A model generated the notes under the pieces. That model saw only the letters and a list, made by a program, of their open reading frames with translations, did no database searches and was not told the origin of the DNA. From the NCBI GenBank assembly GCA_964016885.1, contig OZ024741.1, positions 405,790,001 through 405,854,000 on the forward strand: DNA of 64,000 nt, in the 5' to 3' direction. The DNA is from Eledone cirrhosa. Taxonomy: Eukaryota. This document shows, piece by piece, positions 1 to 64,000 of this stretch. Both the position numbers and the translations under genes were made by a program. Numbering within the stretch: position 1 is the stretch's first letter; each line of letters begins with the position of its first letter.

Positions 1-3000
1 GCACGTATTTAGGTTCATACTGCCGGGTCTATTTCAGGTTATTGAGATTAGGGAGAATTGTAGACTAGCTGAACGTATTTAGGTTCATACTGCCTAGTCT
101 ATTTTTGGTTATTGAGATTAGGAAGAATTGTAGACTAGCTGAAAGTATTTAGGTTCATACTGCCTGGTTTATTTCAGGTTATTGAGATTAGGAAGAATTG
201 TAGACTAGCTGAAAATATTTAGGTTCATACTGCCTGGTTTATTTCAGGTTATTGAGATTAGGAAGAATTGTAGACTAGCTGAAAGTATATAGGTTCATAC
301 TGCCTGGTTTATTTCAGGTCATTGAGATTGGGAGAATTGTAGACTAGTTGAAAGTATTTAGGTTCATACTGCCTGGTTTATTTCAGGTTATTGAGATTAG
401 AAGAATTGTAGATTAGCTGATAATATTTAGGTTTATACTGCCTTGTCCGTTTCAGGTTATTGAGATTAGGGAGAATTGTAGACTAGCTGAAAGTATTTAG
501 GTTCATACTGCCTGGTTTATTTCAGGTAATTGAGATTGGGAGAATTGTAGACTAGCTGAAAGTATTTAGGTTCATACTGCCTGGTTTATTTCAGGTTATT
601 GAGATTAGGGACAATTGTAGACTAGCTGAAAATATTTAGGTTCATACTGCCTGGTCTATTTCAGGTTATTGGGATTAGGGAGAAGTGTAGACTAGCTGAA
701 AGTATTTAGGTTCATACTGCCTGGTCTATTTCAGGTTATTGAGATTAGGGAGGATTGTAGACTAGCTGAAAGTATTTAGGTTGATACTGCCTGGTTTATT
801 TCAGGTTATTGAGATTGGAAGAATTGTAGACTAGCTGAACATATTTAGGTTCATACTGCCTGGTTTATTTCAGGTTATTGATATTAGGGAGAATTGTAAA
901 CTACCTGAAAATATTTAGGTTCATTCTGCCTGGTCTATTTCAGGTTATTGAGATTAGGGACAATTATAGACTAGCTGAAAGTATTTAGGTTCATACTGCC
1001 TGGTTTATTTCAGGTTATTGAGATTGGGAGAATTGTAGACTAGCTGAAAGTATTTAGGTTCATACTGCCTGGTTTATTTCAGGTTATTGATATTAGGGAG
1101 AATTGTAGACTAGCTGAAAGTATTTAGGTTCATACTGCCTGGCCTATTTCAGGTTATTGGGATTAGGGAGAAGTGTAGACTAACTGAAAGTATTTAGGAT
1201 AATACTGCCTGGTTTATTTCAGGTTATTGAGATTAGGGAGAATTGTAGACTAGCTGAAAGTATTTAGGTTCATACTGCCTGGTCTATTTCAGGTTATTGA
1301 GATTAGGGAGAATTGTTGACTAACTGAAAATATTTAGGTTCATACTTCCTGGTCAATTTCAGGTTATTGGGATTAGGGAGAATTGTAGACTACCTTAAAG
1401 TATTTATGTTCATTCTGCCTGGTCTATTTCAGGTTATTGAGATTAGGGAGAATTGTAGACTAGCTGAAAATATTTAGGTTGATACTGCCTGGTTTATTTC
1501 AGGTTATTGAGATTGGGAGAATTGTAGACTAGCTGAAAGTATTTAGGTTCATACTGCCTGGTTTATTTCAGGTTATTGAGATTAGGAATAATTGTAGACT
1601 AGCTGAAAGTATTTAGGTTCATACTGCCTGGTTTATTTCAGGTTATTGAAATTGGGAGAATTGTAGACTAGCTGAAAGTATTTAGGTTCATACTGCCTGG
1701 TCTATTTCAGGTTATTGGGATTAGGGAGAAGTGTAGACTAGCTGAAAGTATTTAGGTTCATACTGCCTGGTCTATTTCAGGTTATTGAGATTAGGGAGGA
1801 TTGTAGACTAGCTGAAAGTATTTAGGTTGATACTGCCTGGTTTATTTCAGGTTATTGAGATTGGAAGAATTGTAGACTAGCTGAACATATTTAGGTTCAT
1901 ACTGCCTGGTTTATTTCAGGTTATTGATATTAGGGAGAATTGTAGACTACCTGAAAATATTTAGGTTCATTCTGCCTGGTCTATTTCAGGTTATTGAGAT
2001 TAGGGACAATTATAGACTAGCTTAAAGTATTTAGGTTCATACTGCCTGGTTTATTTCAGGTTATTGAGATTGGGAGAATTATAGACTAGCTGAAAGTATT
2101 TAGGTTCATACTGCCTGGTTTATTTCAGGTTATTGATATTAGGGAGAATTGTAGACTAGCTGAAAGTATTTAGGTTCATACTGCCTGGCCTATTTCAGGT
2201 TATTGGGATTAGGGAGAAGTGTAGACTAACTGAAAGTATTTAGGATAATACTGCCTGGTTTATTTCAGGTTATTGAGATTAGGGAGAATTGTAGACTAGC
2301 TGAAAGTATTTAGGTTCATACTGCCTGGTCTATTTCAGGTTATTGAGATTAGGGAGAATTGTTGACTAACTGAAAATATTTAGGTTCATACTTCCTGGTC
2401 AATTTCAGGTTATTGGGATTAGGGAGAATTGTAGACTACCTTAAAGTATTTATGTTCATTCTGCCTGGTCTATTTCAGGTTATTGAGATTAGGGAGAATT
2501 GTAGACTAGCTGAAAATATTTAGGTTCATACTGCCTGGTTTATTTCAGGTTATTGAGATTAGGAATAATTGTAGACTAGCTGAAAGTATTTAGGTTCATA
2601 CTGCCTGGTTTATTTCAGGTTATTGAAATTGGGAGAATTGTAGACTAGCTGAAAGTATTTAGGTTCATACTGCCTGGTCTATTTCAGTTATTGAGATTAG
2701 GAAGAATTGTAGACTAGCTGAAAGTATTTAGGTTCATACTGCCTGGTTTATTTCAGGTTATTGAGATTAGGAAGAATTGTAGACTAGCTGAAAATATTTA
2801 GGTTCATACTGCCTGGTTTATTTCAGGTTATTGAGATTAGGAAGAATTGTAGAGTAGCTGAAAGTATTTAGGTTCATACTGCCTGGTCTATTTCAGGTTA
2901 TTGGGATTAGGGAGAAGTGTAGACTAGCTGAAAGTATTTAGGTTCATACTGCCTGGTCTATTTCAGGTTATTGAGATAAGGGAGGATTGTAGACTAGCTG

Positions 3001-6000
3001 AAAGTATTTAGGTTGATACTGCCTGGTTTATTTCAGGTTATTGAGATTGGGAGAATTGTAGACTAGCTGAAAGTATTTAGGTTCAAACTGCCTGGTTTAT
3101 TTCAGGTTATTGAGATTAGGGAGAATTGTAGACTAGCTGAAAATATTTAGGTTCATACTGCCAGGTCTATTTCAGGTTATTGGGATTAGGGAGAAGTGTA
3201 GACTAACTGAAAGTATTTAGGATAATACTGCCTGGTTTATTTCAGGTTATTGAGATTGGAAGAATTGTAGACTAGCTGAACATATTTAGGTTCATACTGC
3301 CTGGTCTATTTCAGGTTATTGAGATTGGAAGAATTGTAGACTAGCTGAAAGTATTTAGGTTCATACTGCCTAGTTTATTTCAGGTTATTGAGCTTAGGGA
3401 GAATTGTAGACTAGCTGAAAGTATTTAGATTAATACTGCCTGGTCTATTTCAGGTTATTGAGATTAGGGAGAATTGTAGACTACCTGAAAATATTTAGGT
3501 TCATTCTGCCAGGTCTATTTCAGGTTATTGAGATTAGGGACAATTGTAGACTAGCTGAAAGTATTTAGGTTCATACTGCCTGGTTTATTTCAGGTTATTG
3601 AGATTGGGAGAATTGTAGACTAGCTGAAAGTATTTAGGTTCATACTGCCTGGTTTATTTCAGGTTATTGATATTAGGGAGAATTGTAGACTAGCTGAAAG
3701 TATTTAGGTTCATACTGCCTGGTCTATTTCAGGTTATTGAGATTAGGGACAATTGTAGACTAGCTGAAAGTATTTAGGTTCATACTGCCTGGTTTATTTC
3801 AGGTTATTGAGATTGGGAGAATTGTAGACTAGCTGAAAGTATTTAGGTTCATACTGCCTGGTTTATTTCAGGTTATTGATATTAGGGAGAATTGTAGACT
3901 AGCTGAAAGTATTTAGGTTCATACTGCCTGGTCTATTTCAGGTTATTGAAATTGGGAGAATTGTAGACTAGCTGAAAATATTTAGGTTCATACTGCCTGG
4001 TCTATTTCAGGTTATTGGGATTAGGGACAAGTGTAGACTAACTGAAAGTATTTAGGATAATACTGCCTGGTTTATTTCAGGTTATTGAGATTGGAAGAAT
4101 TGTAGACTAGCTGAACATATTTAGGTTCATACTGCCTGGTCTATTTCAGGTTATTGAGATTGGAAGAATTGTAGACTAGCTGAAAGTATTTAGGTTCATA
4201 CTGCCTGGTTTATTTCAGGTTATTGAGCTTAGGGAGAATTGTAGACTAGCTGAAAGTATTTAGATTAATACTGCCTGGTCTATTTCAGGTTATTGAGATT
4301 AGGGAGAATTGTAGACTACCTGAAAATATTTAGGTTCATTCTGCCTGGTCTATTTCAGGTTATTGAGATTAGGGACAATTGTAGACTAGCTGAAAGTATT
4401 TAGGTTCATACTGCCTGGTTTATTTCAGGTTATTGAGATTGGGAGAATTGTAGACTAGCTGAAAGTATTTAGGTTCATACTGCCTGGTTTATTTCAGGTT
4501 ATTGATATTAGGGAGAATTGTAGACTAGCTGAAAGTATTTAGGTTCATACTGCCTGGCCTATTTCAGGTTATTGGGATTAGGGAGAAGTGTAGACTAACT
4601 GTAAGTATTTAGGATAATACTGCCTGGTTTATTTCAGGTTATTGAGATTAGGGAGAATTGTAGACTAGCTGAAAGTATTGAGGTTCATACTGCCTGGTCT
4701 ATTTCAGGTTATTGAGAATAGGGAGAATTGTTGACTAACTGAAAATATTTAGGTTCATACTTCCTGGTCTATTTCAGGTTATTGGGATTAGGGAGAATTG
4801 TAGACTACCTTAAAGTATTTATGTTCATTCTGCCTGGTCTATTTCAGGTTATTGGGATTAGGGAGAAGTGTAGACTAACTGAAAGTATTTAGGATAATAC
4901 TGCCTGGTTTATTTCAGGTTATTGAGATTGGAAGAATTGTAGACTAGCTGAACATATTTAGGTTCATACTGCCTGGTCTATTTCAGGTTATTGAGATTGG
5001 AAGAATTGTAGACTAGCTGAAAGTATTTAGGTTCATACTGCCTAGTTTATTTCAGGTTATTGAGCTTAGGGAGAATTGTAGACTAGCTGAAAGTATTTAG
5101 ATTAATACTGCCTGGTCTATTTCAGGTTATTGAGATTAGGGAGAATTGTAGACTACCTGAAAATATTTAGGTTCATTCTGCCAGGTCTATTTCAGGTTAT
5201 TGAGATTAGGGACAATTGTAGACTAGCTGAAAGTATTTAGGTTCATACTGCCTGGTTTATTTCAGGTTATTGAGATTGGGAGAATTGTAGACTAGCTGAA
5301 AGTATTTAGGTTCATACTGCCTGGTTTATTTCAGGTTATTGATATTAGGGAGAATTGTAGACTAGCTGAAAGTATTTAGGTTCATACTGCCTGGTCTATT
5401 TCAGGTTATTGAGATTAGGGACAATTGTAGACTAGCTGAAAGTATTTAGGTTCATACTGCCTGGTTTATTTCAGGTTATTGAGATTGGGAGAATTGTAGA
5501 CTAGCTGAAAGTATTTAGGTTCATACTGCCTGGTTTATTTCAGGTTATTGATATTAGGGAGAATTGTAGACTAGCTGAAAGTATTTAGGTTCATACTGCC
5601 TGGCCTATTTCAGGTTATTGGGATTAGGGAGAAGTGTAGACTAACTGAAAGTATTTAGGATAATACTGCCTGGTTTATTTCAGGTTATTGAGATTAGGGA
5701 GAATTGTAGACTAGCTGAAAGCAATTAGGTTCATACTGCCTGGTCTATTTCAGGTTATTGAAATTGGGAGAATTGTAGACTAGCTGAAAGTATTTAGGTT
5801 CATACTGCCTGGTCTATTTCAGGTTATTGGGATTAGGGAGAAGTGTAGACTAGCTGAAAGTATTTAGGTTCATACTGCCTGGTCTATTTCAGGTTATTGA
5901 GATTAGGGAGGATTGTAGACTAGCTGAAAGTATTTAGGTTGATACTGCCTGGTTTATTTCAGGTTATTGAGATTGGGAGAATTGTAGACTAGCTGAAAGT

Positions 6001-9000
6001 ATTTAGGTTCAAACTGCCTGGTTTATTTCAGGTTATTGAGATTAGGGAGAATTGTAGACTAGCTGAAAATATTTAGGTTCATACTGCCTGGTCTATTTCA
6101 GGTTATTGGGATTAGGGACAAGTGTAGACTAACTGAAAGTATTTAGGATAATACTGCCTGGTTTATTTCAGGTTATTGAGATTGGAAGAATTGTAGACTA
6201 GCTGAACATATTTAGGTTCATACTGCCTGGTCTATTTCAGGTTATTGAGATTGGAAGAATTGTAGACTAGCTGAAAGTATTTAGGTTCATACTGCCTGGT
6301 TTATTTCAGGTTATTGAGCTTAGGGAGAATTGTAGACTAGCTGAAAGTATTTAGATTAATACTGCCTGGTCTATTTCAGGTTATTGAGATTAGGGAGAAT
6401 TGTAGACTACCTGAAAATATTTAGGTTCATTCTGCCTGGTCTATTTCAGGTTATTGAGATTAGGGACAATTGTAGACTAGCTGAAAGTATTTAGGTTCAT
6501 ACTGCCTGGTTTATTTCAGGTTATTGAGATTGGGAGAATTGTAGACTAGCTGAAAGTATTTAGGTTCATACTGCCTGGTTTATTTCAGGTTATTGATATT
6601 AGGGAGAATTGTAGACTAGCTGAAAGTATTTAGGTTCATACTGCCTGGCCTATTTCAGGTTATTGGGATTAGGGAGAAGTGTAGACTAACTGTAAGTATT
6701 TAGGATAATACTGCCTGGTTTATTTCAGGTTATTGAGATTAGGGAGAATTGTAGACTAGCTGAAAGTATTGAGGTTCATACTGCCTGGTCTATTTCAGGT
6801 TATTGAGAATAGGGAGAATTGTTGACTAACTGAAAATATTTAGGTTCATACTTCCTGGTCTATTTCAGGTTATTGGGATTAGGGAGAATTGTAGACTACC
6901 TTAAAGTATTTATGTTCATTCTGCCTGGTCTATTTCAGGTTATTGAGATTAGGAAGAATTGTAGACTAGCTGAAAATATTAAGTTGATACTGCCTGGTTT
7001 ATTTCAGGTTATTGATATTGGGAGAAGTGTAGACTAGCTGAAAGTATTTAGGTTCATACTGCCTGGTTTATTTCAGGTTATTGAGATTAGGAATAATTGT
7101 AGACTAGCTGAAAGTAATTAGGTTCATACTGCCTGGTTTATTTCAGGTTATTGAGACTGGGAGAAGTGTAGACTAGCTGAAAGTATATAGGTTCATAGTG
7201 CCTGGTCTATTTCAGGTTATTGAGATTGGAAGAATCGTGGACTAGCTGAAAGTATTTAGGTTCATACTGCCTGGTTTATTTCAGGTTATTGAGATTGGAA
7301 GAATCGTGGACTAGCTGAAAGTATTTAGGTTCATACTGCCTGGTCTATTTCAGGTTATTGAGATTAGGGAGAATTGTAGACTAGCTGAAAGTATTTAGGT
7401 TCATACTGCCTGGTCTATTTCAGGTTATTGAGATTAGTGAGAATTGTAGACTAGCTGAAAGTATTTAGGTTCATACTGCCTGGTCTATTTCAGGTTATTG
7501 AGATTAGGGAGAATTGTAGACTAGCTGAAATCATTTAGGTTCATACTGCCTGGTTTATTTCAGTTTATTGAGATTAGGGAGAACTGTAGACTAGCTGAAA
7601 GTATTTAGGTTCATACTGCCTGGTCTATTTCAGGTTATTGAGATTATGGAGAATTGTAGACTAGCTGAAAGTATTTAGGTTCATACTGCCTGGTTTATTT
7701 CAGGTTATTGAGATTGGTAGAATTGTAGACTAGTTGAAAGTATTTAGGTTCATACTGCGTGGTTTATTTCAGGTTATAGTGATTTGAAGAATTGTAGACT
7801 AGGTGAAAGTATATAGGTTCATACTGCCTGGTTTATTTCAGGTTATTGAGACTGGGAGAAGTGTAGACTAGCTGAAGGTATATAGGTTCATACTGCCTGG
7901 TTTATTTCAGGTTATTGAAATTGGGAGAATTGCAGACTAGCTGAAAATATTTAGGTTCATACTACCTGGTTTATTTCAGGTTATTGAGATTGGAAGAATT
8001 GTAGACTAGCTGAAAGTACTTAGGTTCATACTGCCTGGTTTATTTCAGGTTATTGAGACTGGAAGAATCGTAGACGAGCTTAAAGTATTTAGGTTCATAC
8101 TGCCTGGTTTATTTCAGGTTATTGAGATTAGGGAGAATTATAGACTAGCTGAAAGTATTTAGGTTCATACTGCCTGGTTTATTTCAGGTTATTGAGATTA
8201 TAAGAATTGTAGACTAGCTGAAAGTATTTAGGTTCATACTGCCTGGTTTATTTCAGGTTATTGAGATTTGAAGAATTGTAGACTAGGTGAAAGTATTTAG
8301 GTTCATACTGCCTGGTCTATTTCAGGTTATTGAGATTAGGGAGAATTGTAGACTAGCTGAAAGTATTTAGGTTCATACTGCCTGGTTTATTTCAGGTTAT
8401 TGAGATTGGAAGAATCGTAGACGAGCTGAAAGTATTTAAGTTCAAACTGCCTGGTTTGTTTCAGGTTATTGAGATTAGGGAGAACTGTAGACTAGTTGAA
8501 AGTATTTAGGTTCATACTGCCTGGTTTATTTCAGGTTATTGAGATTATAAGAATTGTAGACTAGCTGAAAGTATTTAGGTTCATACTGCCTGGTTTATTT
8601 CAGGTTATTGAGATTATAAGAATTGTAGACTAGCTGAAAGTATTTAGGTTCATACTGCCTGGTTTATTTCAGGTTATTGAGATTATAAGAATTGTAGACT
8701 AGCTGAAAGTATATAGGTTCATACTGCCTGGGTTATTTCAGGTTATTGAAATTGGGAGAATTGCAAACTAGCTGAAAATATTTAGGTTCATACTACCTGG
8801 TTTATTTCAGGTTATTGAGATTGGAAGAATTGTAGACTAGCTGAAAGTATTTAGGTTCATACTGCCTGGTTTATTTCAGGTTATTGAGACTGGAAGAATC
8901 GTAGACGAGCTGAAAGTATTTAGGTTCATACTGCCTTGTTTATTTCAGGTTACTGAGATTAGGGAGAATTGTAGACTAGCTGAAAGTATTTAGGTTCATA

Positions 9001-12000
9001 CTGCATGGTTTATGTCAGGTTATTGAGATTGGGAGAATTGTAGATGAGCTGAAAGTATTTAGGTTCACACTGCCTGGTTTATTTCAGGTTATTGAGATTA
9101 GGAAGAATTGTAGACTAGCTGAAAGTATTTAGGTTCATACTGCCTGGTCCATTTCAGGTTATTGAGATTGGAAAAATTGTAGACTAGCTGAAAGTGTTTA
9201 AGTTCATACTTCCTGGTTTATTTCAGGTTATTGAGATTGGAAGAATTGTAGACTAGCTGAAAGTATTTAGGTTCATACTGCCTGGTTTATTTCAAGTTAT
9301 TGAGACTGGAAGAATCGTAGACGAGCTGAAAGTATTTAGGTTCATACTGCCTGGTTTATTTAAGGTTATTGAGATTAGGGAGAATTGTAGACTAGCTGAA
9401 AGTATTTAGGTTCATACTGCCTGGTTTATTTCAGGTTATTGAGATTGGAACAATCGTAGACGAGCTGAAAGTATTTAATTTCATACTGCCTGGTTTATTT
9501 CAGGTTATTGAGATTTAAAGAATTGTAGACTAGCTGAAAGTATTTAGGTTCATACTGCCTGGTCTATTTCAGGTTATTGAGATTAGGGAGAACTGTAGAC
9601 TAGCTGAAAGTATTTAGTTTCATACTGCCTGGTCTATTTTAGGTTATTGAGATAAGGGAGAATTGTAGACTAGCTGAAATTATTTATGTTCATACTTCCT
9701 GGTCTATTTCAGTTTATTGAGATTAGGGCGAACTGTAGACTAGCTGAAAGTATTTAGGTTCATACTGCCTGGTCTATTTCAGGTTATTGAGATTAGGGAG
9801 AATTGTAGACTAGCTGAAAGTATTTAGGTTCATACTGCCTGGTTTATTTCAGGTTATTGAGATTAGGGAGAATTGTAGGCTAGCTGAAAGTATTTAGGTT
9901 CATACTGCCTGGTCTATTTCAGGTTATTGAGATTAGGAAGAATTGTAGACTAGCTGAAAATATTTAGGTTCATACTGCCTGGTTTATTTCAGGTTATTGA
10001 GATTAGGAAGAATTGTAGACTAGCTGAAAGTATATAGGTTCATACTGCCTTGTTTATTTCAGGTCATTGAGATTAGGAAGAATTGTAGACTAGCTGAAAA
10101 TATTTAGGTTCATACTGCCTGGTTTATTTCAGTTTATTGAGATTAGGAAGAATTGTAGACTATCTGAAAATATTTAGGTTCATACTGCCTGGTTTATTTC
10201 AGGTTATTGAGATTATGAAGAATTGTAGACTAGCTGAAAGTATATAGGTTCATACTGCCTGGTTTATTTCAGGTCATTGAGATTGGGAGAATTGTAGACT
10301 AGCTGAAAGTATTTAAGTTCATACTGCCTGGTCTATTTCAAGTTATGGAGATTGGAAGAATTGTAGACTAGCTGAAAGTATTTAGGTTCATACTGCCTGG
10401 TCTATTTCAGGTTATTGAGATTAGGAACAATTGTAGTCTAGCTGAAAATATTTAGGTTCATACTGCCTGGTTTATTTCAGGTTATTGAGATTAGAAGAAT
10501 TGTAGACTAGCTGAAAGTATTTAGGTTCATACTGCCTGGCCTATTTCAGGTTATTGGGATTAGGGAGAAGTGTAGACTAACTGAAAGTATTTAGGATAAT
10601 ACTGCCTGGTTTATTTAAGGTTATTGAGATTAGGGAGAATTGTAGACTAGCTGAAAGTATTTAGGTTCATACTGCCTGGTCTATTTCAGGTTATTGAGAT
10701 TAGGGAGAATTGTTGACTAACTGAAAATATTTAGGTTCATACTTCCTGGTCAATTTCAGGTTATTGGGATTAGGGAGAATTGTAGACTACCTTAAAGTAT
10801 TTATGTTCATTCTGCCTGGTCTATTTCAGGTCATTGAGATTAGGGAGAATTGTAGACTAGCTGAAAATATTTAGGTTGATACTGCCTGGTGTATTTCAGG
10901 TTATTGAGATTGGGAGAATTGTAGACTAGCTGAAAGTATTTAGGTTCATACTGCCTGGTTTATTTCAGGTTATTGAGATTGGAAGAATTGTAGACTAGCT
11001 GAAAGTATTTAGGTTCATACTGCCTGGTTTATTTCAGGTTATTGAGATTAGGGACAATTGTAGACTAGCTGAAAGTATTTAGGTTCATACTGCCTGGTTT
11101 ATTTCAGGTTATTGAGATTGGAAGAATTGTAGACTAGCTGAAAGTAATTAGGTTCATACTGCCTGGTCTATTTCAGGTTATTGAAATTGGGAGAATTGTA
11201 GACTAGCTGAAAGTATTTAGGTTCAAACTGCCTGGTTCATTTCAGGTTATTGAGATTAGGGAGAATTGTAGACTAGCTGAAAGTATTTAGGTTCATACTG
11301 CCTGGTTTATTTCAGGTTATTGAGATTAGGGAGGATTGTAGACTAGCTGAAAGTATTTAGGTTGATACTGCCTGGTTTATTTCAGGTTATTGAGATTGGG
11401 AGAATTGTAGACTAGCTGAAAGTATTTAGGTTCAAACTGCCTGGTTTATTTCAGGTTATTGAGATTAGGGAGAATTGTAGACTAGCTGGAAATATTTAGG
11501 TTCATACTGCCTGGTCTATTTCAGGTTATTGGGATTAGGGAGAAGTGTAGACTAACTGAAAGTATTTAGGATAATACTGCCTGGTTTATTTCAGGTTATT
11601 GAGATTGGAAGAATTGTAGACTAGCTGAACATATTTAGGTTTATACTGCCTGGTCTATTTCAGGTTATTGAGATTGGAAGAATTGTAGACTAGCTGAAAG
11701 TATTTAGGTTCATACTGCCTAGTTTATTTCAGGTTATTGAGCTTAGGGAGAATTGTAGACTAGCTGAAAGTATTTAGATTAATACTGCCTGGTCTATTTC
11801 AGGTTATTGAGATTAGGGAGAATTGTAGACTAGCTGAAAGTATTTAGGTTCATTCTGCCTGGTCTATTTCAGGTTATTGAGATTAGGGACAATTGTAGAC
11901 TAGCTGAAAGTATTTAGGTTCATACTGCCTGGTTTATTTCAGGTTATTGAGATTGGGAGAATTGTAGACTAGCTGAAAGTATTTAGGTTCATACCGCCTG

Positions 12001-15000
12001 GTTTATTTCAGGTTATTGATATTGGGGAGAATTGTAGACTAGCTGAAAGTATTTAGGTTCATACTGCCTGGTCTATTTCAGGTTATTGGGATTAGGGAGA
12101 AGTGTAGACTAACTGAAAGTATTTAGGATAATACTGCCTGGTTTATTTCAGGTTATTGAGATTAGGGAGAATTGTAGACTAGCTGAAAGTATTTAGGTTC
12201 ATACTGCCTGGTCTATTTCAGGTTATTGAGATTAGGGAGAATTGTTGACTAACTGAAAATATTTAGGTTCATACTTCCTGGTCAATTTCAGGTTATTGGG
12301 ATTAGGGAGAATTGTAGACTACCTTAAAGTATTTATGTTCATTCTGCCTGGTCTATTTCAGGTTATTGAGATTAGGGAGAATTGTAGACTAGCTGAAAAT
12401 ATTTAGGTTGATACTGCCTGGTGTATTTCAGGTTATTGAGATTGGGAGAATTGTAGACTAGCTGAAAGTATTTAGGTTCATACTGCCTGGTTTATTTCAG
12501 GTTATTGAGATTAGGAATAATTGTAGACTAGCTGAAAGTATTTAGGTTCATACTGCCTGGTTTATTTCAGGTTATTGAGATTAGGGAGAATTGTAGACTA
12601 GCTGAAAGTATTTAGGTTCATACTGCCTGGTTTATTTCAGGTTATTGAGATTGGAAGAATTGTAGACTAGCTGAAAGTAATTAGGTTCATACTGCCTGGT
12701 CTCTTTCAGGTTATTGAAATTGGGAGAATTGTAGACTAGCTGAAAGTATTTAGGTTCAAACTGCCTGGTTCATTTCAGGTTATTGAGATTAGGGAGAATT
12801 GTAGACTAGCTGCACGTATTTAGGTTCATACTGCCGGGTCTATTTCAGGTTATTGAGATTAGGGAGAATTGTAGACTAGCTGAACGTATTTAGGTTCATA
12901 CTGCCTAGTCTATTTCAGGTTATTGAGATTAGGAAGAATTGTAGACTAGCTGAAAGTATTTAGGTTCATACTGCCTGGTTTATTTCAGGTTATTGAGATT
13001 AGGGAGAATTGTAGACTAGCTGAAAATATTTAGGTTCATACTGCCTGGTTTATTTCAGGTTATTGGGATTAGGGAGAATTGTAGACTACCTTAAAGTATT
13101 TATGTTCATTCTGCCTGGTCTATTTCAGGTTATTGGGATTAGGGAGAAGTGTAGACTAGCTGAAAGTATTTAGGTTCATACTGCCTGGTTTATTTCAGGT
13201 TATTGAGATTGGGAGAATTGTAGACTAGCTGAAAGTATTTAGGTTCATACCGCCTGGTTTATTTCAGGTTATTGATATTAGGGAGAATTGTAGACTAGCT
13301 GAAAGTATTTAGGTTCATACTGCCTGGTCTATTTCAGGTTATTGAGATTAGGGACAATTGTAGACTAGCTGAAAGTATTTAGGTTCATATTGCCTGGTTT
13401 ATTTCAGGTTATTGAGATTGGTAGAATTGTAGACTAGCTGAAAGTATTTAGGTTCATACTGCGTGGTTTATTTCAGGTTATTGTGATTTGAAGAATTGTA
13501 GACTAGGTGAAAGTATATAGGTTCATACTGCCTGGTTTATTTCAGGTTATTGAGACTGGGAGAAGTGTAGACTAGCTGAAGGTATATAGGTTCATACTGC
13601 CTGATTTATTTCAGGTTATTGAAATTGGGAGAATTGCAGACTAGCTGAAAATATTTAGGTTCATACTACCTGGTTTATTTTAGGTTATTGAGATTGGAAG
13701 AATTGTAGACTAGCTGAAAGTACTTAGGTTCATACTGCCTGGTTTATTTCAGGTTATTGAGACTGGAAGAATCATAGACGAGCTGAAAGTATTTAGGTTC
13801 ATACTGCCTGGTTTATTTCAGGTTATTGAGATTAGGGAGAATTGTAGACTAGCTGAAAGTATTTAGGTTCATACTGCCTGGTTTATTTCAAGTTATTGAG
13901 ACTGGAAGAATCGTAGACGAGCTGAAAGTATTTAAGTTCATACTGCCTGGTTTGTTTCAGGTTATTGAGATTAGGGAGAACTGTAGACTAGCTGAAAGTA
14001 TTTAGGTTGATACTGCCTGGTTTATTTCAGGTTATTGAGATTGGTAGAATTGTAGACTAGCTGAAAGTATTTAGGTTCATACTGCCTGGTTTATTTCAGG
14101 TTATTGAGATTTGAAGAATTGTAGACTAGGTGAAAGTATATAGGTTCATACTGCCTGGTTTATTTCAGGTTATTGAGACTGGGAGAAGTGTAGACTAGCT
14201 GAAAGTATATAGGTTCATACTGCCTGGTTTATTTCAGGTTATTGAAATTGGGAGAATTGCAGACTAGCTGAAAATATTTAGGTTCATACTACCTGGTTTA
14301 TTTCAGGTTATTGAGATTGGAAGAATTGTAGACTAGCTGAAAGTATTTAGGTTCATACTGCCTGGTTTATTTCAGGTTATTGAGACTGGAAGAATCGTAG
14401 ACGAGCTGAAAGTATTTAGGTTCATACTGCCTGGTTTATTTCAGGTTATTGAGATTGGAAGAATTGTAGACTAGCTGAAAGTATTTAGGTTCATACTGCC
14501 TGGTCCATTTCAGGTTATTGAGACTGGAAGAATCCTAGACGAGCTGAAAGTATTTAGGTTCATACTGCCTGGTTTATTTCAGGTTATTGAGATTAGGGAG
14601 AATTGTAGACTAGCTGAAAGTATTTAGGTTCATACTGCCTGGTCCATTTCAGGTTATTGAGATTAGGGAGAATTGTAGACTAGCTGAAAATATTTAGGTT
14701 GATACTGCATGGTTTATGTCAGGTTATTGAGATTGGGAGAATTGTAGATGAGCTGAAAGTATTTAGGTTCATACTGCCTGGTTTATTTCAGGTTATTGAG
14801 ATTAGAAGAATTGTAGACTAGCTGAAAGTGTTTAGGTTCATACTGCCTGGTCCATTTCAGGTTATTGAGACTGGAAGAATCCTAGACGAGCTGAAAGTAT
14901 TTAGGTTCATACTGCCTGGTTTATTTCAGGTTATTGAGATTAGGGAGAATTGTAGACTAGCTGAAAGTATTTAGGTTCATACTGCCTGGTTTATTTCAGG

Positions 15001-18000
15001 TTATTGAGACTGGAAGAATCGTAGACGAGCTGAAAGTATTTAGGTTCATACTGCCTGGTCTATTTCAGGTTATTGAGATTAGGGAGAATTGTAGACTAGC
15101 TGAAAGTATTTAGGTTCATACTGCCTGGTTTATTTCAGGTTATTGAGATTGGAAGAATCGTAGACGAGCTGAAAGTATTTAAGTTCATACTGCCTGGTTT
15201 GTTTCAGGTTATTGAGATTAGGGAGAACTGTAGACTAGCTGAAAGTATTTAGGTTCATACTGCCTGGTTTATTTCAGGTTATTGAGATTGGTAGAATTGT
15301 AGACTAGCTGAAAGTATTTAGGTTCATACTGCCTGGTTTATTTCAGGTTATTGAGATTATAAGAATTGTAGACTAGCTGAAAGTATTTAGGTTCATACTG
15401 CCTGGTTTATTTCAGGTTATTGAGATTTGAAGAATTGTAGACTAGGTGAAAGTATATAGGTTCATACTGCCTGGTTTATTTCAGGTTATTGAGACTAGGA
15501 GAAGTGTAGACTAGCTGAAAGTATATAGGTTCATACTGCCTGGTTTATTTCAGGTTATTGAAATTGGGAGAATTGCAGACTAGCTGAAAATATTTAGGTT
15601 CATACTACCTGGTTTATTTCAGGTTATTGAGATTGGAAGAATTGTAGACTAGCTGAAAGTATTTAGGTTCATACTGCCTGGTTTATTTCAGGTTATTGAG
15701 ACTGGAAGAATCGTAGACGAGCTGAAAGTATTTAGGTTCATACTGCATGGTTTATGTCAGGTTATTGAGATTGGGAGAATTGTAGATGAGCTGAAAGTAT
15801 TTCGGTTCATACTGCCTGGTTTATTTCAGGTTATTGAGATTAGAAGAATTGTAGACTAGCTGAAAGTATTTAGGTTCATACTGCCTGGTCCATTTCTGGT
15901 TATTGAGATTGGAAGAATTGTAGACTAGCTGAAAGTGTTTAAGTTCATACTTCCTGGTTTATTTCAGGTTATTGAGATTGGAAGAATTGTAGACTAGCTG
16001 AAAGTATTTAGGTTCATACTGCCTGGTTTATTTCAAGTTATTGAGACTGGAAGAATCGTAGACGAGCTGAAAGTATTTAGGTTCATACTGCCTGGTTTAT
16101 TTCAGGTTATTGAGATTAGGCAGAATTGTAGACTACCTGAAAATATTTAGGTTCATTCTGCCTGGTCTATTTCAGGTTATTGAGATTAGGGACAATTGTA
16201 GACTAGCTGAAAGTATTTAGGTTCATACTGCCTGGTCTATTTCAGGTTATTGAGATTTGAAGAATTGCAGACTAGCTGAAAGTATTTAGGTTCATACTGC
16301 CTGGTCTATTTCAGGTTATTGAGATTAGGGAGAACTGTAGACTAGCTGAAAGTATTTAGTTTCATACTGCCTGGTCTATTTCAGGTTATTGAGATTAGGG
16401 AGAACTGTAGACTAGCTGAAAGTATTTAGTTTCATACTGCCTGGTCTATTTCAGGTTATTGAGATAAGGGAGAATTGTAGACTAGCTGAAATTATTTATG
16501 TTCATACTTCCTGGTCTATTTCAGTTTATTGAGATTAGGGCGAACTGTAGACTAGCTGAAAGTATTTAGGTTCATACTGATGGTCTATTTCAGGTTATTG
16601 AGATTAGGGAGAATTGTAGACTAGCTGAAAGTATTTAGGTTCATACTGCCTGGTTTATTTCAGGTTATTGAGATTAGGAAGAATTGTAGACTAGCTGAAA
16701 ATATTTAGGTTCATACCGCCTGGTTTATTTCAGGTTATTGAGATTAGGAAGAATTGTAGACTAGCTGAAAGTATATAGGTTCATACTGCCTGGTTTATTT
16801 CAGGTCATTGAGATTAGGAAGAATTGTAGACTAGCTGAAAATATTTAGGTTCATACTGCCTGGTTTATTTCAGGTTATTGAGATTAGGAAGAATTGTAGA
16901 CTAGCTGAAAATATTTAGGTTCTTACTGCCTGGTTTATTTCAGGTTATTGAGATTAGGAAGTATTGTAGACTAGCTGAAAGTATATAGGTTCATACTGCC
17001 TGGTCTATTTCAGGTCATTGAGATTGGGAGAATTGTAGACTAGCTGAAAGTATTTAGTTTCATACTATCTGGTTTATTTCAGGTTATTGAGATTAGGGAG
17101 AAGTGTAGACTAGCTGAAAATATTTAAGTTCATACTGCCTGGTCTATTTCAAGTTATGGAGATTGGAAGAATTGTAGACTAGCTGAAAGTATTTAGGTTC
17201 ATACTGCCTGGTCTATTTCAGGTTATTGAGATTAGGAACAATTGTAGTCTAGCTGAAAATATTTAGGTTCATACTGCCTGGTTTATTTCAGGTTATTGAG
17301 ATTAGAAGAATTGTAGATTAGCTAATAATATTTAGGTTTATACTGCCTGCTCCGTTTCAGGTTATTGAGATTATGGAGAATTGTAGACTAGCTGAAAGTA
17401 TTTAGGTTCATACTGCCTGGTTTATTTCAGGTTATTGAGATTGGGAGAATTGTAGATTAGCTGGAAGTATTTAGGTTCATACTGCCTGGTTTATTTCAGG
17501 TTATTGAGATTGGAAGATTTGTAGACTAGCTGAAAGTATTTAGGTTCATACTGCCTGGTTTATTTCAGGTTATTGATATTAGGGAGAATTGTAGACTAGC
17601 TGAAAGTATTTAGGTTCATACTGCCTGTCCTATTTCAGGTTATTGGGATTAGGGAGAAGTGTAGACTAACTGAAAGTATTTAGGATAATACTGCCTGGTT
17701 TATTTCAGGTTATTGAGATTAGGGAGAATTGTAGACTAGCTGAAAGTATTTAGGTTCATACTGCCTGGTCTATTTCAGGTTATTGAGATTAGGGAGAATT
17801 GTTGACTAACTGAAAATATTTAGGTTCATACTTCCTGGTCAATGTCAGGTTATTGGGATTAGGGAGAATTGTAGACTACCTTAAAGTATTTATGTTCATT
17901 CTGCCTGGTCTATTTCAGGTTATTGAGATTAGGGAGAATTGTAGACTAGCTGAAAATATTTAGGTTGATACTGCCTGGTTTATTTCAGGTTATTGAGATT

Positions 18001-21000
18001 GGGAGAATTGTAGACTAGCTGAAAGTATTTAGGTTCATACTGCCTGGTTTATTTCAGGTTATTGAGATTAGGAATAATTGTAGACTAGCTGAAAATATTT
18101 AGGTTCATACTGCCTGGTTTATTTCAGGTTATTGAGATTAGGGAGAATTGTAGACTAGCTGAAAGTATTTAGGTTCATACTGCCTGGTTTATTTCAGGTT
18201 ATTGAGATTGGAAGAATTGTAGACTAGCTGAAAGTAATTAGGTTCATACTGCCTGGTCTATTTCAGGTTATTGAAATTGGGAGAATTGTAGACTAGCTGA
18301 AAGTATTTAGGTTCATACTGCCTGGTCTATTTCAGTTATTGAGATTGGAAAAATTGTAGACTAGCTGAAAGTATTTAGGTTCAAACTGCCTGGTTCATTT
18401 CAGGTTATTGAGATTAGGGAGAATTGTAGACTAGCTGCACGTATTTAGGTTCATACTGCCGGGTCTATTTCAGGTTATTGAGATTAGGGAGAATTGTAGA
18501 CTAGCTGAACGTATTTAGGTTCATACTGCCTAGTCTCTTTCAGGTTATTGAGATTAGGAAGAATTGTAGACTAGCTGAAAGTATTTAGGTTCATACTGCC
18601 TGGTTTATTTCAGGTTATTGAGATTAGGAAGAATTGTAGACTAGCTGAAAATATTTAGGTTCATACTGCCTGGTTTATTTCAGGTTATTGAGATTAGGGA
18701 GGATTGTAGACTAGCTGAAAGTATTTAGGTTGATACTGCCTGGTTTATTTCAGGTTATTGAGATTGGGAGAATTGTAGACTAGCTGAAAGTATTTAGGTT
18801 CAAACTGCCTGGTTTATTTCAGGTTATTGAGATTAGGGAGAATTGTAGACTAGCTGAAAATATTTAGGTTCATACTGCCTGGTTTATTTCGGGTTATTGA
18901 GATTGCAAGAATTGTAGACTAGCTGAAAGTATTTAGGTTCATACTGCCTGGTTTATTTCAGGTTATTGAGATTGGAAGAATCGTGGACGAGCTGAAAGTA
19001 TTTAAGTTCATACTGCCTGGTTTATTTCAGGTTATTGAGATTTGAAGAATTGTAGACTAGCTGAAAGTATTTAGGTTCATACTGCCTGGTCTATTTCAGG
19101 TTATTGAGATTAGGGAGAATTGTAGACTAGCTGAAAGTATTTAGGTTCATACTGCCTGGTCTATTTCAGGTTATTGAGATTAGGGAGAATTGTAGACTAG
19201 CTGAAAGTATTTAGGTTCATACTGCCTGGTCTATTTCAGGTTATTGAGATTAGGGAGAATTGTAGACTAGCTGAAATTATTTAGGTTCATACTGCCTGGT
19301 TTATTTCAGGTTATTGAGAATAGGGAGAATTGTTGACTAACTGAAAATATTTAGGTTCATACTTCCTGGCCTATTTCAGGTTATTGGGATTAGGGAGAAT
19401 TGTAGACTACCTTAAAGTATTTATGTTCATTCTGCCTGGTCTATTTCAGGTTATTGAGATTAGGAAGAATTGTAGACTAGCTGAAAATATTTAGGTTGAT
19501 ACTGCCTGGTTTATTTCAGGTTATTGAGATTGGGAGAATTGTAGACTAGCTGAAAGTATATAGGTTCATAGTGCCTGGTCTATTTCAGGTTATTGAGATT
19601 GGGAGAATTGTAGACGAGCTGAAAGTATATAGGTTCATAGTGCCTGGTCTATTTCAGGTTATTGAGATTGGGAGAATTGTAGACTAGCTGAAAGCAATTA
19701 GGTTCATACTGCCTGGTTTATTTCGGGTTATTGAGATTGCAAGAATTGTAGACTAGCTGAAAGTATTTAGGTTCATACTGCCTGGTTTATTTCAGGTTAT
19801 TGAAATTGGAAGAATCGTGGACGAGCTGAAAGTATTTAGGTTCATACTACCTGGTTTATTTCAGGTTATTGAGATTAGGGAGAATTGTAGACTAGCTGAA
19901 AGTATTTAGGTTCATACTGCCTGGTCTATTTCAGGTTATTGAGATTAGGGAGAATTGTAGACTAGCTGAAATTATTTAGGTTCATACTGCCTGGTTTATT
20001 TCAGTTTATTGAGATTAGGGAGAACTGTAGACTAGCTGAAAGTATTTAGGTTCATACTGCCTGGTCTATTTCAGGTTATTGAGATTATGGAGAATTGTAG
20101 ACTAGCTGAAAGTATTTAGGTTCATACAGCCTGGTTTATTTCAGGTTATTGAGATTGGTAGAATTGTAGACTAGCTGAAAGTATTTAGGTTCATACTGCG
20201 TGGTTTATTTCAGGTTATTGTGATTTGAAGAATTGTAGACTAGGTGAAAGTATATAGGTTCATACTGCCTGGTTTATTTCAGGTTATTGAGACTGGGAGA
20301 AGTGTAGACTAGCTGAAGGTATATAGGTTCATACTGCCTGGTTTATTTCAGGTTATTGAAATTGGGTGAATTGCAGACTAGCTGAAAATATTTAGGTTCA
20401 TACTACCTGGTTTATTTCAGGTTATTGAGATTGGAAGAATTGTAGACTAGCTGAAAGTACTTAGGTTCATACTGCCTGGTTTATTTCAGGTTATTGAGAC
20501 TGGAAGAATCGTAGACGAGCTGAAAGTATTTAGGTTCATACTGCCTGGTTTATTTCAGGTTATTGAGATTAGGGAGAATTGTAGACTAGGTGAAAGTATT
20601 TAGGTTCATACTGCCTGGTTTATTTCAAGTTATTGAGACTGGAAGAATCGTAGACGAGCTGAAAGTATTTAGGTTCATACTGCCTGGTTTATTTCAGGTT
20701 ATTGAGATTGGAAGAATCGTAGACGAGCTGAAAGTATTTAAGTTCATACTGCCTGGTTTGTTTCAGGTTATTGAGATTAGGGAGAACTGTAGACTAGCTG
20801 AAAGTATTTAGGTTCATACTGCCTGGTTTATTTCAGGTTATTGAGATTGGTAGAATTGTAGACTAGCTGAAAGTATTTAGGTTCATACTGCCTGGTTTAT
20901 TTCAGGTTATTGAGATTATAAGAATTGTAGACTAGCTGAAAGTATTTAGGTTCATACTGCCTGGTTTATTTCAGGTTATTGAGATTTGAAGAATTGTAGA

Positions 21001-24000
21001 CTAGGTGAAAGTATATAGGTTCATACTGCCTGGTTTATTTCAGGTTATTGAGACTGGGAGAAGTGTAGACTAGCTGAAAGTATATAGGTTCATACTGCCT
21101 GGTTTATTTCAGGTTATTGAAATGGGGAGAATTGCAGACTAGCTGAAAATATTTAGGTTCATACTACCTGGTTTATTTCAGGTTATTGAGACTGGAAGAA
21201 TCGTAGACGAGCTGAAAGTATTTAGGTTCATACTGCCTGGTTTATGTCAGGTTATTGAGATTAGGGAGAATTGTAGACTAGCTGAAAGTATTTAGGTTCA
21301 TACTGCATGGTTTATGTCAGGTTATTGAGATTGGGAGAATTGTAGATGAGCTGAAAGTATTTAGGTTCATACTACCTGGTTTATTTCAGGTTATTGAGAT
21401 TAGAAGAATTGTAGACTAGCTGAAAGTATTTAGGTTCATACTGCCTGGTCCATTTCAGGTTATTGAGATTGGAAGAATTGTAGACTAGCTGAAAGTGTTT
21501 AAGTTCATACTGCCTGGTTTATTTCAAGTTATTGAGACTGGAAGAATCGTAGACGAGCTGAAAGTATTTAGGTTCATACGGCCTGGTTTATTTCAGGTTA
21601 TTGAGATTAGGGAGAATTGTAGACTAGCTGAAAGTATTTAGGTTCATAGTGCCTGGTTTATTTCAGGTTATTGAGATTGGAAGAATCGTAGACGAGCTGA
21701 AAGTATTTAAGTTCATACTGCCTGGTTTATTTCAGGTTATTGAGATTTGAAGAATTCTAGACTAGCTGAAAGTATTTAGGTTCATACTGCCTGGTCTATT
21801 TCAGGTTATTGAGATTAGGGAGAACTGTAGACTAGCTGAAAGTATTTAGTTTCATACTGCCTGGTCTATTTCAGGTTATTGAGATAAGGGAGAATTGTAG
21901 ACTAGCTGAAATTATTTATGTTCATACTTCCTGGTCTATTTCAGTTTATTGAGATTAGGGCGAACTGTAGACTAGCTGAAAGTATTTAGGTTCATACTGC
22001 CTGGTCTATTTCAGGTTATTGAGATTAGGGAGAATTGTAGACTAGCTGAAAGTATTTAGGTTCATACTGCCTGGTTTATTTCAGGTTAATGAGATTAGGG
22101 AGAATTGTAGGCTAGCTGAAAGTATTTAGGTTCATACTGCGCTGGTCTATTTCAGGTTATTGAGATTAGGAAGAATTGTAGACTAGCTGAAAATATTTAG
22201 GTTCATACTGCCTGGTTTATTTCAGGTTATTGAGATTAGGAAGAATTGTAGACTAGCTGAAAGTATATAGGTTCATACTGCCTGGTTTATTTCAGGTCAT
22301 TGAGATTAGGAAGAATTGTAGACTAGCTGAAAATATTTAGGTTCATACTGCCTGGTTTATTTCAGGTTATTGAGATTAGGAAGAATTGTAGACTAGCTGA
22401 AAATATTTAGGTTCATACTGCCTGGTTTATTTCAGGTTATTGAGATTAGGAAGAATTGTAGACTAGCTGAAATTATATAGGTTCATACTGCCTGGTTTAT
22501 TTCAGGTCATTGAGATTGGGAGAATTGTAGACTAGCTGAAAGTATTTAGTTTCATACTATCTGGTTTATTTCAGGTTATTGAGATTAGGAAGAATTGTAG
22601 ACTAGCTGAAAGTATTTAGGTTCATACTGCCTGGTCTATTTCAGGTTATTGAGATTAGGAACAATTGTAGTCTAGCTGAAAATATTTAGGTTCATACTGC
22701 CTGGTTTATTTCAGGTTATTGAGATTAGAAGAATTGTAGATTAGCTAATAATATTTAGGTTTATACTGCCTGGTCCGTTTCAGGTTATTGAGATTATGGA
22801 GAATTGTAGACTAGCTGAAAGTATTTAGGTTCATACTGCCTGGTTTATTTCAGGTTATTGAGATTGGGAGAATTGTAGATGAGCTGAAAGTATTTAGGTT
22901 CATACTGCCTGGTTTATTTCAGGTTATTGAGATTAGAAGAATTGTAGACTAGCTGAAAGTTTTTAGGTTCATACTGCCTGGTCCATTTCAGGTTATTGAG
23001 ATTGGAAGAATTGTAGACTAGCTGAAAGTGTTTAAGTTCATACTTCCTGGTTTATTTCAGGTTATTGAGATTGGAAGAATTGTAGACTAGCTGAAAGTAT
23101 TTAGGTTCATACTGCCTGGTTTATTTCAAGTTATTGAGACTGGAAGAATCGTAGACGAGCTGAAAGTATTTAGGTTCATACTGCCTGGTTTATTTCAGGT
23201 TATTGAGATTAGAGAGAATTGTAGACTAGCTGAAAGTATTTAGGTTCATACTGCCTGGTTTATTTCAGGTTATTGAGATTTGAAGAATTGAAGACTAGCT
23301 GAAAGTATTTAGGTTCATACTGCCTGGTCTATTTCAGGTTATTGAGATAAGGGAGAATTGTAGACTAGCTGAAATTATTTATGTTCATACTTCCTGGTCT
23401 ATTTCAGTTTATTGAGATTAGGGCGAACTGTAGACTAGCTGAAAGTATTTAGGTTCATACTGCCTGGTCTATTTCAGGTTATTGAGATTAGGGAGAATTG
23501 TAGACTAGCTGAAAGTATTTAGGTTCATACTGCCTGGTTTATTTCAGGTTATTGAGATTAGGGAGAATTGTAGGCTAGCTGAAAGTATTTAGGTTCATAC
23601 TGCGCTGGTCTATTTCAGGTTATTGAGATTAGGAAGAATTGTAGACTAGCTGAAAATATTTAGGTTCATACTGCCTGGTTTATTTCAGGTTATTGAGATT
23701 AGGAAGAATTGTAGACTAGCTGAAAGTATATAGGTTCATACTGCCTGGTTTATTTCAGGTCATTGAGATTAGGAAGAATTGTAGACTAGCTGAAAATATT
23801 TAGGTTCATACTGCCTGGTTTATTTCAGGTTATTGAGATTAGGAAGAATTGTAGACTAGCTGAAATTATATAGGTTCATACTGCCTGGTTTATTTCAGGT
23901 CATTGAGATTGGGAGAATTGTAGACTAGCTGAAAGTATTTAGTTTCATACTATCTGGTTTATTTCAGGTTATTGAGATTAGGGAGAAGTGTAGACTAGCT

Positions 24001-27000
24001 GAAAATATTTAAGTTCATACTGCCTGGTCTATTTCAAGTTATGGAGATTGGAAGAATTGTAGACTAGCTGAAAGTATTTAGGTTCATACTGCCTGGTCTA
24101 TTTCAGGTTATTGAGATTAGGAACAATTGTAGTCTAGCTGAAAATATTTAGGTTCATACTGCCTGGTTTATTTCAGGTTATTGAGATTAGAAGAATTGTA
24201 GATTAGCTAATAATATTTAGGTTTATACTGCCTGGTCCGTTTCAGGTTATTGAGATTATGGAGAATTGTAGACTAGCTGAAAGTATTTAGGTTCATACTG
24301 CCTGGTTTATTTCAGGTTATTGAGATTGGGAGAATTGTAGATTAGCTGGAAGTATTTAGGTTCATACTGCCTGGTTTATTCCAGGTTATTGAGATTGGAA
24401 GATTTGTAGACTAGCTGAAAGTATTTAGGTTCATACTGCCTGGCCTATTTCAGGTTATTGGGATTAGGGAGAAGTGTAGACTAACTGAAAGTATTTAGGA
24501 TAATACTGCCTGGTTTATTTCAGGTTATTGAGATTAGGGAGAATTGTAGACTAGCTGAAAGTATTTAGGTTCATACTGCCTGGTCTATTTCAGGTTATTG
24601 AGATTAGGGAGAATTGTTGACTAACTGAAAATATTTAGGTTCATACTTCCTGGTCAATTTCAGTTTATTGGGATTAGGGAGAATTGTAGACTACCTTAAA
24701 GTATTTATGTTCATTCTGCCTGGTCTATTTCAGGTTATTGAGATTAGGGAGAATTGTAGACTAGCTGAAAATATATAGGTTGATACTGCCTGGTTTATTT
24801 CAGGTTATTGAGATTGGGAGAATTGTAGACTAGCTGAAAGTATTTAGGTTCATACTGCCTGGTTCATTTCAGGTTATTGAGATTCGGAATAATTGTAGAC
24901 TAGCTGAAAGTATTTAGGTTCATACTGCCTGGTTTATTTCAGGTTATTGAGATTAGGGAGAATTGTAGACTAGCTGAAAGTATTTAGGTTCATACTGCCT
25001 GGTTTATTTCAGGTTATTGAGATTGGAAGAATTGTAGACTAGCTGAAAGTAATTAGGTTCATACTGCCTGGTCTATTTCAGGTTATTGAAATTGGGAGAA
25101 TTGTAGACTAGCTGAAAGTATTTAGGTTCATACTGCCTGGTCTATTTCAGTTATTGAGATTGGAAAAATTGTAGACTAGCTGAAAGTATTTAGGTTCAAA
25201 CTGCCTGGTTCATTTCAGGTTATTGAGATTAGGGAGAATTGTAGACTAGCTGCACGTATTTAGGTTCATACTGCCTAGTCTATTTCAGGTTATTGAGATT
25301 AGGAAGAATTGTAGACTAGCTGAAAGTATTTAGGTTCATACTGCCTGGTTTATTTCAGGTTATTGAGATTAGGAAGAATTGTAGACTAGCTGAAAATATT
25401 TAGGTTCATACTGCCTGGTTTATTTCAGGTTATTGAGATTAGGAAGAATTGTAGACTAGCTGAAAGTATTTAGGTTGATACTGCCTGGTCTATTTCAGGT
25501 TATTGGGATTAGGGAGAAGTGTAGACTAACTGAAAGTATTTAGGTTCATTCTACCTGGTCTATTTCAGGTTATTGAGATTAGGGACAATTGTAGACTAGC
25601 TGAAAGTATTTAGGTTCATACTGCCTGGTTTATTTCAGGTTATTGAGATTGGGAGAATTGTAGACTAGCTGAAAGTATTTAGGTTCATACTGCCTGGTTT
25701 ATTTCAGGTTATTGATATTAGGGAGAATTGTAGACTAGCTGAAAGTATTTAGGTTCATACTGCCTGGTCTATTTCAGGTTATTGAGATTAGGGACAATTG
25801 TAGACTAGCTGAAAGTATTTAGGTTCATGCTGCCTGGTTTATTTCAGGTTATTGAGATTGGGAGAATTGTAGACTAGCTGAAAGTATTTATGTTCATACT
25901 GCGTGGTTTATTTCAGGTTATTGTGATTTGAAGAATTGTAGACTAGGTGAAAGTATATAGGTTCATACTGCCTGGTTTATTTCAGGTTATTGAGACTGGG
26001 AGGAGTGTAGACTAGCTGAAGGTATATAGGTTTATACTGCCTGGTTTATTTCAGGTTATTGAGATTGGAAGAATTGTAGACTAGCTGAAAGTACTTAGGT
26101 TCATACTGCCTGGTTTATTTCAGGTTATTGAGACTGGAAGAATCGTAGACGAGCTGAAAGTATTTAGGTTCATACTGCCTGGTTTATTTCAGGTTATTGA
26201 GATTAGGGAGAATTGTAGACTAGCTGAAAGTATTTAGGTTCATACTGCCTGGTTTATTTCAAGTTATTGAGACTGGAAGAATCGTAGACGAGCTGAAAGT
26301 ATTTAGGTTCATACTGCCTGGTCTATTTCAGGTTATTGAGATTAGGAAGAATTGTAGACTAGCTGAAAATATTTAGGTTCATACTGCCTGGTTTATTTCA
26401 GGTTATTGAGATTAGGAAGAATTGTAGACTAGCTGAAAGTATATAGGTTCATACTGCCTGGTTTATTTCAGGTCATTGAGATTAGGAAGAATTGTAGACT
26501 AGCTGAAAATATTTAGGTTCATACTGCCTGGTTTATTTCAGGTTATTGAGATTAGGAAGAATTGTAGACTAGCTGAAAATATTTAGGTTCATACTGCCTG
26601 GTTTATTTCAGGTTATTGAGATTAGGAAGAATTGTAGACTAGCTGAAATTATATAGGTTCATACTGCCTGGTTTATTTCAGGTCATTGAGATTGGGAGAA
26701 TTGTAGACTAGCTGAAAGTATTTAGTTTCATACTATCTGGTTTATTTCAGGTTATTGAGATTAGGGAGAAGTGTAGACTAGCTGAAAATATTTAAGTTCA
26801 TACTGCCTGGTCTATTCCAAGTTATGGAGATTGGAAGAATTGTAGACTAGCTGAAAGTATTTAGGTTCATACTGCCTGGTCTATTTCAGTTTATTGAGAT
26901 TAGGAACAATTGTAGTCTAGCTGAAAATATTTAGGTTCATACTGCCTGGTTTATTTCAGGTTATTGAGATTAGAAGAATTGTAGATTAGCTAATAATATT

Positions 27001-30000
27001 TAGGTTTATACTGCCTGGTCCGTTTCAGGTTATTGAGATTATGGAGAATTGTAGACTAGCTGAAAGTATTTAGGTTCATACTGCCTGGTTTATTTCAGGT
27101 TATTGAGATTGGGAGAATTGTAGATGAGCTGAAAGTATTTAGGTTCATACTGCCTGGTTTATTTCAGGTTATTGGGATTGGGAGAATTGTAGACTAGCTG
27201 AAAGTATTTAGGTTCATACTGCCTGGTTTATTTCAGGTTATTGATATTAGGGAGAATTGTAGACTAGCTGAAAGTATTTAGGTTCATACTGCCTGGTCTA
27301 TTTCAGGTTATTGAGATTAGGGACAATTGTAGACTAGCTGAAAGTATTTAGGTTCATGCTGCCTGGTTTATTTCAGGTTATTGAGATTGGGAGAATTGTA
27401 GACTAGCTGAAAGTATTTATGTTCATACTGCGTGGTTTATTTCAGGTTATTGTGATTTGAAGAATTGTAGACTAGGTGAAAGTATATAGGTTCATACTGC
27501 CTGGTTTATTTCAGGTTATTGAGACTGGGAGGAGTGTAGACTAGCTGAAGGTATATAGGTTTATACTGCCTGGTTTATTTCAGGTTATTGAGATTGGAAG
27601 AATTGTAGACTAGCTGAAAGTACTTAGGTTCATACTGCCTGGTTTATTTCAGGTTATTGAGACTGGAAGAATCGTAGACGAGCTGAAAGTATTTAGGTTC
27701 ATACTGCCTGGTTTATTTCAGGTTATTGAGATTAGGGAGAATTGTAGACTAGCTGAAAGTATTTAGGTTCATACTGCCTGGTTTATTTCAAGTTATTGAG
27801 ACTGGAAGAATCGTAGACGAGCTGAAAGTATTTAGGTTCATACTGCCTGGTCTATTTCAGGTTATTGAGATTAGGAAGAATTGTAGACTAGCTGAAAATA
27901 TTTAGGTTCATACTGCCTGGTTTATTTCAGGTTATTGAGATTAGGAAGAATTGTAGACTAGCTGAAAGTATATAGGTTCATACTGCCTGGTTTATTTCAG
28001 GTCATTGAGATTAGGAAGAATTGTAGACTAGCTGAAAATATTTAGGTTCATACTGCCTGGTTTATTTCAGGTTATTGAGATTAGGAAGAATTGTAGTCTA
28101 GCTGAAAATATTTAGGTTCATACTGCCTGGTCTATTCCAAGTTATGGAGATTGGAAGAATTGTAGACTAGCTGAAAGTATTTAGGTTCATACTGCCTGGT
28201 CTATTTCAGGTTATTGAGATTAGGAACAATTGTAGTCTAGCTGAAAATATTTAGGTTCATACTGCCTGGTTTATTTCAGGTTATTGAGATTAGAAGAATT
28301 GTAGATTAGCTAATAATATTTAGGTTTATACTGCCTGGTCCGTTTCAGGTTATTGAGATTATGGAGAATTGTAGACTAGCTGAAAGTATATAGGTTCATA
28401 CTGCCTGGTTTATTTCAGGTTATTGAGATTGGGAGAATTGTAGATGAGCTGAAAGTATTTAGGTTCATACTGCCTGGTTTATTTCAGGTTATTGAGATTA
28501 GAAGAATTGTAGACTAGCTGAAAGTTTTTAGGTTCATACTGCCTGGTCCATTTCAGGTTATTGAGATTGGAAGAATTGTAGACTAGCTGAAAGTGTTTAA
28601 GTTCATACTTCCTGGTTTATTTCAGGTTATTGAGATTGGAAGAATTGTAGCCTAGCTGAAAGTATTTAGGTTCATACTGCCTGGTTTATTTCAAGTTATT
28701 GAGACTGGAAGAATCGTAGACGAGCTGAAAGTATTTAGGTTCATACTGCCTGGTTTATTTCAGGTTATTGAGATTAGGGAGAATTGTAGACTAGCTGAAA
28801 GTATTTAGGTTCATACTGCCTGGTTTATTTCAGGTTATTGAGATTGGAAGAATCGTAGACGAGCTGAAAGTATTTAAGTTCATACTGCCTGGTTTATTTC
28901 AGCTTATTGAGATTTGAAGAATTGAAGACTAGCTGAAAGTATTTAGGTTCATACTGCCTGGTCTATTTCAGGTTATTGAGATAAGGGAGAATTGTAGACT
29001 AGCTGAAATTATTTATGTTCATACTTCCTGGTCTATTTCAGTTTATTGAGATTAGGGCGAACTGTAGACTAGCTGAAAGTATTTAGGTTCATACTGCCTG
29101 GTCTATTTCAGGTTATTGAGATTAGGGAGAATTGTAGACTAGCTGAAAGTATTTAGGTTCATACTGCCTGGTGTATTTCAGGTTATTGAGATTAGGGAGA
29201 ATTGTAGGCTAGCTGAAAGTATTTAGGTTCATACTGCGCTGGTCTATTTCAGGTTATTGAGATTAGGAAGAATTGTAGACTAGCTGAAAATATTTAGGTT
29301 CATACTGCCTGGTTTATTTCAGGTTATTGAGATTAGGAAGAATTGTAGACTAGCTGAAAGTATATAGGTTCATACTGCCTGGTTTATTTCAGGTCATTGA
29401 GATTAGGAAGAATTGTAGACTAGCTGAAAATATTTAGGTTTATACTGCCTGGTTTATTTCAGGGTATTGAGATTAGGAAGAATTGTAGACTAGCTGAAAA
29501 TATTTAGGTTCATACTGCCTGGTTTATTTCAGGTTATTGAGATTAGGAAGAATTGTAGACTAGCTGAAATTATATAGGTTCATACTGCCTGGTTTATTTC
29601 AGGTCATTGAGATTGGGAGAATTGTAGACTAGCTGAAAGTATTTAGTTTCATACTATCTGGTTTATTTCAGGTTATTGAGATTAGGGAGAAGTGTAGACT
29701 AGCTGAAAATATTTAAGTTCATACTGCCTGGTCTATTTCAAGTTATGGAGATTGGAAGAATTGTAGACTAGCTGAAAGTATTTAGGTTCATACTGCCTGG
29801 TCTATTTCAGGTTATTGAGATTAGGAACAATTGTAGTCTAGCTGAAAATATTTAGGTTCATACTGCCTGGTTTATTTCAGGTTATTGAGATTAGAAGAAT
29901 TGTAGATTAGCTAATAATATTTAGGTTTATACTGCCTGGTCCGTTTCAGGTTATTGAGATTATGGAGAATTGTAGACTAGCTGAAAGTATTTAGGTTCAT

Positions 30001-33000
30001 ACTGCCTGGTTTATTTCAGGTTATTGAGATTGGGAGAATTGTAGATTAGCTGGAAGTATTTAGGTTCATACTGCCTGGTTTATTCCAGGTTATTGAGATT
30101 GGAAGATTTGTAGACTAGCTGAAAGTATTTAGGTTCATACTGCCTGGCCTATTTCAGGTTATTGGGATTAGGGAGAAGTGTAGACTAACTGAAAGTATTT
30201 AGGATAATACTGCCTGGTTTATTTCAGGTTATTGAGATTAGGGAGAATTGTAGACTAGCTGAAAGTATTTAGGTTCATACTGCCTGGTCTATTTCAGGTT
30301 ATTGAGATTAGGGAGAATTGTTGACTAACTGAAAATATTTAGGTTCATACTTCCTGGTCAATTTCAGTTTATTGGGATTAGGGAGAATTGTAGACTACCT
30401 TAAAGTATTTATGTTCATTCTGCCTGGTCTATTTCAGGTTATTGAGATTAGGGAGAATTGTAGACTAGCTGAAAATATATAGGTTGATACTGCCTGGTTT
30501 ATTTCAGGTTATTGAGATTGGGAGAATTGTAGACTAGCTGAAAGTATTTAGGTTCATACTGCCTGGTTCATTTCAGGTTATTGAGATTCGGAATAATTGT
30601 AGACTAGCTGAAAGTATTTAGGTTCATACTGCCTGGTTTATTTCAGGTTATTGAGATTAGGGAGAATTGTAGACTAGCTGAAAGTATTTAGGTTCATACT
30701 GCCTGGTTTATTTCAGGTTATTGAGATTGGAAGAATTGTAGACTAGCTGAAAGTAATTAGGTTCATACTGCCTGGTCTATTTCAGGTTATTGAAATTGGG
30801 AGAATTGTAGACTAGCTGAAAGTATTTAGGTTCATACTGCCTGGTCTATTTCAGTTATTGAGATTGGAAAAATTGTAGACTAGCTGAAAGTATTTAGGTT
30901 CAAACTGCCTGGTTCATTTCAGGTTATTGAGATTAGGGAGAATTGTAGACTAGCTGCACGTATTTAGGTTCATACTGCCGGGTCTATTTCAGGTTATTGA
31001 GATTAGGGAGAATTGTAGACTAGCTGAACGTATTTAGGTTCATACTGCCTAGTCTATTTCAGGTTATTGAGATTAGGAAGAATTGTAGACTAGCTGAAAG
31101 TATTTAGGTTCATACTGCCTGGTTTATTTCAGGTTATTGAGATTAGGAAGAATTGTAGACTAGCTGAAAATATTTAGGTTCATACTGCCTGGTTTATTTC
31201 AGGTTATTGAGATTAGGAAGAATTGTAGACTAGCTGAAAGTATTTAGGTTCATACTGCCTGGTCTATTTCAGGTTATTGGGATTAGGGAGAAGTGTAGAC
31301 TAGCTGAAAGTATTTAGGTTCATACTGCCTGGTCTATTTCAGGTTATTGAGATTAGGGAGGATTGTAGACTAGCTGAAAGTATTTAGGTTCAAACTGCCT
31401 GGTTTATTTCAGGTTATTGAGATTAGGGAGAATTGTAGACTAGCTGAAAATATTTAGGTTCATACTGCCTGGTCTATTTCACGTTATTGGGATTAGGGAG
31501 AAGTGTAGACTAACTGAAAGTATTTAGGATAATACTGCCTGGTTTATTTCAGGTTATTGAGATTGGAAGAATTGTAGACTAGCTGAACATATTTAGGTTC
31601 ATACTGCCTGGTCTATTTCAGGTTATTGAGATTGGAAGAATTGTAGACTAGCTGAAAGTATTTAGGTTCATACTGCCTAGTTTATTTCAGGTTATTGAGC
31701 TTAGGGAGAATTGTAGACTAGCTGAAAGTATTTAGATTAATACTGCCTGGTCTATTTCAGGTTATTGAGATTAGGGAGAATTGTAGACTACCTGAAAATA
31801 TTTAGGTTCATTCTGCCTGGTCTATTTCAGGTTATTGAGTTTAGGGACAATTGTAGACTAGCTGAAAGTATTTAGGTTCATACTGCCTGGTTTATTTCAG
31901 GTTATTGAGATTGGGAGAATTGTAGACTAGCTGAAAGTATTTAGGTTCATACTGCCTGGTTTATTTCAGGTTATTGATATTAGGGAGAATTGTAGACTAG
32001 CTGAAAGTATTTAGGTTCATACTGCCTGGTCTATTTCAGGTTATTGAGATTAGGGACAATTGTAGACTAGCTGAAAGTATTTAGGTTCATGCTGCCTGGT
32101 TTATTTCAGGTTATTGAGATTGGGAGAATTGTAGACTAGCTGAAAGTATTTATGTTCATACTGCGTGGTTTATTTCAGGTTATTGTGATTTGAAGAATTG
32201 TAGACTAGGTGAAAGTATATAGGTTCATACTGCCTGGTTTATTTCAGGTTATTGAGACTGGGAGGAGTGTAGACTAGCTGAAGGTATATAGGTTTATACT
32301 GCCTGGTTTATTTCAGGTTATTGAGATTGAAAGAATTGTAGACTAGCTGAAAGTACTTAGGTTCATACTGCCTGGTTTATTTCAGGTTATTGAGACTGGA
32401 AGAATCGTAGACGAGCTGAAAGTATTTAGGTTCATACTGCCTGGTTTATTTCAGGTTATTGAGATTAGGGAGAATTGTAGACTAGCTGAAAGTATTTAGG
32501 TTCATACTGCCTGGTTTATTTCAAGTTATTGAGACTGGAAGAATCGTAGACGAGCTGAAAGTATTTAGGTTCATACTGCCTGGTCTATTTCAGGTTATTG
32601 AGATTATGGAGAATTGTAGACTAGCTGAAAGTATTTAGGTTCATACTGCCTGGTTTATTTCAGGTTATTGAGATTGGTAGAATTGTAGACTAGCTGAAAG
32701 TATTTAGGTTCATACTGCGTGGTTTATTTCAGATTATTGTGATTTGAAGAATTGTAGACTAGGTGAAAGTATATAGGTTCATACTGCCTGGTTTATTTCA
32801 GCTTATTGAGACTGGGAGAAGTGTAGACTAGCTGAAGGTATATAGGTTCATACTGCCTGGTTTATTTCAGGTTATTGAAATTGGGAGAATTGCAGACTAG
32901 CTGAAAATATTTAGGTTCATACTACCTGGTTTATTTCAGGTTATTGAGATTGGAAGAATTGTAGACTAGCTGAAAGTACTTAGGTTCATACTGCCTGGTT

Positions 33001-36000
33001 TATTTCAGGTTATTGAGACTGGAAGAATCGTAGACGAGCTGAAAGTATTTAGGTTCATACTGCCTGGTTTATTTCAGGTTATTGAGATTAGGGAGAATTG
33101 TAGACTAGCTGAAAGTATTTAGGTTCATACTGCCTGGTTTATTTCAGGTTATTGAGATTGGAAGAATCGTAGACGAGCTGAAAGTATTTAAGTTCATACT
33201 GCCTGGTTTGTTTCAGGTTATTGAGATTAGGGAGAACTGTAGACTAGCTGAAAGTATTTAGGTTCATACTGCCTGGTTTATTTCAGGTTATTGAGATTGG
33301 TAGAATTGTAGACTAGCTGAAAGTATTTAGATTCATACTGCGTGGTTTATTTCAGGTTATTGTGATTTGAAGAATTGTAGACTAGGTGAAAGTATATAGG
33401 TTCATACTGCCTGGTTTATTTCAGGTTATTGAGACTGGGAGAAGTGTAGACTAGCTGAAGGTATATAGGTTCATACTGCCTGGTTTATTTCAGGTTATTG
33501 AAATTGGGAGAATTGCAGACTAGCTGAAAATATTTAGGTTCATACTACCTGGTTTATTTCAGGTTATTGAGATTGGAAGAATTGTAGACTAGCTGAAAGT
33601 ACTTAGGTTCATACTGCCTGGTTTATTTCAGGTTATTGAGACTGGAAGAATCGTAGACGAGCTGAAAGTATTTAGGTTCATACTGCCTGGTTTATTTCAG
33701 GTTATTGAGATTAGGGAGAATTGTAGACTAGCTGAAAGTATTTAGGTTCATACTGCATGGTTTATGTCAGGTTATTGAGATTGGGAGAATTGTAGATGAG
33801 CTGAAAGTATTTAGGTTCATACTGCCTGGTTTATTACAGGTTATTGAGATTAGAAGAATTGTAGACTAGCTGAAAGTATTTAGGTTCATACTGCCTGGTC
33901 CATTTCAGGTTATTGAGATTGGAAGAATTGTAGACTAGCTGAAAGTGTTTAAGTTCATACTTCCTGGTTTATTTCAGGTTATTGAGATTGGAAGAATTGT
34001 AGACTAGCTGAAAGTATTTACGTTCATACTGCCTGGTTTATTTCAAGTTATTGAGACTGGAAGAATCGTAGACGAGCTGAAAGTATTTAGGTTCATACTG
34101 CCTGGTTTATTTCAGGTTATTGAGATTAGGGAGAATTGTAGACTAGCTGAAAGTATTTAGGTTCATACTGCCTGGTTTATTTCAGGTTATTGATATTAGG
34201 GAGAATTGTAGACTAGCTGAAAGTATTTAGGTTCATACTGCCTGGTCTATTTCAGGTTATTGAGATTAGGGACAATTGTAGACTAGCTGAAAGTATTTAG
34301 GTTCATACTGCCTGGTTTATTTCAGGTTATTGAGATTGGGAGAATTGTAGACTAGCTGAAAGTATTTAGGTTCATACTGCCTGGTTTATTTCAGGTTATT
34401 GAGACTGGGAGAAGTGTAGACAAGCTGAAGGTATATAGGTTCATACTGCCTGGTTTATTTCAGGTTATTGAAATTGGGAGAATTACAGACTAGCTGAAAA
34501 TATTTAGGTTCATACTACCTGGTTTATTTCAGGTTATTGAGATTGGAAGAATTGTAGACTAGCTGAAAGTACTTAGGTTCATACTGCCTGGTTTATTTCA
34601 GGTTATTGAGACTGGAAGAATCGTAGACGAGCTGAAAGTATTTAGGTTCATACTGCCTGGTTTATTTCAGGTTATTGAGATTAGGGAGAATTGTAGACTA
34701 GCTGAAAGTATTTAGGTTCATACTGCCTGGTTTATTTCAGGTTATTGAGATTGGAAGAATCGTAGACGAGCTGAAAGTATTTAAGTTCATACTGCCTGGT
34801 TTGTTTCAGGTTATTGAGATTAGGGAGAACTGTAGACTAGCTGAAAGTATTTAGGTTCATACTGCCTGGTTTATTTCAGGTTATTGAGATTGGTAGAATT
34901 GTAGACTAGCTGAAAGTATTTAGGTTCATACTGCCTGGTTTATTTCAGGTTATTGAGATTAGAAGAATTGTAGACTAGCTGAAAGTATTTAGGTTCATAC
35001 TGCCTGGTCTATTTCAGGTTATTGAGATTAGAAGAATTGTAGACTAGCTGAAGGTATATAGGTTCATACTGCCTGGTTTATTTCAGGTTATTGAAATTGG
35101 GAGAATTGCAGACTAGCTGAAAATATTTAGGTTCATACTACCTGGTTTATTTCAGGTTATTGAGATTGGAAGAATTGTAGACTAGCTGAAAGTATTTAGG
35201 TTCATACTGCCTGGTTTATTTCAGGTTATTGAGACTGGAAGAATCGTAGACGAGCTGAAAGTATTTACGTTCATACTGCCTGGTTTATTTCAGGTTATTG
35301 AGATTAGGGAGAATTGTAGACTAGCTGAAAGTATTTAGGTTCATACTGCATGGTTTATGTCAGGTTATTGAGATTGGGAGAATTGTAGATGAGCTGAAAG
35401 TATTTAGGTTCATACTGCCTGGTTTATTTCAGGTTATTGAGATTAGAAGAATTGTAGAATAGCTGAAAGTATTTAGGTTCATACTGCCTGGTCCATTTCA
35501 GGTTATTGAGATTGGAAGAATTGTAGACTAGCTGAAAGTGTTTAAGTTCATACTTCCTGGTTTATTTCAGGTTATTGAGATTGGAAGAATTGTAGACTAG
35601 CTGAAAGTATTTACGTTCATACTGCCTGGTTTATTTCAAGTTATTGAGACTGGAAGAATCGTAGACGAGCTGAAAGTATTTAGGTTCATACTGCCTGGTT
35701 TATTTCAGGTTATTGAGATTAGGGAGAATTGTAGACTAGCTGAAAGTATTTAGGTTCATACTGCCTGGTTTATTTCAGGTTATTGATATTAGGGAGAATT
35801 GTAGACTAGCTGAAAATATTTAGGTTCATACTGCCTGGTCTATTTCAGGTTATTGAGATTAGGGACAATTGTAGACTAGCTGAAAGTATTTAGGTTCATA
35901 CTGCCTGGTTTATTTCAAGTTATTGAGACTGGAAGAATCGTAGACGAGCTGAAAGTATTTAGGTTCATACTGCCTGGTTTATTTCAGGTTATTGAGATTA

Positions 36001-39000
36001 GGGAGAATTGTAGACTAGCTGAAAGTATTTAGGTTCATACTGCCTGGGTTATTTCAGGTTATTGAGACTGGAAGAATCGTAGACGAGCTGAAAGTATTTA
36101 GGTTCATACTGCCTGGTCTATTTCAGGTTATTGAGATTAGGGAGAATTGTAGACTAGCTGAAAGTATTTAGGTTCATACTGCCTGGTTTATTTCAGGTTA
36201 TTGAGATTGGAAGAATCGTAGACGAGCTGAAAGTATTTAAGTTCATACTGCCTGGTTTGTTTCAGGTTATTGAGATTAGGGAGAACTGTAGACTAGCTGA
36301 AAGTATTTAGGTTCATACTGCCTGGTTTATTTCAGGTTATTGAGATTGGTAGAATTGTAGACTAGCTGAAAGTATTTAGGTTCATACTGCCTGGTTTATT
36401 TCAGGTTATTGAGATTATAAGATTTGTAGACTAGCTGAAAGTATTTAGGTTCATACTGCCTGGTCTATTTCAGGTTATTGAGATTAGGGACAATTGTAGA
36501 CTAGCTGAAAGTATTTAGGTTCATACTGCCTGGTTTATTTCAGGTTATTGAGATTGGGAGAATTGTAGACTAGCTGAAAGTATTTAGGTTCATACTGCCT
36601 GGTTTATTTCAGGTTATTGAGACTGGGAGAAGTGTAGACAAGCTGAAGGTATATAGGTTCATACTGCCTGGTTTATTTCAGGTTATTGAAATTGGGAGAA
36701 TTACAGACTAGCTGAAAATATTTAGGTTCATACTACCTGGTTTATTTCAGGTTATTGAGATTGGAAGAATTGTAGACTAGCTGAAAGTACTTAGGTTCAT
36801 ACTGCCTGGTTTATTTCAGGTTATTGAGACTGGAAGAATCGTAGACGAGCTGAAAGTATTTAGGTTCATACTGCCTGGTTTATTTCAGGTTATTGAGATT
36901 AGGGAGAATTGTAGACTAGCTGAAAGTATTTAGGTTCATACTGCCTGGTTTATTTCAGGTTATTGAGATTGGAAGAATCGTAGACGAGCTGAAAGTATTT
37001 AAGTTCATACTGCCTGGTTTGTTTCAGGTTATTGAGATTAGGGAGAACTGTAGACTAGCTGAAAGTATTTAGGTTCATACTGCCTGGTTTATTTCAGGTT
37101 ATTGAGATTGGTAGAATTGTAGACTAGCTGAAAGTATTTAGGTTCATACTGCCTGGTTTATTTCAGGTTATTGAGATTAGAAGAATTGTAGACTAGCTGA
37201 AAGTATTTAGGTTCATACTGCCTGGTCTATTTCAGGTTATTGAGATTAGAAGAATTGTAGACTAGCTGAAGGTATATAGGTTCATACTGCCTGGTTTATT
37301 TCAGGTTATTGAAATTGGGAGAATTGCAGACTAGCTGAAAATATTTAGGTTCATACTACCTGGTTTATTTCAGGTTATTGAGATTGGAAGAATTGTAGAC
37401 TAGCTGAAAGTATTTAGGTTCATACTGCCTGGTTTATTTCAGGTTATTGAGACTGGAAGAATCGTAGACGAGCTGAAAGTATTTACGTTCATACTGCCTG
37501 GTTTATTTCAGGTTATTGAGATTAGGGAAAATTGTAGACTAGCTGAAAGTATTTAGGTTCATACTGCATGGTTTATGTCAGGTTATTGAGATTGGGAGAA
37601 TTGTAGATGAGCTGAAAGTATTTAGGTTCATACTGCCTGGTTTATTTCAGGTTATTGAGATTAGAAGAATTGTAGAATAGCTGAAAGTATTTAGGTTCAT
37701 ACTGCCTGGTCTATTTCAGGTTATTGAGATTAGGGACAATTGTAGACTAGCTGAAAGTATTTAGGTTCATACTGCCTGGTTTATTTCAGGTTATTGAGAT
37801 TGGGAGAATTGTAGACTAGCTGAAAGTATTTAGGTTCATACTGCCTGGTTTATTTCAGGTTATTGAGACTGGGAGAAGTGTAGACAAGCTGAAGGTATAT
37901 AGGTTCATACTGCCTGGTTTATTTCAGGTTATTGAAATTGGGAGAATTACAGACTAGCTGAAAATATTTAGGTTCATACTACCTGGTTTATTTCAGGTTA
38001 TTGAGATTGGAAGAATTGTAGACTAGCTGAAAGTACTTAGGTTCATACTGCCTGGTTTATTTCAGGTTATTGAGACTGGAAGAATCGTAGACGAGCTGAA
38101 AGTATTTAGGTTCATACTGCCTGGTTTATTTCAGGTTATTGAGATTAGGGAGAATTGTAGACTAGCTGAAAGTATTTAGGTTCATACTGCCTGGTTTATT
38201 TCAGGTTATTGAGATTGGAAGAATCGTAGACGAGCTGAAAGTATTTAAGTTCATACTGCCTGGTTTGTTTCAGGTTATTGAGATTAGGGAGAACTGTAGA
38301 CTAGCTGAAAGTATTTAGGTTCATACTGCCTGGTTTATTTCAGGTTATTGAGATTGGTAGAATTGTAGACTAGCTGAAAGTATTTAGGTTCATACTGCCT
38401 GGTTTATTTCAGGTTATTGAGATTAGAAGAATTGTAGACTAGCTGAAAGTATTTAGGTTCATACTGCCTGGTCTATTTCAGGTTATTGAGATTAGAAGAA
38501 TTGTAGACTAGCTGAAGGTATATAGGTTCATACTGCCTGGTTTATTTCAGGTTATTGAAATTGGGAGAATTGCAGACTAGCTGAAAATATTTAGGTTCAT
38601 ACTACCTGGTTTATTTCAGGTTATTGAGATTGGAAGAATTGTAGACTAGCTGAAAGTATTTAGGTTCATACTGCCTGGTTTATTTCAGGTTATTGAGACT
38701 GGAAGAATCGTAGACGAGCTGAAAGTATTTACGTTCATACTGCCTGGTTTATTTCAGGTTATTGAGATTAGGGAGAATTGTAGACTAGCTGAAAGTATTT
38801 AGGTTCATACTGCATGGTTTATGTCAGGTTATTGAGATTGGGAGAATTGTAGATGAGCTGAAAGTATTTAGGTTCATACTGCCTGGTTTATTTCAGGTTA
38901 TTGAGATTAGAAGAATTGTAGAATAGCTGAAAGTATTTAGGTTCATACTGCCTGGTCCATTTCAGGTTATTGAGATTGGAAGAATTGTAGACTAGCTGAA

Positions 39001-42000
39001 AGTGTTTAAGTTCATACTTCCTGGTTTATTTCAGGTTATTGAGATTGGAAGAATTGTAGACTAGCTGAAAGTATTTACGTTCATACTGCCTGGTTTATTT
39101 CAAGTTATTGAGACTGGAAGAATCGTAGACGAGCTGAAAGTATTTAGGTTCATACTGCCTGGTTTATTTCAGGTTATTGAGATTAGGGAGAATTGTAGAC
39201 TAGCTGAAAGTATTTAGGTTCATACTGCCTGGTTTATTTCAGGTTATTGATATTAGGGAGAATTGTAGACTAGCTGAAAATATTTAGGTTCATACTGCCT
39301 GGTCTATTTCAGGTTATTGAGATTAGGGACAATTGTAGACTAGCTGAAAGTATTTAGGTTCATACTGCCTGGTTTATTTCAAGTTATTGAGACTGGAAGA
39401 ATCGTAGACGAGCTGAAAGTATTTAGGTTCATACTGCCTGGTTTATTTCAGGTTATTGAGATTAGGGAGAATTGTAGACTAGCTGAAAGTATTTAGGTTC
39501 ATACTGCCTGGGTTATTTCAGGTTATTGAGACTGGAAGAATCGTAGACGAGCTGAAAGTATTTAGGTTCATACTGCCTGGTCTATTTCAGGTTATTGAGA
39601 TTAGGGAGAATTGTAGACTAGCTGAAAGTATTTAGGTTCATACTGCCTGGTTTATTTCAGGTTATTGAGATTGGAAGAATCGTAGACGAGCTGAAAGTAT
39701 TTAAGTTCATACTGCCTGGTTTGTTTCAGGTTATTGAGATTAGGGAGAACTGTAGACTAGCTGAAAGTATTTAGGTTCATACTGCCTGGTTTATTTCAGG
39801 TTATTGAGATTGGTAGAATTGTAGACTAGCTGAAAGTATTTAGGTTCATACTGCCTGGTTTATTTCAGGTTATTGAGATTATAAGATTTGTAGACTAGCT
39901 GAAAGTATTTAGGTTCATACTGCCTGGTTTATTTCAGGTTATTGAGATTTGAAGAATTGTAGACTAGGTGAAAGTATATAGGTTCATACTGCCTGGTTTA
40001 TTTCAGGTTATTGAGTCTGGGAGAAGTGTAGACTAGCTGAAAGTATATAGGTTCATACTGCCTGGTTTATTTCAGGTTATTGAAATTGGGAGAATTGCAG
40101 ACTAGCTGAAAATATTTAGGTTCATACTACCTGGTTTATTTCAGGTTATTGAGATTGGAAGAATTGTAGACTAGCTGAAAGTATTTAAGTTCATACTGCC
40201 TGGTTTATTTCAGGTTATTGAGACTGGAAGAATCGTAGACGAGCTGAAAGTATTTAGGTTCATACTGCCTGGTTTATTTCAGGTTATTGAGATTAGGGAG
40301 AATTGTAGACTAGCTGAAAGTATTTAGGTTCATACTGAATGGTTTATGTCAGGTTATTGAGATTGGGAGAATTGTAGATGAGCTGAAAGTATTTAGGTTC
40401 ATACTGCCTGGTTTATTTCAGGTTATTGAGATTAGAAGAATTGTAGACTAGCTGAAAGTATTTAGGTTCATACTGCCTGGTCCATTTCAGGTTATTGAGA
40501 TTGGAAGAATTGTAGACTAGCTGAAAGTGTTTAAGTTCATACTTCCTGGTTTATTTCAGGTTATTGAGATTGGAAGAATTGTAGACTAGCTGAAAGTATT
40601 TACGTTCATACTGCCTGGTTTATTTCAAGTTATTGAGACTGGAAGAATCGTAGACGAGCTGAAAGTATTTAGGTTCATACTGCCTGGTTTATTTCAGGTT
40701 ATTGAGATTAGGGAGAATTGTAGACTAGCTGAAAGTATTTAGGTTCATACTGCCTGGTTTATTTCAGGTTATTGAGATTGGTAGAATTGTAGACTAGCTG
40801 AAAGTATTTAGGTTTATACTGCGTGGTTTATTTCAGGTTATTGTGATCTGAAGAATTGTAGACTAGGTGAAAGTATATAGGTTCATACTGCCTGGTTTAT
40901 TTCAGGTTATTGAGACTGGGAGAAGTGTAGACTAGCTGAAGGTATATAGGTTCATACTGCCTGGTTTATTTCAGGTTATTGAAATTGGGAGAATTGCAGA
41001 CTAGCTGAAAATATTTAGGTTCATACTACCTGGTTTATTTCAGGTTATTGAGATTGGAAGAATTGTAGACTAGCTGAAAGTACTTAGGTTCATACTGCCT
41101 GGTTTATTTCAGGTTATTGAGACTGGAAGAATCGTAGACGAGCTGAAAGTATTTAGGTTCATACTGCCTGGTTTATTTCAGGTTATTGAGATTAGGGAGA
41201 ATTGTAGACTAGCTGAAAGTATTTAGGTTCATACTGCCTGGTTTATTTCAAGTTATTGAGACTGGAAGAATCGTAGACGAGCTGAAAGTATTTAGGTTCA
41301 TACTGCCTGGTCTATTTCAGGTTATTGAGATTAGGGAGAATTGTAGACTAGCTGAAAGTATTTAGGTTCATACTGCCTGGTTTATTTCAGGTTTTTGAGA
41401 TTGGAAGAATCGTAGACGAGCTGAAAGTATTTAAGTTCATACTGCCTGGTTTGTTTCAGGTTATTGAGATTAGGGAGAACTGTAGACTAGCTGAAAGTAT
41501 TTAGGTTCATACTGCCTGGTTTATTTCAGGTTATTGAGATTGGTAGAATTGTAGACTAGCTGAAAGTATTTAGGTTCATACTGCCTGGTTTATTTCAGGT
41601 TATTGAGATTATAAGATTTGTAGACTAGCTGAAAGTATTTAGGTTCATACTGCCTGGTTTATTTCAGGTTATTGAGATTTGAAGAATTGTAGACTAGGTG
41701 AAAGTATATAGGTTCATACTGCCTGGTTTATTTCAGGTTATTGAGACTGGGAGAAGTGTAGACTAGCTGAAAGTATATAGGTTCATACTGCCTGGTTTAT
41801 TTCAGGTTATTGAAATTGGGAGAATTGCAGACTAGCTGAAAATATTTAGGTTCATACTACCTGGTTTATTTCAGGTTATTGAGATTGGAAGAATTGTAGA
41901 CTAGCTGAAAGTATTTAGGTTCATACTGCCTGGTTTATTTCAGGTTATTGAGACTGGAAGAATCGTAGACGAGCTGAAAGTATTTAGGTTCATACTGCCT

Positions 42001-45000
42001 GGTTTATTTCAGGTTATTGAGATTAGGGAGAATTGTAGACTAGCTGAAAGTATTTAGGTTCATACTGCCTGGTTTATTTCAGGTTATTGAGATTGGAAGA
42101 ATCGTAGACGAGCTGAAAGTATTTAAGTTCATACTGCCTGGTTTATTTCAGGTTATTGAGATTTGAAGAATTGTAGACTAGCTGAAAGTATTTAGGTTCA
42201 TACTGCCTGGTCTATTTCAGGTTATTGAGATTAGGGAGAACTGTAGACTAGCTGAAAGTATTTAGTTTCATACTGCCTGGTCTATTTCAGGTTATTGAGA
42301 TAAGGGAGAATTGTAGACTAGCTGAAATTATTTATGTTCATACTTCCTGGTCTATTTCAGTTTATTGAGATTAGGGCGAACTGTAGACTAGCTGAAAGTA
42401 TTTAGGTTCATACTGCCTGGTCTATTTCAGGTTATTGAGATTAGGGAGAATTGTAGGCTAGCTGAAAGTATTTAGGTTCATACTGCCTGGTTTATTTCAG
42501 GTTATTGAGATTAGGAAGAATTGTAGACTAGCTGAAAATATTTAGGTTCATACTGTCTGGTTTATTTCAGGTTATTGAGATTAGGAAGAATTGTAGACTA
42601 GCTGAAAGTATATAGGTTCATACTGCCTGGTTTATTTCAGGTCATTGAGATTAGGAAGAATTGTAGACTAGCTGAAAATATTTAGGTTCATACTGCCTGG
42701 TTTATTTCAGGTTATTGAGATTAGGAAGAATTGTAGATTATCTGAAAATATTTAGGTTCATACTGCCTGGTTTATTTCAGGTTATTGAGATTAGGAAGAA
42801 TTGTAGACTAGCTGAAAGTATATAGGTTCATACTGCCTGGTTTATTTCAGGTTATTGAGACTGGAAGAATCGTAGACGAGCTGAAAGTATTTAGGTTCAT
42901 ACTGCCTGGTTTATTTCAGGTTATTGAGATTAGGGAGAATTGTAGACTAGCTGAAAGTATTTAGGTTCATACTGCATGGTTTATGTCAGGTTATTGAGAT
43001 TGGGAGAATTGTAGATGAGCTGAAAGTATTTAGGTTCATACTGCCTGGTTTATTTCAGGTTATTGAGATTAGAAGAATTGTAGACTAGCTGAAAGTATTT
43101 AGGTTCATACTGCCTGGTCCATTTCAGGTTATTGAGATTGGAAGAATTGTAGACTAGCTGAAAGTGTTTAAGTTCATACTTCCTGGTTTATTTCAGGTTA
43201 TTGAGATTGGAAGAATTGTAGACTAGCTGAAAGTATTTACGTTCATACTGCCTGGTTTATTTCAAGTTATTGAGACTGGAAGAATCGTAGACGAGCTGAA
43301 AGTATTTAGGTTCATACTGCCTCGTTTATTTCAGGTTATTGAGATTAGGGAGAATTGTAGACTAGCTGAAAGTATTTAGGTTCATACTGCCTGGTTTATT
43401 TCAGGTTATTGATATTAGGGAGAATTGTAGACTAGCTGAAAGTATTTAGGTTCATACTGCCTGGTCTATTTCAGGTTATTGAGATTAGGGACAATTGTAG
43501 ACTAGCTGAAAGTATTTAGGTTCATACTGCCTGGTTTATTTCAAGTTATTGAGACTGGAAGAATCGTAGACGAGCTGATAGTATTTAGGTTCATACTGCC
43601 TGGTCTATTTCAGGTTATTGAGATTAGGGAGAATTGTAGACTAGCTGAAAGTATTTAGGTTCATACTGCCTGGTTTATTTCAGGTTATTGAGATTGGTAG
43701 AATTGTAGACTAGCTGAAAGTATTTAGGTTCATACTGCGTGGTTTATTTCAGGTTATTGTGATCTGAAGAATTGTAGACTAGGTGAAAGTATATAGGTTC
43801 ATACTGCCTGGTTTATTTCAGGTTATTGAGACTGGGAGAAGTGTAGACTAGCTGAAGGTATATAGGTTCATACTGCCTGGTTTATTTCAGGTTATTGAAA
43901 TTGGGAGAATTGCAGACTAGCTGAAAATATTTAGGTTCATACTACCTGGTTTATTTCAGGTTATTGAGATTGGAAGAATTGTAGACTAGCTGAAAGTACT
44001 TAGGTTCATACTGCCTGGTTTATTTCAGGTTATTGAGACTGGAAGAATCGTAGACGAGCTGAAAGTATTTAGGTTCATACTGCCTGGTTTATTTCAGGTT
44101 ATTGAGATTAGGGAGAATTGTAGACTAGCTGAAAGTATTTAGGTTCATACTGCCTGGTTTATTTCAAGTTATTGAGACTGGAAGAATCGTAGACGAGCTG
44201 AAAGTATTTAGGTTCATACTGCCTGGTCTATTTCAGGTTATTGAGATTAGGGAGAATTGTAGACTAGCTGAAAGTATTTAGGTTCATACTGCCTGGTTTA
44301 TTTCAGGTTATTGAGATTGGAAGAATCGTAGACGAGCTGAAAGTATTTAAGTTCATACTGCCTGGTTTGTTTCAGGTTATTGAGATTAGGGAGAACTGTA
44401 GACTAGCTGAAAGTATTTAGGTTCATACTGCCTGGTTTATTTCAGGTTATTGAGATTGGTAGAATTGTAGACTAGCTGAAAGTATTTAGGTTCATACTGC
44501 CTGGTTTATTTCAGGTTATTGAGATTATAAGATTTGTAGACTAGCTGAAAGTATTTAGGTTCATACTGCCTGGTTTATTTCAGGTTATTGAGATTTGAAG
44601 AATTGTAGACTAGGTGAAAGTATATAGATTCATACTGCCTGGTTTATTTCAGGTTATTGAGACTGGGAGAAGTGTAGACTAGCTGAAAGTATATAGGTTC
44701 ATACTGCTTGGTTTATTTCAGGTTATTGAAATTGGGAGAATTGCAGACTAGCTGAAGATATTTAGGTTCATACTACCTGGTCTATTTCAGGTTATTGAGA
44801 TTGGAAGAATTGTAGACTAGCTGAAAGTATTTAGGTTCATACTGCCTGGTTTATTTCAGGTTATTGAGACTGGAAGAATCGTAGACGAGCTGAAAGTATT
44901 TAGGTTCATACTGCCTGGTTTATTTCAGGTTATTGAGATTAGGGAGAATTGTAGACTAGCTGAAAGTATTTAGGTTCATACTGCCTGGTTTATTTCAGGT

Positions 45001-46289
45001 TATTGAGATTGGAAGAATCGTAGACGAGCTGAAAGTATTTAAGTTCATACTGCCTGGTTTATTTCAGGTTATTGAGATTTGAAGAATTGTAGACTAGCTG
45101 AAAGTATTTAGGTTCATACTGCCTGGTCTATTTCAGGTTATTGAGATTAGGGAGAACTGTAGACTAGCTGAAAGTATTTAGTTTCATACTGCCTGGTCTA
45201 TTTCAGGTTATTGAGATAAGGGAGAATTGTAGACTAGCTGAAATTATTTATGTTCATACTTCCTGGTCTATTTCAGTTTATTGAGATTAGGGCGAACTGT
45301 AGACTAGCTGAAAGTATTTAGGTTCATACTGCCTGGTCTATTTCAGGTTATTGAGATTAGGGAGAATTGTAGGCTAGCTGAAAGTATTTAGGTTCATACT
45401 GCCTGGTTTATTTCAGGTTATTGAGATTAGGAAGAATTGTAGACTAGCTGAAAATATTTAAGTTCATACTGCCTGGTTTATTTCAGGTTATTGAGATTAG
45501 GAAGAATTGTAGACTAGCTGAAAGTATATAGGTTCATACTGCCTGGTTTATTTCAGGTCATTGAGATTAGGAAGAATTGTAGACTAGCTGAAAATATTTA
45601 GGTTCATACTGCCTGGTTTATTTCAGGTTATTGAGATTAGGAAGAATTGTAGATTATCTGAAAATATTTAGGTTCATACTGCCTGGTTTATTTCAGGTTA
45701 TTGAGATTAGGAAGAATTGTAGACTAGCTGAAAGTATATAGGTTCATACTGCCTGGTTTATTTCAGGTCATTGAGATTGGGAGAATTGTAGACTAGCTGA
45801 AAGTATTTAGTTTCATACTATCTGGTTTATTTCAGGTTATTGAGATTAGGGAGAAGTGTAGACTAGCTGAAAATATTTAAGTTCATACTGCCTGGTCTAT
45901 TTCAAGTTATGGAGATTGGAAGAATTGTAGACTAGCTGAAAGTATTTAGGTTCATACTGCCTGGTCTATTTCAGGTTATTGAGATTAGGAACAATTGTAG
46001 TCTAGCTGAAAATATTTAGGTTCATACTGCCTGGTTTATTTCAGGTTATTGAGATTAGAAGAATTGTAGATTAGCTAATAATATTTAGGTTTATACTGCC
46101 TGGTCCGTTTTAGGTTATTGAGATTATGGAGAATTGTAGACTAGCTGAAAGTATTTAGGTTCATACTGCCTGGTTTATTTCAGGTTATTGAGATTGGGAG
46201 AATTGTAGATTAGCTGGAAGTATTTAGGTTCATACTGCCTGGTTTATTTCAGGTTATTGAGATTGGAAGATTTGTAGACTAGCTGAAAG

Positions 46290-49200
46290 TATTTAGGTTC
46301 ATACTGCCTGGTTTATTTCAGGTTATTGATATTAGGGAGAATTGTAGACTAGCTGAAAGTATTTAGGTTCATACTGCCTGGCCTATTTCAGGTTATTGGG
46401 ATTAGGGAGGAGTGTAGACTAACTGAAAGTATTTAGGATAATACTGCCTGGTTTATTTCAGGTTATTGAGATTAGGGAGAATTGTAGACTAGCTGAAAGT
46501 ATTTAGGTTCATACTGCCTGGTCTATTTCAGGTTATTGAGATTAGGGAGAATTGTTGACTAACTGAAAATATTTAGGTTCATACTTCCTGGTCAATTTCA
46601 GGTTATTGGGATTAGGGAGAATTGTAGACTACCTTAAAGTATTTATGTTCAATCTGCCTGGTCTATTTCAGGTTATTGAGATTAGGGAGAATTGTAGACT
46701 AGCTGAAAATATTTAGGTTGATACTGCCTGGTTTATTTCAGGTTATTGAGATTGGGAGAATTGTAGACTAGCTGAAAGTATTTAGGTTCATACTGCCTGG
46801 TTTACTTCAGGTTATTGAGATTAGGAATAATTGTAGACTAGCTGAAAGTATTTAGGTTCATACTGCCTGGTTTATTTCAGGTTATTGAGATTAGGGAGAA
46901 TTGTAGACTAGCTGAAAGTATTTAGGTTCATACTGCCTGGTTTATTTCAGGTTATTGAGATTGGAAGAATTGTAGACTAGCTGAAAGTATTTAGGTTCAT
47001 ACTGCCTGGTCTATTTCAGGTTATTGGGATTAGGGAGAAGTATAGACTAGCTGAAAGTATTTAGGTTCATACTGCCTGGTCTATTTCAGGTTATTGAGAT
47101 TAGGGAGGATTGTAGACTAGCTGAAAGTAGTTAGGTTGATACTGCCTGGTTTATTTCAGGTTATTGAGATTGGGAGAATTGTAGACTAGCTGAAAGTATT
47201 TAGGTTCAAACTGCCTGGTTTATTTCAGGTTATTGAGATTAGGGAGAATTGTAGACTAGCTGAAAATATTTAGGTTCATACTGCCTGGTCTATTTCAGGT
47301 TATTGGGATTAGGGAGAAGTGTAGACTAACTGAAAGTATTTAGGATAATACTGCCTGGTTTATTTCAGGTTATTGAGATTGGAAGAATTGTAGACTAGCT
47401 GAACATATTTAGGTTCATACTGCCTGGTCTATTTCAGGTTATTGAGATTGGAAGAATTGTAGACTAGCTGAAAGTATTTAGCTTCATACTGCCTAGTTTA
47501 TTTCAGGTTATTGAGCTTAGGGAGAATTGTAGACTAGCTGAAAGTATTTAGATTAATACTGCCTGGTCTATTTCAGGTTATTGAGATTAGGGAGAATTGT
47601 AGACTACCTGAAAATATTTAGGTTCATTCTGCCTGGTCTATTTCAGGTTATTGAGATTAGGGACAATTGTAGACTAGCTGAAAGTATTTAGGTTCATACT
47701 GCCTGGTTTATTTCACGTTATTGAGATTGGGAGAATTGTAGACTAGCTGAAAGTATTTAGGTTCATACTGCCTGGTTTATTTCAGGTTATTGATATTAGG
47801 GAGAATTGTAGACTAGCTGAAAGTATTTAGGTTCATACTGCCTGGCCTATTTCAGGTTATTGGGATTAGGGAGAAGTGTAGACTAACTGAAAGTATTTAG
47901 GATAATACTGCCTGGTTTATTTCAGGTTATTGAGATTAGGGAGAATTGTAGACTAGCTGAAAGTATTTAGGTTCATACTGCCTGGTCTATTTCAGGTTAT
48001 TGAGATTAGGGAGAATTGTTGACTAACTGAAAATATTTAGGTTCATACTTCCTGGTCAATTTCAGGTTATTGGGATTAGGGAGAATTGTAGACTACCTTA
48101 AAGTATTTATGTTCATTCTGCCTGGTCTATTTCAGGTTATTGAGATTAGGGAGAATTGTAGACTAGCTGAAAATATTTAGGTTGATACTGCCTGGTTTAT
48201 TTCAGGTTATTGAGATTGGGAGAATTGTAGACTAGCTGAAAGTATTTAGGTTCATACTGCCTGGTTTACTTCAGGTTATTGAGATTAGGAATAATTGTAG
48301 ACTAGCTGAAAGTATTTAGGTTCATACTGCCTGGTTTATTTCAGGTTATTGAGATTAGGGAGAATTGTAGACTAGCTGAAAGTATTTAGGTTCATACTGC
48401 CTGGTTTATTTCAGGTTATTGAGATTGGAAGAATTGTAGACTAGCTGAAAGTATTTAGGTTCATACTGCCTGGTCTATTTCAGGTTATTGGGATTAGGGA
48501 GAAGTATAGACTAGCTGAAAGTATTTAGGTTCATACTGCCTGGTCTATTTCAGGTTATTGAGATTAGGGAGGATTGTAGACTAGCTGAAAGTAGTTAGGT
48601 TGATACTGCCTGGTTTATTTCAGGTTATTGAGATTGGGAGAATTGTAGACTAGCTGAAAGTATTTAGGTTCAAACTGCCTGGTTTATTTCAGGTTATTGA
48701 GATTAGGGAGAATTGTAGACTAGCTGAAAATATTTAGGTTCATACTGCCTGGTCTATTTCAGGTTATTGGGATTAGGGAGAAGTGTAGACTAACTGAAAG
48801 TATTTAGGATAATACTGCCTGGTTTATTTCAGGTTATTGAGATTGGAAGAATTGTAGACTAGCTGAACATATTTAGGTTCATACTGCCTGGTCTATTTCA
48901 GGTTATTGAGATTGGAAGAATTGTAGACTAGCTGAAAGTATTTAGCTTCATACTGCCTAGTTTATTTCAGGTTATTGAGCTTAGGGAGAATTGTAGACTA
49001 GCTGAAAGTATTTAGATTAATACTGCCTGGTCTATTTCAGGTTATTGAGATTAGGGAGAATTGTAGACTACCTGAAAATATTTAGGTTCATTCTGCCTGG
49101 TCTATTTCAGGTTATTGAGATTAGGGACAATTGTAGACTAGCTGAAAGTATTTAGGTTCATACTGCCTGGTTTATTTCACGTTATTGAGATTGGGAGAAT

Positions 49201-49730
49201 TGTAGACTAGCTGAAAGTATTTAGGTTCATACTGCCTGGTTTATTTCAGGTTATTGATATTAGGGAGAATTGTAGACTAGCTGAAAGTATTTAGGTTCAT
49301 ACTGCCTGGCCTATTTCAGGTTATTGGGATTAGGGAGAAGTGTAGACTAACTGAAAGTATTTAGGATAATACTGCCTGGTTTATTTCAGGTTATTGAGAT
49401 TAGGGAGAATTGTAGACTAGCTGAAAGTATTTAGGTTCATACTGCCTGGTCTATTTCAGGTTATTGAGATTAGGGAGAATTGTTGACTAACTGAAAATAT
49501 TTAGGTTCATACTTCCTGGTCAATTTCAGGTTATTGGGATTAGGGAGAATTGTAGACTACCTTAAAGTATTTATGTTCATTCTGCCTGGTCTATTTCAGG
49601 TTATTGAGATTAGGGAGAATTGTAGACTAGCTGAAAATATTTAGGTTGATACTGCCTGGTTTATTTCAGGTTATTGAGATTGGGAGAATTGTAGACTAGC
49701 TGAAAGTATTTAGGTTCATACTGCCTGGTT
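46290..49730. repeat. 1,464-bp (21-monomer) tandem block duplication, ~2.3 copies (boundaries approximate)
   Basis: Rare variants at offset 1464: TTTACTTCAG 46801/48265, TATAGA 47041/48505, TTTCACGTT 47711/49175, GCCTAT 46381/47845/49309. Confidence 0.85.
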
Positions 49731-49821
49731 TATTTCAGGTTATTGAGATTAGGAATAATTGTAGACTAGCTGAAAGTATTTAGGTTCATACTGCCTGGTT
49801 TATTTCAGGTTATTGAGATTA

Positions 49822-52800
49822 GGGAGAATTGTAGACTAGCTGAAAGTATTTAGGTTCATACTGCCTGGTTTATTTCAGGTTATTGAGATTGGAAGAATTG
49901 TAGACTAGCTGAAAGTAATTAGGTTCATACTGCCTGGTCTATTTCAGGTTATTGAAATTGGGAGAATTGTAGACTAGCTGAAAGTATTTAGGTTCATACT
50001 GCCTGGTCTATTTCAGTTATTGAGATTGGAAAAATTGTAGACTAGCTGAAAGTATTTAGGTTCAAACTGCCTGGTTCATTTCAGGTTATTGAGATTAGGG
50101 ATAATTGTAGACTAGCTGCACGTATTTAGGTTCATACTGCCGGGTCTATTTCAGGTTATTGAGATTAGGGAGAATTGTAGACTAGCTGAACGTATTTAGG
50201 TTCATACTGCCTAGTCTATTTCAGGTTATTGAGATTAGGAAGAATTGTAGACTAGCTGAAAGTATTTAGGTTCATACTGCCTGGTTTATTTCAGGTTATT
50301 GAGATTAGGAAGAATTGTAGACTAGCTGAAAATATTTAGGTGTATACTGCCTGGTTTATTTCAGGTTATTGAGATTAGGAAGAATTGTAGACTAGCTGAA
50401 AGTATTTAGGTTCATACTGGGTGGTCTATTTCAGGTTATTGGGATTAGGTAGAAGTGTAGACTAGCTGAAAGTATTTAGGTTCATACTGCCTGGTCTATT
50501 TCAGGTTATTGAGATTAGGGAGGATTGTAGACTAGCTGAAAGTATTTAGGTTGATACTGCCTGGTTTATTTCAGGTTATTGAGATTGGGAGAATTGTAGA
50601 CTAGCTGAAAGTATTTAGGTTCAAACTGCCTGGTTTATTTCAGGTTATTGAGATTAGGGAGAATTGTAGACTAGCTGAAAATATTTAGGTTCATACTGCC
50701 TGGTCTATTTCAGGTTATTGTGATTAGGGACAAGTGTAGACTAACTGAAAGTATTTAGGATAATACTGCCTGGTTTATTTCAGGTTATTGAGATTGGGAG
50801 AATTGTAGACTAGCTGAAAGTATTTAGGTTCAAACTGCCTGGTTTATTTCAGGTTAGTGTGAATAGGGAGAATTGTTGACTAACTGAAAATATTTAGGTT
50901 CATACTTCCTGGTCTATTTCAGGTTATTGGGATTAGGGAGAATTGTAGACTACCTTAAAGTATTTATGTTCATTCTGCCTGGTCTATTTCAGGTTATTGA
51001 GACTGGGAGAAGTGTAGACTAGCTGAAAGTAATTAGGTTCATACTGCCTGGTTTATTTCAGGTTATTGAGACTGGGAGAAGTGTAGACTAGCTGAAAGTA
51101 TATAGGTTCATAGTGCCTGGTCTATTTCAGGTTATTGAGATTGGGAGAATTGTAGACGAGCTGAAAGTATATAGGTTCATAGTGCCTGGTCTATTTCAGG
51201 TTATTGAGATTGGGAGAATTGTAGACGAGCTGAAAGTATATAGGTTTATAGTGACTGGTCTATTTCAGGTTATTGAGATTGGGAGAATTGTAGACTAGCT
51301 GAAAGTAATTAGGTTCATACTGCCTGGTCAATTTCAGGTTATTGAGATTAGGGAGAATTGTAGACTAGCTGAAATTATTTAGGTTCATACTGCCTGGTTT
51401 ATTTCAGTTTATTGAGATTAGGGAGAACTGTAGACTAGCTGAAAGTATTTAGGTTCATACTGCCTGGTCTACTTCAGGTTATTGAGATTATGGAGAATTG
51501 TAGACTAGCTGAAATATTTAGGTTCATACTGCCTGGTTTATTTCAGGTTATTGAGATTGGTAGAATTGTAGACTAGCTGAAAGTATTTAGGTTCATACTG
51601 CGTGGTTTATTTCAGGTTGTTGTGATTTGAAGAATTGTAGACTAGGTGAAAGTATATAGGTTCATACTGCCTGGTTTATTTCAGGTTATTGACACTGGGA
51701 GAAGTGTAGACTAGCTGAAGGTATATAGGTTCATACTGCCTGGTTTATTTCAGGTTATTGAAATTGTGAGAATTGCAGACTAGCTGAAAATATTTAGGTT
51801 CATACTACCTGGTTTATTTCAGGTTATTGAGATTGGAAGAATTGTAGACTAGCTGAAAGTACTTAGGTTCATACTGCCTGGTTTATTTCAGGTTATTGAG
51901 ACTGGAAGAATCGTAGACGAGCTGAAAGTATTTAAGTTCATACTGCCTGGTTTGTTTCAGGTTATTGAGATTAGGGAGAATTGTAGACTAGCTGAAAGTA
52001 TTTAGGTTCATACTGCCTGGTTTATTTCAAGTTATTGAGACTGGAAGAATCGTAGATGAGCTGAAAGTATTTAGGTTCATACTGCCTGGTCTATTTCAGG
52101 TTATTGAGATTAGGAACAATTGTAGTCTAGCTGAAAATATTTAGGTTCATACTGCCTGGTTTATTTCAGGTTATTGAGATTAGAAGAATTGTAGATTAGC
52201 TAATAATATTTAGGTTTATACTGCCTGGTCCGTTTCAGGTTATTGAGTTTATGGAGAATTGTAGACTAGCTGAAAGTATTTAGGTTCATACTGCCTGGTT
52301 TATTTCAGGTTATTGAGATTAGGGAGAATTGTAGACTAGCTGAAAGTATTTAGGTTCATACTGCCTGGTTTATTTCAAGTTATTGAGACTGGAAGAATCG
52401 TAGACGAGCTGAAAGTATTTAGGTTCATACTGCCTGGTCTATTTCAGGTTATTGAGATTAGGGAGAATTGTAGACTAGCTGAAAGTATTTAGGTTCATAC
52501 TGCCTGGTTTATTTCAGGTTATTGAGATTGGAAGAATCGTAGACGAGCTGAAAGTATTTAAGTTCATACTGCCTGGTTTGTTTCAGGTTATTGAGATTAG
52601 GGAGAACTGTAGACTAGCTGAAAGTATTTAGGTTCATACTGCCTGGTTTATTTCAGGTTTTTGAGATTGGTAGAATTGTAGACTAGCTGAAAGTATTTAG
52701 GTTCATACTGCCTGGTTTATTTCAGGTTATTGAGATTATAAGAATTGTAGACTAGCTGAAAGTATTTAGGTTCATACTGCCTGGTTTATTTCAGGTTATT

Positions 52801-55800
52801 GAGATTTCAAGAATTGTAGACTAGGTGAAAGTATATAGGTTCATACTGCCTGGTTTATTTCAGGTTATTGAGACTGGGAGAAGTGTAGACTAGCTGAAAG
52901 TATATAGGTTCATACTGCCTGGTTTATTTCAGGTTATTGAAATTGGGAGAATTACAGACTAGCTGAAAATATTTAGGTTCATACTACCTGGTTTATTTCA
53001 GGTTATTGAGATTGGAAGAATTGTAGACTAGCTGAAAGTATTTAGGTTCATACTGCCTGGTTTATTTCAGGTTATTGAGACTGGAAGAATCGTAGACGAG
53101 CTGAAAGTATTTAGGTTCATACTGCCTGGTTTATTTCAGGTTATTGAGATTAGGGAGAATTGTAGACTAGCTGAAAGTATTTAGGTTCATACTGCATGGT
53201 TTATGTCAGGTTATTGAGATTGGGAGAATTGTAGATGAGCTAAAAGTATTTAGGTTCATACTGCCTGGTTTATTTCAGGTTATTGAGATTAGAAGAATTG
53301 TAGACTAGCTGAAAGTATTTAGGTTCATACTGCCTGGTCCATTTCAGGTTATTGAGATTGGAAGAATTGTAGACTAGCTGAAAGTGTTTAAGTTCATACT
53401 TCCTGGTTTATTTCAGGTTATTGAGATTGGAAGAATTGTAGACTAGCTGAAAGTATTTAGGTTCATACTGCCTGGTTTATTTCAAGTTATTGAGACTGGA
53501 AGAATCGTAGACGAGCTGAAAGTATTTAGGTTCATACTGCCTGGTTTATTTCAGGTTATTGAGATTAGGGAGAATTGTAGACTAGCTGAAAGTATTTAGG
53601 TTCATACTGCCTGGTTTATTTCAGGTTATTGAGATTGGAAGAATCGTAGACGAGCTGAAAGTATTTAAGTTCATACTGCCTGGTTTATTTCAGGTTATTG
53701 AGATTTGAAGAATTGTAGACTAGCTGAAAGTATTTAGGTTCATACTGCCTGGTCTATTTCAGGTTATTGAGATTAGGGAGAACTGTAGACTAGCTGAAAG
53801 TATTTAGTTTCATACTGCCTGGTCTATTTCAGGTTATTGAGATAAGGGAGAACTGTAGACTAGCTGAAATTATTTATGTTCATACTTCCTGGTCTATTTC
53901 AGTTTATTGAGATTAGGGCGAACTGTAGACTAGCTGAAAGTATTTAGGTTCATACTGCCTGGTCTATTTCAGGTTATTGAGATTAGGGAGAATTGTAGAC
54001 TAGCTGAAAGTATTTAGGTTCATACTGCCTGGTTTATTTCAGGTTATTGAGATTAGGGAGAATTGTAGGCTAGCTGAAAGTATTTAGGTTCATACTGCCT
54101 GGTTTATTTCAGGTTATTGAGATTAGGAAGAATTGTAGACTAGCTGAATATATTTAGGTTCATACTGCCTGGTTTATTTCAGGTTATTGAGATTAGGAAG
54201 AATTGTAGACTAGCTGAAAATATTTAGGTTCATACTGCCTGGTTTATTTCAGGTTATTGAGATTAGGAAGAATTGTAGACTAGCTGAAAGTATATAGGTT
54301 CATACTGCCTGGTTTATTTCAGGTCATTGAGATTGGGAGAATTGTAGACTAGCTGAAAGTATTTAGTTTCATACTATCTGGTTTATTTCAGGTTATTGAG
54401 ATTAGGGAGAAGTGTAGACTAGCTGAAAATATTTAAGTTCATACTGCCTGGTCTATTTCAAGTTATGGAGATTGGAAGAATTGTAGACTAGCTGAAAGTA
54501 TTTAGGTTCATACTGCCTGGTCTATTTCAGGTTATTGAGATTAGGAACAATTGTAGTCTAGCTGAAAATATTTAGGTTCATACTGCCTGGTTTATTTCAG
54601 GTTATTGAGATTAGAAGAATTGTAGATTAGCTAATAATATTTAGGTTTATACTGCCTGGTCCGTTTCAGGTTATTGAGATTATGGAGAATTGTAGACTAG
54701 CTGAAAGTATTTAGGTTCATACTGCCTGGTTTATTTCAGGTTATTGAGATTGGGAGAATTGTAGATTAGCTGGAAGTATTTAGGTTCATACTGCCTGGTT
54801 TATTTCAGGTTATTGAGATTGGAAGATTTGTAGACTAGCTGGAAGTATTTAGGTTCATACTGCCTGGTCTATTTCAGGTTCTTGAGATTGCAAGAATTGT
54901 AGACTAGGTGAAAGTATTTAGGTTCATACTGCCTGGTTTATTTCAGGTTATTGAGATTAGGGAGAATTGTAGACTAGCTGAAAGTATTTAGGTTCATTCT
55001 GTCTGGTTTATTTCATGTTATTGAGATTATAATAATTGTAGACTAGCTGAAAGTATTTAGGTTCATACTGCCTGGTTTATTTCAGGTTATTGAGATTAGA
55101 AGAATTGTAGACTAGCTGAAAGTATTTAGCTTCATACTGTCTGGTTTATTTCAGGTTATTGAGATTAGGGAGAAGTGTAGACTAGCTGAAAATATTTAAG
55201 TTCATACTGCCTGGTCTATTTCAAGTTATGGAGATTGGAAGAATTGTAGACTAGCTGAAAATATTTAACTTCATACTATCTGGTCTATTTCAAGTTATGG
55301 AGATTGGAAGAATTGTAGACTAGCTGAAAGTATATAGGTTCATACTGCCTGGTTTATTTCAGGTTATTGAGACTGGGAGAATTGTAGACTAGCTGAAAGT
55401 ATTTAGGTTCATACTGCCTGGTTTATTTCAGGTTATTGAGATTGGAAGAATTGTAGACTAGCTGAAAGTAATTAGGTTCATACTGCCTGGTCTATTTCAG
55501 GTTATTGAAATTGGGAGAATTGTAGACTAGCTGAAAGTATTTAGGTTCATACTGCCTGGTCTATTTCAGTTATTGAGATTGGAAAAATTGTAGACTAGCT
55601 GAAAGTATTTAGGTTCAAACTGCCTGGTTCATTTCAGGTTATTGAGATTAGGGATAATTGTAGACTAGCTGCACGTATTTAGGTTCATACTGCCGGGTCT
55701 ATTTCAGGTTATTGAGATTAGGGAGAATTGTAGACTAGCTGAACGTATTTAGGTTCATACTGCCTAGTCTATTTCAGGTTATTGAGATTAGGAAGAATTG

Positions 55801-58800
55801 TAGACTAGCTGAAAGTATTTAGGTTCATACTGCCTGGTTTATTTCAGGTTATTGAGATTAGGAAGAATTGTAGACTAGCTGAAAATATTTAGGTGTATAC
55901 TGCCTGGTTTATTTCAGGTTATTGAGATTAGGAAGAATTGTAGACTAGCTGAAAGTATTTAGGTTCATACTGGGTGGTCTATTTCAGGTTATTGGGATTA
56001 GGTAGAAGTGTAGACTAGCTGAAAGTATTTAGGTTCATACTGCCTGGTCTATTTCAGGTTATTGAGATTAGGGAGGATTGTAGACTAGCTGAAAGTATTT
56101 AGGTTGATACTGCCTGGTTTATTTCAGGTTATTGAGATTGGGAGAATTGTAGACTAGCTGAAAGTATTTAGGTTCAAACTGCCTGGTTTATTTCAGGTTA
56201 TTGAGATTAGGGAGAATTGTAGACTAGCTGAAAATATTTAGGTTCATACTGCCTGGTCTATTTCAGGTTATTGTGATTAGGGACAAGTGTAGACTAACTG
56301 AAAGTATTTAGGATAATACTGCCTGGTTTATTTCAGGTTATTGAGATTGGGAGAATTGTAGACTAGCTGAAAGTATTTAGGTTCAAACTGCCTGGTTTAT
56401 TTCAGGTTAGTGTGAATAGGGAGAATTGTTGACTAACTGAAAATATTTAGGTTCATACTTCCTGGTCTATTTCAGGTTATTGGGATTAGGGAGAATTGTA
56501 GACTACCTTAAAGTATTTATGTTCATTCTGCCTGGTCTATTTCAGGTTATTGAGACTGGGAGAAGTGTAGACTAGCTGAAAGTAATTAGGTTCATACTGC
56601 CTGGTTTATTTCAGGTTATTGAGACTGGGAGAAGTGTAGACTAGCTGAAAGTATATAGGTTCATAGTGCCTGGTCTATTTCAGGTTATTGAGATTGGGAG
56701 AATTGTAGACGAGCTGAAAGTATATAGGTTCATAGTGCCTGGTCTATTTCAGGTTATTGAGATTGGGAGAATTGTAGACGAGCTGAAAGTATATAGGTTT
56801 ATAGTGACTGGTCTATTTCAGGTTATTGAGATTGGGAGAATTGTAGACTAGCTGAAAGTAATTAGGTTCATACTGCCTGGTCAATTTCAGGTTATTGAGA
56901 TTAGGGAGAATTGTAGACTAGCTGAAATTATTTAGGTTCATACTGCCTGGTTTATTTCAGTTTATTGAGATTAGGGAGAACTGTAGACTAGCTGAAAGTA
57001 TTTAGGTTCATACTGCCTGGTCTACTTCAGGTTATTGAGATTATGGAGAATTGTAGACTAGCTGAAATATTTAGGTTCATACTGCCTGGTTTATTTCAGG
57101 TTATTGAGATTGGTAGAATTGTAGACTAGCTGAAAGTATTTAGGTTCATACTGCGTGGTTTATTTCAGGTTGTTGTGATTTGAAGAATTGTAGACTAGGT
57201 GAAAGTATATAGGTTCATACTGCCTGGTTTATTTCAGGTTATTGACACTGGGAGAAGTGTAGACTAGCTGAAGGTATATAGGTTCATACTGCCTGGTTTA
57301 TTTCAGGTTATTGAAATTGTGAGAATTGCAGACTAGCTGAAAATATTTAGGTTCATACTACCTGGTTTATTTCAGGTTATTGAGATTGGAAGAATTGTAG
57401 ACTAGCTGAAAGTACTTAGGTTCATACTGCCTGGTTTATTTCAGGTTATTGAGACTGGAAGAATCGTAGACGAGCTGAAAGTATTTAAGTTCATACTGCC
57501 TGGTTTGTTTCAGGTTATTGAGATTAGGGAGAATTGTAGACTAGCTGAAAGTATTTAGGTTCATACTGCCTGGTTTATTTCAAGTTATTGAGACTGGAAG
57601 AATCGTAGATGAGCTGAAAGTATTTAGGTTCATACTGCCTGGTCTATTTCAGGTTATTGAGATTAGGAACAATTGTAGTCTAGCTGAAAATATTTAGGTT
57701 CATACTGCCTGGTTTATTTCAGGTTATTGAGATTAGAAGAATTGTAGATTAGCTAATAATATTTAGGTTTATACTGCCTGGTCCGTTTCAGGTTATTGAG
57801 TTTATGGAGAATTGTAGACTAGCTGAAAGTATTTAGGTTCATACTGCCTGGTTTATTTCAGGTTATTGAGATTAGGGAGAATTGTAGACTAGCTGAAAGT
57901 ATTTAGGTTCATACTGCCTGGTTTATTTCAAGTTATTGAGACTGGAAGAATCGTAGACGAGCTGAAAGTATTTAGGTTCATACTGCCTGGTCTATTTCAG
58001 GTTATTGAGATTAGGGAGAATTGTAGACTAGCTGAAAGTATTTAGGTTCATACTGCCTGGTTTATTTCAGGTTATTGAGATTGGAAGAATCGTAGACGAG
58101 CTGAAAGTATTTAAGTTCATACTGCCTGGTTTGTTTCAGGTTATTGAGATTAGGGAGAACTGTAGACTAGCTGAAAGTATTTAGGTTCATACTGCCTGGT
58201 TTATTTCAGGTTTTTGAGATTGGTAGAATTGTAGACTAGCTGAAAGTATTTAGGTTCATACTGCCTGGTTTATTTCAGGTTATTGAGATTATAAGAATTG
58301 TAGACTAGCTGAAAGTATTTAGGTTCATACTGCCTGGTTTATTTCAGGTTATTGAGATTTCAAGAATTGTAGACTAGGTGAAAGTATATAGGTTCATACT
58401 GCCTGGTTTATTTCAGGTTATTGAGACTGGGAGAAGTGTAGACTAGCTGAAAGTATATAGGTTCATACTGCCTGGTTTATTTCAGGTTATTGAAATTGGG
58501 AGAATTACAGACTAGCTGAAAATATTTAGGTTCATACTACCTGGTTTATTTCAGGTTATTGAGATTGGAAGAATTGTAGACTAGCTGAAAGTATTTAGGT
58601 TCATACTGCCTGGTTTATTTCAGGTTATTGAGACTGGAAGAATCGTAGACGAGCTGAAAGTATTTAGGTTCATACTGCCTGGTTTATTTCAGGTTATTGA
58701 GATTAGGGAGAATTGTAGACTAGCTGAAAGTATTTAGGTTCATACTGCATGGTTTATGTCAGGTTATTGAGATTGGGAGAATTGTAGATGAGCTAAAAGT

Positions 58801-60986
58801 ATTTAGGTTCATACTGCCTGGTTTATTTCAGGTTATTGAGATTAGAAGAATTGTAGACTAGCTGAAAGTATTTAGGTTCATACTGCCTGGTCCATTTCAG
58901 GTTATTGAGATTGGAAGAATTGTAGACTAGCTGAAAGTGTTTAAGTTCATACTTCCTGGTTTATTTCAGGTTATTGAGATTGGAAGAATTGTAGACTAGC
59001 TGAAAGTATTTAGGTTCATACTGCCTGGTTTATTTCAAGTTATTGAGACTGGAAGAATCGTAGACGAGCTGAAAGTATTTAGGTTCATACTGCCTGGTTT
59101 ATTTCAGGTTATTGAGATTAGGGAGAATTGTAGACTAGCTGAAAGTATTTAGGTTCATACTGCCTGGTTTATTTCAGGTTATTGAGATTGGAAGAATCGT
59201 AGACGAGCTGAAAGTATTTAAGTTCATACTGCCTGGTTTATTTCAGGTTATTGAGATTTGAAGAATTGTAGACTAGCTGAAAGTATTTAGGTTCATACTG
59301 CCTGGTCTATTTCAGGTTATTGAGATTAGGGAGAACTGTAGACTAGCTGAAAGTATTTAGTTTCATACTGCCTGGTCTATTTCAGGTTATTGAGATAAGG
59401 GAGAACTGTAGACTAGCTGAAATTATTTATGTTCATACTTCCTGGTCTATTTCAGTTTATTGAGATTAGGGCGAACTGTAGACTAGCTGAAAGTATTTAG
59501 GTTCATACTGCCTGGTCTATTTCAGGTTATTGAGATTAGGGAGAATTGTAGACTAGCTGAAAGTATTTAGGTTCATACTGCCTGGTTTATTTCAGGTTAT
59601 TGAGATTAGGGAGAATTGTAGGCTAGCTGAAAGTATTTAGGTTCATACTGCCTGGTTTATTTCAGGTTATTGAGATTAGGAAGAATTGTAGACTAGCTGA
59701 ATATATTTAGGTTCATACTGCCTGGTTTATTTCAGGTTATTGAGATTAGGAAGAATTGTAGACTAGCTGAAAATATTTAGGTTCATACTGCCTGGTTTAT
59801 TTCAGGTTATTGAGATTAGGAAGAATTGTAGACTAGCTGAAAGTATATAGGTTCATACTGCCTGGTTTATTTCAGGTCATTGAGATTGGGAGAATTGTAG
59901 ACTAGCTGAAAGTATTTAGTTTCATACTATCTGGTTTATTTCAGGTTATTGAGATTAGGGAGAAGTGTAGACTAGCTGAAAATATTTAAGTTCATACTGC
60001 CTGGTCTATTTCAAGTTATGGAGATTGGAAGAATTGTAGACTAGCTGAAAGTATTTAGGTTCATACTGCCTGGTCTATTTCAGGTTATTGAGATTAGGAA
60101 CAATTGTAGTCTAGCTGAAAATATTTAGGTTCATACTGCCTGGTTTATTTCAGGTTATTGAGATTAGAAGAATTGTAGATTAGCTAATAATATTTAGGTT
60201 TATACTGCCTGGTCCGTTTCAGGTTATTGAGATTATGGAGAATTGTAGACTAGCTGAAAGTATTTAGGTTCATACTGCCTGGTTTATTTCAGGTTATTGA
60301 GATTGGGAGAATTGTAGATTAGCTGGAAGTATTTAGGTTCATACTGCCTGGTTTATTTCAGGTTATTGAGATTGGAAGATTTGTAGACTAGCTGGAAGTA
60401 TTTAGGTTCATACTGCCTGGTCTATTTCAGGTTCTTGAGATTGCAAGAATTGTAGACTAGGTGAAAGTATTTAGGTTCATACTGCCTGGTTTATTTCAGG
60501 TTATTGAGATTAGGGAGAATTGTAGACTAGCTGAAAGTATTTAGGTTCATTCTGTCTGGTTTATTTCATGTTATTGAGATTATAATAATTGTAGACTAGC
60601 TGAAAGTATTTAGGTTCATACTGCCTGGTTTATTTCAGGTTATTGAGATTAGAAGAATTGTAGACTAGCTGAAAGTATTTAGCTTCATACTGTCTGGTTT
60701 ATTTCAGGTTATTGAGATTAGGGAGAAGTGTAGACTAGCTGAAAATATTTAAGTTCATACTGCCTGGTCTATTTCAAGTTATGGAGATTGGAAGAATTGT
60801 AGACTAGCTGAAAATATTTAACTTCATACTATCTGGTCTATTTCAAGTTATGGAGATTGGAAGAATTGTAGACTAGCTGAAAGTATATAGGTTCATACTG
60901 CCTGGTTTATTTCAGGTTATTGAGACTGGGAGAATTGTAGACTAGCTGAAAGTATTTAGGTTCATACTGCCTGGTTTATTTCAGGT
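49822..60986. repeat. Near-perfect 5,553-bp (~80-monomer) tandem block duplication inside the satellite
   Basis: Variants recur at an offset of exactly 5553: GCACG 50118/55671 and GACACTGG 51691/57244. The identical spurious ORFs start at 51113/56666. TGGGTGGTCT, AGGTGTATAC, TTAGTGTGAATAGG and GGTTCTTGAGATTGCAAG are also shared by both copies. Confidence 0.93.
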
Positions 60987-61286
60987 CATTGAGATTGGGA
61001 GAAGTGTAGACTAGCTGAAAGTATATAGGTTCATACTGCCTGGTTTATTTCAGGTTATTGAGACTGGGAGAAGTGTAGACTAGCTGAAAGTATATAGGTT
61101 CATACTGCCTGGTTTATTTCAGGTTATTGAGATTAGGAAGAATTGTAGACTAGCTGAAAGTATATAGGTTCATACTGCCTGGTTTATTTCAGGTTATTGA
61201 GATTAGGAAGAATTGTAGACTAATGCTGCTAGGGGTGGTGGGTGAGTTGAGGTGTGGTCGAGTTCCGACACAGAAGACTCAAGTCT

Positions 61287-61583
61287 ATTGGTCACCTATC
61301 AGACTGGTCATATAGTAGTGACTATTGTAAAACGGGTGCATTTGTCACCTATCTTACTGGTCATTCAGTGGTAACTGCTGTTAAAGGGGTGCGTTGGTCA
61401 CCTATCAGACTGGTCATTTTGTGGAGACTGTTGTAAAGGGGGGGGGGCAGACTGGTCATTCAGCAGTGACTGTTGTTAAAGGGGTGCATTGGTCACCTAT
61501 TAGACTGATCATTTTGTGGAGACTGTTGTAAAGGGGGGCATTGGTCACCTATCAGTGGAGACAGTTGTTAAAGGGGGAGGGGG
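61287..61583. repeat. Degenerate ~53-bp minisatellite, about 6 copies (two internally deleted)
   Basis: Approximate unit ATTGGTCACCTATCAGACTGGTCATTCAGTGGTGACTGTTGTTAAAGGGGTGC. GTCACCT occurs at 61291, 61344, 61397, 61492 and 61544. The units end in G-runs. Confidence 0.9.
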
Positions 61584-61756
61584 AATACGTATAAAACTAT
61601 GAAAATATCGTCTGGCCAAGACTAGGAGAAGAAAGAAACAAAAATATTAGTAAAATAATAATTATAAAGAGAAGACTATAGGAGTTAAAAAAAGGCAGTT
61701 TAAGGTTGGATTTACAAAATATATTCTTGTGTATATATGTGTTTATCTGTTTAGGC

Positions 61757-62936
61757 TAAGCTTGGTGTGGTTTGTCTCTAGTACATCCCACGGTCTGTTG
61801 TATTAGAGTGAGGTCACCCCGGGGTTGGAGTTAAGCTTGGTGTAGTTCGTCTCTACTACATCTCACGGTCTGTTGTATTAAAGTGAGGTCCCCGGGGTCG
61901 GAGTTAAGCTTGGTGTGGTTTGTCTCTAGTACATCCCACGGTCTGTTGTATTAGAGTGAGGTCACCCCGGGGTTGGAGTTAAGCTTGGTGTAGTTCGTCT
62001 CTACTACATCTCACGGTCTGTTGTATTAAAGTGAGGTCCCCGGGGTCGGAGTTAAGCTTGGTGTGGTTTGTCTCTAGTACATCCCACGGTCTGTTGTATT
62101 AGAGTGAGGTCACCCCGGGGTTGGAGTTAAGCTTGGTGTAGTTCGTCTCTACTACATCTCACGGTCTGTTGTATTAAAGTGAGGTCCCCGGGGTCGGAGT
62201 TAAGCTTGGTGTGGTTTGTCTCTAGTACATCCCACGGTCTGTTGTATTAGAGTGAGGTCACCCCGGGTTGGAGTTAAGCTTGGTGTAGTTCGTCTCTACT
62301 ACATCTCACGGTCTGTTGTATTAAAGTGAGGTCCCCGGGGTCGGAGTTAAGCTTGGTGTGGTTTGTCTCTAGTACATCCCACGGTCTGTTGTATTAGAGT
62401 GAGGTCACCCCGGGGTTGGAGTTAAGCTTGGTGTAGTTCGTCTCTACTACATCTCACGGTCTGTTGTATTAAAGTGAGGTCCCCGGGGTCGGAGTTAAGC
62501 TTGGTGTGGTTTGTCTCTAGTACATCCCACGGTCTGTTGTATTAGAGTGAGGTCACCCCGGGGTTGGAGTTAAGCTTGGTGTAGTTCGTCTCTACTACAT
62601 CTCACGGTCTGTTGTATTAAAGTGAGGTCCCCGGGGTCGGAGTTAAGCTTGGTGTGGTTTGTCTCTAGTACATCCCACGGTCTGTTGTATTAGAGTGAGG
62701 TCACCCCGGGGTTGGAGTTAAGCTTGGTGTAGTTCGTCTCTACTACATCTCACGGTCTGTTGTATTAAAGTGAGGTCCCCGGGGTCGGAGTTAAGCTTGG
62801 TGTGGTTTGTCTCTAGTACATCCCACGGTCTGTTGTATTAGAGTGAGGTCACCCCGGGGTTGGAGTTAAGCTTGGTGTAGTTCGTCTCTACTACATCCCA
62901 CGGTCTGTTGTATTAAAGTGAGGTCCCCAGGTCGGA
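61757..62936. repeat. Tandem repeat of a 148-bp dimer (75-bp A + 73-bp B subunits), 8 dimers
   Basis: TAAGCTTGGTG opens A units at 61757, 61905, 62053, 62201, 62348, 62496, 62644 and 62792; B units alternate (61832 ... 62867). A and B differ by 6 substitutions plus a 2-nt indel. Every subunit has AAGCTT (HindIII). All but the last have CCCGGG. Confidence 0.97.
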
Positions 62937-62987
62937 TTTTCCTTTTTCAATTCCTATCCTCTTTGCTCTATCTTCCATGATAAGTTT

Positions 62988-63028
62988 CTGTTCTACGTAA
63001 CCCTGTAACCTGTTCTATGTAACCCTGT
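62988..63028 (+). repeat. Short direct repeat, 19-bp arms, period 22
   Basis: CTGTTCTACGTAACCCTGT (62988-63006) versus CTGTTCTATGTAACCCTGT (63010-63028), one mismatch. Confidence 0.85.
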
Positions 63029-63166
63029 TATTAAACCGGTGAAGGAACTAAATAAATACTTTTAAAAAGACTCCAGTTGCATTTTCGATTTCATCTTTTT
63101 GCCTTCTATTTTCACTCATGTAGGACATCTCGTTTTTTTTTCATTTTGTAAAAAAACCCTCATTTT

Positions 63167-63170
<4 letters not shown>

Positions 63171-63224
<54 letters not shown>
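63171..63224. repeat. (TA)27 microsatellite
   Basis: Read directly from the sequence. Confidence 0.98.
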
Positions 63225-63228
<4 letters not shown>

Positions 63229-63286
63229 TAAATTAGCGAGAATCGTATTTCGGCTTAGGAATTAACGAAAAACAACTTCCGAGATG

Positions 63287-63302
63287 TATATATATATATA
63301 TA
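63287..63302. repeat. (TA)8 microsatellite abutting the left inverted-repeat arm
   Basis: Read directly from the sequence. Confidence 0.95.
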
Positions 63303-63326
63303 CAATATATTAATAAATGAAAACTA

Positions 63327-63429
63327 TATTTATAAAACCATATTTATTTTATTATACATATTTCAAGGGCAACCAAGGCAAATTATGGTGCGCTTTCATC
63401 AGATAAAATACAGATTTGTTTTATAAATA
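63327..63429 (-). ncRNA. Type I hammerhead ribozyme motif, minus-strand copy
   Basis: Reverse-complement twin of the plus-strand motif. TCATCAG at 63396-63402 reads CTGATGA on the minus strand. It differs at one position, the unpaired stem II base (AAGCGCACC). Predicted cleavage is between 63353 and 63352. Confidence 0.82.
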
Positions 63430-63620
63430 AATATTGACATACCCGGAAAAAAAGAGAACCTTAACGGTTGGAGCTTCCTGGATAGTGGAGATTATATTTT
63501 ATTGAGGGTAATACAAAGTTATGAGTGAGTATGAAAATGAGTGTCCGAAAGTTGAAAAGATAACGGTTTATTTAAATTAAACTGTTGGAAGAAGGTGATA
63601 TGTAAGGGTATGTCAATATT

Positions 63621-63723
63621 TATTTATAAAACAAATCTGTATTTTATCTGATGAAAGTGCACCATAATTTGCCTTGGTTGCCCTTGAAATATGTATAATA
63701 AAATAAATATGGTTTTATAAATA
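63621..63723 (+). ncRNA. Type I hammerhead ribozyme motif, plus-strand copy (Penelope-like architecture)
   Basis: Core CTGATGA 63648-63654 and GAAA 63686-63689. Stem II: AAGTGCACCA (63655-63664) pairs with TGGTTGCCCTT (63675-63685), with 1 mismatch and 1 bulge. Minimal stem III TATGTA 63690-63695. Cleavage triplet ATA 63695-63697. Stem I: TATTTTAT (63640-63647) with ATAAAATA (63698-63705), extended past an internal loop by TATTTATAAAAC (63621-63632) with GTTTTATAAATA (63712-63723). Confidence 0.82.
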
Positions 63724-63839
63724 TAGTTTCCATTTATTAATATATTGTATATTTACTCCACTAATTTGTTGAATGCTTTATATCAGTTATAAACATTTTT
63801 AAGCTTGTTGAATCCCAACAAATTAAATATAACCTCTGC

Positions 63840-63842
<3 letters not shown>

Positions 63843-63877
<35 letters not shown>

Positions 63878-63888
63878 GTGTGTGTGTG
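63843..63888. repeat. (TA)17 followed by a short (TG)5 microsatellite
   Basis: Read directly from the sequence. Confidence 0.95.
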
Positions 63889-64000
63889 TATGTAAATAGA
63901 ATTCTCTCAAACGGTACAATTTCAGGGAAATATGATGAACTTAAGTTTTCCATAAACAAATGTCTCTGTTCTCCAATGTATTATTTGTACATAAATAAAT

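Follow-up and report, generated by a model that had tools for sequence, protein, structure and literature searches.

Our analysis indicates that the inverted repeat near the end of a 64,000-nt stretch of Eledone cirrhosa DNA (the whole stretch is called the window here) very probably consists of two short pseudo-LTR ends of a Hydra-clade Penelope-like element (PLE), fused head-to-head through a 3-nt microhomology within a (TA)n tract, likely by a single integration. The locus is thus an ordinary head-to-head insertion, and the family to which it belongs is a new high-copy member of the Hydra clade.

Most of the window is satellite DNA, and the hammerhead pair lies in its last kilobase, flanked by TA runs, in a genome of 3.0 Gb. 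A 69/70-bp satellite with higher-order spacing and a strong strand skew (GC skew ~0.38) occupies positions 1-61222 (>61 kb). At its edge lies a short 52/53-bp repeat (61287-61552), followed by a young, GC-richer 74/148-bp satellite (61757-62936) in which the 148-bp unit occurs eight times at 99%. A dispersed repeat with a TA run at its end is found at 63033-63165: it has 2,700 candidates that are ~92% alike, some of them in inverted pairs, the window copy is missing the first ~55 nt, and neither a hammerhead nor an ORF was present in three loci. A third repeat contributes a 60-nt piece at 63226-63286, which is 88% like L045:8016-8073 and ends abruptly at the TA run. Contigs from three of four sequencing runs of one study (kind unrecorded) span the stretch with many variants, and are uninformative on ends, strand and level.

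The inverted repeat comprises 63295-63444 and 63606-63755, two 150-nt arms that are 98% complementary and separated by 161 nt, and each arm contains a complete minimal type I hammerhead, read outward. A preliminary description of this DNA, made from its letters alone, had reported two back-to-back hammerheads in a 147-bp inverted repeat. We found that these are real: the 150-nt arms are the same repeat with the TA edge included, and the type I core order, the 8-bp stem I and the 12-bp distal helix are present in both. We also agree on a dimer-type stem III and on the position of the predicted cut. The parts of the two motifs are as follows.

63621-63723, plus strand: right hammerhead with distal helix (core 63648-63654, GAAA 63686-63689, predicted cut after 63697)
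63640-63647 with 63698-63705, plus strand: right stem I, 8 bp
63648-63654, plus strand: right CUGAUGA
63655-63685, plus strand: right stem II (3 bp, mismatch, 3 bp, bulge, 3 bp, 10-nt loop)
63686-63689, plus strand: right GAAA
63689-63696, plus strand: right stem III, self-complementary, 8 nt, with A17 at 63697
63621-63632 with 63712-63723, plus strand: right distal helix, 12 bp
63327-63429, minus strand: left hammerhead with distal helix, the same motif (core C at 63402, predicted cut between 63353 and 63352)

With a permissive descriptor of type I hammerheads, we obtained two matches in the window and none when the 1,060-nt AT-rich flank was simulated 5,000 times under a first-order Markov model. 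An Rfam covariance-model scan of 60001-64000 returned no hammerhead family at E<=10, just (TA)n-driven miRNA matches and one chance snoRNA match, all under the gathering score, and so the Rfam check that the preliminary description had proposed failed. Minimal PLE hammerheads were themselves first detected by relaxed descriptors (PMC4209133). Folded as a single strand, the motif is modestly stable (z -1.9 for 116 nt, and -0.6 to -0.7 for the 75-nt core). Both window hammerheads lack the G10.1-C11.1 pair and have A-U there instead. The 8-nt stem III palindrome allows a dimer; because the duplex is worth just -2.2 to -3.2 kcal/mol, hammerhead activity is likely weak, and an unconstrained two-strand fold did not yield the stem III dimer. 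A third helix, spanning about -39 to +103, is predicted to lengthen stem I (63610-63751 in the window, with a mirror counterpart; signed positions are counted from the core).

We identified the source of the arms through a DNA search of the genome, which gave 3,699 candidates; the 40 that were scored comprise 11 short repeats like that of the window and 29 loci that match the left arm and spacer only. In the latter, left arm and spacer run into an AT-rich 3' UTR and then into the reverse strand of an endonuclease-like frame. One locus, L047, has the window layout enlarged: TA, a 2-kb inverted copy, a junction, reverse transcriptase (RT) and endonuclease-like pieces, 3' UTR, spacer, hammerhead, tail and TA. 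Its AT-rich 3' UTR is ~1.5 kb, long for a Hydra element, and contains expanding short tandem repeats. A second locus, L063, carries the identical hammerhead at L063:2245, followed by the tail, an ATG at +243 from the core and a 741-aa ORF. In the parent, the motif stands in front of an ORF, and we agree with the earlier suggestion that it is of the minimal type I kind found in Penelope pseudo-LTRs.

The L063 frame contains RWR at 39, DKT at 122, CxCx5C at 602, CxxC at 694 and CxH at 721, and no CCHH; compared by eye, it parallels Hydra-1_Obim and Hydra-1_Ajap motif by motif. According to Craig et al. (2021, PMC8557442), the marks of the Hydra clade are RW(K/R), DKT, CxCx5C, CxxC, CxH, no CCHH and a (TA)n target. 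The Eledone family shares this target: TA runs occur at nearly all 3' ends of 100 copies. The ORF has 31 relatives at E<=1e-20, and 26 of these, together with four genomic frames, formed the 30-row alignment that served as input for an AlphaFold model (pLDDT 84), whose first PDB match is a telomerase RT (E 7.5e-9). In this model, residues 613-704 form a beta-hairpin with helices. Weak matches to GIY-YIG and to RVT_1 were each obtained for one of the 30 alignment members, and both domains are annotated on some members of the groups that neighbour the ORF in the atlas at 0.96-0.98. The ORF itself gave no Pfam family in a search of six frames, and no useful PDB sequence match. The arms are identical with the pseudo-LTR of ORF-bearing copies, and the protein motifs and the (TA)n target very probably place the parent retrotransposon in the Hydra clade of PLEs.

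The insertion can be divided into the following parts.

63284-63297, no strand: left target, ATG then (TA)n, a probable left copy of the target-site duplication, ~12-19 bp, its edges blurred by the TA run
63295-63608, minus strand: inverted copy of the element end, ~311 nt, with a 3' UTR piece, putative promoter, hammerhead and short 3' end without tail
63445-63605, minus strand: spacer, which belongs to the parent element: it precedes the hammerhead, adjoins the left arm without a break, and is no separate part
63482-63489, minus strand: putative transcription start, initiator-like, with A at 63486 (-84 from the core); promoter predicted from end statistics
63606-63608, no strand: GGG microhomology at the inversion junction, three G common to the inverted and direct copies
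63606-63841, plus strand: direct copy of the element end, ~236 nt, starting at -42, with hammerhead arm and tail (long 3' end)
63756-63841, plus strand: tail, ~85 nt, right arm only, which in ORF-bearing copies continues into the 5' UTR and ATG
63840-63876, no strand: right target, an identical ATG(TA)n directly after the tail

The inverted copy is a continuous 96-98% match to one end of 29 of the 40 scored loci, running on into the 3' UTR and endonuclease-like frame, and the spacer sequence occurs in sense directly before the arm in L034, L036, L038, L043, L047 and L048. Because the spacer is continuous with the left arm, the insertion resolves into an inverted copy that extends to -203 and has a short 3' end, joined via GGG to a direct copy that starts at -42 and has a long 3' end. 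The arms represent the same retrotransposon end, copied twice and truncated at different points, and likely landed in the (TA)n tract, as two short head-to-head copies, in a single integration event. The ATG(TA)n at both flanks is a probable target-site duplication; the G at the left-target position is not present in sibling copies, and a chance TA-to-TG change could also account for it. An automatic reading of target-site duplications in 23 other pairs was uninformative, the flanks being pure TA or the pattern absent. The word at the putative start (-84) is initiator-like. The preliminary description had missed the ~85-nt right tail, the continuity of the spacer with the left arm, and the copy number.

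That description had instead read the locus as a cassette cleaving on both strands. A cassette of self-cleaving RNA that is independent of the element, has its transcripts leaving the spacer in both directions and is maintained for this function would be in keeping with the two intact cores and with a spacer that holds a putative start for the minus arm, from which an RNA (beginning at 63485) needs 1.6 kcal/mol to fold the hammerhead. We nevertheless consider it extremely unlikely: the right arm, which starts at -42, is without the -84 site, the commonest starting point of sibling copies; the spacer consists of normal parent sequence in a single orientation; sibling junctions vary; and a copy as young as this one, with arms 98% alike, would be expected to have intact cores anyway. 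The putative start site survives in the minus arm alone, so that no more than one outward RNA would be predicted; outward transcription is plausible for the minus strand only. Such an RNA is predicted to need a partner in trans to cleave. An RNA containing both arms folds as a long 150-bp hairpin at about -240 to -253 kcal/mol, and forcing the hammerhead in read-through RNA costs 100.9 and 99.3 kcal/mol, one value per strand; in these models, read-through RNA would bury either ribozyme in the hairpin. By analogy with other PLE hammerheads, the motif is probably a weak, dimer-requiring, protein-assisted ribozyme of the parent RNA. At this locus, the hammerhead is probably a passenger.

Homologous copies allowed us to assess the conservation of the motif. 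We counted non-majority letters in 70 copies that reach -45 or beyond. The possibility raised in the preliminary description, that core and pairings are no better conserved than their flanks, failed to hold: non-majority letters made up 3.6% of CUGA-GA, 3.9% of GAAA and 1.4-2.9% of stem I, as against 10.9% of the leader, 12.1% of loop II and 8-10% of the internal loop. Stem III stood at 9.8%, mainly through one G/A switch (25 G and 42 A among the 70) that preserves the palindrome, and the 5' side of the distal helix at 15.2%, mainly through a 4-nt indel. About 3% corresponds to the background decay of dead copies, and thus the signal lies in subfamily differences that avoid the core.

The same description had asked for covariation of the stems in homologues, and this was found. 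A total of 178 descriptor hits formed 34 clusters, from which 20 variants were aligned and 14 were omitted (5 unalignable families and 9 near-duplicates). Core letters are invariant in 20/20 variants, themselves found by a core descriptor, and 94.7% of cells in the alignment pair. Both sides change in 15 of 21 pairs, a count reached in none of 500 shuffles, with the outer stem pairs having been demanded by the descriptor; two inner stem II pairs, free of that constraint, still show double changes, in 8 and 9 of 19 rows. At the base of stem II, 16 variants have A-U, three have G-C and one has G-U. The same genome holds other hammerhead families (L049:124-273, L034:4779-4929, L079:7992-8143, L095:2505-2683, L155:36-216, L036:4281-4419 and L045:7194-7329), which have G-C or U-A at this position and differing palindromic stems III, two of them with very long stem II inserts.

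The family is abundant: its hammerhead pattern has 14,436 exact matches in the genome (control, 0). The first 100 of these listed include 8 divergent pairs within 5 kb and no convergent pair, and a frequency of 7 close pairs per 100 motif matches, roughly extrapolated to all 14,436, suggests about a thousand short pairs of this kind. A rival reading is a fold-back element that is non-autonomous (MITE-like or retrozyme-like) and copied as a unit by the Penelope enzyme. Consistent with such a unit, 11 repeats of similar size were found, and the 22-nt junction of the window recurs exactly at one other locus, L003, so that the unit may have been copied to a limited extent. However, the 11 repeats were chosen by likeness to the query, the junction has just two occurrences in 3.0 Gb, and L003 carries the tail on its opposite arm and different spacer variants, while the other nine window-like repeats have other junctions. 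In addition, there are no tandem arrays of the unit, the defining trait of retrozymes (bioRxiv 10.64898/2026.07.22.740005). A fold-back unit is therefore very unlikely. We likewise rejected a propagating MITE (the exact junction occurs twice genome-wide, junctions vary, the tail is one-sided) and a non-LTR retrozyme. Metazoan non-LTR retrozymes are similar in that a short non-coding repeat, with its origin in PLE pseudo-LTRs, carries a type I hammerhead; they are head-to-tail tandem units (bioRxiv 10.64898/2026.07.22.740005), whereas the window contains a single head-to-head pair with a tail.

Returning to the two pseudo-LTR ends, we found that the tail is one-sided in 11 of 11 window-like short repeats, which were picked for likeness to the window (five right, six left). 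For an unbiased sample, we turned to a 33-nt word located 3' of the cut site, which has 4,806 exact matches, and used the first 100 of them, all on contig C1. Their 3' ends are bimodal: 60 short, 37 long and 3 other. All 16 close divergent pairs (14 distinct) combine a short with a long end, and none is convergent. Five arms in duplicated loci (L115, L162 and L163) were dropped, leaving 95. An inverted neighbour with a visible outer end was present for 58 of these arms, giving 56 short+long combinations, one long+long (L120) and one unclassed; short+long thus holds for 56 of 57 classed neighbours, with pairs in which both arms were sampled counted twice. No inverted neighbour was found for 37 of the 95 arms. 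As a side observation, L161, L162 and L163 (G000:C1:86.08-86.14 Mb) are one head-to-head insertion present three times by local duplication, and L114 and L115 are also duplicates.

The 5' ends were similarly concentrated. We found 33 of the 95 arms ending at -86..-74 (33 of the 79 between -199 and +63, P 2e-22 versus uniform) and just 3 of 95 at -99..-87, bearing in mind that BLAST ends may stop early in diverged subfamilies and that for long copies the lengths are minimum values. Some further 5' ends, few in number, lie at -48..-39 and -11..-7. Subfamilies that differ at -75..-69 end at the same place. The pile-up at -86..-74 likely marks the 5' end of the RNA, to judge from these positions. 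We found no excess of 5' ends at the cut site (+47..+53; 3 of 36 versus 1.8 expected, P 0.28), and cleaved RNA as the template was rejected on this ground.

A different account of the same parent would place the inversion in self-priming (snap-back) at palindromes on the antisense template, as proposed in PMC3846280, with the peak at -83 set by self-complementary sequence and not by an RNA 5' end. Short self-complementary stretches do lie within -83..-55, and for 13 of 33 peak arms the partner at the junction starts in this interval. The other 20 are joined to TA, to unrelated DNA or to partner pieces starting elsewhere, which argues against palindrome annealing as the sole cause. Snap-back also leaves unexplained the common end position of subfamilies with different -75..-69 sequence, the unequal arms with plain microhomology seen in the window, and the short+long rule. 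We regard it as possible, though doubtful.

Our end statistics suggest a scheme of two-ended priming, and are the basis of its priming and run-off steps. In this scheme, the endonuclease of the element would nick both strands of a TA tract, and each nick would prime reverse transcription within uncut element RNA, at about +103 and about +198 from the core. Given the predicted stem I rod from about -39 to +103, the nearer site, and with it the short 3' end, would sit at the base of the entire rod. Synthesis of each cDNA would either end prematurely or proceed to the RNA 5' end near -84 and run off, and the two cDNAs would be joined at their growing ends. In the window, one cDNA would have extended to -203 and the other to -42; since the former passes the -84 site, the template would have been a read-through or tandem RNA. 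We give an even chance to the general form of this proposal, namely that an inverted pseudo-LTR with a tail would be the normal product of two-ended priming: two fixed sites ~85-95 nt apart upstream of the ORF, uncut RNA copied to its -84 start, cDNAs joined head-to-head, and a hammerhead fold that may serve as an enzyme dock as much as a cutter. A limited literature search for a transcription-start run-off or twin-priming model of Penelope elements returned nothing specific, and was too limited to show it unpublished.

Several observations count against our explanation of the feature as two Hydra-clade pseudo-LTR ends: the ORF has no Pfam or PDB sequence match, Rfam recognizes no hammerhead, the ~85-nt tail exceeds the 30-40 bp described, L120 has its long+long neighbour, and 37 of 95 arms lack a detected inverted neighbour. 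Set beside these are close parallels in published work. Hydra-clade elements (Hydra-1_Obim, Hydra-1_Ajap, Penelope-13_HM), which are of the C-terminal EN+ type, have a single RT-EN ORF of ~740 aa, which the Eledone ORF matches in length and motifs, and share with the Eledone family a (TA)n target and a pseudo-LTR hammerhead; Penelope-13_HM is listed, like the window insertion, with a truncated copy in inverse orientation and hammerheads on both strands (PMC8557442). An inverted truncated copy with a one-sided tail has been published for PLEs (PMC8557442, PMC3846280), as have an internal promoter within the pseudo-LTR of the D. virilis Penelope (PMC2377424) and an initiator-like TCACT in rotifer elements (PMC3846280).

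The Eledone family differs from the listed Hydra elements in its longer stem II, extended stem I, ~85-nt tail, ~1.5-kb 3' UTR and >14,000 motif copies, and its hammerhead motif was not found in the available part of the supplement of PMC8557442. The A-U pair at the base of stem II had been called unusual, a view that we do not share: 17 of 25 Hydra families have U before GAAA (File S2, PMC8557442). For the AUA triplet, likewise called unusual, the outcome was mixed. All 25 of these families have GUH, in contrast to the AUA and all-AU/GU stem III in Eledone; A is found at the cut site in 11 of the 25, and the difference is real but small. The AUA triplet is natural, and was the slowest of four tested in a viroid hammerhead (PMC1636495). 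The minimal metazoan PLE hammerheads of Cervera and De la Pena (2014, PMC4209133) are of the same type I, with a very short palindromic stem III, long stem II and predicted dimer cleavage, and likewise form many sequence families per genome, with dual motifs on opposite strands 100-700 bp apart. By comparison, the window has A10.1-U11.1 where G-C is called highly conserved in that source, no unpaired base between A9 and stem II, and a stem I of 8 bp with a distal 12-bp helix.

Weak activity would be no departure from other members of this class. Dimer cleavage of PLE hammerheads was described by Lunse et al. (via PMC6765202), whose work may already include A-U or AUA variants, and weak activity has been reported for the minimal forms (PMC4209133; PMC6765202). 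In the Poseidon element of Anolis, PAc, hammerhead cleavage is protein-assisted, and cleavage is not needed (Frangieh et al. 2024, PMC11167929). PAc has an AT-rich target, like the window family, and two RT starts bounding the tail, as proposed for the window family; for PAc, as in our data, there is no sign of cleaved RNA as template. PAc belongs to another clade, and its starts lie inside the ORF, whereas the Eledone ends fall upstream of the ATG (+103 and +198 versus +243); the starts of PAc were measured, whereas those in Eledone are deduced from genomic ends.

The locus itself changes nothing known about hammerheads. The value of the family is modest, and comes from the fact that the inverted ends and tails of PLEs are still open in the accounts of PMC8557442 and PMC11167929. 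Its three sharp coordinates (-84, ~+103 and ~+198) predict where the RNA starts and where priming occurs, in a clade that in vitro work has yet to cover, and the fixed start and end points of the sibling copies likely record how the element copies itself. If the scheme of two-ended priming is true, the Hydra family of Eledone would be an unusually large genomic record of Penelope integration.
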